Shown here in pieces: positions 1-57,234 of a stretch of DNA of 57,234 nt. The first letter of the stretch is position 1; the number at the start of each line of letters is the position of its first letter. The notes under the pieces were generated by a model, which saw only the letters and a program-made list of their open reading frames with translations, made no database searches and had not been told where the DNA came from. Source of the DNA: a bacterium. Lineage in GTDB: Bacteria > Armatimonadota > JACIXR01. The position numbers and the translations under genes are program-made. The stretch lies in the NCBI GenBank assembly GCA_014360465.1, contig JACIXQ010000004.1:1-57234 (forward strand), in the 5' to 3' direction.

Positions 1-151
1 TTGACAAATCATATCAAATAAAGGTAAGGAGGTATAACAATGAATAAACAGAACAAGCTTTCAAAGCAATTTATTTTTGAGGAAAGACGGCATTTTATTT
101 TTAAAAAATTCTAAATAAATAAGAAAATAGTCAATAGATTTTAATACTTCC

Positions 152-500
152 AGATAAAGATTTGGATGATAGAGATCTGACTTTTATGGATATAACCCGT
201 GCATTATCACAGGATAGAGCAATAAAAGCTGATAAAGTGTTATCCTACATTTGACCTCCTCTCTTTATTATTCAGTATGCATAGGTTGATAAGGCGGTTG
301 AACGCTCCATTCAGAGGCCCAAAGACAAAAAGCAGAGGGAATTCCTAAGTAGAAGGAAAGAAGCACGACTACAAAGCATTCAAAGAGGAATTTCCCTTTA
401 AGTAAGCGAACTAACTCTATTTAATCTCGGGGATTGACTTGCTGGAAGCGAAGGAAAGGGAGAAAACGACTGCTTAAAAGTTATTTCGCACTAAATCTTA
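152..500 (+). mobile_element. Internally deleted IS5-family (ISL2-like) remnant, copy 1
   Basis: Nearly identical over long blocks to the reverse complement of 27161-27756. Contains transposase scraps (VERSIQRPKDK, EGKKHDYKAFKEEFP) and ends in a terminal-IR-like TATTTCGCACTAAATCTTA. Confidence 0.75.
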
Positions 501-837
501 TGTAGATTTTTGGGGATTTATATGGCTTTAATGGCACACTAATTAAAGATTTCCTTTTCCCGCCTTTTTACGCCACCGCACTTTTCCTAAAGGAAGTTAT
601 AACTGAAAAAGAACTACCTTTTGTAGATGTCAGGGAAAAGGGCGAATATATCTTTTTCTTTCTCGTTTGAACAAGGTCCCAGGAAACATCAAGCGGAGAG
701 TAAGAACTGGTCTCCGGCTGGGTGTCATAAGAGTCGGCGTAAAGAGGGTGCAGAACATATCGCTGGGTCAAAGCTTCTATTTTACAGACCATCAAGTTTA
801 TAGCACTGCTGTCGGATAATCTCCGCTTGTAAAAGCA

Positions 838-1518
838 TTACAAATTAGCCCACTTCTCCGCTAAGTCTCCCAACCAAGGAAGCTTGTTTCTCTTGCCTTT
901 TAAGGCTCCAAAGGCAAGCCAAGCCCAAATGAGAAATATGATACCACCTACAAGGGTATTCAACACATAGAGAACAATTGAGCTCGAGGAAGCTCCGCGC
1001 AGGGCTTGAAATAGATTTAGGATTATCCCAAGTGGTAGACGCAATATATATAGAACGGCGGATAATAGAAGAGATTGAATGGCGTGGAATCTGGCAAACT
1101 TGCTTTCTTTCTCCAATAGAAGAACGAGTATGGGGAATATGGCGGGAAGCAGATAACAAAGAAAGCCTTCTATGTTCTCAGCAATTCCTATAGAGGTTCT
1201 TCCAATTGTATAACCATCTCCAGGCTGTTGCATCTCCTTTAAAAGTTCATCGGCTTCTTTCAGGTTCCTTTCTACCTTTTCCAGCTTCCTTTTTATCTCT
1301 CTACGAGAGGGCTCAAGTTTGAGAGCTCTCTCATAGCAATCCCTCGCTTCTTTCCACCTTGCCAGCTCCATTTTTATATCGCCCATCAGTTCAAGAGCGT
1401 CTATGTCATCGGGATAGTTTAAGAGACATTTTTCGCAAGACGATAAAGCAGAATAGTAGTCGCCCTTCTTGAAATAAATATAAGCAAAGCGCAAGAGTTT
1501 CTCTCTTTCCTCTTGCAT
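838..1518 (-). CDS. TPR-domain + DUF4870 (Tic20-like) membrane protein
   Basis: N-terminal TPR motifs (YPDDIDALELMGDI...YERALKLEP). C-terminal ENIEGFLCYLL...EKESKFARFHAIQS with 3 TM segments, ending KLPWLG. Confidence 0.75.
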   Translation of the reverse strand: MQEEREKLLRFAYIYFKKGDYYSALSSCEKCLLNYPDDIDALELMGDIKMELARWKEARDCYERALKLEPSRREIKRKLEKVERNLKEADELLKEMQQPGDGYTIGRTSIGIAENIEGFLCYLLPAIFPILVLLLEKESKFARFHAIQSLLLSAVLYILRLPLGIILNLFQALRGASSSSIVLYVLNTLVGGIIFLIWAWLAFGALKGKRNKLPWLGDLAEKWANL

Positions 1519-1551
1519 ACCTTCTTAATTATTCACCTCTCAGCAGAAATG

Positions 1552-2644
1552 TCAAGGTATATCTATCCCACAAAGAGCGGGGATGCCTACACATAATGTT
1601 TTACCCTTTATAACAGGGTGTCCAAGTTGGGCGCCCTTTCCAAACTCCATTTCCCATTTAATCTTTCCTTCTGGCTCTACAGCAAGCAATTTCCTTCCAG
1701 CAGATATATAAAGAGTGTTATCCTCGGCTAAAGTAAGGAAGCTATTTCCAACTTCTCCAATCTGAAGTTTCCACTTTTGCTCCCCATTTGGTCCAAATGC
1801 ATAAATAAACCCTACTATGGTAGAGACAAAGATATCACCCGCCTTACTTATTGCGAGAGAGGCACCACCTCCCTTGAGTTTTATCTTCCACATAAGCTTT
1901 CCTTGCTGATTAACTGCACAAAGATAGCCATCCCAAGTAGCGATGTATATTGTTCCCCCTTGCCCTATGATGGGAGATGAAGGAATAGGGGAACCTATTT
2001 TTAGCTTCCATTTTATTTCACCATCTTGAGATATGGCGTAAAGATAACCTCCCAAAGAACTTACATAAATCGTTCTATGTGAATCGAGCACAAGAGACGC
2101 CAAAACTGTTCTATCCACACTTACCTGCCATTTAAGGACCCCTTGATGGGTCAGGGCAAATACATATCCTATGTAATTTTCGCCCTCCCCGCCTCCCACA
2201 TAGATTGTTCCATCGCCGCCTATCGTGGGTTGAGAATAGATTCCTTTCCTACCTATTTTTACTTTCCATATCAACTCACCTGTAGAGTTCACAGCGCAGA
2301 TATAACCATCCCAGCTAGCAACATAAACTTCTCCTGCATCTCCCAAAGTTGGAGGAGAAATAGAAAGACATTTCGCATCAAATCTCCATAAAATCCTGCC
2401 CATAGTGTCAACCGCGTAAAGATACCCTTTCCTGTGATGAAGCATAAATTACTCCGTTATTACCTATAGAAGGTGGACCCTTGACCTTCAAGCTTGGCAA
2501 TTCCCATCTTACTTTGGGAATTTGCGAATTTTGGGTAAGGGATTCCCCAAGCTGAGAAGCATATAAGGGGATTAGCATCATTAGAAAAAAAACTATTAAT
2601 GATAAGTAACACGAACAAAATGATTTTTTGGTAAAGAGCGACAT
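1552..2644 (-). pseudogene. Exported PQQ-like/BamB-type beta-propeller protein, +1 frameshift at about 2428-2430
   Basis: ORF 2408-2725 supplies a signal peptide (from Met at 2644) and the first blade (GPPSIGNNGVIYASSQ). ORF 1552-2445 continues with GYLYAV...G.lkW blades. Removing one base in CAGGAAAGGG joins them. Confidence 0.8.
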
Positions 2645-2658
2645 TTTATCCAATGACT

Positions 2659-5211
2659 CTAAGGGGTTGAATTTTCCAATAGCGTCAACCAAAAACTCGC
2701 TGTTGCTGAGGCAAAGCTCCCACATTTGGCATTGCGAGCCTTTTGGAAACTTTCCTTCGCTCTGTCTTTTTTTCCACTATAGCAGAAACATTTCCCTTCC
2801 TCAATTAATGCCACAACACTATCTTCACTTTCAGGATACTGTTTAACAATTCCTTGGAGCACATCAATCGTTCCTTGCATGTCTCCCATTTCGCCAAAGA
2901 AAGATGATAGCCACAAGAGGGTGGAGGAGGTGAGTATATCCTTAAGTTTGGTATATTCATTCATTACTTTTTCTTTCCCTCCTATAGAATATAGATATGG
3001 AGTAATGACCTCCAGCGCAGCCGTCACTATTTCTGGTGAAGTATTTTTATAATTTGATACTAATTTTTCATACTCTTCATATCCTAACTGTTCAAGACCG
3101 GTTAAAAAGTAAATGTCTATTATCGCTAATGAAGCATCCGCTCCTTTTGGGGTGTGAGGATATTTTTCTGCTCTTTCTTTCAACAGGGAAACAGTAATAG
3201 ATCTATCCTTTTCTTCATCATAGTTAAGAGCAAGATAGCTTAGAGCTTGAAAATCCAATAGCTCGGCTACCGCCATTGGTTCTATATCAAGGTAATCTGT
3301 GATGGCATATTTTACCGCTTGGAGTACTATCTCATAATCTTTCGCGAAATAAGCACACACCGCTGTTCCTATAAGTGAGAGGAAGCGATAATCTCCATTA
3401 TAATTGAGCACTTTGCTGTAGGCATCAAGCGCTTCCTTATACTGCTCGCCGTCTTCATAGTAAAGTGCGAGGGTATACCATTTAAGCTCACTATCTGGAA
3501 GGCTTTCATTTAGTCTTTTCAATATCTCCCTCTCTTTTGGGAGATTTCGTCCCGCTCTATACCGCCAGGCAATGTTCATAAGTGCAGAGTTGGCCTTTTC
3601 ATCAGAGGGGTACCTGAGAATAAAATCCTCGTATACCTTTATTGCCTCTTCGTTCCTTCCCAAAAGCGAATACATATCACCTAAGCTAAAGAGAGCTTCC
3701 TTGCTTTCTTTTGTGAACGGATATTCATCCACAACTTTTTTGAACCACTCCGCTGCTTCCGTGTAATGCCTTTGAGCGAAATGCAACCAAGCGATATTAA
3801 TCATTACAGCGGGAACTTTTTCATCATCGGGAAAAAGCTTTATAAATCTCTCATAGAATTTCATAGCTTCCTCGTTTTTTCCCAATGAAGATAACATATC
3901 ACCGGCTCTTATTAAAGCCTCTGGAGCGCACTCAGCTTGGGGGAAGTTCTCAGCCGTTTTCTTGAAGAACAAAGCCGCTTTATCGTAATCTTTCAACTCC
4001 GCATAGCGCCAAGCAATGCTCATCAAAGCGTAGGGGCACTTTGGGTTATTTGGATATTTTTGCAAGAATTCTTGATATATTTTGATTGCTTCTTCGGTTT
4101 TGCCAAGTCGAGCAAGCATATCTCCCGCATACAATAGGGCCTCTGTTCCCTCTATGCTATCAGGAAACTCAGCGTTGATTTTAAAGAATAATTGTGCTGC
4201 TTTCTCACAATCCCCTTTCTCCGAGTAGCGCCAAGCGATATTAGCTAAGGCGGATGGGACCCGTGTATCCCCGGGAAACTTTTCTATAAACTCCTGATAA
4301 GCAGCTATTGCCTCGTCTAATTTTTTAGCATAGGAATACATATCACCAGCCCGGAGAAGCGCCTCGGTTGTAAATTGGCTTTGGGGATAGTCGTTTGCTA
4401 CTTTCTTAAAGGCATCCGCCGCTTTATCATAATTTCGAATTAAAAAGTAACGCCAAGCGATATTCATCCAAGCACCAGCATTGTAGTTTGGGTCAGTGGA
4501 GTAATTTAAGCTCCTCATTTCACAGTCTATCGCCTTTTCAACCTCTCCAATCTCTGCGTATTTCCTCGCCATTTCGTGATACAAATCCCTTGCTAAATCA
4601 GGTGTTGATACTTCTTTAATCTTCAGTGAAAAAACTTGTTCTTCTTTTTTGAATTGTTCATAGATTGACTGCACGGTTAAAAGACGAGCTTTGGCGGAAG
4701 ATAAAAGCGCTTCATCTTTGCTTCCTAAGGTTAGCGCCTCCTGGTAATCCTGCAAAGCTTTTATTAACCATCCTTTCTTCTCAAAGGCGATGCCCCGATT
4801 GTAATAAGCGTAGGCGAGTATATCTCTGGGGGGCTTTTGCCCTATAAGGGATGTAAGAGACTCTATAGCCGAGTCATATTTTCCTTCTTCAATATCGCAC
4901 ATTGCCAAGCCAAGGAACCCGCTCGTCCCGATTTCGCCCTTCCAACGGGAAGCTCTTGAAAAATATTTGCGCGCTTGCTTGGGGTTTCCCAAAGCAAAAT
5001 AACATTGCCCCATCCGAAGATTAGCTTTTGCAATATTTTCATTCCAGCCGGTTCTTTTTAATACCTCCGAAAAATTGTTTATTGCCTCTTGATATCGTTT
5101 AGCTTGGAAGTTAATTTCTCCTTCTTGCAAGATTTCTTTCTGGGCAAGTGATAAGGCAAGAGCGTTCAGGAGGAAAAAATAAAATTGCCATTTAATTGGT
5201 GTTTTTTTCAT
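2659..5211 (-). CDS. Large exported TPR-repeat protein (BamD/CpoB-like 37-aa repeats)
   Basis: Probable start 5211 after a GGAGGAG RBS. Signal peptide ALALSLAQ; many yP.s....ALL..GD / ALMNIAWRY repeats. Confidence 0.85.
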   Translation of the reverse strand: MKKTPIKWQFYFFLLNALALSLAQKEILQEGEINFQAKRYQEAINNFSEVLKRTGWNENIAKANLRMGQCYFALGNPKQARKYFSRASRWKGEIGTSGFLGLAMCDIEEGKYDSAIESLTSLIGQKPPRDILAYAYYNRGIAFEKKGWLIKALQDYQEALTLGSKDEALLSSAKARLLTVQSIYEQFKKEEQVFSLKIKEVSTPDLARDLYHEMARKYAEIGEVEKAIDCEMRSLNYSTDPNYNAGAWMNIAWRYFLIRNYDKAADAFKKVANDYPQSQFTTEALLRAGDMYSYAKKLDEAIAAYQEFIEKFPGDTRVPSALANIAWRYSEKGDCEKAAQLFFKINAEFPDSIEGTEALLYAGDMLARLGKTEEAIKIYQEFLQKYPNNPKCPYALMSIAWRYAELKDYDKAALFFKKTAENFPQAECAPEALIRAGDMLSSLGKNEEAMKFYERFIKLFPDDEKVPAVMINIAWLHFAQRHYTEAAEWFKKVVDEYPFTKESKEALFSLGDMYSLLGRNEEAIKVYEDFILRYPSDEKANSALMNIAWRYRAGRNLPKEREILKRLNESLPDSELKWYTLALYYEDGEQYKEALDAYSKVLNYNGDYRFLSLIGTAVCAYFAKDYEIVLQAVKYAITDYLDIEPMAVAELLDFQALSYLALNYDEEKDRSITVSLLKERAEKYPHTPKGADASLAIIDIYFLTGLEQLGYEEYEKLVSNYKNTSPEIVTAALEVITPYLYSIGGKEKVMNEYTKLKDILTSSTLLWLSSFFGEMGDMQGTIDVLQGIVKQYPESEDSVVALIEEGKCFCYSGKKDRAKESFQKARNAKCGSFASATASFWLTLLENSTP
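3540..4470 (-). repeat. Five 222-bp (74-aa, paired-TPR) tandem repeats inside the TPR gene
   Basis: The IAW[R/L] codons recur at 4451, 4229, 4007, 3785 and 3563, exactly 222 bp apart. Confidence 0.85.
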
Positions 5212-5231
5212 AATATTCTCCTCCATTCTAC

Positions 5232-5997
5232 CTACTTCCCATTTATCCCTTGGAGTTTTAGATAAGCTAAAAGGGAAGCTTCCGTATCCGGATACAGCTC
5301 TATGCATCTCTTGTAAGCAACTTTTGCCCGTTCTTTATCGTCGAATTTTTCCAAATAAAGGTCCCCGAGACAAAATAGTAAACCCGCGCTAGCCGACTTT
5401 AGCATTTTCACGATATAACCGATGCCTCTCTATTATCAAAGGCCAACGCAGTTCGTCGACATTTGAAATAAGTTCCTTTAGCCTTCCGTCTGCCTCACTT
5501 ATGGCTGATTCAATTTGAATAAGAAGCGCTTCCTTAAGCACTTGGTAGGCTTCTGGGCGGATTTTAGGAGCAGGAAAAATATGTTTAGATTTTTCAACTT
5601 GAATGGAGTTATTGGGAAACCCTAAAAGAATTTGTAGTTTTGCTTCTGCTTCTCTTCCGAGAGCGCGTATTGTTTCATTTTCGGGATATTTTGGGAGCAA
5701 CTCCCACCATATCTTAAGGGCTCTCGCAGGATTCATAGACGCCCGCTTATAATATACTGCCTCCCAGATAAGGCGCCTTATAAGGGTTCCTTGAACATTT
5801 AGCAAGCATTTTTCAAGCGCCACTTGGGCATCTACCCACTTGCCATTTTTCATCGCATCTTGATAAGCCTTAAACTCTTCCCCCGCCTTTTTAAGGGAAG
5901 TGTAGATGAAAAAGGATGTCCCTTGCCCCCTTGCTACTCCAATATATGTCAGCGATAGGCAAACAACCAGGAGTAAAACTCTCTGTGCTCTAATCAT
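5232..5997 (-). pseudogene. Exported TPR protein, +1 frameshift at A4 run 5405-5408
   Basis: Signal peptide from Met 5997. The ORF stops at 5389, but the +1 frame continues MLKSASAGLLFCLGDLYLEKFDDKERAKVAYKRCIELYPDTEASLLAYLKLQGINGK*, a clear TPR, ending just before the next RBS. Confidence 0.8.
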
Positions 5998-7450
5998 TTC
6001 CTTCCCCAAGAATATGTGCATAAACTGGTATATTTAAAATTTCTTCCCCTGGGACATCGGTGAGGACTTCCAATACACCTTCTATAACCCCCTTTTTGTC
6101 TGCATTCAAGTAGACAGTTATGCGCCACTTTTCGTTAGATATCTTGCAGACATCTAAAGAAACATTTGAGAGGGAACATCTAACTCCCTTTAACCGGAAG
6201 GAAGTCCCATTAATTGAGTGAACATATAAATCCCGCGACGAAGTTTGCATAACTTTTAGAAAACCGAAAAATACGAAGGAAGGACATATCTCTAAATCCC
6301 CCTGCACCCAGATATCCACTGGTATAGTAATGAGAGGCTGATTCCGAGATGTCGTAAGGATGAACAAATCATCATGATACTTGCCTGGAAAGTTGTTACC
6401 CCGATAAGAGAGCCTCAATTGCCAAAGTTGAACATCATCTATGCTATTTTTTTGAAGCTTGTTATCCTTTTCGCTTTCCTCTCCCCTGTTTGTTTCTCGT
6501 CGCAAATTAATCAGATTTATAAGAAAAAGACCCTTTTCGCTTCTCACTTCTTTTATTTCAACATCCGATGGAAGAGTAATTCTGACATTACCGCTAATAG
6601 GGTGCCTTTTTCCACCATGGAGCTCCAAGCTTTTTGGCAAGACCTCAACCTCATAGGGAACTTTTCCGCTTATGGTCAAAAAAACGACCGGCTGAGAAGG
6701 GTCATTGGTAAGCAGCTTAGCGGATAGCTCTATTCTCCCTGGGAACAAGGGGATATATTTTACCGTTACTTGTGTCGTTTCCCCTGGAGGCACGACCTTT
6801 TTCTCCACTAATATATAAGGGACACCACAAGACTCTGATTGAGGCGAAATAAGGAGGTCGCTCTTCCCTTTGTTGGAGATAAGGAAAGTATGTTGTATTT
6901 GCTTTCCCCTCTCTACTTCTCCAACATCAAAGTGGAATTCCTCTAAATGCAAATATGGACCACCCTCATTGGTATATGATTTAGGCTCTAAAATCAACGC
7001 ATATCCAGTATAGCGTGAGGAAATCTCAACTCGGGGAACGCTATAAACCTTCCATCTCCCAATCACTTGGACCCACATCGGAGAAAAGCGTGAAACAGTT
7101 ATAAAATGTTCCGGGTCTTTCAGATGCAGAATTTTTGGCCCAGGGATTTGTTCCAATTCCTCCAAAGTAGCTTGCACACCTATCAGTTTAATTCCTAATT
7201 TGGAAGCCGCTTTCTTTATATCTAACATACTACATTCAGCCTGTGGATAAGCTCTCACTATTCTTTCCTTTTCATCTTCGCTTAGATTCCTCCCCATTAT
7301 ATCACAGAGCCTAAACAAGCTTCTTATCCCACAGCTTTTAGGGGTTACCTCTGCGGGATAGATTATTTCGCCTAAAAGGAAAAACAATAATAAAAATTTT
7401 ACTTCCTCGTTTAAGAGCTTACTCGCGAATAACTTCTCCAGTATCCTCAT
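5990..7450 (-). CDS. Exported C39-family peptidase fused to DUF1573/Ig-like domains
   Basis: Hydrophobic N-terminus, then SCGIRSL (Cys), SMLDIKKAASKLG, LEEL...PKILHL...HFITV (His). Followed by FDVGEV...HTFLISNKGKSDL...SCG...VPPGET (DUF1573) and two more Ig-like repeats. No ABC domain. Confidence 0.8.
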   Translation of the reverse strand: MRILEKLFASKLLNEEVKFLLLFFLLGEIIYPAEVTPKSCGIRSLFRLCDIMGRNLSEDEKERIVRAYPQAECSMLDIKKAASKLGIKLIGVQATLEELEQIPGPKILHLKDPEHFITVSRFSPMWVQVIGRWKVYSVPRVEISSRYTGYALILEPKSYTNEGGPYLHLEEFHFDVGEVERGKQIQHTFLISNKGKSDLLISPQSESCGVPYILVEKKVVPPGETTQVTVKYIPLFPGRIELSAKLLTNDPSQPVVFLTISGKVPYEVEVLPKSLELHGGKRHPISGNVRITLPSDVEIKEVRSEKGLFLINLINLRRETNRGEESEKDNKLQKNSIDDVQLWQLRLSYRGNNFPGKYHDDLFILTTSRNQPLITIPVDIWVQGDLEICPSFVFFGFLKVMQTSSRDLYVHSINGTSFRLKGVRCSLSNVSLDVCKISNEKWRITVYLNADKKGVIEGVLEVLTDVPGEEILNIPVYAHILGEGND

Positions 7451-8384
7451 TTACAATCATTCCTACCCCTGTTCGTGGAATGGTAAAAACTTTCTCATCT
7501 ACCGACTTGTTAATTTTCAAACTTTTGGTGTCAATTTTAAAAATAGTTTTCCCGATTAGTTCCCCATTTTTGTCCTTTGAAATTCTCTCAATTTTCAGAG
7601 GAAAAACAGTACTCTCAATGGATTTTACCTCTGTTACTTTGAGCTCTTCTGATATCTCTGTGGGCGCCCATTGGCTTTCCCCAATCGGTGAAACTTGTAT
7701 TCTTCTGTAGATGTATAAAGGGAAATAAGTAAACTCAGAGGCGAAAAATACTTCGTATGTTTCTCCTTGGTAATACGCTGCATCTCCTTCACCAATCTTC
7801 ACTTTCGGTTTTTGCAAAGTTAATTTCACACCTTTGTGTCCGAACATTTCCGCTTCGGAATAAGCTGCGACTCCATCAACAAGCCTTTCCCAAGTTGTTT
7901 TTTCCTTCAGTGTAGCGAAACGGGGAATTTCGTTTGGAGCATAAACGAAAGAGTAAAGCTCCAGCAGAACATCATAAGAAGCTGTATCATCCCTAAGCGG
8001 ATTGGAAGAAAAGATTAGAATTCCCTTCTGCTCAATCCCCATCTTATAAAGATATTGATACGATTCACCATTAAAACTATTTATCATTAACCCTTTCTCT
8101 TCACCCTTGGTTCCTTTCATCACCACCTTGCGATAATATTTATCTCCTTTCAGAACAAAGAATACATCGCTGTAGGGTATATCTGCAAGTTCAGCATCTT
8201 GCATCGTTAGAGTGGAGGTATATTCTAAGCTGTCAAGCTTCTGAAAATAGGAAAGTTGATAAAGAAAGACCGTCTTCGCTTGTTCTTTTATATCTTTCCC
8301 CAAAGATAAATCCCATTCCCCAATTATTAGCCCTATAAAAATCAACCACACTATCTTCTTCCTTTTTATATTTTCGATAAACAT
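7419..8384 (-). CDS. Exported LolA-like-fold protein of unknown function
   Basis: Start 8384 after GGAGGGAGG. Signal/anchor peptide, beta-rich body (SFNGESY) and C-terminal KINKSVDEKVFTIP..G..V.E typical of LolA-like proteins. Confidence 0.55.
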   Translation of the reverse strand: MFIENIKRKKIVWLIFIGLIIGEWDLSLGKDIKEQAKTVFLYQLSYFQKLDSLEYTSTLTMQDAELADIPYSDVFFVLKGDKYYRKVVMKGTKGEEKGLMINSFNGESYQYLYKMGIEQKGILIFSSNPLRDDTASYDVLLELYSFVYAPNEIPRFATLKEKTTWERLVDGVAAYSEAEMFGHKGVKLTLQKPKVKIGEGDAAYYQGETYEVFFASEFTYFPLYIYRRIQVSPIGESQWAPTEISEELKVTEVKSIESTVFPLKIERISKDKNGELIGKTIFKIDTKSLKINKSVDEKVFTIPRTGVGMIVNEDTGEVIRE

Positions 8385-8449
8385 TATAAACCTACCTCCC
8401 TCCATAGGTTTTAAATATTTCTTACAAAAAGATTTTAAAATTTACCTAT

Positions 8450-8803
8450 CTAAGGGTCAACACTATTTACTATATAACCTCCACAACCTTGTGTTGATAC
8501 ATCTTTACAATCCTTAGCCCATATTACTCCGCATTGATAACCCTTTTCGTTCGCCATATTATCATTAGGATTTGATTGTAACCCGGGTAAGCTTGTCGGA
8601 AGTTTTACGCATCCACCTATACCAGGTATACAAGTTGGATAGGCTGCGCACAGCGCTTCCGTTCCGCAGTAGGGTGGCCCCGAAGCACCACGGATGCTCG
8701 CCATCACCTCGTCGCTTAGTAGCGCCATGCATTGCGTTGGGATAGCACTACCCAGCAACAGAATACATATTAGGACGAGAAAGCAATATACCGTATACCG
8801 CAC
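8450..8803 (-). CDS. Cys-rich secreted precursor peptide with Sec signal plus double-glycine-type leader
   Basis: GTG start after AAGGAGG. Residues 1-27 are signal-like, 28-40 are LLSDEVMASIRGA, and the 77-aa core has 7 Cys. Confidence 0.75.
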   Translation of the reverse strand: MRYTVYCFLVLICILLLGSAIPTQCMALLSDEVMASIRGASGPPYCGTEALCAAYPTCIPGIGGCVKLPTSLPGLQSNPNDNMANEKGYQCGVIWAKDCKDVSTQGCGGYIVNSVDP

Positions 8804-8878
8804 TTCACATTCCTCCTTTACTTTTTACTTAGTGTTTATATATATATGTGCCAATTTTTACGAATTTCGTTGGCGCTT

Positions 8879-9526
8879 TTATTCTAAATTTCCATTACAC
8901 AAGATTTTTAGTAGCTTTAAAGCCTTGGAAAACCTCCACCTTACAGTGCTACTGGGGCAGCCAAGCAACTTCGCCATCCCTTCATAGGAATAACCCTCCA
9001 AATAATAAACTACCACTACCCTATATATTGGAGGAAGACAAGGAATAGCCATTCTCAGATCTTCTATCTCCTCTTCTAATTCTAAACCACTGCTCGCCTC
9101 TTCCTCGGTGTATTTGCTCATATCGCCAGAGAGCTCTGTTTTTCGCCACTTTTTCAAATTCTTCAAACATCTCTTTATCACACGTTCGCTTATCCGCCAG
9201 ATGAAGCTATCAAAATTTCCCTTGCCACCGAACTTCTCTATGCTCTTATATATCTCCAACCTTATTTCGCAATAAACATCTTCCCCATCCACTTTCTTTA
9301 AGCCTTTTCTCCCCTTGAAATAGAAACCTATAGCTTTTCTGACCGTCTCCTCGCATCGCCACCAAATATACTCCCAAGCTTCATCCTTACCAAATGCTTT
9401 AAGAAGCCATTTTATGCAATGATAATCCCATTCCTTCTCATCCTTCCCCTCCAACCTCTTCGCCAGTGCCTTTGCCAGCTCCTCCTCCATCTTGTACCTT
9501 ACCTTGAGAAACTCCTCCGCCCTCAT
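8879..9526 (-). CDS. ECF-type sigma-70 factor
   Basis: C-terminal 215 aa of the 492-aa ORF. Has its own GGTGGTGAG RBS and an ATGA overlap with the corrected upstream stop. Region 2 (EDVYCEIRLEIY...FDSFIWRI) and region 4 (LPP..R.V....YLEGYSYEGMAKLLGCPSSTVRWRFSKA). Confidence 0.8.
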   Translation of the reverse strand: MRAEEFLKVRYKMEEELAKALAKRLEGKDEKEWDYHCIKWLLKAFGKDEAWEYIWWRCEETVRKAIGFYFKGRKGLKKVDGEDVYCEIRLEIYKSIEKFGGKGNFDSFIWRISERVIKRCLKNLKKWRKTELSGDMSKYTEEEASSGLELEEEIEDLRMAIPCLPPIYRVVVVYYLEGYSYEGMAKLLGCPSSTVRWRFSKALKLLKILCNGNLE

Positions 9527-17660: not shown

Positions 17661-20600
17661 TTACCTGCTCTTTATCCATTGGATATACTCTCCGAAAAGT
17701 TCTTTTCCATCTGGAGCGAGTGCATTTGGGGATAAATAATGGGGGATATCAAATGTCAGCAATCTGTCAGCATAGGGTAAGGCTATAGCTATTTGTCTTT
17801 TGAACCTCTCAATATCGCAGGAGCGATATCTCGTATCAAATGCCTCAACCTCAATCCAAAGTTCCTTCTTCGCCATCCTGCACTCCTCCGCCAGCCATCT
17901 TTGGCAATCCTCTGAGCTCTGGAAATCGCTCAAAGCCGTTCCGATTCCATCTATCAAAAGGAATACATCGGCTTTGCTTTCCCTTATAGCAGGGAGCCAA
18001 AAGGGAGCGAGTACATCTGGGAGAGCGCGCCTCCAGTGAGAATCTACCTTTTTCAGGTATAGCCCTACTGGAACGATTACTTTCATATTCGGCGAAAAGG
18101 AATGAACCGCTTCGGCTAACCTGTCTATTACCTTTTTCCATTCCTCTGGCTTTATGGGAGAAACATAGTGAAGCTCAGGTGGTAAATAAAATCCCTTAAG
18201 GGATGGATGTTGTTTGTAGCGTTCCCACAGTTCCTTCAAAAGAGTTAAGGAATCACTCTCCCACTTTTGCAACTGTTCCTCGCTTGGCTCGGCTGTCAAA
18301 AGGGGAGCCAATCCAAGGTAAACTTCTCCCTTCAACTCGTCCGCGGAGCGAAGGATTGCTTCTATTGGGTCCCTGTTCTTCCATTCCTCAAGCTGGCGAT
18401 AAATCTTTGAAGGATAAAGCGTTTGAAGCTTTCCCTCAACCTCCCAACCCGCAAACTGGATTATGTGAACTTTCATCCCCACCCTATCAAGCTCCCTTAC
18501 AAGTTTTTCAATATCCTTATCCCGAGCAAATTGCCCTGCCTGAGAGGTAGTAATCTGCCAGAAACCGCCATCCAAGGGTGGCTTTATCCTCCAATCCCTA
18601 CCGATGAATGCGCCATTACCGCCTGTCCCAAGGTAGAGGCGTGATGGCTCAAAAGGGTCAATGGCAAAGCAGGATATATTAAGATGGCTCAATCCGCTGT
18701 TCACCTTCCGCCAACTCTTTCCTCCATCCGAGCTCTTTAAGATTCCCTCAGCGACGCAATTGTCATGATAGGGATGGTCTGTAGTGGTGGCATAGATTAT
18801 GCGTCCATCAACGGGGCTGGGCGTGATAGAGGAGACGAAATGATAATTTAGAATTCTCTCCCAGCTTCTTCCTCCGTCTTTGCTTTTGAACGCCCCTCCA
18901 GGATACATCCTTTGCTCATCTTGGTCATAATATTCCCTGACAGCGAGATAGAGCTTAGAGAAATCCCTCGGGTCGCTGGAGAGATATTGGATATCAACGA
19001 AAAGGTTTTCCTGGTTCAACCTCTTCCAGTTTTTTCCACCATCCAATGTCTCATAAACGCCCGCAACTTTGGGAGAACCTCCACAAGCAACAATCAAATG
19101 CTTTGAATCTTTCTGGTCCAAGAGTAACCCCCTGGGTTGCTTTGTCGCCTCCGCTGGCAGATTGCCATTTATGGAATGCCAGCTTTCCCCTCCGTCCGTT
19201 GATTCAAAGAAGCCATACCCATTTACAGTAGCGAGAAGCCTCCTTTTACCCACCGTGCTCTTTAAATCTATAATGATTTTTCGCACCTGCCCCTTGGGCA
19301 ACCCCGTTTTCTCATCGCCGACAACCCTCCAGCTCTTCCCTCCATCCTCACTTTTGCAAATGTACCCCTCGTTCCATGCCCACTGACCCGTTCCAGCCCA
19401 GATAGTATTGGGGGATTTAGGGTCAATTGCCACTGCAAAACAATTTCCTTCCCCTTTCATACCCTCAAAGCTCCTCCTGAATGTTAAGCCACCGTCATCG
19501 CTAATGAGAAGCCCGATATCGGCGTAGCAGAAATAGATGCGGTTTCTCTTGGTAGGGTCAGGCACAATTGAATTCAGGCAGGTCACCTCCAGCCCATTCC
19601 CCCTAAACCTTCCATCTGGCAGGACAGAGCAGTAAGCGTTTCGCCAGGTTTTACCCCCGTCATCGCTGAGAAAGAGATGACCGCTCGTGCCGAAGGCAAG
19701 ACGGTTGGGGTCGGCTGGGGAAATCGCTAAGCACTCAACGGCAGGACCCCAGAAATTTATCCAACCGTAATCCATATTGGAGTCAGGAGGGGAAGGGCGG
19801 GAGACCCACGCCCAGCTTTTACCTCCATCCACGGTTTTAAAAACGCCGGGTTCCCACCAGGACCTCCCGCCCAGGTAGACGATATCCGCGTTTAGCGGGT
19901 GGACGACTATCTCATTGTAATTATCCTGTTCATAAAGCGATTTGCCAACTCGCTGGCTTAATCCATCACTACAGGGCACCCAGCTTTTGCCGCAGTCATC
20001 GCTTCTGTAGATACCACCATTCCAACTCTGCTCTCCCCTTGCCGTGGTAAGGAGGGTTAGATAGACTCTGTTCGGCTGAGAGGGAGCAAATGCGACTTCC
20101 TGAACGAATAGGTGAGGAAGCCCCTGATTTGAGGGTTTCCAGTTTTTGCCTCCGTCATCGCTTCGGAAAACTCCCTTATTTGTGGCAACGAGGATTACTG
20201 AACTATCCCCGGGCTTGACCTCTATATCGCTCACCACCGCATCGGGTGGCAATTGATTATTGTCAACACGATACCAACCGAGTCCCCCATCATCGCTTCT
20301 GTAAATTGCACCCTGCCCCTGTCCATCCCCTCCCTCCCTTGCCTGACGAGGACGCCCTACTCCCGCATAAACGATGTCAGGATTGTTGGGATCAAAGCAA
20401 ATAGCCCCGATAGGAGAAGAGTAAGAATACCGTTGTGGCGGTGGAAAACCCTGATTTATTCTCTTCCAGGATTTACCACCGTCCGTGGTGCGGTAAATTC
20501 CACCTTGGGTTCCCAGAAGGATGATGTCTGGATTCCGAGGATTGACCGCAATGCATTCCACAAAGTAATCGGTCAACCCATTGTTGAGGATTTGGAAATG

Positions 20601-20822
20601 TCTGCCAAAATCGGATGATACATAGAATCCACCAACATCACAGCCGAGATAAATCTTGTTGGGGTCTTTGGGATCAAAAGCAAGTGATTGAATCCACCCA
20701 CCGCCCCCAGGACCGATATTTCGCCAGAAAACTTCCTCGCTCTGAGGAGCGGAAGAAGCCTCCATACCCATAACGGGCACTAGGCTGAGAATACAAAGAA
20801 GGTATTTCACCAATCCAGACAT
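17661..20822 (-). CDS. Secreted BNR/Asp-box (GH74/VPS10-like) propeller + C-terminal DUF4434-like TIM barrel
   Basis: Many SxDGGxSW Asp-boxes and WRNIGPGGGG. C-terminal GGFWQ...IIQF...HPSLKGFYLPPE domain. Confidence 0.7.
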   Translation of the reverse strand: MSGLVKYLLCILSLVPVMGMEASSAPQSEEVFWRNIGPGGGGWIQSLAFDPKDPNKIYLGCDVGGFYVSSDFGRHFQILNNGLTDYFVECIAVNPRNPDIILLGTQGGIYRTTDGGKSWKRINQGFPPPQRYSYSSPIGAICFDPNNPDIVYAGVGRPRQAREGGDGQGQGAIYRSDDGGLGWYRVDNNQLPPDAVVSDIEVKPGDSSVILVATNKGVFRSDDGGKNWKPSNQGLPHLFVQEVAFAPSQPNRVYLTLLTTARGEQSWNGGIYRSDDCGKSWVPCSDGLSQRVGKSLYEQDNYNEIVVHPLNADIVYLGGRSWWEPGVFKTVDGGKSWAWVSRPSPPDSNMDYGWINFWGPAVECLAISPADPNRLAFGTSGHLFLSDDGGKTWRNAYCSVLPDGRFRGNGLEVTCLNSIVPDPTKRNRIYFCYADIGLLISDDGGLTFRRSFEGMKGEGNCFAVAIDPKSPNTIWAGTGQWAWNEGYICKSEDGGKSWRVVGDEKTGLPKGQVRKIIIDLKSTVGKRRLLATVNGYGFFESTDGGESWHSINGNLPAEATKQPRGLLLDQKDSKHLIVACGGSPKVAGVYETLDGGKNWKRLNQENLFVDIQYLSSDPRDFSKLYLAVREYYDQDEQRMYPGGAFKSKDGGRSWERILNYHFVSSITPSPVDGRIIYATTTDHPYHDNCVAEGILKSSDGGKSWRKVNSGLSHLNISCFAIDPFEPSRLYLGTGGNGAFIGRDWRIKPPLDGGFWQITTSQAGQFARDKDIEKLVRELDRVGMKVHIIQFAGWEVEGKLQTLYPSKIYRQLEEWKNRDPIEAILRSADELKGEVYLGLAPLLTAEPSEEQLQKWESDSLTLLKELWERYKQHPSLKGFYLPPELHYVSPIKPEEWKKVIDRLAEAVHSFSPNMKVIVPVGLYLKKVDSHWRRALPDVLAPFWLPAIRESKADVFLLIDGIGTALSDFQSSEDCQRWLAEECRMAKKELWIEVEAFDTRYRSCDIERFKRQIAIALPYADRLLTFDIPHYLSPNALAPDGKELFGEYIQWIKSR

Positions 20823-21335
20823 TTCTTGATAATAATAGCAACTTGGTGGATTTTAACAAAGTAAAAAGATAGCGGGGAAAGGAAATCTGCTAATTACATC
20901 TATATTCTTCTTCCAAGGCATCCGACCTTTAATAAAAAGTGCTTTTAGCGACACCGCAGGCTTCTCTTGTGGCTTGGCTACATACTCATCATAAATCCAA
21001 TATCTTTTAGAAAATTTTAAGGGCGAGACTCGCTTTTAATAACTCATCGTGCTTTCTTTCTCTATTTGATAATCCTTTCTGAAATTGCCGAAGCTTTCCG
21101 AAGTTACAAGGAATCGCGATTACGATATGAGAGGATATCTTCTTTCCGCATTCCATTGATATTATTAGAAAACAATGCGAATTCAAATCCGTTTCTAAAA
21201 TCGCCAATATTAAGCCTCGCTTGTGGAGCGCTCATGGCAATATCGCGGTTTAAATAAAATTTCAAAAACGAATTTTTCAAATTTTTTCTGCATTCGCTTT
21301 TAAAAGATTATAATGTTTATGGAGGTGCTACAACA

Positions 21336-22268
21336 ATGAATGAAGAGATGTACGATGTAATCATCATCGGCGGAGGTCCCGCTGGTTTAACATCAGCTAT
21401 ATACACTTCGCGTGAGAGGCTGAAGACCCTCGTTCTTGAGAAAGCTATCTGTGGCGGATTGCCGGCCACGACAGAGCTTGTAGAGAACTACCCTGGCTTC
21501 CCTGAAGGAATTAGTGGAGTCGAGCTGATGAAAAGGTTCAAAGAACAAGCGATGAGATTCGGAACAGAGATAAGGGAATTCAACGAGGTAAAAAAAATTG
21601 AACACGAGGATAAGATTTTCAAGGTTGAAACAAATTATGAGACATACAGAGGTTCTACGGTTATTGTAGCGTCCGGGAGCGTTCCCAAGAAATTGAATGT
21701 GCCGGGCGAGGAAGAATTTATTGGGAGAGGCGTTTCCTATTGCGCAATTTGCGATGGTCCATTTTATCAGAATAAGGATATAGCGATAATCGGGTGCGGT
21801 AACTCAGGTCTTCAGGAAGGGGAAACCCTCCTGAAATATGTTAAAAGCATAACATTTGTGGAATTCCTCCCCTACATTCCCGCCGAGAAGATTCTCCAGG
21901 AGAGGGTGAGCAAGGACCCCAGAGTGAGATTCTTCCTTAACCATATTGTTACCGCTATAAATGGCGATACCGCCGTGCAGTCCATAACTATAAAGAATAG
22001 GGAAACGGGAGAGGAGAAAGAGATAAAGGTTGACGGTGTTTTCGTCTATGTGGGCTTCCTACCCAACACGAAATTCCTTGAGGGTCTCGTGGAACTTGAT
22101 AAGCAGGGATACATAATAACCGATGAGGATATGAGAACCTCACATCCGGGAATCTATGCTGTTGGAGATGTCCGTTCAAAGAAGATTCGGCAGATAGCTG
22201 TGGCATGCGGTGAGGGAACGATAGCCGCCATCGCCGTAAGGGATTATCTGAAGGAACTTGAGAGGTAA
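21336..22268 (+). CDS. trxB: Thioredoxin-disulfide reductase
   Basis: GGGPAG, VENYPGF, GVSYCAICDG, GIYAVGD. Confidence 0.92.
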   Translation: MNEEMYDVIIIGGGPAGLTSAIYTSRERLKTLVLEKAICGGLPATTELVENYPGFPEGISGVELMKRFKEQAMRFGTEIREFNEVKKIEHEDKIFKVETNYETYRGSTVIVASGSVPKKLNVPGEEEFIGRGVSYCAICDGPFYQNKDIAIIGCGNSGLQEGETLLKYVKSITFVEFLPYIPAEKILQERVSKDPRVRFFLNHIVTAINGDTAVQSITIKNRETGEEKEIKVDGVFVYVGFLPNTKFLEGLVELDKQGYIITDEDMRTSHPGIYAVGDVRSKKIRQIAVACGEGTIAAIAVRDYLKELER

Positions 22269-22283
22269 AGGAGAAATCATTGA

Positions 22284-23120
22284 ATGAGATTAGGAGGACC
22301 TGTTTTCGGAACCTACAAGGAGCCAGAGGAATGGCTTTCCCTGTTGGAAAAATATGGATATAGCGCAGCCTACTGCCCGATTGATAGCTCAGCTGGTGAG
22401 GAGATTATAAAGGCATACGAAGAAGCAGGAAGGAAAAGGGACATCGTTATAGCCGAGGTGGGAGCTTGGAGCAACCCATTAAGCCCAGATGAGGAGACCC
22501 GCCGCTCCGCCATAGAGCTTTGCAAGAGGCAGTTATATCTCGCAGATAAAATCGGCGCCCAATGTTGTGTCAACATCGCTGGCTCAAGAGGGGAGAAGTG
22601 GGATGGTCCTTGTGAGAAAGACCTCACGGAAGAGACATTTGAGATGATTGTTGAGACGGTGAGGGCAATAATAGACGATGTGAAACCGACACGCACATTT
22701 TACACCCTTGAGACTATGCCCTGGATGTTCCCCGATTCCCCTGATAGCTATCTCCGCCTCCTCAAGGCGATAGATAGAAAGCAATTCGCCGTCCATCTGG
22801 ATATAGTCAATATGATAAACAGCCCCAGACGATATTTCCATAACGCAGAATTTATAAAAGAGTGTGTGGAGAAGCTCGGACCTTATATCAAGAGCTGCCA
22901 CGCAAAGGATGTTTTGATGTCTGAAGAATTCATCGTCCACATAAAGGAGGTTAGACCGGGTCTGGGAAAGCTTGATTATAAAACCCTCCTCCGGGAATTG
23001 GAGCGAGTTTCTCCCGATATACCGCTGATGATGGAGCATCTGACCAGTGAGGAAGAGTACCTCCTTGCCGGCGCTTACATTCGCCAAATAGCCAAGGAAG
23101 CAGGCGTGCTTATAAAGTAG
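22284..23120 (+). CDS. Sugar-phosphate isomerase/epimerase (AP-endonuclease-2 TIM barrel)
   Basis: Metal-binding motifs LETMP, VHLD, SCHAKD and MMEH. Confidence 0.8.
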   Translation: MRLGGPVFGTYKEPEEWLSLLEKYGYSAAYCPIDSSAGEEIIKAYEEAGRKRDIVIAEVGAWSNPLSPDEETRRSAIELCKRQLYLADKIGAQCCVNIAGSRGEKWDGPCEKDLTEETFEMIVETVRAIIDDVKPTRTFYTLETMPWMFPDSPDSYLRLLKAIDRKQFAVHLDIVNMINSPRRYFHNAEFIKECVEKLGPYIKSCHAKDVLMSEEFIVHIKEVRPGLGKLDYKTLLRELERVSPDIPLMMEHLTSEEEYLLAGAYIRQIAKEAGVLIK

Positions 23121-23362
23121 CTGGGTGACAATATCGCATTCCTGCGAGCTGTGTGAGCTAAAAAGATACAAATCGCGCAACACCATTGCAGGGATTAGAT
23201 TAGTCCGCCAGCTTCCTAATAGAAATTTTCGCTTTATTTACTCAGCAAAATTTCTATCCCCAGATAAGCCATTGTGCAAGACTACAATTGCGAAAGGTAT
23301 ACAATATTTAGCTTAACATCTCTAAAAGGGAAAGATTATAATTTAAGTCGGAGGTGAAATAG

Positions 23363-23917
23363 GTGTCCATCGTAATTGGAGTTCTTGCCTTTCTGATTTT
23401 CATCGCCTGGCCGATAATGATTTACAATCGGTTAGTGAGCAAAAGATTGCGGGTTGACAACGCTTGGCGTCAGATAGATGTTCAATTGAAGAGACGACAT
23501 GACCTCATTCCCAATCTTGTTGAAGCGACCAAAGGTTATATGCAGTATGAGAGGGAGACCTTGGAGAGGGTTATGGAAGCGAGGAGCAGGGCAATAGCCG
23601 CAAGAGGACCAGAAGAGGCTGCTCAAGCAGAGGGTGAATTGACCAGGTTTCTCCGCCAGTTCTTCGCACTAGTGGAGAACTATCCTGAGCTGAAAGCAAA
23701 TGAAAATGTGGCAAGGTTAATGGAAGAACTCACCCATACGGAAAACAACATCGCCTTCGCCCGTCAATTCTATAACGATATGGTTATGGACTACAATACT
23801 TCCATCCAGATATTCCCCAATTCCATCATCGCCAGCCTTTTCAACTTTCAACCGAGACCATTCTTCCAAGTGCCAGAGGAAGAAACACAACCGCCCAGCG
23901 TTGATTTAAGGATATAA
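23363..23917 (+). CDS. lemA: LemA family protein
   Basis: YNRLV...IDVQLKRRHDLIPNLVE...ENYPELKAN. Confidence 0.95.
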   Translation: MSIVIGVLAFLIFIAWPIMIYNRLVSKRLRVDNAWRQIDVQLKRRHDLIPNLVEATKGYMQYERETLERVMEARSRAIAARGPEEAAQAEGELTRFLRQFFALVENYPELKANENVARLMEELTHTENNIAFARQFYNDMVMDYNTSIQIFPNSIIASLFNFQPRPFFQVPEEETQPPSVDLRI

Positions 23918-23929
23918 TCCCTTTTTCTA

Positions 23930-24883
23930 TTGAAAACAATGGGCGTCACCTTTTACAGCATAGCAGAATCTAACACGAGAAAGACTTTCCTACTTATTTT
24001 CCTCTTTTTCATCCTCCTTGGGACCATCGGATTCCTGATAGATTCTTTCTATCTTCGTTTCCCTGAACACTTTCCTTTTCCTTTATTCACCTGCATTGCA
24101 GTTTTTATCTCCACCATTCAGACCATCGTTTCTTATTATCGGGGCGATAGCCTTATCCTTCACTCGCTTGGAGCTCGTCCATTGAATCTGGAGAGCGTGA
24201 AGGAGCATATGCTCCTCAATGTTGTGGAGGAAATGGCGATAGCAGCGGGAATTCCCCGCCCAAGAGTCTATGTGATTGACAGCGATAACCCTAACGCCTG
24301 CGCTGTGGGAAGAGACCCTCAGCATGCCTCCATCTGCGTTACGAGCGCTCTTCTTGATATCCTTAACAGGGAGGAATTACAAGGGGTTATTGGGCATGAG
24401 ATGGCTCATATCAGAAACAGGGACATATTAACGATGACGATAACAGCCGCTCTTCTCGGAGCGATAATAATCCTTTGCGAGATAGGTTGGCGACTACAGT
24501 ATTATACCAGATATGATAGGGACAGAGAGGAGGGATTAGGAGGAAGGGGAGGATGTATCTTCTTTATACTTTATCTCCTTCTGCTTATAATTGCGCCCAT
24601 CCTTGCAAAGCTTGTATTTCTCGCCGTTTCACGGAGCAGAGAATATGTTGCAGATGCTCACGGGGCTATGTTCACGCGCAACCCACTGGCATTGGCAAGC
24701 GCTTTGGAGAAGATATCCAAGGCGCCCGGTGGGAAATTGGGTAGCCCAGCTACCGCTCATCTTTTCATCGCTGACCCTTTGAAAAGAAGCATTGGCGATT
24801 ATGAGGGATTCTGGGCTGACCTTTGGAGCACTCATCCTCCAATCCAGAAAAGAATAGAATTATTAAAACAGATGGCAATTTAG
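23930..24883 (+). CDS. htpX: M48 zinc metalloprotease HtpX
   Basis: PNACAVG, HEMAH, SRSREYVAD and STHPP; adjacent to lemA. Probable ATG at 23939. Confidence 0.92.
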   Translation: MKTMGVTFYSIAESNTRKTFLLIFLFFILLGTIGFLIDSFYLRFPEHFPFPLFTCIAVFISTIQTIVSYYRGDSLILHSLGARPLNLESVKEHMLLNVVEEMAIAAGIPRPRVYVIDSDNPNACAVGRDPQHASICVTSALLDILNREELQGVIGHEMAHIRNRDILTMTITAALLGAIIILCEIGWRLQYYTRYDRDREEGLGGRGGCIFFILYLLLLIIAPILAKLVFLAVSRSREYVADAHGAMFTRNPLALASALEKISKAPGGKLGSPATAHLFIADPLKRSIGDYEGFWADLWSTHPPIQKRIELLKQMAI

Positions 24884-24981
24884 TTTATGGTAAAGAGGAA
24901 AAGCTCTTCCACTTCCAGAAAAATACGAATTGCCCTCTAATAGGAGCTTTTTAGTTGTAAGGTCGTTAACAGCTTTATTTT

Positions 24982-25011
24982 TGGGGCGAGCCCCGGAAGG
25001 GGCTCGCCCCA
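24982..25011. terminator. Perfect GC-rich hairpin between convergent genes
   Basis: TGGGGCGAGCCCC-GGAA-GGGGCTCGCCCCA, a 13-bp stem. No downstream U-tract on either strand, so it is not a canonical intrinsic terminator. Confidence 0.55.
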
Positions 25012-25023
25012 GGGTCTCCTCGC

Positions 25024-25800
25024 CTAATAAATAGATGCAGCACACGCTCTAATCGTTCCGCCCCTACTGTACTCTCTAATCTGCTTCCAGTGATACCATT
25101 TTGCGTGTCCATCTGCGAAGATAAGCACCGCTCCATCCGTGTGTCTGGTATATTTCTTCGCAGCTCCTTCCATATCAACGACGCTTGGCGGGCATCCACA
25201 GGTGAACTCTGGCGAGGAACCTCCCCACATATTTGCCAGGATGACATTAGTAAGGAGTCCCCATATCTCAGAGACCGTCTGGTGAGGTTGGATGAAGTTC
25301 TGCAGACAATCGGAGATGACCAGCGTCTCAGAAGGAGCTTGCATAGCGGATAAGCTCCCTATCGGCTTATCCCTGATAGGGCATCCTGGCGAGGCGACTG
25401 AACCTGGTGGATACATAACCGAGACATTATAGCCATAGTTGTTCCTGAAACCTGGTTCAGGCTGCCTCGGCCAGCAATTGGAGTTCCACTCGGTGTTGCC
25501 TCCGGCGCTCGGGCATTCGTATACCTTCCAATTCTTAACATATGGACCTATTTGCTCCCACCAGGTCAAAGCACTTGGGGAACCTCCGTGACAGGGCGTC
25601 AACCAGCTCGGCAGTTTCTCGTCCCAGTCTTGGCTGTACATCTGGATAGCTAAGCCTATCTGCTTGGCGTTGGAGAGGCATGCCGATTTTCGAGCCTGTT
25701 CTCGGGCGCGGCTGAAAACGGGGAAGAGAATGGCTGCGAGGATAGCGATTATCGCTATCACGACGAGGAGCTCGATTAAGGTAAAGCCCTTCTTACTCAT
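25024..25800 (-). CDS. Prepilin N-terminal cleavage/methylation + DUF1559 + H-X9-DG protein
   Basis: [27 protein letters not shown]...CLSN and [16 protein letters not shown]. Confidence 0.92.
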
Positions 25801-26851
25801 TATTTTTCACCTCCTTTCTTGCCATTTTTTCCTTTGGCTTGCCCGTGGAAGAGCCTTGTATCAGCCTAACCGGTAGGCGCCTTTCCACGGGTGCCTTTAG
25901 TTCACCATTGAGAAGTCGGAGCAGAACAGCGGTGCTGAGCAATCCCAATTTGTAGAAGGACCAGTCAACAGTTGTTATTTGTATGTCTTTCGGGAAATTC
26001 TCCATAAACCTGTCAAAAGCTATGAAGGAGATGTCTTTCGGTACATCCAGCCCCGCTCCTTTTATCGCTTCCAATGCTCCCCGCGCACATACACCCACGC
26101 TAACGAATATGGCGCTTGGAGGCTCCTGTAGAGAAAGTAGCTTCTTCGCTGCTTTGTATCCACCCTCATCGCCGATTTCCGTTATCTGCACCCATTCCTC
26201 CTTCGGCTGGAGTCCTCTTTCCTTTAAAGCCCGTAGATAGCCATTATATCTTTCCCTCGCATAGCTTGGTTCAAGGGAAATCGTTATAAGACCAATCCTT
26301 CTGTGCCCAAGAGCGAGCAGATGTTTAGTCGCCAGATATCCCCCTAATTCGTTATCCACATCAACAACACTACCTTTGAATTTGGGATGATTCCCTACGA
26401 GAACGATTGGTATCTTTAAATCGTTCCAGCGAGGGACCTCCTCATCATCCTCCCGCACCGGACCGATAGCAAGCAATCCATCAACCTTACCGATAAGGTC
26501 GTCAATAGGAGGGAAATAACCCAATTTTTTACCTCTTGCGGATTTAAGGAAGATACTGTAGCCAGCTTTATTCACTTTATCCCAGACGGCAGCAACGATT
26601 TGGGAGGAAGACAAATCACGGAGGAAGATATGAGGTGGATATGAAAAAACTATCCCTATGTTGTAAGTTTTGCCTTTAGCAAGGGCTCGGGCAAGTTGAT
26701 GGGGACGATAGCCCATCTCTTTAGCAGTTTCAAGTATCTTCTGCTTCAAAGAATCGCTCACCCTCGCATTGGTCCTACTGTTGTTGAGGACCTTGGAGGC
26801 TACCGAGACGGAAACTCCAACTTTTTGTGCTATCTCCTTTAAGGTCGCCAT
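25793..26851 (-). CDS. LacI-family transcriptional regulator
   Basis: [24 protein letters not shown]; [31 protein letters not shown]. Confidence 0.95.
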
Positions 26852-26905
26852 ATGATTAACCGATTAATCATCTAACATTTTAAAAATGATGGCTAAATTA
26901 GTCAA
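26852..26905 (-). promoter_or_regulatory. Sigma70 promoter plus LacI-type palindromic operator
   Basis: TTGACT (26905-26900), 17 bp, TAAAAT (26882-26877). Palindrome ATGATTAACCGATTAATCAT (26852-26871) with a central CG abuts the lacI start codon. Confidence 0.8.
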
Positions 26906-27160
26906 TATATTTTGGGTGCTTTTTAAAATGAAAGAATTCATCTGACCTTTTTCTCATTTGATAAGCTTTCGGAAATCGTTGAAATGGTCAAAGTTGATAC
27001 TTTGGGAAGGAATTATGATTAGAAAATATTACAGGATTACTAGGGTTCCTTTTTATATGGTAGCTTCTCTTTGATAAATTAGATGCTCGCCTTTTTGGGT
27101 TTAGATTCGAAAATCATTTATATAAGAGAAGAACTCGGTGTCGCTAAAAGCACTGTATAT

Positions 27161-27908
27161 TAGATTTGTCGCGAAATAACTTTTAAGCAGTCGTTCTATC
27201 CCTTTTCCTTGCCTCCAGCAAGTCAATCCCGAGAGCAAATAGAGTTAGTTCGCTTTACTTAAATGGTAGTTCCATAAACCGCAGGCAATTTCCATTACTT
27301 TATCTCCGAAACCCTCCTTTCTATTTCTCAACACCCCCCAAAATATGAATATTCTTTCTCAATCCCCAAATACCCTAAATCAGCATAGACCGAGAAAACT
27401 CCCAATAGCTTGGCTGATAGAGTTGAGGAGGGAAATTCTTCTTTGAATGCTTTGTAGTCGTGCTTCTTCCCTTCTACTGTTGAGGCAAGATAAAGTATCC
27501 TTTTTCTCTTGTTCGTGATAATTGTGTTCTTTTGAGTGTGTCTTTTCTTTTTCCCTGATAGAATTCCCTTTGCTTCTTTTGTCTTTTGGCCTCTGAATGG
27601 AGCGTTCAACCACCTTATCACCCTATGCATACCGAATAATATAGCGAGGAGGTCAAATGTAGGATAACACTTTATCAGCTTTTATTGCTCTATCCTGTGA
27701 TAATGCACGGGGTTATATCCATAAAAGTCACCTCTCTATCATCCAAATCTTTATCTTAATGCTTGCCTTAGTTTGAGCATTTTGTATAATTGCTTTGAGA
27801 AATTTTAACATATGATGTTAACAATGTATAGAAAGGCGTTTATAATTATAACAAAATTGGCTTGCTGGAAGGAAAACCTTATGGTAAGCTTATTAAGCGA
27901 CAAGTCTA
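27161..27908 (-). mobile_element. Decayed IS5-family (ISL2-like, DDE_Tnp_4) element, copy 2
   Basis: Terminal IRs TAGATTTGTCGCGAAATA (27161-27178) and TATTAAGCGACAAGTCTA (27891-27908) match 15/18. Frameshifted transposase fragments: ERSIQRPKD, SGKKKRHTQKN, GKKHD, YADLGYLG. Confidence 0.8.
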
Positions 27909-27993
27909 TAGAAGGTCCAGTAGGAGAGGAAAATCCCCAAGGAGTGGTTCGTCAGGAAAAGTAAAATTGGCGAGGTGAGAAAGGAGGTTCACT

Positions 27994-28533
27994 ATGTCTG
28001 AGAGAGCATTAGTTTGTGAGAGACATAGGAAGGTGGAAAGGTGTGTTGTGTGTAATAGATATGGCACGAATCCCGCTCAACTTTGTTCTGATTGCAGTAG
28101 TAGACAGAGCCTATGCTGTATATGCGACAGCGAATATGCTCGCTATCCAGCAACAGTCTGTGATTCCCATAGGGGTATTTGCGTCAGGTGTGGTCGTAAC
28201 ATAAACGAAGGTTGTGTTATCACATCTGCTTGTATGGAAGCCATGGGATTAAGAGATGACTGCCAAGAATTGAACATCTTTAGGACTTTCAGAGACGAGT
28301 ATGTAAGAAATCTTCCCAATGGAGAACAAATCATCGAGGAGTATTATCGGGTTGCACCCTCGATAGTTGCAGAAATAAACAAGGCTGAGAATTTTAAGGA
28401 AATTTATTCTGCTCTATACGAACGATTGGTATCCCGAACAGTGGAGCTAATTAACCAGGGCAAAAAAGAGGAGGCATTTAACAACTGCCTAGCTATATTT
28501 AACGAGCTGAAGAGGGTTTATTTAAAAGGCTGA
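27994..28533 (+). CDS. Cys-rich Zn-cluster (PHF5-like) domain fused to CFI-box-CTERM domain
   Basis: AGGAGG RBS. Three repeats of A.xCxx[C/H]...CxxC, then GCVITSAC...DDC.EL..FR.FRD...YY.VAP.IV. Confidence 0.7.
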   Translation: MSERALVCERHRKVERCVVCNRYGTNPAQLCSDCSSRQSLCCICDSEYARYPATVCDSHRGICVRCGRNINEGCVITSACMEAMGLRDDCQELNIFRTFRDEYVRNLPNGEQIIEEYYRVAPSIVAEINKAENFKEIYSALYERLVSRTVELINQGKKEEAFNNCLAIFNELKRVYLKG

Positions 28534-28636
28534 TACTTCTAACTTTTCTAAAACAAGGTTCTGTTGAATGAATTGATGCACCTGCCCAGAGTATAACTTT
28601 CCCTCTACTTATTTTTCTGTTATAATTTAAAATAAG

Positions 28637-29605
28637 ATGAAGGTAGGCATTCCGAGAGGATTGTTGTTTTACCACTATTATCCTATGTGGAAGGTCTTCC
28701 TTGAGGGAGTAGGGGCGGAGGTTGTGACTTCTCCCCCAACTTCTAAGGAGATTTTAGACCTCGGAACAAAGAGCTCCCACGATGATGTTTGCCTCCCCGT
28801 AAAGATTTTCTTCGGACACACGGTTCACCTCGCTGAAAAGAATGTGGACTTTCTCTTCATCCCCCGCATCGTAGCTGTAGAAAGGGAAGCATATACCTGC
28901 CCGAAATTCCTCGGTTTACCCGATGTTGTCCGCAATACCCTTGAGGACTTACCGCCAATCATAGATGCCACGGTAAATGTCAAAAAGAGGGACAAAAGTC
29001 CCCTTAAAGCTGCCATAGAGGTTGGCAAATTGCTTGGCGCGCCCATGGGAAAAATAAAATCTGCTTACAAAGATGCTTGCGAAACGCTCTGGACTTACAG
29101 AGGTTTAATGCTCAAGGGATTGACCCCTGACGAGGCTATAGAGGTCATCTTCAATGGCAAAAAGTTGGAGAAGAAGCAGGTTAATACGGACATAAAAATC
29201 GGGGTCATCGGTCATCCTTACAATGTCTACGACCGATTTTCCACCCTTGATATGCTTGGCAAGTTGAAGGAACTCGGTGCGGAGGTAATAACCGAGGAAA
29301 TGATAAGGCAGGAAGACATTGAGCATCACGCCCAATTCCTTCCTAAACGCCTTTTCTGGTCCTATGAGCGAGACATCGTCGGCGCAGCATTCTATCTCAT
29401 CCATAAGAAAAAAGTGGACGGAATAATAAATGTTGTTTCCTTTGAATGCGGTCCCGATTCTTTGATTAGTGAGTTGATTCAGAGCGAAGCAAGAAGGAAT
29501 GGAGATTTCCCTCTGATGGTAATCACATTGGATGAACATACCGGCGAGGCTGGGCTTCAGACAAGGCTGGAGGCTTTCGTGGATATGCTTAAGAGAAGGA
29601 AATGA
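28637..29605 (+). CDS. Acyl-CoA dehydratase activase-related protein (DUF2229)
   Basis: VGIPRGL, CLPVK, CPKFLGLPD, FECGPDS, DEHTGEAGLQTRLEAF. Confidence 0.85.
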   Translation: MKVGIPRGLLFYHYYPMWKVFLEGVGAEVVTSPPTSKEILDLGTKSSHDDVCLPVKIFFGHTVHLAEKNVDFLFIPRIVAVEREAYTCPKFLGLPDVVRNTLEDLPPIIDATVNVKKRDKSPLKAAIEVGKLLGAPMGKIKSAYKDACETLWTYRGLMLKGLTPDEAIEVIFNGKKLEKKQVNTDIKIGVIGHPYNVYDRFSTLDMLGKLKELGAEVITEEMIRQEDIEHHAQFLPKRLFWSYERDIVGAAFYLIHKKKVDGIINVVSFECGPDSLISELIQSEARRNGDFPLMVITLDEHTGEAGLQTRLEAFVDMLKRRK

Positions 29606-30687
29606 AGGTAACTTTTCCTCATATGGGAAATCTGTGGCTCGGCTTAAAAACCGCCCTGCAGGAGCTCGGTCACGATGTTATCGTGCCTCCCAAGCCCTCA
29701 AAACGCACTCTTACACTTGGCTCCCAGTATTCCCCCGAATTCGCCTGTCTTCCCCTGAAGATTAACCTCGGCTGCTTTCTTGAAGCCATAGAGCAGGGTG
29801 CTGATACGATTATTATGGCTGGAGGAGTAGGTCCCTGCAGGTTCGGCTACTATGGAGCCGTCCAGCGAAGGATTCTTGAGGACCTCGGCTATAAGGTCAA
29901 CTTCATCATCTTCGACCCTCCCCAGGGCAGATGGGGGGAGTTCCTCAACGACCTCAAGAAGGTAGGCAATGGCAAACCACTTTATAGAATTTTCTCCGCC
30001 CTTCTCTTCGGGATTCGCAAGCTCCAGGTTATGGATTACCTGGAAAAATTGGGACATAAGACGAAAGCACTGGAGATAAAGAAGGGAGAGACAACCCATA
30101 TCCTTGAGAAAACCCTTCGGCGTTTGGATGAAGCATCTTCCTATAAAGAAGTCAAGAGAATACGAGAAGAAGCGATTGAAGAACTTCTATCCATTCCCAA
30201 GAAGGACATAGACCCAATAAAGGTGGCTGTGACTGGAGAGATATTTGTCGTTCTTGAGCCTTTCGTCAATATGGAGGTTGAGAACGAGCTGGGGAAGATG
30301 GATGTTGAGGTTGAGCGAACGCTATATATAACCGATTGGGTCAAAGAGCACCTCATACCTTCCCTCCAGGGAATCAGGAAACATCACCTCTTGGAACAAA
30401 TGTCCAAACCATATCTGGGGCATTTTGTGGGAGGAGATGGTCAACTCTCCGTCGCTTCCGCAGTAATTTACGCAAAGAAGGGATTCCATGGAATGGTACA
30501 CCTTATGCCCTTCACCTGTATGCCTGAAATCATCGCTCAGAGTATCCTCCCACGAGTCAGCAAGGATTTATCCTTCCCCGTTCTCACCCTCGTTTTTGAT
30601 GAACATACGGGAAAGGCTGGGGTTCTGACAAGGTTGGAGGCTTTTGTTGACTTGCTCCGCCGTAAAAGGATGGTGAGCGTCAATTGA
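29602..30687 (+). CDS. CoA protein activase / 2-hydroxyacyl-CoA dehydratase-related subunit
   Basis: PEFACLPLK, GPCRFGYY, PFTCMPE, DEHTGKAG.TRLEAF. Confidence 0.85.
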   Translation: MKVTFPHMGNLWLGLKTALQELGHDVIVPPKPSKRTLTLGSQYSPEFACLPLKINLGCFLEAIEQGADTIIMAGGVGPCRFGYYGAVQRRILEDLGYKVNFIIFDPPQGRWGEFLNDLKKVGNGKPLYRIFSALLFGIRKLQVMDYLEKLGHKTKALEIKKGETTHILEKTLRRLDEASSYKEVKRIREEAIEELLSIPKKDIDPIKVAVTGEIFVVLEPFVNMEVENELGKMDVEVERTLYITDWVKEHLIPSLQGIRKHHLLEQMSKPYLGHFVGGDGQLSVASAVIYAKKGFHGMVHLMPFTCMPEIIAQSILPRVSKDLSFPVLTLVFDEHTGKAGVLTRLEAFVDLLRRKRMVSVN

Positions 30688-31646
30688 AGGGATATGTCGG
30701 CGTTGATGTGGGTTCTGTCACGACTAAGGTGGTCGTAATAGACGAAGAGGGCAATCCCTTAGGGACGCCAGTTTACATCCGTACCCAGGGACAACCGATA
30801 AAGGCTATCCAGAAAGGGATAGCAATGGTGCGGGAAGATTTACCCAGGAATTTAGAGATTAAAGGGGCAGGGACAACGGGTTCGGCGAGATATCTCGCTG
30901 GTGTTCTGATTGGAGCAGATGTGATTCGCAACGAGATAACAGCCCATGCCGTCGCTGCCCTCCGCTTCCACCCTCAAGCAAATACCATAATTGAAATAGG
31001 TGGGCAGGATTCCAAAATAATAATTCTGAGAAATGGATTGGTCGTGGATTTCGCAATGAATACGGTCTGCGCTGCAGGGACGGGTTCTTTCCTTGACAGA
31101 CAGGCAGAACGCTTGGGAATACCTATCGAGCGCTTTGGTGAGCTTGCCCTAAAGGCTAAAACTCCCGTGCGGATAGCGGGTAGATGCACCGTATTCGCTG
31201 AGTCCGATATGATACATAAACAACAGATGGGCTTTTCCGTGGAAGATATTGTAGCTGGTCTCTGCGAAGCCCTTGTTAGGAATTACCTTAGCAATGTAGC
31301 CAAAGGCAAGAAAATCTATCCACCAGTGATATTCCAGGGAGGAGTAGCGGCCAACATCGGGATAAAGTTCGCCTTTCAAAGGGCACTCGGCTGCGAGGTC
31401 CTCGTGCCTCCCTATCACAATGTTATGGGTGCAATTGGTGCGGCGCTCCTCGCAGCGGAGGAAATGAGGGATGGTAAAAAGAGCCACTTCAGGGGATTTG
31501 ATGTTGCAGAGATGAATTTTGAAACCTCTTCTTTTGAATGCAGCGGTTGTTCCAATAGGTGCGAGATAGTGGAGATAAAAAGCGATGGGAAGCTTCTTGC
31601 CCGCTGGGGAGATAGGTGCGGGAAGTGGGAAGTGATTGAAAGATAA
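30684..31646 (+). CDS. BadF/BcrA/HgdC-type ATPase activator of acyl-CoA dehydratase
   Basis: GVDVGSVTTK, IGGQDSK, MNTVCAAGTGSFL, RCTVFAESD; C-terminal CxxCxNxC. Confidence 0.9.
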   Translation: MKGYVGVDVGSVTTKVVVIDEEGNPLGTPVYIRTQGQPIKAIQKGIAMVREDLPRNLEIKGAGTTGSARYLAGVLIGADVIRNEITAHAVAALRFHPQANTIIEIGGQDSKIIILRNGLVVDFAMNTVCAAGTGSFLDRQAERLGIPIERFGELALKAKTPVRIAGRCTVFAESDMIHKQQMGFSVEDIVAGLCEALVRNYLSNVAKGKKIYPPVIFQGGVAANIGIKFAFQRALGCEVLVPPYHNVMGAIGAALLAAEEMRDGKKSHFRGFDVAEMNFETSSFECSGCSNRCEIVEIKSDGKLLARWGDRCGKWEVIER

Positions 31647-31666
31647 AATACAAGGAGGCGATATAA

Positions 31667-33388
31667 TTGGCAGACAAGTTGGGCTACTTCGCCCTTGTTC
31701 TGCATACCCATATTCCCTATGTGTTGGCTCACGGTAGATGGCCTCATGGTACGGATTGGCTATCAGAAGCTGTCGTTGAGTCCTATATCCCATTAATAGA
31801 TGTTTTCAAGGAACTCGCTGATAAGGGCGTTGCTCCAAAAGTAACATTCAGCATTACACCCATCACCTGTGAGCAGCTTTCCGACCCCTCGTTCCCTAAC
31901 GAGCTGAAAGATTATCTTCAGAATAAGATAAAGTTAAGCCACGAGGCAGAGAAGGAATGGCATAGTCAAGGAGAAGAGCAAATGGCGAAGCTCGCCAGTT
32001 TCTGGGAGAAATTCTATTCTAAAATATATGAGAAATTCGAAAACGAATTCCAAGAGGATTTAATTAAGGTATTGCGAGGATTGCAAGATGCAGGGCAGAT
32101 AGAAATAATGACGAGCTGCGCCACTCACGGCTATCTCCCCTTGCTTCTCCTCGATGAGAGTGTTCAATCTCAGGTGAGATTGGGAGTTACCGCTTATCAT
32201 CATCATTTTGGAAAACAACCGAGAGGAATATGGCTTCCCGAATGTGCTTACCGTCCACGCTATGTATGGCAAGCTCCCCTCATTGATTGCAAATATCTTC
32301 GGAAAGGCGTTGATGAGTTCATCAGCGAGGAGGGATTGCAGTATTTTATCGTTGATACGCATCTTTTGAAGGGGGGTAAGGTAACAGGTGTATATCTGGA
32401 AAGGTTTGAGGCGCTCAAAGCGCTCTGGGAGAGAGTGGAAAAAGTAGAACGCCCCGAGGAGATAGAGAAATATCCCTATCGCCCATATCTTGTGAATTCC
32501 TCAGGTGAACCTAAACGCCCTGTCGCAATCTTCGTTCGTGACCCCGAAACAGGCTTGCAAGTGTGGAGCGGACAGGTTGGCTATCCAGGAGACGGATTCT
32601 ATCTCGATTTCCATAAGAAACACTTTCCCAGTGGACTTCGTTTTTGGAGAGTGACCGACCCTAAAGCGGACCTTGGCGCAAAATTGCCCTACGAACGGGA
32701 AAAAGCAGAGGAAAGGGTGGAGGAGCATTCCCGCCATTTCCTTACATTGCTCAAACGAGTCCTTGCCCAGTTTAAAAAAGAGACGGGCAAGATGGGAATA
32801 ATCGTTGCCCCCTATGATACGGAGCTCTTCGGGCATTGGTGGTTTGAGGGTCCAAAATTCCTCAAGCGTGTTATCGAGCGCATAGCAGAAGACGAAGAGA
32901 TAGAGATGATTACCTGCGGTGATTATCTTGAAAGATATCCCGCCGATACGCTCGTTTCCCTCCCTGAGGGTTCCTGGGGAGAAGGAGGTTTTCATTGGAT
33001 ATGGCTGAACGAGTGGACGGAATGGACCTGGCGATACATCTATCAGGCGGAAAAGGAGATGAAAGAGCTAACGAGGAAGGCACTGGGCAAAGGGGAAAGT
33101 GTTGAAAGGGTTCTCAAACAGATGGCGAGGGAGCTTCTCCTTCTTCAATCTTCCGACTGGCAATTCCTTATATCAACTTGGACAGCAAGGGATTATGCGG
33201 AGATTCGTGTTGCTGAACACTATAATTCCTTCCTTCGCCTTTCCCAGATGTTGAAGGAATTGTTGGAAGGGAAAAAACCCGACCCCTCCGCCTGGCAATT
33301 TCTGGAATACTGCGAGGCGAGGGACCGCCCATTCCCTTACATTGACCCTTCATCCTTCGCGGAATTAACCTATCCGCCGAATCCATAG
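31667..33388 (+). CDS. GH57 1,4-alpha-glucan branching enzyme (DUF1957)
   Basis: LHTHIPYV, ATHGYLPL, WLPECAY, PYDTELFGHWWFEG, QSSDWQF. Confidence 0.9.
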   Translation: MADKLGYFALVLHTHIPYVLAHGRWPHGTDWLSEAVVESYIPLIDVFKELADKGVAPKVTFSITPITCEQLSDPSFPNELKDYLQNKIKLSHEAEKEWHSQGEEQMAKLASFWEKFYSKIYEKFENEFQEDLIKVLRGLQDAGQIEIMTSCATHGYLPLLLLDESVQSQVRLGVTAYHHHFGKQPRGIWLPECAYRPRYVWQAPLIDCKYLRKGVDEFISEEGLQYFIVDTHLLKGGKVTGVYLERFEALKALWERVEKVERPEEIEKYPYRPYLVNSSGEPKRPVAIFVRDPETGLQVWSGQVGYPGDGFYLDFHKKHFPSGLRFWRVTDPKADLGAKLPYEREKAEERVEEHSRHFLTLLKRVLAQFKKETGKMGIIVAPYDTELFGHWWFEGPKFLKRVIERIAEDEEIEMITCGDYLERYPADTLVSLPEGSWGEGGFHWIWLNEWTEWTWRYIYQAEKEMKELTRKALGKGESVERVLKQMARELLLLQSSDWQFLISTWTARDYAEIRVAEHYNSFLRLSQMLKELLEGKKPDPSAWQFLEYCEARDRPFPYIDPSSFAELTYPPNP

Positions 33389-33403
33389 GGAGGTGATTCT
33401 TTT

Positions 33404-35908
33404 ATGAAAGCAATAATAATGGCTGGCGGGGAAGGAACGAGGCTGAGACCGCTTACAGTCCATCGCCCCAAACCGCTTGTGCCAGTTGCGGGCAAGCCCA
33501 TAATGCAACACATCATTGAATTGCTGAGAAAACACGGTTTTAAGGAGGCTGTTGCTACAGTCCATTACCTCGCCGACGAAATAGAGGGTTATTTCGGCGA
33601 TGGTGAAGAGTTCGGCATTTCCCTTAAATACTCTGTTGAGGATGTTCCCTTGGGTACGGCAGGAAGCGTCAAGAGGGCGGCGGATACATTCAATTTAAAC
33701 GAAACCCTCCTTATACTTAGCGGCGATGCACTTACCGATATAGACCTGAGCGAGGCTATCGCTTTTCACAAAGATAGAGGAGCTTTAGTGACGATTGTGC
33801 TATCAAGGGTATCAAATCCCTTGGAATATGGCGTGGTGATTGTAGATGAAGAAGGGAGAATAAGAAGGTTCCTTGAAAAACCCTCCGGGGATGAAGCGTT
33901 CTCAGACACCGTTAACACGGGGATATACATTATTGAACCAGAAGTCCTCTCATACATAGGTGATCAGCAATTCGTGGATTTCTCCCAAAACCTCTTCCCC
34001 AAACTGCTTTATGAAGGTAAGCCACTTTACGGTTTCATCAGCAAGGGATACTGGTGTGATGTTGGAAATCACACATCATATCTTGAAGCCAATTTCGATG
34101 TTCTATACGGAAAGGTGAAAGTCCAAATAGATGGTGAAGAAATTGCTCCAGGTATATTCGTAGGAGAAGGAGCCGATATAGGGGAAGCGGAGATACATCC
34201 GCCGGTATACATAGGGAGCCACAGCCGGATTGAGGGAAAAGCAAGAATAACTGGTCCAGCTATAATAGGTGCGGAGTGTGTACTACAAGAGGGTGTTAAA
34301 GTAGAGAGGAGCGTTGTCTGGGAAAAGGTATTCTTGGGTAGAGGAGCTGACCTTTTCGGTTGCATAGTTGGAGACAGGACGATATGTGGTGAAAGAGTTA
34401 AGGTAGGAGAAGGAGCAATAATCGGGAACCACTGCACGCTGGAAGGGGATGTTATTGTCCAACCATTTATTAAGATATGGCCAAATAAAATAGTGGAACG
34501 GAACTCCAGGGTGACTATGAGCCTTGTATGGGGTGGAAAATGGTATGGAAGTCTCTTCCGCAGGTACGGCATAGCGGGAATAGGTAATCTTGAGATAACG
34601 CCCGAGTATGCAACAAAACTGGGAGCAGCCTTTGGTTCACTCTTTCCAAAAGGAAGTTGGGTAGCGGTCAGCAGGGATTCCTCTCAAACTGCAAGGATGA
34701 TAAAGAGGGGTTTCATCGCTGGTTTGCTATCAGCTGGCATCAATGTCCTTAATCTTCAGGCAATGGTATTGCCGATAACACGCTTCACAATAAGGAGCAG
34801 GAGCTTGGTAGGAGGAGCACATATAAGAATGGTGCCCTATCATAGTTCTCTTTTGACAATAGAGCTTTTTGACGAACGTGGAATAGAGCTTCCACCATCC
34901 AGCCAGCGCAAGTTGGAAAGCTACTTCTTCCGAGAGGATTTTAGAAGGGTGAGGGACAACGAGGTGGGAACGATAGAGTACTCCACAAGGGTAATCGAGA
35001 ATTACAGAGAGGCTCTCCTCTCCCAGATTGATGAGAAACTAATTTCCTCAAGAAAATTCAAACTTGTTATAGATTACGCTTTCGGAAGGACATCACTTGT
35101 CTTGCCAGCCATTTTAGGGATATTAGGGTTGGATGTTGTAGCTCTAAACCCCTTCGTTGACCCTCAAAGAGCTCCCCATTCACCCCAACAACGGGACGAG
35201 ATGTTAAAGGAATTGAGAAATGTAGTCACGGCTTTGAGGGCTGATTTTGGTGTCTTCTTTGAACACAGCGGAGGGGAAACCTTGTCCATTGTCGCTCCCA
35301 ATGGAGAAATCGTGGATGGATACAAACTCCTGTTATTATTCGCTCTTCTTCTTTATAAGACTGGAAGAAAAGGGGATATTGTATCCTATCTACACGCCCC
35401 TTCTGCCTTGGATGAGCTCGCTACGAGATTCGGCGGCAAAGTCATTAGGACACGTCCTTTACCGAGATTCCTGCTGGAGCGCTCCCAAAATGTCCTTTTA
35501 GGAGGCAATGATTCTGGGGGGCTCGTTTTTCCTCAATTTCAACCTGCTTTCGACTCCATCTTCGCTTTAGCAATGCTTCTACAATGCCTTGCCCAGCTCG
35601 AGGAGGATATAACCGATTTGCTGAGTGAGCTTCCATCTTTCCACCTCCGTTATGCTGTTGTTCCTTGCCCCTGGGAGGAAAAGGCGCGGGTTATGCGGAT
35701 TTTACACAGGGCTGAAGTGGTTACCCACGAGTATGGAGCGATGGAGAAAATGAGCCCAAATCAATGGGTTCTCGTTCTACCGGATATTTCCGAACCATAT
35801 CTGCATATCTGGGCTGAGGGTGAGACACCAGAGGAAGCTGAGGAACTTCTGAGAAAAAAGGAAATAGAAGTAAGGGACTTGGTTAAACGAGAAGCCGAGC
35901 TCATCTGA
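33404..35908 (+). CDS. Mannose-1-phosphate guanylyltransferase-like NTP transferase + hexapeptide + phosphomannomutase-like fusion
   Basis: MAGGEGTRLRPLT, PLGTAG, FLEKP, YWCDVG, then LbH repeats and PMM-like domains. Confidence 0.88.
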   Translation: MKAIIMAGGEGTRLRPLTVHRPKPLVPVAGKPIMQHIIELLRKHGFKEAVATVHYLADEIEGYFGDGEEFGISLKYSVEDVPLGTAGSVKRAADTFNLNETLLILSGDALTDIDLSEAIAFHKDRGALVTIVLSRVSNPLEYGVVIVDEEGRIRRFLEKPSGDEAFSDTVNTGIYIIEPEVLSYIGDQQFVDFSQNLFPKLLYEGKPLYGFISKGYWCDVGNHTSYLEANFDVLYGKVKVQIDGEEIAPGIFVGEGADIGEAEIHPPVYIGSHSRIEGKARITGPAIIGAECVLQEGVKVERSVVWEKVFLGRGADLFGCIVGDRTICGERVKVGEGAIIGNHCTLEGDVIVQPFIKIWPNKIVERNSRVTMSLVWGGKWYGSLFRRYGIAGIGNLEITPEYATKLGAAFGSLFPKGSWVAVSRDSSQTARMIKRGFIAGLLSAGINVLNLQAMVLPITRFTIRSRSLVGGAHIRMVPYHSSLLTIELFDERGIELPPSSQRKLESYFFREDFRRVRDNEVGTIEYSTRVIENYREALLSQIDEKLISSRKFKLVIDYAFGRTSLVLPAILGILGLDVVALNPFVDPQRAPHSPQQRDEMLKELRNVVTALRADFGVFFEHSGGETLSIVAPNGEIVDGYKLLLLFALLLYKTGRKGDIVSYLHAPSALDELATRFGGKVIRTRPLPRFLLERSQNVLLGGNDSGGLVFPQFQPAFDSIFALAMLLQCLAQLEEDITDLLSELPSFHLRYAVVPCPWEEKARVMRILHRAEVVTHEYGAMEKMSPNQWVLVLPDISEPYLHIWAEGETPEEAEELLRKKEIEVRDLVKREAELI

Positions 35909-35979
35909 TACACATCAATTATACTTCCCTGGCTTCCCTTTCTTTCCCCCTATATACTCTCTTAATCCCTTTCTGATAT

Positions 35980-36008
35980 TTGACCTAATAGAATAGACCA
36001 TATATAAT
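35980..36008 (+). promoter_or_regulatory. Sigma70 promoter of rpsU operon
   Basis: TTGACC-17 bp-TATAAT. Confidence 0.75.
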
Positions 36009-36028
36009 AACTAAAGAAAGGAGGTTAT

Positions 36029-36190
36029 ATGGCAAAGATAGAAGTCAGAGAAGGAGAATCTATAGAGAGCGCCTTGCGCCGTTTTCGCAAGAGATTACAA
36101 AGGTCGGGTGTTTTACAGGAAGCAAGGCGCCACGAGCACTACCTCAAGCCAAGCGAGAGAAAAAGAAAACGAGGGAAAAAACAAAGATAA
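36029..36190 (+). CDS. rpsU: 30S ribosomal protein bS21 (missed by ORF track)
   Basis: AGGAGG RBS; MAKIEVREGESIESALRRFRKRLQRSGVLQEARRHEHYLKPSERKRKRGKKQR. Confidence 0.95.
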   Translation: MAKIEVREGESIESALRRFRKRLQRSGVLQEARRHEHYLKPSERKRKRGKKQR

Positions 36191-36200
36191 GAAGCTTTAG

Positions 36201-38339
36201 ATGAAGCTTCCGAGTTTCAGAAGGCGAAAGGGTAAAACCTTTCTTCCAAGGCTTGATAAGGAGAAAGGGCTAAGAATAATCCTGTGTTTTTTTTCTGTAG
36301 TTGTTAGCACCTTAGTCCTTACCTTCCCCCTTTCCTATTACTCTTTTTCTCTCCGAGTGGGCAAACCAGCCCCGTTTGATATAAGAGCCCAGAGAACCGT
36401 TCAATATGTGGACGAGGAGAAGAGTGAGGCTTTGCGTAGGGAAGCAGCTTCCCGGGTTACTCCCACATATACGCTCGCTCCCTTTGCAAATGCGGAAGCC
36501 GAAGATGCGATAAGACGAACATTCCAGTTAATTAGGGAAGCGAGAAAAGAGGGAAAACTTATACACTCGCAAGTGGAGTCCTTGAATTCCCGTTTGCCCT
36601 TTCCCCTTTCCCCCCAAGCAATAACAACTCTCCTACAAACTAAAGAGGATTTGAATCGCCTGCAGGAAAGAGCACTGCAGATTGTCAAACTGATAATGGA
36701 AGGAGGTATCAAGGATACCAAGGAGGAGCTTGAAGCCGCAAGGAAAAAAGCAAGGAACTTAGTGTTGAGAAGCTTTCCGCCTAACGCGGAGAGTTTCGCC
36801 CTTGCTGAGATAACGGCAAGCGCTATCAGACCGAATCTGATTGAGAATGTAGAAGCGACCAGAAAACTCAGGGAGAAAGCAAGAAGTTCTGTGAAACCGG
36901 TTTACGAGAAAATTATGTTCGGAGAACTTATCGTCCGAAAAGGAGAAACAATAACTCCCCAAATTTGGCGGAAACTAACCGTTTTAGGAATTGTTGGGAA
37001 GCTTCCTCTTCTCAAAGAAGTTCTCGCTATGTTAGCTCTCGTTGCTATTTCCTATTCAGTAATGCTTCTCTTCCTTACAAAACACAGCCCCGAGGTCTAT
37101 TTCAATTTAAAGCTTCAATCCCTTCTATGGCTCTTGCTCTTCCTTGGTTTCCTCGGTTTCCGCTTTGGGCTATCCTTCCAATTCACGCCTGCGATAGTTT
37201 CCGCTTTCGTGGCTATATCCCTCGCTTCTCTCTTGGGAGGCGAAGTCGCCGCCATCACCCTCCCATTTCTTGCCCTCCTTATGAGCGTATCCGCTGGTGG
37301 GGAGATGCAAATAGCAAGTATGAGCATACTCTCCGGTGGCGTGGGAATTGTGTCAACCCTCCGTTTGAGGGACAGGTTTGATCTTGTTAAAGCTTCCCTC
37401 GCTCTTGCGGGAACGATAAGCCTTTTAACCTTACTCTGCCGAGTATGGAGATTCATAGGTCCTGAGGAACTTCCCCTCGCCCTTTTCTGGGGTGCAGTCA
37501 GTGGAATAATTGGAATTGCTATAGCGTGGCTGGGAGTATCCATCCTTGAACGACTTTTCGGCATAACCACTACTTTTCAGCTATTAGAATTAGCCAATCC
37601 TGACAAACCGCTTCTGCGGGAGCTTCTCCTTAATGCCCCCGGTTCATATCAACACAGCATAATTACGGCGAATCTTGCCGAGGCAGCAGCAAATGCAATA
37701 GGTGCTGATGCCCTACTTTGCAGAGTGAGCGCTCTATATCACGATATCGGGAAGATGAAACGCCCACTTTATTTCATTGAGAACCAATTCGGAGAAAATA
37801 TCCATGAAACCCTTTCCCCTACCCTCAGCAGCATCGTAATAACCTCCCATGTAAGGGATGGGGTGGAGATGGCGAAGCGAGCGAAGCTACCTCCAAAAGT
37901 TATAGATATTATTGCCCAGCATCACGGCACTTCACTCGTTAGTTATTTTTACCACAGAGCTTTGGGGGAAAGCGACGGGGAAGTGGAAGAAAGCAGATTC
38001 CGCTATGAGGGACCGAAACCACAAAGCAAAGAGGCTGCTATAGTTATGCTTGCGGATTCTGTTGAAGCGGCGGTTCGTTCCCTTGAGGATAAATCCCCCC
38101 AGAATGTGGAAATGGTGGTGGAAAAGATAATAAGGCAAAAGCTAAACGATGGACAGCTTGACGAATCGGGACTCAGTTATAAAGATTTAAATAAAATCAA
38201 GGAAGCCTTCTTATCCATACTGCGTGGATTTCTTCACAAACGACTTGAATATCCTTCTGAGGAGGTAAGGGTTGCCAATCAGGATAATCTCCCTCCACAA
38301 AATGCCGGTAAAAAAGAAGCTTCTCAGGGAAATCGTTAA
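36201..38339 (+). CDS. 7TM-HD phosphohydrolase (PgpH-like)
   Basis: Extracellular domain, 7 TM helices, APGSYQHS, YHDIGK, QHHGT, MLADSVEAA. Confidence 0.9.
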   Translation: MKLPSFRRRKGKTFLPRLDKEKGLRIILCFFSVVVSTLVLTFPLSYYSFSLRVGKPAPFDIRAQRTVQYVDEEKSEALRREAASRVTPTYTLAPFANAEAEDAIRRTFQLIREARKEGKLIHSQVESLNSRLPFPLSPQAITTLLQTKEDLNRLQERALQIVKLIMEGGIKDTKEELEAARKKARNLVLRSFPPNAESFALAEITASAIRPNLIENVEATRKLREKARSSVKPVYEKIMFGELIVRKGETITPQIWRKLTVLGIVGKLPLLKEVLAMLALVAISYSVMLLFLTKHSPEVYFNLKLQSLLWLLLFLGFLGFRFGLSFQFTPAIVSAFVAISLASLLGGEVAAITLPFLALLMSVSAGGEMQIASMSILSGGVGIVSTLRLRDRFDLVKASLALAGTISLLTLLCRVWRFIGPEELPLALFWGAVSGIIGIAIAWLGVSILERLFGITTTFQLLELANPDKPLLRELLLNAPGSYQHSIITANLAEAAANAIGADALLCRVSALYHDIGKMKRPLYFIENQFGENIHETLSPTLSSIVITSHVRDGVEMAKRAKLPPKVIDIIAQHHGTSLVSYFYHRALGESDGEVEESRFRYEGPKPQSKEAAIVMLADSVEAAVRSLEDKSPQNVEMVVEKIIRQKLNDGQLDESGLSYKDLNKIKEAFLSILRGFLHKRLEYPSEEVRVANQDNLPPQNAGKKEASQGNR

Positions 38340-38688
38340 AAAAACTTTTGAGGAAACAGGTAACGAGGAGGGTAGTGTAAATATAGTTTTGGCTGATGAT
38401 GCACTTCTCAAAGAACTGAATGCGCGCTATCGGGGCATTGATGCCCCGACAGATGTGCTTTCATTTTATTATGGCGAAAAGGACCTCCTCGGTGAGATAA
38501 TAATCTCGCTTGATACCTGTAAAAGTCAAGCAGAGGAAAAGGGACACAGCTTTGAGAGAGAGTTGGCATTCCTCGTGGCTCACGGTCTGCTCCACCTTCT
38601 GGGTTGGGACGATGAGGAAGAAGAAGGTTGGAAAGCTATGATTGATTTGCAGGAGAAAATAATAAATAAGATAGAGGGATTGCAATGA
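38272..38688 (+). CDS. ybeY: rRNA maturation RNase YbeY
   Basis: LNARYRG.D.PTDVLSF, HGLLHLLGWD. Confidence 0.93.
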   Translation: MPIRIISLHKMPVKKKLLREIVKKTFEETGNEEGSVNIVLADDALLKELNARYRGIDAPTDVLSFYYGEKDLLGEIIISLDTCKSQAEEKGHSFERELAFLVAHGLLHLLGWDDEEEEGWKAMIDLQEKIINKIEGLQ

Positions 38689-39371
38689 GGAGGAGAAAGA
38701 GTCTCAAAAATTCTTTTAAAAACGCTTATAAAGGGCTTATGCAGGCTGTTTTTAAACAAAGCCATATGTTCTATCTCACTTTGATCGTGATTTTCCTCAT
38801 AATTCTTTTCCTCCATCTTCGCATAACATATATTGAATGGTTGATTCTCTTCGTTGCTCTCAGTCTCCCTATAATTGCCGAGCTGTTCAACACGGCTTTT
38901 GAGATAATAGTTGACCATCTTTCCCCTTATTACAATCCCTCCGTCAAATTGGCTAAAGACATATCCGCTGGAGCGGTCCTCACTGCCTTGACTGTATGTG
39001 CTCTGGTTAGCGGTGTCATTTTGCTCCATCGCTTGACCCGCCCTGCCCCCCACCTTACACCGATGGAAGATTACTTGGTCAAGCTCGTAAGCGGCTTGTT
39101 CCTCCTTTTCGCCGCCCTCGGTGTTTCAAAGGCATCCTTCCTAAAGGGAGGGGTTAGCGATGGATTGATAGATGGCAAAACAGCCTTCATCTCATTCCTC
39201 GTTGTCTCTCTCCTATTCTTAACCAATAATCTCCCCATCCTACTTTTCATCTTTTTCGTTGGGATAATCTTCACCCTTTTAGAGCTTGGGCACCCCAATC
39301 GCTTATTAAAGGCCTCAATCGGTGCCCTTTTAGGAGTATTGATTTCTCTCTTTCTCTTCCTCGTGGTATAA
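38685..39371 (+). CDS. dgkA: Diacylglycerol/undecaprenol kinase with C-terminal membrane extension
   Basis: SFKNAYKG, ELFNTAFE, AKDISAGAV; follows ybeY. Confidence 0.85.
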   Translation: MRRRKSLKNSFKNAYKGLMQAVFKQSHMFYLTLIVIFLIILFLHLRITYIEWLILFVALSLPIIAELFNTAFEIIVDHLSPYYNPSVKLAKDISAGAVLTALTVCALVSGVILLHRLTRPAPHLTPMEDYLVKLVSGLFLLFAALGVSKASFLKGGVSDGLIDGKTAFISFLVVSLLFLTNNLPILLFIFFVGIIFTLLELGHPNRLLKASIGALLGVLISLFLFLVV

Positions 39372-39384
39372 TATAATTCAGGCT

Positions 39385-40077
39385 ATGATACAACTTCACA
39401 ATGTATCCTTCACCTATCCGAATGGCACGGAAGCGCTACGAAATATAAATTTGCGCATAGAGAAAGGAGAATTCGTTTTCTTGGTAGGTCCCACAGGCAC
39501 GGGTAAATCTACCCTGCTTAAATTGCTCTATTGCGCAGAATACCCTACAGAGGGTAGAGTGATAGTTGCTGGGAGGGATGTTTCTCGTCTATCACCGAAA
39601 GAGGTTCCCCTTTTGCGCCGCAGACTTGGTATCATCTTCCAGGATTTCCGCCTCATACCTACAAGGACAGTATGGGAAAACATCGCCTTTGCCCTCAAGG
39701 CTATAGGAATGGGAAGAAAGGAAATATGCCGTAAGTTACCCGAGGTTCTGGAAATAGTTGGCTTGTCCGATAAAGCCCATGCCTACCCTGCCCAGCTTTC
39801 TGGAGGCGAACAACAACGAGTTGCCATAGCAAGGGCGATTGTCAATAACCCTATAATTCTCCTCGCTGACGAGCCAACCGGCAATCTCGACCCTGAAACT
39901 TCCCTTGAGATAGTAGACTTATTAGCGAGGATAAATCTTATGGGTACCACCGTCTTAACTGCCACTCACGATAAATATATCGTGGATAAAATGAGGAAGA
40001 GAGTGGTGACACTCCAGAATGGGAGAATTGTTAGCGATAGAGAAAGGGGAACCTATGAGCATTATGCGTCTGAGTAG
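39385..40077 (+). CDS. ftsE: Cell division ATP-binding protein FtsE
   Basis: [38 protein letters not shown]. Confidence 0.93.
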
Positions 40078-40954
40078 CCTGGAGTTCCTAATAGAAGAAG
40101 CCTTCAAAAATCTCACTCGCAATGTAGTGATAAGCTTCGCATCAATCACTACCGTCACACTTACCCTTCTGGTCGTAGGAGTGGTTGGGTTGGCAATGGT
40201 TAACATAGAATATTCCTCTCAGCATTTGCCAGGCAAACTTGAAGTCGCTGTTTTCCTAAAAAGGAATGTACCCCTCCAAGAAGCTATCGGTCTTGCCAAT
40301 AAGGTGAAAAGTTGGGAGGGGGTTAAGGAGGTGAAAGTGGTAAGCAAAGAAGAGGCGTGGCAAGACCTCAAGAAGGAGCTCAAGCGGGAGGTTGATTTAT
40401 CAGACATTCCCAATCCCTTACCTCACGCTTTAAGGATAAAAACCGTTGCCCCTCAATACATAATCTCGGTAGCCGAGACATTGAGAAAAGAACAGATAGT
40501 GGATGAGGTTCGCGAGGGAAGAGAGGTGGCAGAAAAGTTGCAATCACTAAATAACCTTATAAAATGGACTGGAATAAGTCTTGGACTCTTTTTGCTTTTA
40601 GCTTCTTCGCTTATAATTGGTAATGCTGTGCGATTGGCAATTTATGCTCGCCGAGAAGAGATAAGGATAATGCAGTTAGTCGGAGCGACAAATTTCTTCA
40701 TTATGGGTCCATTTGTCTTGGAAGGCACCGCCTACAGTATATTCGGCGGACTATTAGCTTTTCTGATACTCCTATTAGCCTATATTTACATTTATAATCA
40801 TTTTCCCCTTTCCTTCTTTCTTTTGCTACCTTATCAGGATGTTGCCCTCCCCTTATTTGCGGCTATATTCCTCTTAGCTCTCCTCATTGGCGTTGTAAGC
40901 AGTTTTCTTTCCACCCGTTATTTTCTCTATAAGAGAGGCGAAGAATTTGAATAA
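40055..40954 (+). CDS. ftsX: Cell division permease FtsX
   Basis: NPLP, RREEIRIMQLVGAT..FI.GPF.LEG. Confidence 0.92.
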   Translation: MSIMRLSSLEFLIEEAFKNLTRNVVISFASITTVTLTLLVVGVVGLAMVNIEYSSQHLPGKLEVAVFLKRNVPLQEAIGLANKVKSWEGVKEVKVVSKEEAWQDLKKELKREVDLSDIPNPLPHALRIKTVAPQYIISVAETLRKEQIVDEVREGREVAEKLQSLNNLIKWTGISLGLFLLLASSLIIGNAVRLAIYARREEIRIMQLVGATNFFIMGPFVLEGTAYSIFGGLLAFLILLLAYIYIYNHFPLSFFLLLPYQDVALPLFAAIFLLALLIGVVSSFLSTRYFLYKRGEEFE

Positions 40955-42074
40955 GAAAATTCTTGCCCTATCTCTCTTATCCCTTTTCCTGCTACCTGCA
41001 GAAGCAGGAACTATTGATTTGTTAAAACAGAAACTCGCCGAGATAAATAAGAAGATATTCCATATTAGGTCCAATCTCAGTAAGACGAAAAAACAGGAGA
41101 AATATGCATATCAAAAATTGATTGAGACGAGTAGGAAGCTAAACAGAACAGAGAAACTTATAAAAGAAAACCAAATTAAAATAAAAAATTTGGAAAACAA
41201 TATAAACCTTCTCTCCAAAGATATAGCGGAAAAGCAAATGAAATTGCGTAAACACCAGCAAAAATTGGAGAACAGATTATGTGAGTTCTACAAACAAGGA
41301 GGAAGAGGTGGGTTCCTTGCCGTTTTCCTCGGTGTGAGCGACACATTCTCCATCCTCTCCCGCTCATATTATATGAAGAAGGTGCTTGAGGAGGATAAAG
41401 CCTTGTTTGATGAAATAAAGAGAGAAAAAGCTCTGCTTGAACAGCAAAAGGCTTTGCTCGAAAAAGAAAGGCAGAAAGCTCTCCTCCTAAAAAGACAACA
41501 AGAGGCAAACAAAATGATGCTTCAGCAGGAGAAAGGAAAGCGAACAGCCCTACTAAAAGAAATAGAGAGCAAGCGTATAGAATACGAGCGAGCACTTGAG
41601 GAATTGGAAAGGAACTCCCGTGAGATAGAACAGATGCTTCTCAATTTGGAAAAGACACCCGAGGGGCAAAAAAGATTAGCTCATCCCTGGAAAGGAGGGT
41701 TTATCTATCCTGTCAGAGGGCAGATTACCTCAGGATTTGGAATGAGAACCCATCCAATATACAAAATTAGAAAAATGCATACAGGAATAGACCTCTCAGC
41801 TCCTTCAGGGACTCCAATAAAAGCTTCTGCGGGAGGGGTGGTTGTCTTCGCTGGCTGGTGGGGTGGCTATGGTAATGTGGTAATAATAGACCACGGGGGT
41901 GGAATTTCCACCTTATACGGTCATTGCTCGGCAATTTATGTTAATAAAGGACAAAATGTTAACCAAGGCGAGACAATCGCAGCGGTCGGCTCGACAGGTC
42001 TGGCCACCGGACCGCATCTTCACTTCGAAGTGAGGAAAAACGGTAAACCAGTCGACCCAATGAACTATCTATGA
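40947..42074 (+). CDS. Coiled-coil + M23 peptidase (EnvC-like)
   Basis: Signal peptide, long coiled coil, HTGID, GPHLHFEVR. Confidence 0.9.
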   Translation: MNKKILALSLLSLFLLPAEAGTIDLLKQKLAEINKKIFHIRSNLSKTKKQEKYAYQKLIETSRKLNRTEKLIKENQIKIKNLENNINLLSKDIAEKQMKLRKHQQKLENRLCEFYKQGGRGGFLAVFLGVSDTFSILSRSYYMKKVLEEDKALFDEIKREKALLEQQKALLEKERQKALLLKRQQEANKMMLQQEKGKRTALLKEIESKRIEYERALEELERNSREIEQMLLNLEKTPEGQKRLAHPWKGGFIYPVRGQITSGFGMRTHPIYKIRKMHTGIDLSAPSGTPIKASAGGVVVFAGWWGGYGNVVIIDHGGGISTLYGHCSAIYVNKGQNVNQGETIAAVGSTGLATGPHLHFEVRKNGKPVDPMNYL

Positions 42075-42093
42075 AAAAAAGAGGTGAGATAAT

Positions 42094-43575
42094 ATGAATA
42101 GAAAGCTTACCTACGCTCTAATAGTAACATTTTTGCTCCTTCTGATGTTTTCCTCATTCCTAATGGGCTTCATCGTTCGGGGAGCACTCACTGGTTCTCC
42201 CATCAGGTTGGCGCAGGAGCCTTCAGCGGATTTGGGCATAAGCCTCCAACCTGTTGAGACGATATGGCGGGTTTTGCGACTCATCAAGGAGAATTATGTT
42301 GAGAAGATAACCGATGACACCCCCTTGGTATATGGTGCTATCCGAGGAATGCTTGGGTCACTTAATGACCCCTATAGTCGGTTCCTTGACCCAAAGCAGA
42401 ATAAGATGTTGCAGGAGGAGAGCTCCGGCGAGTTCTACGGCATTGGTGCCCAACTCGGGCTCAAAAGAATAGAAGTGAATGGCAAATGGGAAGATAGAGT
42501 GGCGATAATTGCTCCTCTGCCGGGAAGCCCCGCGGAAAGAGCGGGCTTGAAAGCGGGGGATTATATAGTTGCGGTTGACGATAAGGATGTCAAAGGGCTC
42601 TCGGTAGACGAGGTAGCTTCTAAGATAAGGGGAAAGAAAGGAACCTCCGTGAAAATCACTGTGGAGAGAAGAGGAGTAAAAGGAACACTAACATTCACTA
42701 TTCAAAGAGAGCTGATAAGGGTTGAACCCGTGGAAAGCAAACTTTTGCCAGGAGGCATCGGTTACATAAAACTGCAGTCTTTCAGCGAGAACGCCGGAGA
42801 GGTGTTGAAGGAAACCGTTGAAAAGCTGGAAAAACAGGGTGCGAGAGGGCTTATAGTTGATGTGCGAAACAATCCCGGCGGACTGTTTGACGAGGCTGTG
42901 AAGACAGCCAGCGTGTTCGTTCAGGAAAGTCCGATAGTGATAATCCAGGAAAGAGGAGGCAAGAGAACTCCCATTGACCCCGATAGAAAATTGGGGACAA
43001 ATGAGAACATCCCCCTCGTCGTTCTGATAAACGAAGGTAGCGCGAGCGCCTCGGAAATATTCGCAGGAGCGATAAAGGACCACGAAAGAGGCAAATTAGT
43101 AGGAAGAAGGACATTCGGTAAAGGATTGGTCCAGACGGTCATACCACTGGGAGACGGTTCAGCTATAGCCCTGACAACGGCTAAGTATCTAACCCCAAGC
43201 GGTAAGGACATCAACAAGGAAGGGATTCAACCCGATATAACATTTGGACCTGACGAAAGTAAATACGAATTCATCTGGAATGGAGCAATACTGCGCTGGG
43301 AGAATAAACATCTCCGCATTCTATATCTCTCCTCTGATTCACCCCTCGCGAAAGCAGGCTTTCAGGAGAACGATTTGATCGTCCAGATAGATGACAAGGT
43401 CGTGAGCGTGAATTCCCTCGTCAATATAACAAACCTCCTTTTCGACGATACCCGTACTACTGCAACTCTAAAGGTCTCCCGAAATGGCAAGGTTTTGAGT
43501 AAATCCGTTTCAAAACAGGATATAGATATCCAGTTAGAGAAGGCAACAGAGGTGGTTAAAAAACTCATCAAATGA
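42094..43575 (+). CDS. ctpA: S41 carboxyl-terminal protease with extra PDZ-like domain
   Basis: DVRNNPGG, SASASEI, TFGKG.VQ, GIQPD. Confidence 0.9.
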   Translation: MNRKLTYALIVTFLLLLMFSSFLMGFIVRGALTGSPIRLAQEPSADLGISLQPVETIWRVLRLIKENYVEKITDDTPLVYGAIRGMLGSLNDPYSRFLDPKQNKMLQEESSGEFYGIGAQLGLKRIEVNGKWEDRVAIIAPLPGSPAERAGLKAGDYIVAVDDKDVKGLSVDEVASKIRGKKGTSVKITVERRGVKGTLTFTIQRELIRVEPVESKLLPGGIGYIKLQSFSENAGEVLKETVEKLEKQGARGLIVDVRNNPGGLFDEAVKTASVFVQESPIVIIQERGGKRTPIDPDRKLGTNENIPLVVLINEGSASASEIFAGAIKDHERGKLVGRRTFGKGLVQTVIPLGDGSAIALTTAKYLTPSGKDINKEGIQPDITFGPDESKYEFIWNGAILRWENKHLRILYLSSDSPLAKAGFQENDLIVQIDDKVVSVNSLVNITNLLFDDTRTTATLKVSRNGKVLSKSVSKQDIDIQLEKATEVVKKLIK

Positions 43576-44519
43576 GTAAACGACGGAGGAGAAGAGCTTC
43601 CCCACTGACCTCCTTACTCAGAGGGAGCATCTTTTTTCTCATCCTTCTTGGTTTTGGGCTTTTCATCTTTATAACCCAGAAAGCAGGGGACTCCTCTTCC
43701 ATTTTCCCTGCCTTCCGACAACCTCTGGGAAACACGAGACGCCCTTCTCCTCCCCGTCCATCTCCCCATACCACTCCGGTAAATACGCCACCCTCGCTAA
43801 ACTTCCCCCAAATAAATGAACCTTCTGAAAATGAGGTTCCTTTACGAGCTCAGCATCGTAAATATAAATACAGAATTGCAATTGTCATAGATGATGTGGG
43901 CTACGATTTGCCCCTGCTTGAGGAGTTTCTCAAGCTGAACATACCCCTCACATTCTCCATCCTTCCAAATCTCAACAATTCCTCCGTTTCTGCACAGCTG
44001 GCAAGGCGATACGGTAGAACAATTATCCTCCATATGCCGATGCAGGCTGAGATGAATCTCCCTATGGACGAAAATTTCATAACGGTTGACCTAACAAGTC
44101 CCGAAGTATCAAGCAGGATAGAAAGGGCACTTCAAAGTGTTCCCGGTGTTGTGGGAATGTCCAATCATATGGGGTCGCTTGCTACCCAAAACGAGAAGAT
44201 TATGGATGCTGTGATGTCAACCCTTGCTAAACATAACCTCTTTTTTCTTGATAGCCTCACCACGCCTCACTCGGTTGGGCAAAAGTGCGCACGCAACTGG
44301 GGAGTTCCTTATTTGAAAAGGGATGTGTTCCTTGATAACGAGGATGACCCAGAATATATTCTGGGACAGCTCAAGGAACTTGTCTCTATCGCCTTGAGAA
44401 AAGGAAAGGCTATCGGGATAGGGCATTTGAAGGCAAAAACACTTGAAGCCCTCAAGCTTGCCCTTCCCTACTTTGAGGAGAAGAATGTGAAAGTTGTTCC
44501 ATTGAATGAATTGTTATGA
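43572..44519 (+). CDS. Divergent polysaccharide deacetylase (YibQ-like)
   Basis: IAIVIDDVG, LHMPM, SNHMGS, FLDSLT, DVFLDN, AIGIGH. Confidence 0.9.
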   Translation: MSKRRRRRASPLTSLLRGSIFFLILLGFGLFIFITQKAGDSSSIFPAFRQPLGNTRRPSPPRPSPHTTPVNTPPSLNFPQINEPSENEVPLRAQHRKYKYRIAIVIDDVGYDLPLLEEFLKLNIPLTFSILPNLNNSSVSAQLARRYGRTIILHMPMQAEMNLPMDENFITVDLTSPEVSSRIERALQSVPGVVGMSNHMGSLATQNEKIMDAVMSTLAKHNLFFLDSLTTPHSVGQKCARNWGVPYLKRDVFLDNEDDPEYILGQLKELVSIALRKGKAIGIGHLKAKTLEALKLALPYFEEKNVKVVPLNELL

Positions 44520-44554
44520 TAAAATTGTGAAGAAAGAAAAGAAGGTGTTGACAT

Positions 44555-45106
44555 ATGGCAGAACTTACAAAGGAAGAGAAGGAGCAACTCCTATGGATTG
44601 CGAGAAAATCTATAGAAACATATCTCTCAACGGGTAGGATTCCCGATTTTTCCGTGGAATCACCCGCTCTGAAAGAGAAAAGGGGAGCCTTCGTAACCCT
44701 TAAAAAGAACGGTATGCTGAGAGGTTGCATTGGGCTGATTTATCCTTTAAAACCTTTGTACCAGGCTGTGGCGGAAATGGCTATTGCAGCTGCAGTTGAT
44801 GACCCTCGTTTTCCTCCTTTATCCCTTGATGAACTCCCCTATGTGGAAATTGAAATCTCCGTTCTTTCCCCTTTGGAAAGGGTGAAGGATATCGAAGAAA
44901 TAGAGGTTGGTAAACACGGGCTTTATATTAGAAAGGGACCTTTCAGCGGTCTTTTGCTCCCGCAAGTAGCAACCGAATACAATTGGGATAGGGAAACCTT
45001 CCTTCAGCATACTTGTTTGAAGGCAGGACTTCCGACATACGCCTGGCAGGAGGATGACACCGAGATATACAAGTTCACTGCTGAGGTTTTCAGCGAGGAA
45101 AAATGA
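44555..45106 (+). CDS. amrA: AmmeMemoRadiSam system protein A
   Basis: GAFVTL, LRGCIG, DPRF, EISVLS, GLLLPQVA. Confidence 0.92.
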   Translation: MAELTKEEKEQLLWIARKSIETYLSTGRIPDFSVESPALKEKRGAFVTLKKNGMLRGCIGLIYPLKPLYQAVAEMAIAAAVDDPRFPPLSLDELPYVEIEISVLSPLERVKDIEEIEVGKHGLYIRKGPFSGLLLPQVATEYNWDRETFLQHTCLKAGLPTYAWQEDDTEIYKFTAEVFSEEK

Positions 45107-45528
45107 AGAGAGTCCTATTCATCTGCCTTCATAATTCGGCTCGCTCCCAAATGGCGGAAGCCATTTTGAATCATATGTATCCCCAGCATTATATAGCTTA
45201 CAGCGCTGGAGTTGAGCCAGCCAAGGAGGTAAATCCCTATGTCGTGTGTGCCCTCCGAGAAATCGGTCTTGATATCTCCCAGAATCGCCCCAAAAGCCTT
45301 GAGGTTTTCGCTGGTTGGGAATTCGACTATGTGGTTACCGTGTGCGAAGAAGGAGAAACACGCTGTCCATTTTTCCCCGGCGGTAAGCATTACCTACACA
45401 AGAGCTTCCCTGACCCTTCTATCCTTACCGGCTCGGATGAAGAGATAATGCAAAAGGTGCGAAACATCAGAGATGAGATAAGACAGTGGATATTAAACAC
45501 TTTTTCTCCGAATGGGGATGGTGATTGA
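45103..45528 (+). CDS. arsC: Arsenate reductase (LMW-PTP fold)
   Basis: CLHNSARSQMAE, VVTVC...CP, FPDPS. Confidence 0.85.
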   Translation: MKRVLFICLHNSARSQMAEAILNHMYPQHYIAYSAGVEPAKEVNPYVVCALREIGLDISQNRPKSLEVFAGWEFDYVVTVCEEGETRCPFFPGGKHYLHKSFPDPSILTGSDEEIMQKVRNIRDEIRQWILNTFSPNGDGD

Positions 45529-45537
45529 AATATCCCT

Positions 45538-47946
45538 ATGCGCTCATATACCTTCCCAAGGATAAATACCCCCCTTCCCCAGGAAGGATGGGTGGCTATC
45601 ATCCTCGCAGGTGGGAAAGGCACAAGGATGAAAAGCGAGAAGAACAAGGTTTGCCATACTGTAGGCGGTATCCCAGTCATCAACAGGACCATAGCCACGC
45701 TCAAAAATTGCGGTTTTCCCCATATCCTTGTAGTTGCCGGGCATAGGTATTGGGAACTCATAGAGACTGTCGAGGAGGAGTTTCCCGATGTGAATTTCGT
45801 CCTGCAGGAGGAGGCGAAAGGAACCGGTGACGCTGTAAGATGCGCCTGTAAATTGCTTCAGGATGTCGGCTTTAATGGTAACCTATTGATAATCGCAGGC
45901 GATAAGATTGTTGATGCCAAAAACTTGCTATATATGAAAGAAGCTTTCCAAAGGGGTAATTATGACCTACTACTCGCATCTTCCTGGAGGGAAGGCAGAA
46001 GCTTCGGCAGGATAATCAGAGATGAAAATGGGCAGATCAAAGCGATAATTGAAAGCAAAGGGCGGGAAAATGATTTCCCTCCTTATGGGGAGACAAATCA
46101 ATCTATCTACCTCGTTAAAGCATTACCGCTCTATGAGGTCATCTATGACTTAAGTCCAGACCCCTACAGCGCTGAAGAGCATTTCACCGATATAGTGGAG
46201 ATGTTCTACCAAAGGGGTAAAAGGATGGAAACTTTCAATGTGGACGAGGAGAAGATTATGACATTCAACACAATTGAAGAACTTGGTTTGATAGAGGAAA
46301 AGGTTGGTAAGGTTCATTTTCTTACAGAGAAAAAGAACTTGCTTGGAGAAAGCAATTTTAAGCCTGTAAGTCAATGGTTAAATCTTTTTGATAGTGGCGA
46401 AAGTGGACTTCTAAAAGCCCTAAAGGATATATATGGTGATGAAAAGCTCGTCCGAAAAAGGATGGACAATTTCAGACACCTTTTAAAAAGTTTTGGCGAA
46501 AGGCTCGGCTACGATAAGGAAGTCTTTCTTGTCAGGGCTCCTGGCAAGCTTAATATCCTCGGACGCCACATAGACCACAGGGGTGGAAGGGTAAACAGTA
46601 TTGCCATTGACAAGGAAATACTTATGGTCGTATCCCCTCGGAAGGATGACAGCATAGAGCTCTATAATCTGGAGGATAGATTTCCCTACCGCTCTTTCAG
46701 CATAGGCAAGGAATTGGAGAAATTCAATTGGAGCCATTGGGAGGATATCTACCCAAATGAGGAGAGAGATGATAGGAAAAATATGAAGGGTGATTGGGTT
46801 CTTTATGCCAAAGCATCTGCCCTGAGACTGCAAGAACGCTTCAGGGATAGAAAATTCAAAGGATTAACAGCCTTTATCTGGGGAGATATTCCCCAGGGTT
46901 CCGGACTAAGCTCCTCCTCCGCCCTTGTTGTAGCTTTCTCCGAAGCCCTCTGCCTGATAAATGGTCTTGACATTTCCCCTGAGGAGTTCATCCATCTATG
47001 TGGGGAGGGCGAATGGTTCGTGGGCACGAGAGGCGGTATGGGTGACCACGCCGGGATAAAGATGGGAAAGCTTTTCTCCATCAATCAGTTTAGCTTCCAT
47101 CCGTTTTCCCATATAGGTAGTGCACCCTTTCCTAAAGGATACGCAATCCTGTTCGCTTATTCCTATGAGGAGGCTCATAAAGCGGGAAAGGCCGAAGGAA
47201 CATTTAACCAAAGGGTTGCTTGCTATGAAATCGGAACACGCTTGCTTAGGAAACTTCTCCCCAAGCTGGAGCATCTACGCGACATCCTTCCCGAGGAAAG
47301 TGGATTGGATGAGGTAAAAATCTATCAGCTTATCAAGAGCCTTCCCATAAAAATGAATAAAAAAGAGGTGCTCGACAGTTTGAAAGAAGATGGTGAATGG
47401 ATTTTGACACAATACAAGTGTAAACACGAAGAATACCCCGTGAGAGGAGTTTGTCTTTTTGGCATAGCCGAATGTGCGAGAAGCAAAAGGTGTCTACAGT
47501 TAATAGCAGAGGGAGACATAGATTCGCTTGCCGAGCTGATAAACATCTCACATAACGGGGACAGGGTCTCGGTTTGGGAAAAAGATGGTCTGATGGTCAG
47601 CTATAGCAACGATGTTTCCGATAAATATCTTGATTATCTCATAGAAAATCTCGAAAAACATCCTGAAAAGAAGGAATTCACCTTGCCCTATCAGACTGGC
47701 GACTATGCCTGTAGCACTTACAACATAGACTTTATGGTGGATTTGGTCAAAAAAATCGAAGGAGTGCTGGGAGCCCAAATTCTTGGCGCCGGATTAGGGG
47801 GGTCAATAATGATATTAGCCAGGGAAGACGCGGTGGAGAAAGTCCAGAAAACCCTTGAGAAACTCTATTATCAACCAAGAAATCTTGAGCCCCGAATGGG
47901 CGTTTGTTTGCCGATTGAAGGGGCAGGACATATAAACTTACCCTGA
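45538..47946 (+). CDS. GlmU-like nucleotidyltransferase fused to galactokinase-family (GHMP) kinase
   Basis: ILAGGKGTRMKS, Q.E.KGTGDA; APGKLNILGRHIDHRGG, GSGLSSSSA, GAGLGGS. Confidence 0.85.
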   Translation: MRSYTFPRINTPLPQEGWVAIILAGGKGTRMKSEKNKVCHTVGGIPVINRTIATLKNCGFPHILVVAGHRYWELIETVEEEFPDVNFVLQEEAKGTGDAVRCACKLLQDVGFNGNLLIIAGDKIVDAKNLLYMKEAFQRGNYDLLLASSWREGRSFGRIIRDENGQIKAIIESKGRENDFPPYGETNQSIYLVKALPLYEVIYDLSPDPYSAEEHFTDIVEMFYQRGKRMETFNVDEEKIMTFNTIEELGLIEEKVGKVHFLTEKKNLLGESNFKPVSQWLNLFDSGESGLLKALKDIYGDEKLVRKRMDNFRHLLKSFGERLGYDKEVFLVRAPGKLNILGRHIDHRGGRVNSIAIDKEILMVVSPRKDDSIELYNLEDRFPYRSFSIGKELEKFNWSHWEDIYPNEERDDRKNMKGDWVLYAKASALRLQERFRDRKFKGLTAFIWGDIPQGSGLSSSSALVVAFSEALCLINGLDISPEEFIHLCGEGEWFVGTRGGMGDHAGIKMGKLFSINQFSFHPFSHIGSAPFPKGYAILFAYSYEEAHKAGKAEGTFNQRVACYEIGTRLLRKLLPKLEHLRDILPEESGLDEVKIYQLIKSLPIKMNKKEVLDSLKEDGEWILTQYKCKHEEYPVRGVCLFGIAECARSKRCLQLIAEGDIDSLAELINISHNGDRVSVWEKDGLMVSYSNDVSDKYLDYLIENLEKHPEKKEFTLPYQTGDYACSTYNIDFMVDLVKKIEGVLGAQILGAGLGGSIMILAREDAVEKVQKTLEKLYYQPRNLEPRMGVCLPIEGAGHINLP

Positions 47947-48089
47947 ATGCCCCAATTAATAGGCTCGCGTCTTTTCTCAAAAATAAATTGCTTTTAAAGC
48001 TCGTTTGTTTTATTCGCTTTCCTAAATCCCAATCCATTTGGGAGCATCATTTCTCCAATTTGCTGGATGAATTATAATTATTATTAGAG

Positions 48090-49940
48090 ATGTTAGAGGA
48101 AAAGCTAAAACAAATACCAACCTCGCCCGGGGTTTATATCTTCAAAGGGAAAAGGGGCAATGTGCTATATGTAGGGAAAGCTGCTTCCCTACGCGATAGA
48201 GTTCGTTCTTACTTCGGGCAATATGATGGTTCGTTGAAGGTCTCCCTCATCCGACAAAACATCGCTGACCTTGAGTGGATTGCTACAGACAGCGAGACAG
48301 AAGCCCTCATACTTGAACTGAATTTGATAAAGAAATATAAGCCACCATATAACATCCGGATGAGGGATGATAAGCATTATCCTTTCGTCAAGATAACCCT
48401 CAACGAACCATTTCCTCGCATCGTGATAGTGAGAAGAGTTGGGAAAGACCAGGCGCGATACTTTGGACCCTATGCTGATTCCAAATCTCTTAAAGAAGTC
48501 CTTCGCCTTTTGCGCAAGAATTTCCAGATAAGGCAATGCAATATTCCCTTAACAGGCGAAGAAAGATTACGCCCCTGCCTTTTCTATCATATCGGACAGT
48601 GTCTTGGTCCCTGCAGCGGTGAAGTATCAAGGGAGCGATATATGGAAGCGGTGCAGGAAGTTATTACTTTTCTTGAAGGGCATAGCGAAGAGTTGAGGGA
48701 GATGCTCTGGAATAAAATGATGGAAGAAGCAGAGAATCTGAACTTTGAAAGGGCGGCGAAGTTGAGGGATAGGATAAGGGCACTGGACAGAGTTATAGAT
48801 AAGCAGAAGGTGGTCTTCACTAACCCCGTTGACGAGGATGTCATTTCCTTCGCCCAGCAGGAGGATGCCATCGGTGCACAGGTCTTTATGGTGCGGGCTG
48901 GAAGACTTATCGGCGGAAGGCATTTCCTCCTGCAAGGTGTGGAAGGAGAAAGCAAGGAGGAAATCACCTCCTCTTTCATCCGCCAGTATTATCAGGGAGA
49001 GCTACCACCACCATTGATAATAGTTGAAGATATCCCCGAGGACGCCGAGCTCATTTCCCGCTGGTTGAGCGAAAGAAAACATAGAGATGTCCTAATTAGA
49101 AGGGCAGAAGGTGACGAGGAAAAGGAACTGGTTGAAATGGCTAAGAGGAATGCCCAGCTTGCGCTGCGAGCGAAGCTGGAAGAGGGGGAAACGAAAAGGA
49201 GGAAAGCGATGGAGAGCCTTGAAGCACTGCGGTTGGCGCTTCAGCTTGATAAAATACCTTTCAGGATAGAGGGATACGATATATCGCATCTGGGAGGCAA
49301 CCAGGCTGTTGGCTCAATGGTCGTATTTGAGAATGGTGAACCCCAGAAATCCAAATACCGTAAATTCAACATAAAGTTTACAGAGAAAATTCCCGATGAT
49401 TACGCGATGATGAAGGAGGTGCTCCGTAGGAGGATTTTGAGAGGGAAGAAGGGAGACGAGAAATTCCTCCCCTTTCCCGATTTAATAGTGATTGATGGAG
49501 GTAAGGGGCACCTTTCCAGCGCCCTTGAGATTCTATTTGAAGAGAATATACTCCCACCAACAATTGGGCTTGCAAAGCGGCTGGAGGAGATTTATCTACC
49601 CGATGCCTCCCAGCCCCTTCGCTTGCCGGAGGATTCAAAAGCTCTCCATCTGCTTCAAAGGATAAGAAACGAAGCGCATCGCTTCGCCCTCACACAGCAT
49701 AGGGGAAGAAGAGAAAAAGCTGCGTTTATGTCCGCTCTTGAGCAGGTAGAGGGAATAGGTAAAAAGAGAAGAAAGATGCTTTTAGATGTCTTCGGCACTA
49801 TTGAGGAATTAAAAAAGGCTTCACCTGATAAAATCGCAAGGTTAGCCGGTGTGCCCCTTAAGGTAGCAGAAAGGCTTCTTGAAGTGCTTAATAAGCAAAC
49901 AGGGGAGGCAGAGAGTAATCAAGTATCCGATGACGATTAG
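48090..49940 (+). CDS. uvrC: Excinuclease ABC subunit C
   Basis: PGVY, YVGKA, IEGYDISH, DGGKGH, RNEAHRFA, HhH tail. Confidence 0.97.
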   Translation: MLEEKLKQIPTSPGVYIFKGKRGNVLYVGKAASLRDRVRSYFGQYDGSLKVSLIRQNIADLEWIATDSETEALILELNLIKKYKPPYNIRMRDDKHYPFVKITLNEPFPRIVIVRRVGKDQARYFGPYADSKSLKEVLRLLRKNFQIRQCNIPLTGEERLRPCLFYHIGQCLGPCSGEVSRERYMEAVQEVITFLEGHSEELREMLWNKMMEEAENLNFERAAKLRDRIRALDRVIDKQKVVFTNPVDEDVISFAQQEDAIGAQVFMVRAGRLIGGRHFLLQGVEGESKEEITSSFIRQYYQGELPPPLIIVEDIPEDAELISRWLSERKHRDVLIRRAEGDEEKELVEMAKRNAQLALRAKLEEGETKRRKAMESLEALRLALQLDKIPFRIEGYDISHLGGNQAVGSMVVFENGEPQKSKYRKFNIKFTEKIPDDYAMMKEVLRRRILRGKKGDEKFLPFPDLIVIDGGKGHLSSALEILFEENILPPTIGLAKRLEEIYLPDASQPLRLPEDSKALHLLQRIRNEAHRFALTQHRGRREKAAFMSALEQVEGIGKKRRKMLLDVFGTIEELKKASPDKIARLAGVPLKVAERLLEVLNKQTGEAESNQVSDDD

Positions 49941-50400
49941 ACCTTACGCGATAAGAACCCGTTTTGGCTGGTGCGAGGTATCAGCAAGCTATAAAGGTTT
50001 GTGTTCCCTCAGCAAGCCACAAGAAGTGCCAATAGATGGTTATAAGTATCACGAGCTTGAAGAAGCATTGGAGGAATACTTCTCGGGTAGAGTGGTAGAT
50101 TTCTCCATTTTTCCCGTTGATTTATCCTCCTTGACTCCTTTCCAAAGGAGTGTCCTTGAGGAAGTGAGAAATATAAAGTGGGGAGGAGTTGCTTTCTACG
50201 AGGAAATCGGGGAAAGATTGGGAGGAAATAATTTAGCCAGGGCGGTTGGTCAGGCTCTCGCCAGGAATCCTCTTCCAATAATCATCCCCTGCCATAGAGT
50301 GATAAGAAAAGATGGAAGTTTAGGTGGTTTTACCTGGGGACTTGAATGGAAGGTCCGATTGTTGGAGTTGGAAAGAAAGGAGGTAAAAAACGATGTTTAA
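49930..50400 (+). CDS. ogt: Methylated-DNA-protein-cysteine methyltransferase
   Basis: RAVGQALARNP...PCHRV; probable ATG at 49930. Confidence 0.92.
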   Translation: MTIRPYAIRTRFGWCEVSASYKGLCSLSKPQEVPIDGYKYHELEEALEEYFSGRVVDFSIFPVDLSSLTPFQRSVLEEVRNIKWGGVAFYEEIGERLGGNNLARAVGQALARNPLPIIIPCHRVIRKDGSLGGFTWGLEWKVRLLELERKEVKNDV

Positions 50401-51823
50401 GTTAAAGAAAATAGTTTATAACCAAATTTCCTTTGGAATGTTCCCCTTCATTTTCTTTTTGACCCATCCTGCCAGTTCAAACCCTGAGAAGCTTCCCAAG
50501 AGCACAATAGAAATAGACGCTGACAAGGTGATAGGTAAACTGGAACCATTTAGACACTCCTTTGGTCAGGGAGGAGTAAACCCTATTCCATTGCCGCAAG
50601 GGGTGATTGAAGGTATTAAAAAGCTACAGCCCCGTTTGATTCGGATATTCCTTCAAGAATTTTTCAATATCTACAGCGAGGATGGGAAACTCAACTGGCA
50701 AATCTTGGACCCTTATATGGAAGCACTTGCCCAAACAGGTGCGAAGATAGTGGCATGTATTACTATAAAGCCGAGGCGGCTATTTCCCCAAATAGACCAG
50801 AGAATATGGCAACCAAAGGATGTAAAGGAATGGCAAAACCTCATCTATGAACTTGTCAAAAGGTATTCAGTGGAGAAGCAAATCGTCACCTATTGGGAAG
50901 TTGCTAACGAACCAGATATCGGGGAAGCTGGAGGAACGCCCTACCTAATTCCAGAACCAGCAGAGTACTGCGAATTCTACAGGATAACCACGGAACCGAT
51001 AATAAAAGCCTGCCCAACCGTGAAAGTGGGAGGACCTGCCCTGGCTTCTGTCAACAGCCCCCTACTGGAGGGGTTAATTGAATACTGCAAGAGAACGGGA
51101 ACAAAGCTGGATTTTGTCTCCTGGCACCTCTATAGTGACGACCCCACCCTTCATGCTAAGGGAATAGAGAGGGCTAAATCTTTGCTAAGGGACTTTCCAG
51201 GGAAAAGACCCGAGATGCTTATAACCGAATGGAATAGAAATATCGGTGATATTTCAGGGGAATCAAAGGATGCCAGTGTCGTTGCTTCCTGTCTGCTCTC
51301 TATGCTTGAAACAGATGTGGATTGGACATTCTACTACCAGATTTGTGACCAGGTGTTCTACAAGGAGCATTTTGAATATTGGTTTTCTGCCGAAGGAATA
51401 AGGAATATGGAGAATTTCTGGAATCCCGTTCCTCGCTTCGGACTATTTGATTTGGAGGGAAGGGTAAGGGCACCATATTTTGTCTACCAAATGCTTTATA
51501 GGATGGGCGAGAAAAAGATAGATGCTAAGTGTGATGAATCCGATATCAAACTCCTTGCTTCTCGCTCTGATAGTAGGCTCTCCTTGATGTTTGTGAATCC
51601 TTCATCACAAGGGAAAGCGCTGACAATCAACATAAAGAACCTCAAACCCGGAAAGAAATCGCTCAGAATATATAGCATTGATGCGAATAAGCGATGGTCA
51701 TCCCAGAAGTTGGAGCTTCTCCCGATAAAGGAGCGAGAAATTTTCACCTCCTCAGAGTTCAGCTTTGAAATCTGGGCTCCTTCCTATAGTGTTATCCAGG
51801 CGATATTTGATGATATATCTTAG
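50393..51823 (+). CDS. GH39-like glycoside hydrolase
   Basis: WEVANEPD, KVGGPA, DFVSWHLY, ITEWN. Confidence 0.8.
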   Translation: MFKLKKIVYNQISFGMFPFIFFLTHPASSNPEKLPKSTIEIDADKVIGKLEPFRHSFGQGGVNPIPLPQGVIEGIKKLQPRLIRIFLQEFFNIYSEDGKLNWQILDPYMEALAQTGAKIVACITIKPRRLFPQIDQRIWQPKDVKEWQNLIYELVKRYSVEKQIVTYWEVANEPDIGEAGGTPYLIPEPAEYCEFYRITTEPIIKACPTVKVGGPALASVNSPLLEGLIEYCKRTGTKLDFVSWHLYSDDPTLHAKGIERAKSLLRDFPGKRPEMLITEWNRNIGDISGESKDASVVASCLLSMLETDVDWTFYYQICDQVFYKEHFEYWFSAEGIRNMENFWNPVPRFGLFDLEGRVRAPYFVYQMLYRMGEKKIDAKCDESDIKLLASRSDSRLSLMFVNPSSQGKALTINIKNLKPGKKSLRIYSIDANKRWSSQKLELLPIKEREIFTSSEFSFEIWAPSYSVIQAIFDDIS

Positions 51824-52037
51824 CAGCGACCCAGAGACTGCTTTGTGTTATCTTTAGTAGGAGACTTGCCAATAACAACCCGTTTGGGTTCCTTTCTCTA
51901 CTTGATAATCATTTGATGACAAAACACTTAAGTTTAAGAGAGTGAGTTTTATTAATTTGTCCTTTTTATTAATCTCCACTTGTTGGTTAGGAACGGTGAG
52001 TGGATATCTTTTAGGCTTAAATTTCAGTTTGAATAGC

Positions 52038-53132
52038 TCACCCAGAATCTATTTCCTTTATCGCTCTCGCTATCCCATTAGCAATTACCAGAAAAGCGTG
52101 GTATCTTAATCTTTCCGTGCTTGCTTGAGCCTTTCTCATCGCTTCCTCGTATTGCCCTTCTTTCGTCAGGAAGTATACTTCAGAAAGGATTTTCAACCTT
52201 GACCGAAACCTGCTCTTTTTATCCAGAAACTCTCCAAGGTTGGGCAATTCCATCTCTAAAAGGTCCCTATTCACACCCGCTTTAAGCAAACCCATTAGCA
52301 AAAAGGCATAAGTTTCCTCCCTCACTTGTTTATCCTTTATCTCCTTCGCCATATTCAACATTTGGGCATACACAGGAGAATCTTCTTTTAAATCTAAGCT
52401 ATCTAATTTTGAAGAGATGGAATACAATAAAGCTCCCCTCCACTCCTCGGACGACTGTTCTGCTTTGCTGAGAATCTTTGAAAGGATTTTTTCTGCCTGT
52501 TTCTCATCAATTTTGTTTTCAAGAACTTTCAACATTATCCCTAACCAAACTACCTTTCCCTTATTGCCACTCATAGAACTAATGGTGTCAACAAGTTCTA
52601 ACATTAGTTGGAAAGCCTGTTCTTTGAGGTGAGTAGTTAAAAGAGGCTCCAATACCGAGAGCAAGTCTATAAAAGCATGCGTATTCGCCTCTATGTCTCC
52701 GCTAAGAGTTTCCAAGATCCCCCTTGCCATATCAAGGAGAAGTTCCGCATCCTCCTGCTCTAAACCTGTTAATGAAAGGCTCAGCGCTTTTTCGAAAATT
52801 TCTGTAAATTCTCCTTCCGTAATACCTCCTACTGCAGTAGCCATCTCCATTATGATGAGGCGCTTTTCGCTCTCCCCAAGCTCACAGAGTTCTACTGTCC
52901 TGAGTAAGGCGTAAAGAAGTGCTTGTTTAGTTGCTTCATCAAACTGGGTAATGAAATTGAGGAGCTTGCGAAGAAGGGGAAGAGCTTGATTTCCAAGCCT
53001 TGTCTTTACTATCAGCGGGACTATCTGCCAGAGAAATGCCTCTCTGAGTCCCTCGCTTTTTACCTCCATACCGAGGTCTATTATCTCGGATAGAAGCTTG
53101 ACACCTTTTTCTTTGCTGATTTCGTTATGCAT
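52038..53132 (-). CDS. Alpha-helical (HEAT-like) hypothetical protein
   Basis: 364-aa ORF with AAGGAGG RBS and Leu/Glu-rich amphipathic helices. Confidence 0.55.
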   Translation of the reverse strand: MHNEISKEKGVKLLSEIIDLGMEVKSEGLREAFLWQIVPLIVKTRLGNQALPLLRKLLNFITQFDEATKQALLYALLRTVELCELGESEKRLIIMEMATAVGGITEGEFTEIFEKALSLSLTGLEQEDAELLLDMARGILETLSGDIEANTHAFIDLLSVLEPLLTTHLKEQAFQLMLELVDTISSMSGNKGKVVWLGIMLKVLENKIDEKQAEKILSKILSKAEQSSEEWRGALLYSISSKLDSLDLKEDSPVYAQMLNMAKEIKDKQVREETYAFLLMGLLKAGVNRDLLEMELPNLGEFLDKKSRFRSRLKILSEVYFLTKEGQYEEAMRKAQASTERLRYHAFLVIANGIARAIKEIDSG

Positions 53133-53179
53133 AACTCTTCTTTTCCTCCTTTATAAGTTTACCCGCTAAAGGATTGGCG

Positions 53180-53726
53180 CTATGATAAATATACTATCTC
53201 TATATCCAAGACCAGTCCACTGTAGAGCATCGCTATTATGAAACTAATCCCCAATAGCGAGTAAAATATACTTTTGAATTTGTCGTCCCAATCGGTTGCT
53301 ACGACATCGCTCAGGAAAAGCTCATTTCTTTTTTCATCCCAAAGCGTTATAGTTGCATCTATCAGGACACTGAGCCAGCAAACTTTCATTGGTTGAAACT
53401 TATATGGTCCCCAATATTACTGCGAAAATCCGTAAAAACAAGATATCCAAGCTTCTTTTTTGTTGGTTTACTTTAGAGATTTTGAGAAACTCAACGAAAC
53501 TATATCGCGGACCTACTCTTTTTTCTTCCCAGAAATCGTTAGCTATATCCAGTGTAAGTGGAAAGACGGGTTTAGAAGCATCCGCGAGATACGCTATTAC
53601 GCGAGAGAGCAAGAGGTATCTTACATTTGTTAATTTGAGGAATAGCTCATCAATGCCAACAGCTCTCTCAAAAAGCTCCTCACAAAGGGAAATAGCTTTT
53701 AATCTCCTCAAATTATCTTTCGCTAT
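53180..53726 (-). pseudogene. Degraded gene downstream of BrxA-like gene
   Basis: AGGAGG RBS followed at normal spacing by ATA instead of ATG. Reading frame broken into 53400-53711 and 53180-53389. Confidence 0.4.
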
Positions 53727-54459
53727 GGTTTAACCTCCTTATCAAAATATTCACCACATCATCAAGGGAACTGACGAGAAGAAGGATGCGGTTATGGGGA
53801 GGACGTCTCTCTATTTGCCAGAGTTTATTTTCATTCTCTAATACCGATAGTACCCTTTGATTGTTCATAAAGAAGACCCTCGGTACCCTTTCCTTTGAAA
53901 TTTCCCCGAGGTCAATTGTTATTTTCCTCTCCCTCAACATATCCTCGCAGAGGGCAAAGGAAAAAGCGATTGATGAAGGCGTATAAAATTTGAGAGAAAT
54001 ATATTTCCTGTCCCTTATTATGAAGCCAAATTTGTCCAATAAGAATAGGAGAGAATCAAAGGTATCCTTGCTTTGTTTGTGCATCAGCGAGTAAAGGAAA
54101 TCTTTTGCTTCCTGCCTGCTTACCTTTCCCCTTTCTATATTCTCGCTCAGGAAACTGGCAAAATCGGAGAGATAAGGGAAGTTCTTGATTACTTGCCAGT
54201 AGGCGAGTTCTCGCTTTGTTTTATCATCGGTTAAATAACCCTGTAGTCTTGCGAGCGGATGTCTTTTTATCCCTCTACCTTTTCCCTTTAGCTCCAATAT
54301 TCTCAATATGTAATCTACCGCCCTTTTTCTTGAAACCGGGGAAGGATATGGTAGATTCTCATCAAGCCACTGTCCCAGCTGGGAGATGTCCTCAAATTCC
54401 TGACTTTTCTCCAGCGCCATTATAAGGAATTGAGGAAGAATTTTGTGTCCGTGCGCCAA
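53713..54459 (-). CDS. BrxA-like (DUF1819-like) winged-helix protein
   Basis: Size and motif order (SRKRAVDYIL.R, ELAYW...YLSDF, DFL...KDT...L.KFGFI) recall BREX BrxA; recognised by eye only. Confidence 0.45.
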   Translation of the reverse strand: MAHGHKILPQFLIMALEKSQEFEDISQLGQWLDENLPYPSPVSRKRAVDYILRILELKGKGRGIKRHPLARLQGYLTDDKTKRELAYWQVIKNFPYLSDFASFLSENIERGKVSRQEAKDFLYSLMHKQSKDTFDSLLFLLDKFGFIIRDRKYISLKFYTPSSIAFSFALCEDMLRERKITIDLGEISKERVPRVFFMNNQRVLSVLENENKLWQIERRPPHNRILLLVSSLDDVVNILIRRLNHSER

Positions 54460-54719
54460 TTTTCTCTCCTTTTTCTATTTAATTTAAACGAAAATTCATC
54501 TTGATGCAAGCGGGTTGTAGAATCCAAAAGATATTAGATTTCTTGGTAGGAATTCTTCAAACTCTTGTTTGAATTCATTTATACTTTTTACAAGTCCTTA
54601 CAATCCTTCTGTACTTTATCAACACCGAATACTTCTCTTGTAGCTTAAGTTTCATCTGAATCCAATATCTTTCCTGAAATTTTTCAATGAGGGCATCGTT
54701 GTTCTTAAAAGTAAAAGTT

Positions 54720-54748
54720 TTGCTTTATATTGTAAGCTTTGGTATAAT
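54720..54748 (+). promoter_or_regulatory. Sigma70 promoter
   Basis: TTGCTT-17 bp-TATAAT, followed by an AGGAGG RBS. Confidence 0.65.
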
Positions 54749-54770
54749 TTAAATTGAGGAGGAATTGAAT

Positions 54771-55055
54771 ATGAGAGCGACAGAAAGCATCCTTGATATA
54801 GGCTTTGGGATTATCGCTCACCTTGCTGAGAGATACAAGGAACTAAGGGAGAAAGGGAAGGAGCTACGGGGAAAAGTATGGGAGAAACTACAGGAAAAGA
54901 AAGCGCAGGGACGTGAGATAAGGGAAAAATTGGAGGGAGAGATTTCGGAGAAAAAGCAGAAACTTTACAATCTTCTCGGCTTGGTGAGCAAGAAGGATAT
55001 AGAGGAACTCAAGGAGAAGTTAGCCGAGATAGAGAGGAAGCTCAGCGGTCAATAG
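54771..55055 (+). CDS. Phasin-like coiled-coil protein
   Basis: ILDIGFGII...LGLVSKKDIEELKEKL; the usual partner upstream of AarF/UbiB genes. Confidence 0.7.
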   Translation: MRATESILDIGFGIIAHLAERYKELREKGKELRGKVWEKLQEKKAQGREIREKLEGEISEKKQKLYNLLGLVSKKDIEELKEKLAEIERKLSGQ

Positions 55056-55059
55056 ATTC

Positions 55060-56724
55060 GTGTACTTACCTCGCCCCCTCCGCAGGATAAGAAATCTCTG
55101 GAGGATAGCCAAGATAGGCGAGGTTGCTGTCAAGCATGGTTTCGGCTACCTCGCAGAGCGAATTGGTGGTAGGCGCTACCGCAGAGAGGAGATTAAAGAG
55201 GATGAAAGATATACCAGCGAGGGGGCACGCCTTCGTGCATTTCTTGAAGAACTCGGTTCCACTTTCATCAAACTCGGTCAACTCGCATCCACAAGAGTTG
55301 ATATCTTCCCTCCGGGCATAATAGATGAACTTAAAAAGCTTCAAGATTCTGTTCCACCTGCTCCATTTGAACAGATAAAATTGGTAGTGGAGAGGGAGCT
55401 TAGCAAACCTATTGATGAGATTTTCCTGGAATTCCACGAAGAACCCATCGCTTCCGCCTCAATAGCTCAGGTTCATGAAGCAAAATTGAAAAATAATGAG
55501 GAAGTGGTTGTGAAGGTACAGCGACCTGGAGTAGAAAAGAGGGTTCTGTATGACCTTGAGCTACTCCTTGATATAACCTCCCTTGCTGAGAATCGTCTTC
55601 CCGCGGCGAGACGACTTGGCGTCCACGAGATAGCGGAGGAGCTTGCCCGGGCTATGCGTGACGAACTCAATTTCCTCATTGAGGCAGAAAACGCTGATAG
55701 ATTGCGTAGAGCGCTATCAAATGAAACAAATGTATATATCCCCAAAATCTACTGGGACCTTTCCACCCCCTATGTTCTGACGATGGAGAAGATAAAGGGG
55801 ACAAAAATTAACGATTATATAAAAGGGCTTGAGGACAGAAATCAGAGAAAAAAGCTTGCCCAGCAACTCGCTGAGTTGTTCTTCAAGCAAATCGTCATTT
55901 ATGGGGTTTTCCACGCCGACCCCCATCCGGGCAACATCTTCATACTGCCCGATGGAAGATTTGCCCTGACCGACTTTGGTCTCGTGGGCACCCTGAACAA
56001 AACATTAAAGAGCCAGCTTCTTCGCCTTTCCCAGGGATTGGTCAATCAGGATGTTGATACCATAGTTGAGATTCTTTACATCATAGGCATCGTTCCCGAT
56101 GATGTTGAGAGCTCGATGCTTTCCGCGGAAATAGAGGGATTGTTCTCCCGCTACTCTTACATTCCTCCCAGTAAGATCAAGATTAGCGACCTCTACTACG
56201 CTGTAAGCGAGATAACGAGGAAATACAGGATAAGGATGCCCCAAAGTTTTGCCCTTCTGGGAAGGTGCATGGCGGAATTGGAAGGTTTATGTCTTGAACT
56301 TGACCCTGAATTTGACCCAAGGAAAGTTCTCGAACCTCTTACCCGCCGATTCTTTGCCGACCAGGTCAAACCCACCAATCTCTTGAAGGGAACCGTGAGG
56401 CTCCTGCAAGAAAATACTTCCCTGCTACTTGAGCTCCCGAAACAGTTAAGTCAAGTTTTGAATAAAGCCGAACGTGGAGCATTAAAGTTGCGTTTTGAAT
56501 ACGATAGGATTGACCGTCCGCTTCTACGCCTGAACATTATCGCTAACAGACTATCCTTTTCCATTATAGTTGCGGCGATCCTCGTTGCCTCCTCACTTGT
56601 GATGCAGACGAATATCGGACCCTATCTCTGGGGCTTTCCCGCCTTCGGAATAGTTGGCTACATTCTGGCAGGGATTATGGGTTTTTGGCTTCTACTTTCC
56701 ATAATCCGCTCAGGAAGATTATAA
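55060..56724 (+). CDS. AarF/ABC1/UbiB family kinase
   Basis: FIKLGQ, ASASIAQVH, VVKVQRP, FHADPHPGN, DFG; C-terminal TM helices. Confidence 0.93.
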   Translation: MYLPRPLRRIRNLWRIAKIGEVAVKHGFGYLAERIGGRRYRREEIKEDERYTSEGARLRAFLEELGSTFIKLGQLASTRVDIFPPGIIDELKKLQDSVPPAPFEQIKLVVERELSKPIDEIFLEFHEEPIASASIAQVHEAKLKNNEEVVVKVQRPGVEKRVLYDLELLLDITSLAENRLPAARRLGVHEIAEELARAMRDELNFLIEAENADRLRRALSNETNVYIPKIYWDLSTPYVLTMEKIKGTKINDYIKGLEDRNQRKKLAQQLAELFFKQIVIYGVFHADPHPGNIFILPDGRFALTDFGLVGTLNKTLKSQLLRLSQGLVNQDVDTIVEILYIIGIVPDDVESSMLSAEIEGLFSRYSYIPPSKIKISDLYYAVSEITRKYRIRMPQSFALLGRCMAELEGLCLELDPEFDPRKVLEPLTRRFFADQVKPTNLLKGTVRLLQENTSLLLELPKQLSQVLNKAERGALKLRFEYDRIDRPLLRLNIIANRLSFSIIVAAILVASSLVMQTNIGPYLWGFPAFGIVGYILAGIMGFWLLLSIIRSGRL

Positions 56725-56740
56725 AAAAGGAGTGTGAACT

Positions 56741-57234
56741 ATGAAGAATAAAGAGTATCTCTACCAGCTTTTGAAACAGGAAATAATACAGAAAAGGGAA
56801 GAAGGATGCGATGTGGGAGAACTTGAGAGCAAATTGGAAAGCATCAAAGGGGATAAGGAAGCGCTTTGGGATTTCTACTATGACGAGCTCCTTCCCTTAT
56901 CACCCCGACCTTGTTTTCCCTACGATGAACCATCATTGTGGGAGCAATACAAGGAACAGATATCCTTACCTTCCCCTATCCCGCTACCTTCTAAGGAAAT
57001 CCTTTATGATAAGATTTTAGGTGCCTGGCTGGGAAGATGTGCTGGTTGTATGCTGGGTAAGCCAGTTGAAGGGTGGAGAAGGGAGATGATAAGGGAGAAT
57101 TTGCTGAAGATAAACGAATATCCACTTTCTTATTATTTTCCCATTGAATTCTTTCCCCAAACAAACGATTATATTAAGGGTCTTGTTAGGGGTAATATAA
57201 CCAGGGCTATGCGAGATGATGACACGGATTACAC
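56741..57234 (+). CDS. ADP-ribosylglycohydrolase family protein (truncated by window end)
   Basis: ATG after AAGGAG. Frame open to the end of the window: YDKILGAWLGRCAGCMLGKPVEG...DDDTDY. Confidence 0.85.
   Translation, partial: MKNKEYLYQLLKQEIIQKREEGCDVGELESKLESIKGDKEALWDFYYDELLPLSPRPCFPYDEPSLWEQYKEQISLPSPIPLPSKEILYDKILGAWLGRCAGCMLGKPVEGWRREMIRENLLKINEYPLSYYFPIEFFPQTNDYIKGLVRGNITRAMRDDDTDY

What the first reader, a model, noticed from the sequence alone, without database searches (positions are those of the whole stretch)
8450..8803. Precursor with two tandem targeting signals and a 7-Cys core
Seen: MRYTVYCFLVLICILLLGSAIPTQCMA | LLSDEVMASIRGA | SGPPYCGTEALCAAYPTCIPGIGGC...YQCGVIWAKDCKDVSTQGCGGYIVNSVDP. 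Established: LSxxExxxxxG[G/A] is the C39 recognition consensus, with hydrophobic residues at -12, -7 and -4; here these are L, M and I. Such leaders are normally at the extreme N-terminus, not behind a Sec signal. Inference: two-step processing releases a 77-aa core. The odd Cys count implies a free thiol, an intermolecular disulfide or a metal ligand.
Basis: partly seen in the sequence, partly recalled or inferred. Interest (0 to 1): 0.8.

Follow-up and report, generated by a model that had tools for sequence, protein, structure and literature searches.

The report
Sec-exported precursor with double-glycine leader
A small cysteine-rich secreted protein carries, right behind its ordinary export signal, the kind of leader that is normally cut inside the cell by a transporter-bound protease, and the matching protease is encoded next door in an exported form, pointing to an undescribed way of maturing secreted proteins outside the cytoplasm.

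Summary
Window 8450-8803 (minus strand) encodes 117 aa: a Sec-type signal, the motif M-ALLSDEVMASIRGA, and a 77-aa core with 7 Cys.

About 1 kb downstream, in the same cassette, lies an exported, non-ABC Peptidase_C39 protein fused to Ig-like DUF1573 domains.

The core family is tiny: 6 sequences found among billions searched. The cassette is wider. In loci from related MAGs I found 39 precursors with the same plan: signal, then leader, then an unrelated Cys-rich core. For 35 of them, L is at -12 in 29, M/L at -7 in 32, V/I/L at -4 in 33 and G at -2 in 34.

All 20 cassettes with an intact catalytic Cys/His and enough upstream DNA have a leader-like segment, 3 of them atypical. The 3 cassettes whose C39 domain is lost or degenerate have Cys-rich ORFs without it.

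My reading: Sec export, then cleavage after Gly39-Ala40 by the exported C39. This is inferred, not shown.

The odd-Cys argument fails. Six Cys are invariant and the seventh is missing in 2 of 6 relatives.

I class it as a new variant of a known kind. Interest is high.

The parts
8450..8803 (-). Precursor gene, 117 aa (GTG start, stop at 8450-8452)
   Evidence: ORF list. Paralogue at 64% identity in the same genome. Homologues P0002, P0003, P0005.
8812..8816 (-). Shine-Dalgarno GGAGG, 8 nt before the GTG start
   Evidence: Upstream sequence printed. The same AAAGGAGG stands before the starts of the paralogue and of the C124 precursor.
8729..8803 (-). Codons 1-25: Sec-type signal peptide (n-region MR, h-region, c-region ...PTQC)
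   Evidence: Hydrophobicity 3.3 over 12 residues. In relatives, small residues stand at -3/-1 directly before Met26 (AHS, AQA, TNG). No signal-peptide predictor was available.
8684..8728 (-). Codons 26-40: double-glycine-type leader MALLSDEVMASIRGA
   Evidence: M26, L29, E32, M34, I37 and G39 are invariant in 5 sequences. Position frequencies over 35 precursors are.
8453..8683 (-). Codons 41-117: predicted mature core, 77 aa, 7 Cys (6 invariant), invariant CVKLPTSLP and C-terminal VDP
   Evidence: Alignments. No Pfam, NCBIfam or PDB relative. The AlphaFold model has pLDDT 46, so no fold can be named.
7419..8405 (-). 328-aa exported LolA/TP_0789-like protein, which lies between precursor and peptidase in the cassettes inspected
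   Evidence: ESM Atlas structural neighbours. Synteny. Fused to C39 on G000:C124.
5990..7450 (-). 486-aa exported C39 peptidase with three Ig-like (DUF1573/HYDIN-like) domains
   Evidence: PF03412 at 40.5 bits (cut-off 22) and PF07610. Model pLDDT 80, with an N-terminal helix, the C39 domain and three beta domains.
6977..7348 (-). C39 domain (residues 35-158) with Cys40 and His115
   Evidence: Cys40 and His115 are invariant in 15 sequences. The family profile hits LahT150 6mpz (E 1.1e-5) and PCAT1 4ry2, with Cys and His aligned. The Asp position is Gly in this copy.
5232..6021 (-). Cassette gene with a C-terminal TPR, split here into 210-aa and 59-aa ORFs (262 aa intact in the paralogous cassette)
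   Evidence: TPR_6 hit on the intact copy.
2659..5307 (-). 882-aa TPR protein, last gene of the cassette
   Evidence: Same position in the G000:C10 and G003 cassettes.
8879..10357 (-). Thioredoxin-like (CxxC) plus DsbD-like membrane protein, truncated and running in frame into an ECF sigma factor (residues ~320-492)
   Evidence: 34% identity, E 3e-34, to a 382-aa stand-alone protein of cassette L008. A fuller copy lies on G000:C5.
10354..11169 (-). 271-aa cassette protein, possibly a papain-like (Peptidase_C39_2-like) fold without the Cys
   Evidence: 31% identity, E 8e-16, to L008 7863-8609. ESM Atlas feature neighbours are a lead only. Pfam PF13529 is below threshold on the L008 homologue.

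Best explanation
The gene encodes a pre-pro-protein.

1. The Sec signal (residues 1-25) takes it across the inner membrane.
2. The next 15 residues are a double-glycine-type leader.
3. That leader is recognised outside the cytoplasm by the exported C39 cysteine peptidase encoded 1 kb downstream (5990-7450).
4. The peptidase cuts after Gly39-Ala40 and releases a 77-residue core held by three disulfides.
5. Signal peptidase I probably cuts first, just before Met26, leaving a 15-residue propeptide.

The LolA-like protein encoded between the two genes is fused to the C39 domain in other cassettes of the same genome. It most likely holds or hands over the precursor. A thioredoxin/DsbD-like membrane protein probably serves disulfide formation.

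The window's gene is one member of a wider, undescribed class in which the leader is conserved and the Cys-rich cargo is freely exchanged.

Shown: gene architecture, conservation, synteny and the co-variation with the peptidase's catalytic residues.
Inferred: export, both cleavages, the disulfides and the roles of the accessory proteins.

What the cargo does is unknown. My guess, at low confidence, is a secreted antagonistic or surface-acting protein.
For: 1. Architecture and start. The SD sits before the GTG and not before Met26. There is a strongly hydrophobic N-terminal segment.

2. Leader conservation. M26, L29, E32, M34, I37 and G39 are invariant in the core family. Over 35 precursors with unrelated cores: L at -12 in 29, S/T at -11 in 29, M at -7 in 27 (L in 5 more), V/I/L at -4 in 33, G at -2 in 34, and G/A/S at -1 in 27. 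Mean pairwise identity is 0.34 in the leader, against 0.06 in the next 12 residues and 0.13 in the preceding 12 (583 pairs).

3. Cognate enzyme. PF03412 scores above its cut-off. Cys40 and His115 are invariant in 15 homologues. The profile matches the double-glycine proteases LahT150 and PCAT1 with the catalytic residues aligned. An N-terminal hydrophobic helix precedes the domain.

4. Conserved order. The order precursor, LolA-like, C39 holds in the window, in G000:C10 and in G003, and in distant loci.

5. Co-variation. Of 19 C39 genes with Cys/His intact, 18 had a leader-bearing precursor upstream. The nineteenth (L061/L088) and one missed locus (L092) gained a candidate. That makes 20 of 20, of which 3 are atypical (L014 ends RAA, L088 is shifted, L089 is weak). 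The 3 cassettes with the domain absent (L015) or lacking both residues (L032a, L093) have Cys-rich ORFs with a signal but no leader.

6. No cytoplasmic route. All 4 PF03412 matches in the genome are exported, non-ABC proteins, and each lies beside such a precursor.

7. Signal peptidase site. Read by eye from the table, small residues stand at -3/-1 exactly at the -16/-15 boundary in 25 of 35, and within two residues upstream in 8 more.

8. Precedent. FapD is a Sec-exported, catalytically active periplasmic C39 (PMC5557850, passages read).
Against: - No cleavage has been observed, and no RNA or protein data exist.
- The -1 residue is T, R, Q or E in 8 of 35 precursors, including one member of the window's own family (P0005, G-E). 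Canonical C39 enzymes want G/A/S there (recalled).
- The window's C39 copy has Gly where the catalytic Asp aligns. It has no Gln six residues before the Cys, where LahT150 and PCAT1 have one (alignment; the role of that Gln is recalled).
- The three leaderless cassettes have related cores, so they may be a single evolutionary event.
- The leader regex, and the anchoring of the leader alignment, were chosen after I had seen the sequences.
- Signal-peptide calls rest on hydrophobicity and the -3/-1 rule, not on a predictor.
- The precursor model has pLDDT 46, so the disulfide-knot idea rests on Cys conservation alone.
Confidence: 0.6

Rival explanations
1. One-step release. The N-terminal hydrophobic segment is an uncleaved signal anchor. 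The membrane-proximal C39 makes the only cut, freeing the core from the membrane. Its catalytic Cys lies about 8 residues after its own hydrophobic helix.
For: The peptidase's own h-region is followed by YPAEV (HPAEV in the paralogue), a poor -3/-1 site. It may therefore stay anchored with its active site at the membrane surface. In the window, the residues before Met26 are T-Q-C, an unusual signal-peptidase site. Two of 35 precursors show no acceptable site near the leader (by eye).
Against: In 25 of 35 precursors, small residues stand at -3/-1 exactly before the leader (by eye). The close relatives have AHS, AQA and TNG there. The h-regions have signal-peptide length rather than transmembrane length.
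Confidence: 0.17
2. The leader is a docking or sorting tag that is not removed at G-A. The C39 domain, the LolA-like protein or the TPR proteins bind it to chaperone or route the cargo. Inactive C39-like domains of some type 1 secretion ABC transporters work this way.
For: The -1 residue is non-canonical in 8 of 35 precursors. The window's C39 lacks the aligned Asp. The FapF paper mentions a type 1 secretion subgroup whose C39-like domain lacks catalytic activity and may act as a substrate chaperone (passage).
Against: Cys40 and His115 are invariant in 15 homologues. They are present in all 20 cassettes that have a leader-like precursor and a recovered C39 N-terminus. The leader is absent exactly where these residues are lost. 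A pure binding role would not need them.
Confidence: 0.12
3. A classical cytoplasmic double-glycine peptide. Translation starts at Met26 and the upstream hydrophobic codons are not translated.
For: Met stands at -15 in all 6 members of the window's family and in 10 of 35 overall. That makes the segment look like a complete N-terminal leader.
Against: The SD lies before the upstream start and not before Met26, in both genomic copies. The upstream frame is open and hydrophobic in every relative. 25 of 35 have no Met at -15. There is no ABC-fused C39 among the genome's 4 C39 domains, and the peptidase itself has an export signal.
Confidence: 0.02
4. A chance resemblance: an ordinary secreted Cys-rich protein whose N-terminal region happens to look like a leader.
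For: The motif is short, and the literal consensus LSxxE is not met in the window.
Against: The background rate of the loose motif is 3.3%, against 21 of 23 beside C39 genes. The motif is conserved across unrelated cores and co-varies with the catalytic residues.
Confidence: 0.02

Closest known systems
Double-glycine leader peptides cut by the C39 domain of peptidase-containing ABC transporters (PCAT/AMS: LahT, PCAT1; ComA and CvaB recalled)
   Same: The leader signature is the same: L at -12, S/T at -11, acidic at -10 to -8, M/L at -7, I/V at -4, G at -2, and mostly G/A/S at -1. The peptidase family is the same, and the C39 profile of this cassette hits 6mpz and 4ry2. A conserved leader with diverse cargo is also shared.
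   Different: Here the leader lies behind a Sec signal instead of at the N-terminus. The peptidase has its own export signal and is fused to Ig-like or LolA-like domains, not to an ABC transporter. There is no ABC exporter in the cassette. The cores are larger (median 94 aa) and rich in Cys. The -1 position is looser.
FapD, the periplasmic C39 peptidase of the Pseudomonas functional-amyloid (Fap) system
   Same: It is a C39 peptidase with a Sec signal that acts in the periplasm on Sec-exported partners (PMC5557850, passages read).
   Different: According to that paper, FapD's target is unknown and Fap proteins lack canonical C39 sequences. Here the putative substrate carries a near-canonical leader. 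The NCBIfam FapD model is not met (14.5 bits against a cut-off of 330). There are no fap genes or amyloid repeats.
Sec-dependent class II bacteriocins (recalled class; the search listing shows such papers)
   Same: They are small secreted proteins exported by a Sec signal peptide, and some are disulfide-bonded.
   Different: They have a signal peptide only, with no second leader and no dedicated peptidase.
Inactive C39-like domains of RTX-type ABC transporters (mentioned in PMC5557850)
   Same: These are degenerate C39 folds that have lost the catalytic Cys. The L032a and L093 cassettes show the same loss.
   Different: Those are cytoplasmic and bind leaderless RTX substrates. Here the degenerate copies are exported and sit beside leaderless Cys-rich ORFs.

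Membership tests
Double-glycine (GG) leader peptide | Gly at -2 and Gly/Ala/Ser at -1 | tested here: met
   The window has G39-A40. G is at -2 in 34 of 35 precursors and G/A/S at -1 in 27 of 35.
Double-glycine (GG) leader peptide | Hydrophobic residues at -4, -7 and -12 (and -15), with an acidic residue near -8 | tested here: met
   The window has I, M, L and M. Its Glu is at -9, not -8. The defining positions are recalled from the literature on ComA and LahT.
Double-glycine (GG) leader peptide | Leader at the extreme N-terminus of a cytoplasmic precursor | tested here: not met
   25 hydrophobic signal-type residues precede it. The SD is before the upstream start.
Double-glycine (GG) leader peptide | Cognate C39 peptidase encoded nearby | tested here: met
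   PF03412 protein at 5990-7450, about 1 kb downstream on the same strand. The same holds in 20 of 20 cassettes.
Double-glycine (GG) leader peptide | Peptidase is the N-terminal domain of an ABC exporter | tested here: not met
   All 4 PF03412 matches in the genome are fused to DUF1573 Ig-like or LolA-like domains.
Double-glycine (GG) leader peptide | Cleavage after the GG/GA site demonstrated | not testable with these tools
   Needs biochemistry or proteomics.
Peptidase C39 (the neighbouring enzyme) | Pfam PF03412 above the gathering score | tested here: met
   40.5 bits against 22, and 43.8 bits.
Peptidase C39 (the neighbouring enzyme) | Catalytic Cys and His | tested here: met
   Cys40 and His115 are invariant in 15 sequences. 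They align to the Cys and His of 6mpz and 4ry2.
Peptidase C39 (the neighbouring enzyme) | Third catalytic residue Asp | tested here: not met
   It is Gly in the window copy and its closest relatives. In other family members it is mostly Asp, with E/N/S/A variants.
Peptidase C39 (the neighbouring enzyme) | Oxyanion-hole Gln six residues before the Cys (recalled feature) | tested here: inconclusive
   The window has Glu at that position. The domain starts only a few residues after the hydrophobic helix.
FapD-type fibril maturation peptidase | NCBIfam NF058616 above cut-off, and a fap operon context | tested here: not met
   14.5 bits against 330. The neighbours are LolA-like, TPR and an ECF sigma.
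RiPP precursor (modified peptide) | A modification enzyme (LanM, radical SAM, YcaO and the like) in the cluster | tested here: not met
   No such family was found among the 8 cassette and flanking ORFs scanned against Pfam, nor among the 6 scanned.
Bacterial lipoprotein | Lipobox [LVI][ASTVI][GAS]C at the end of the signal (recalled pattern) | tested here: not met
   The window has P-T-Q-C. That Cys is absent in the 5 relatives.

The most novel reading that the evidence does not exclude
The cassette is a self-contained, undescribed extracytoplasmic maturation and delivery system. Its parts are a precursor, a LolA-like carrier, an exported C39, Ig-like and TPR scaffolds, and a thiol-redox membrane protein. 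In it, a double-glycine leader is read in the periplasm rather than at an ABC transporter. The leader serves both as a pro-sequence and as the address that hands a hypervariable disulfide-rich cargo to a dedicated route out of the cell. The system occurs in many lineages of this phylum and, in fused forms, in at least one other phylum.
Probability: 0.3. Interest if true: 0.9.

Novelty: new variant of a known kind. Interest (0 to 1): 0.78.

Why it matters
Double-glycine leaders and C39 peptidases are textbook parts of cytoplasmic, ABC-coupled peptide export. A natural class in which the same leader sits behind a Sec signal, and the peptidase is itself exported, would show that this recognition module has been moved to the other side of the membrane.

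It would also give periplasmic C39 enzymes a substrate with a readable motif. The FapD paper read here says that enzyme's target is unclear and that this class of C39 peptidases has yet to be characterised.

The conserved leader is a handle for genome mining. It can be used to find a large, hypervariable set of disulfide-rich secreted proteins in poorly studied phyla.

A leader and protease pair that works in the periplasm could also be a useful tool for releasing recombinant disulfide-rich proteins.

The LolA-like-C39 fusions suggest a new use for the LolA fold.

Tried and rejected
**Tools and searches that gave nothing usable**
- Complex prediction of the C39 domain (residues 33-165) with precursor residues 26-117 returned 'no answer'. 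The score was 0.72, but one control scored 0.53. I do not count it either way.
- The AlphaFold model of the precursor has mean pLDDT 46.4 with 5 sequences. No fold could be named, so I ran no fold search on it.
- Foldseek of the full C39 protein against the PDB was dominated by the Ig-like domains (HYDIN and central-pair proteins). It said nothing about the C39 domain.
- Single-sequence phmmer of the C39 protein against the PDB found only the HYDIN Ig domain. The family profile was needed.
- The precursor has no hit in Pfam, NCBIfam or the PDB, and no longer or fused form.
- The promoter and terminator scans were at chance level (19 found against 18.2 expected; 7 against 9.4).
- The look-up of sequencing runs listed no RNA holder. 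The laid contigs of X2 and X3 show only that an identical 8235-9000 stretch stands in a second study's DNA run. X3 has no cover over the precursor. This says nothing about expression.

**Other phylum**
- A single-protein search of 301 genomes found only 3 weak C39-domain matches.
- One of them (L105) looks like a related cassette. L106 is unclear. L107 lies in a 1002-aa ORF whose domains I did not check.

**Explanations rejected**
- Lipoprotein: there is no lipobox.
- Anti-sigma factor: there is no cytoplasmic domain before the hydrophobic segment.
- RiPP: there is no modification enzyme.

**Literature**
- No paper held DUF1573 together with C39, or Armatimonadota together with double-glycine.
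- 'Double-glycine' with Planctomycetes gave only PMC3482391, whose passages concern toxin C39 domains.
- The other searches listed nothing that describes a Sec signal followed by a double-glycine leader.
- Subscription journals and supplements were not searched.

- The look-up of encoding contigs is marked closed, and I did not call it.

Full report
**1. The observation**

The minus strand of window 8450-8803 holds a 117-aa ORF with a GTG start. A GGAGG lies 8 nt upstream of the GTG. The internal ATG of Met26 has no such site. The same holds for the paralogue on G000:C10.

The protein reads as follows:
- a short charged N-terminus;
- a strongly hydrophobic stretch (mean Kyte-Doolittle 3.3 over 12 residues);
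- a polar c-region;
- M-ALLSDEVMASIRGA;
- 77 residues with 7 Cys.

The Glu is at -9, so the literal LSxxE pattern is not met.

**2. The core family is tiny**

- A word-indexed search of 5.8 billion clusters gave 3 proteins, counting the window's own.
- An exhaustive profile search of 1.84 billion representatives gave 4 hits. Two of them are repeat proteins that I regard as spurious.
- With the paralogue in the same genome (64% identity), the family has 6 sequences.
- It was found in 2 of 41 related genomes, both of one genus.
- No longer or fused form was found, and there is no Pfam, NCBIfam or PDB relative.

In the 5-sequence alignment, M26, L29, E32, M34, I37 and G39 are invariant. So are six Cys (52, 58, 65, 91, 99, 107), the CVKLPTSLP block and the C-terminal VDP.

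Cys46 is missing in P0003 (whose near-identical copy is in G003) and in P0005.

One relative (P0005) has G-E instead of G-A or G-G.

**3.

The gene sits in a minus-strand cassette, in this order:
- a 271-aa protein;
- a thioredoxin-like/DsbD-like protein that runs into an ECF sigma factor;
- the precursor;
- a 328-aa protein;
- a 486-aa protein with Peptidase_C39 (PF03412, 40.5 bits, cut-off 22, residues 35-158) followed by DUF1573/HYDIN-type Ig-like domains;
- a TPR-tailed protein;
- an 882-aa TPR protein.

From the precursor onward, the same order recurs on G000:C10 and in genome G003.

The C39 protein begins with a hydrophobic helix. Its model (pLDDT 80) shows helix 15-30, the C39 domain at 40-160 and three beta domains.

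Fifteen homologues keep Cys40 and His115. The family profile finds the double-glycine protease LahT150 (6mpz, E 1.1e-5) and PCAT1 (4ry2), with Cys, His and, in the consensus, Asp aligned. In the window's copy that Asp position is Gly.

The 328-aa protein has a LolA/TP_0789-like fold by ESM Atlas structural neighbours. Those neighbours include a cluster in another phylum in which this fold is fused to Peptidase_C39 (a lead).

**4. The wider class**

I used the C39-DUF1573 alignment to fetch loci from three sources:
- species genomes: 12 loci;
- metagenomes: 28 loci;
- 401 genomes of the phylum: 50 with a match at E <= 1e-15, many of them DUF1573-only. Larger regions were fetched.

The titles of named loci mention Armatimonadia, Armatimonadetes and WS1 MAGs.

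I scanned these loci for small ORFs with a hydrophobic N-terminal stretch and several Cys. The motif played no part in the selection. The scan found ORFs with one plan: signal, then a leader, then a Cys-rich core that bears no likeness to the window's core or to most others.

For 35 distinct precursors the leader frequencies are:

| Position | Residue(s) | Count of 35 |
|---|---|---|
| -12 | L | 29 |
| -11 | S/T | 29 |
| -7 | M (plus L) | 27 (plus 5) |
| -4 | V/I/L | 33 |
| -2 | G | 34 |
| -1 | G / A / S / T / R / E / Q | 15 / 8 / 4 / 3 / 3 / 1 / 1 |

Mean pairwise identity between different core families is 0.34 in the leader. It is 0.06 in the next 12 residues and 0.13 in the preceding 12 (583 pairs). 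I anchored the leader alignment myself, so this contrast is descriptive.

Cores are 26-158 aa long (median 94) with 5-16 Cys. The count is even in 24 of 35.

Four more precursors came later: two on G000:C124, and L092 and L088.

A loose regex for the leader, written after seeing the sequences, hits 49 of 1463 (3.3%) ORFs with a hydrophobic start in the window's genome. It hits 21 of 23 of the first hand-collected set.

**5. Co-variation with the catalytic residues**

I aligned all C39-DUF1573 ORFs in the loci to the family HMM (97 hits, 63 distinct). I then paired each with the small Cys-rich ORF upstream.

| C39 state | Loci | Upstream precursor |
|---|---|---|
| Cys and His intact | 19 | 18 leader-bearing |
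| Cys and His intact, resolved later | L061/L088 and L092 | atypical candidate in L088, behind an inserted IS3-like element; clear precursor in L092 that my filter had missed |
| Domain absent | L015 | signal and Cys-rich core, no leader |
| Both residues replaced | L032a (E, G); L093 (V, V) | signal and Cys-rich core, no leader |
| N-terminal part of the ORF not recovered | G003 | has the leader |

The tally is therefore 20 of 20 for intact enzymes. Three are atypical: L014 ends in RAA, L088 is shifted and L089 is weak.

L084 and L090 have too little upstream DNA to judge.

The three leaderless cores resemble each other, so they may reflect one loss.

**6. The genome has no cytoplasmic route for such leaders**

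PF03412 matches the genome 4 times: in the window, on C10 and twice on C124.

The C124 proteins are signal + LolA_like + Peptidase_C39 fusions with a canonical Cys/His/Asp. Each is preceded by a precursor whose leader ends in K-A-G. None is fused to an ABC transporter.

The LolA-C39 fusion argues that the separate LolA-like and C39 genes of the window's cassette work together.

**7. Mechanism**

The best reading is Sec export, then cleavage after Gly39-Ala40 by the exported C39, which releases a 77-aa core with three disulfides.

Signal peptidase probably acts first. Read by eye from the table, small residues stand at -3/-1 exactly before position -15 in 25 of 35 precursors, and within two residues upstream in 8 more. 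No clear site is seen in 2.

Three accessory proteins recur in the distant L008 locus and on other contigs of the window's genome:
- the thioredoxin/DsbD-like protein (34% identity to a cassette protein of L008);
- the 271-aa protein;
- the TPR proteins.

Their roles are inferred.

Precedent for an active periplasmic C39 exists in FapD. According to the passages I read, its substrate is unknown and Fap proteins lack canonical C39 sequences (PMC5557850).

**8. Weak points**

- Nothing has been measured.
- The -1 residue is non-canonical in 8 of 35 precursors.
- The window's enzyme lacks the aligned Asp and has no Gln before the Cys.
- The complex prediction gave no verdict, and the precursor fold is unknown. 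I use neither as evidence.

Rivals:
- a one-step release from an uncleaved signal anchor;
- a leader that docks but is not cut;
- an internal start at Met26;
- chance.

The last two are poorly compatible.

**9. Novelty**

In the searches I ran, no paper describes a Sec signal followed by a double-glycine leader, or C39 joined to DUF1573 or LolA-like domains. Subscription journals and supplements were not covered.

I class this as a new variant of a known kind: the double-glycine leader and C39 module moved outside the cytoplasm and coupled to Sec. The bolder reading is a new dedicated maturation and delivery system.

Noticed in passing
window 5232-6021 (-): The TPR-tailed cassette gene is split into a 210-aa and a 59-aa ORF. 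Its paralogue on G000:C10 (2798-3586) is one 262-aa ORF. This is a frameshift or an assembly error near 5400.
   Followed up: partly
window 8879-10357 (-): The thioredoxin-like (CxxC) plus DsbD-like membrane protein matches its relatives only to about residue 202. It then runs in frame into the ECF sigma factor. A fuller copy (339-aa ORF) lies on G000:C5 3528-4547, beside another 271-aa protein and another sigma factor.
   Followed up: partly
G000:C124 1570-6357 (+): Two further cassettes in the same genome. The precursors (1570-1995 and 4371-4826) have a leader ending in K-A-G. Each is followed by a signal + LolA_like + Peptidase_C39 fusion protein with a canonical Cys/His/Asp.
   Followed up: partly
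L105 5587-8750 (-) (genome G474, another phylum): A 454-aa ORF with 72 Cys has LSPQEMKEIKGG just before the Cys-rich part. It stands upstream of a 383-aa protein and a 189-aa C39 with a lipoprotein-type signal. No clear Sec signal was seen on the precursor as called.
   Followed up: no
L052 3512-3715 (-) (same ORF at L081 7289-7492): A precursor whose predicted core is only 26 residues with 5 Cys. This is far shorter than the others (median 94).
   Followed up: no
L088 6037-7138 (+): IS3-like transposase ORFs sit between the LolA-like gene and the C39 gene of one cassette, separating the peptidase from its putative precursor.
   Followed up: no
L015 4931-7948; L032 12-2854; L093 5893-9208: A sub-group of cassettes whose DUF1573 protein has no C39 domain, or one without Cys and His. 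Their Cys-rich ORFs start the core (..QYC..) a few residues after the signal, with no leader.
   Followed up: yes
window 11492-14818 (+): A 1108-aa protein on the opposite strand, next to the cassette, with DUF5696 and weak Glyco_hydro_101 matches. I saw no link to the cassette.
   Followed up: no
window 8235-9000: An identical stretch stands in a contig of a DNA run from a second study (X2). The listed holders are hydrocarbon and oil-production metagenomes.
   Followed up: no
L006 7595-8827 (-) (G003): The C39 gene of the G003 cassette is called without its N-terminal part, including the catalytic Cys. It also contains a masked stretch. This could be a frameshift, an assembly gap or a real truncation.
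   Followed up: no
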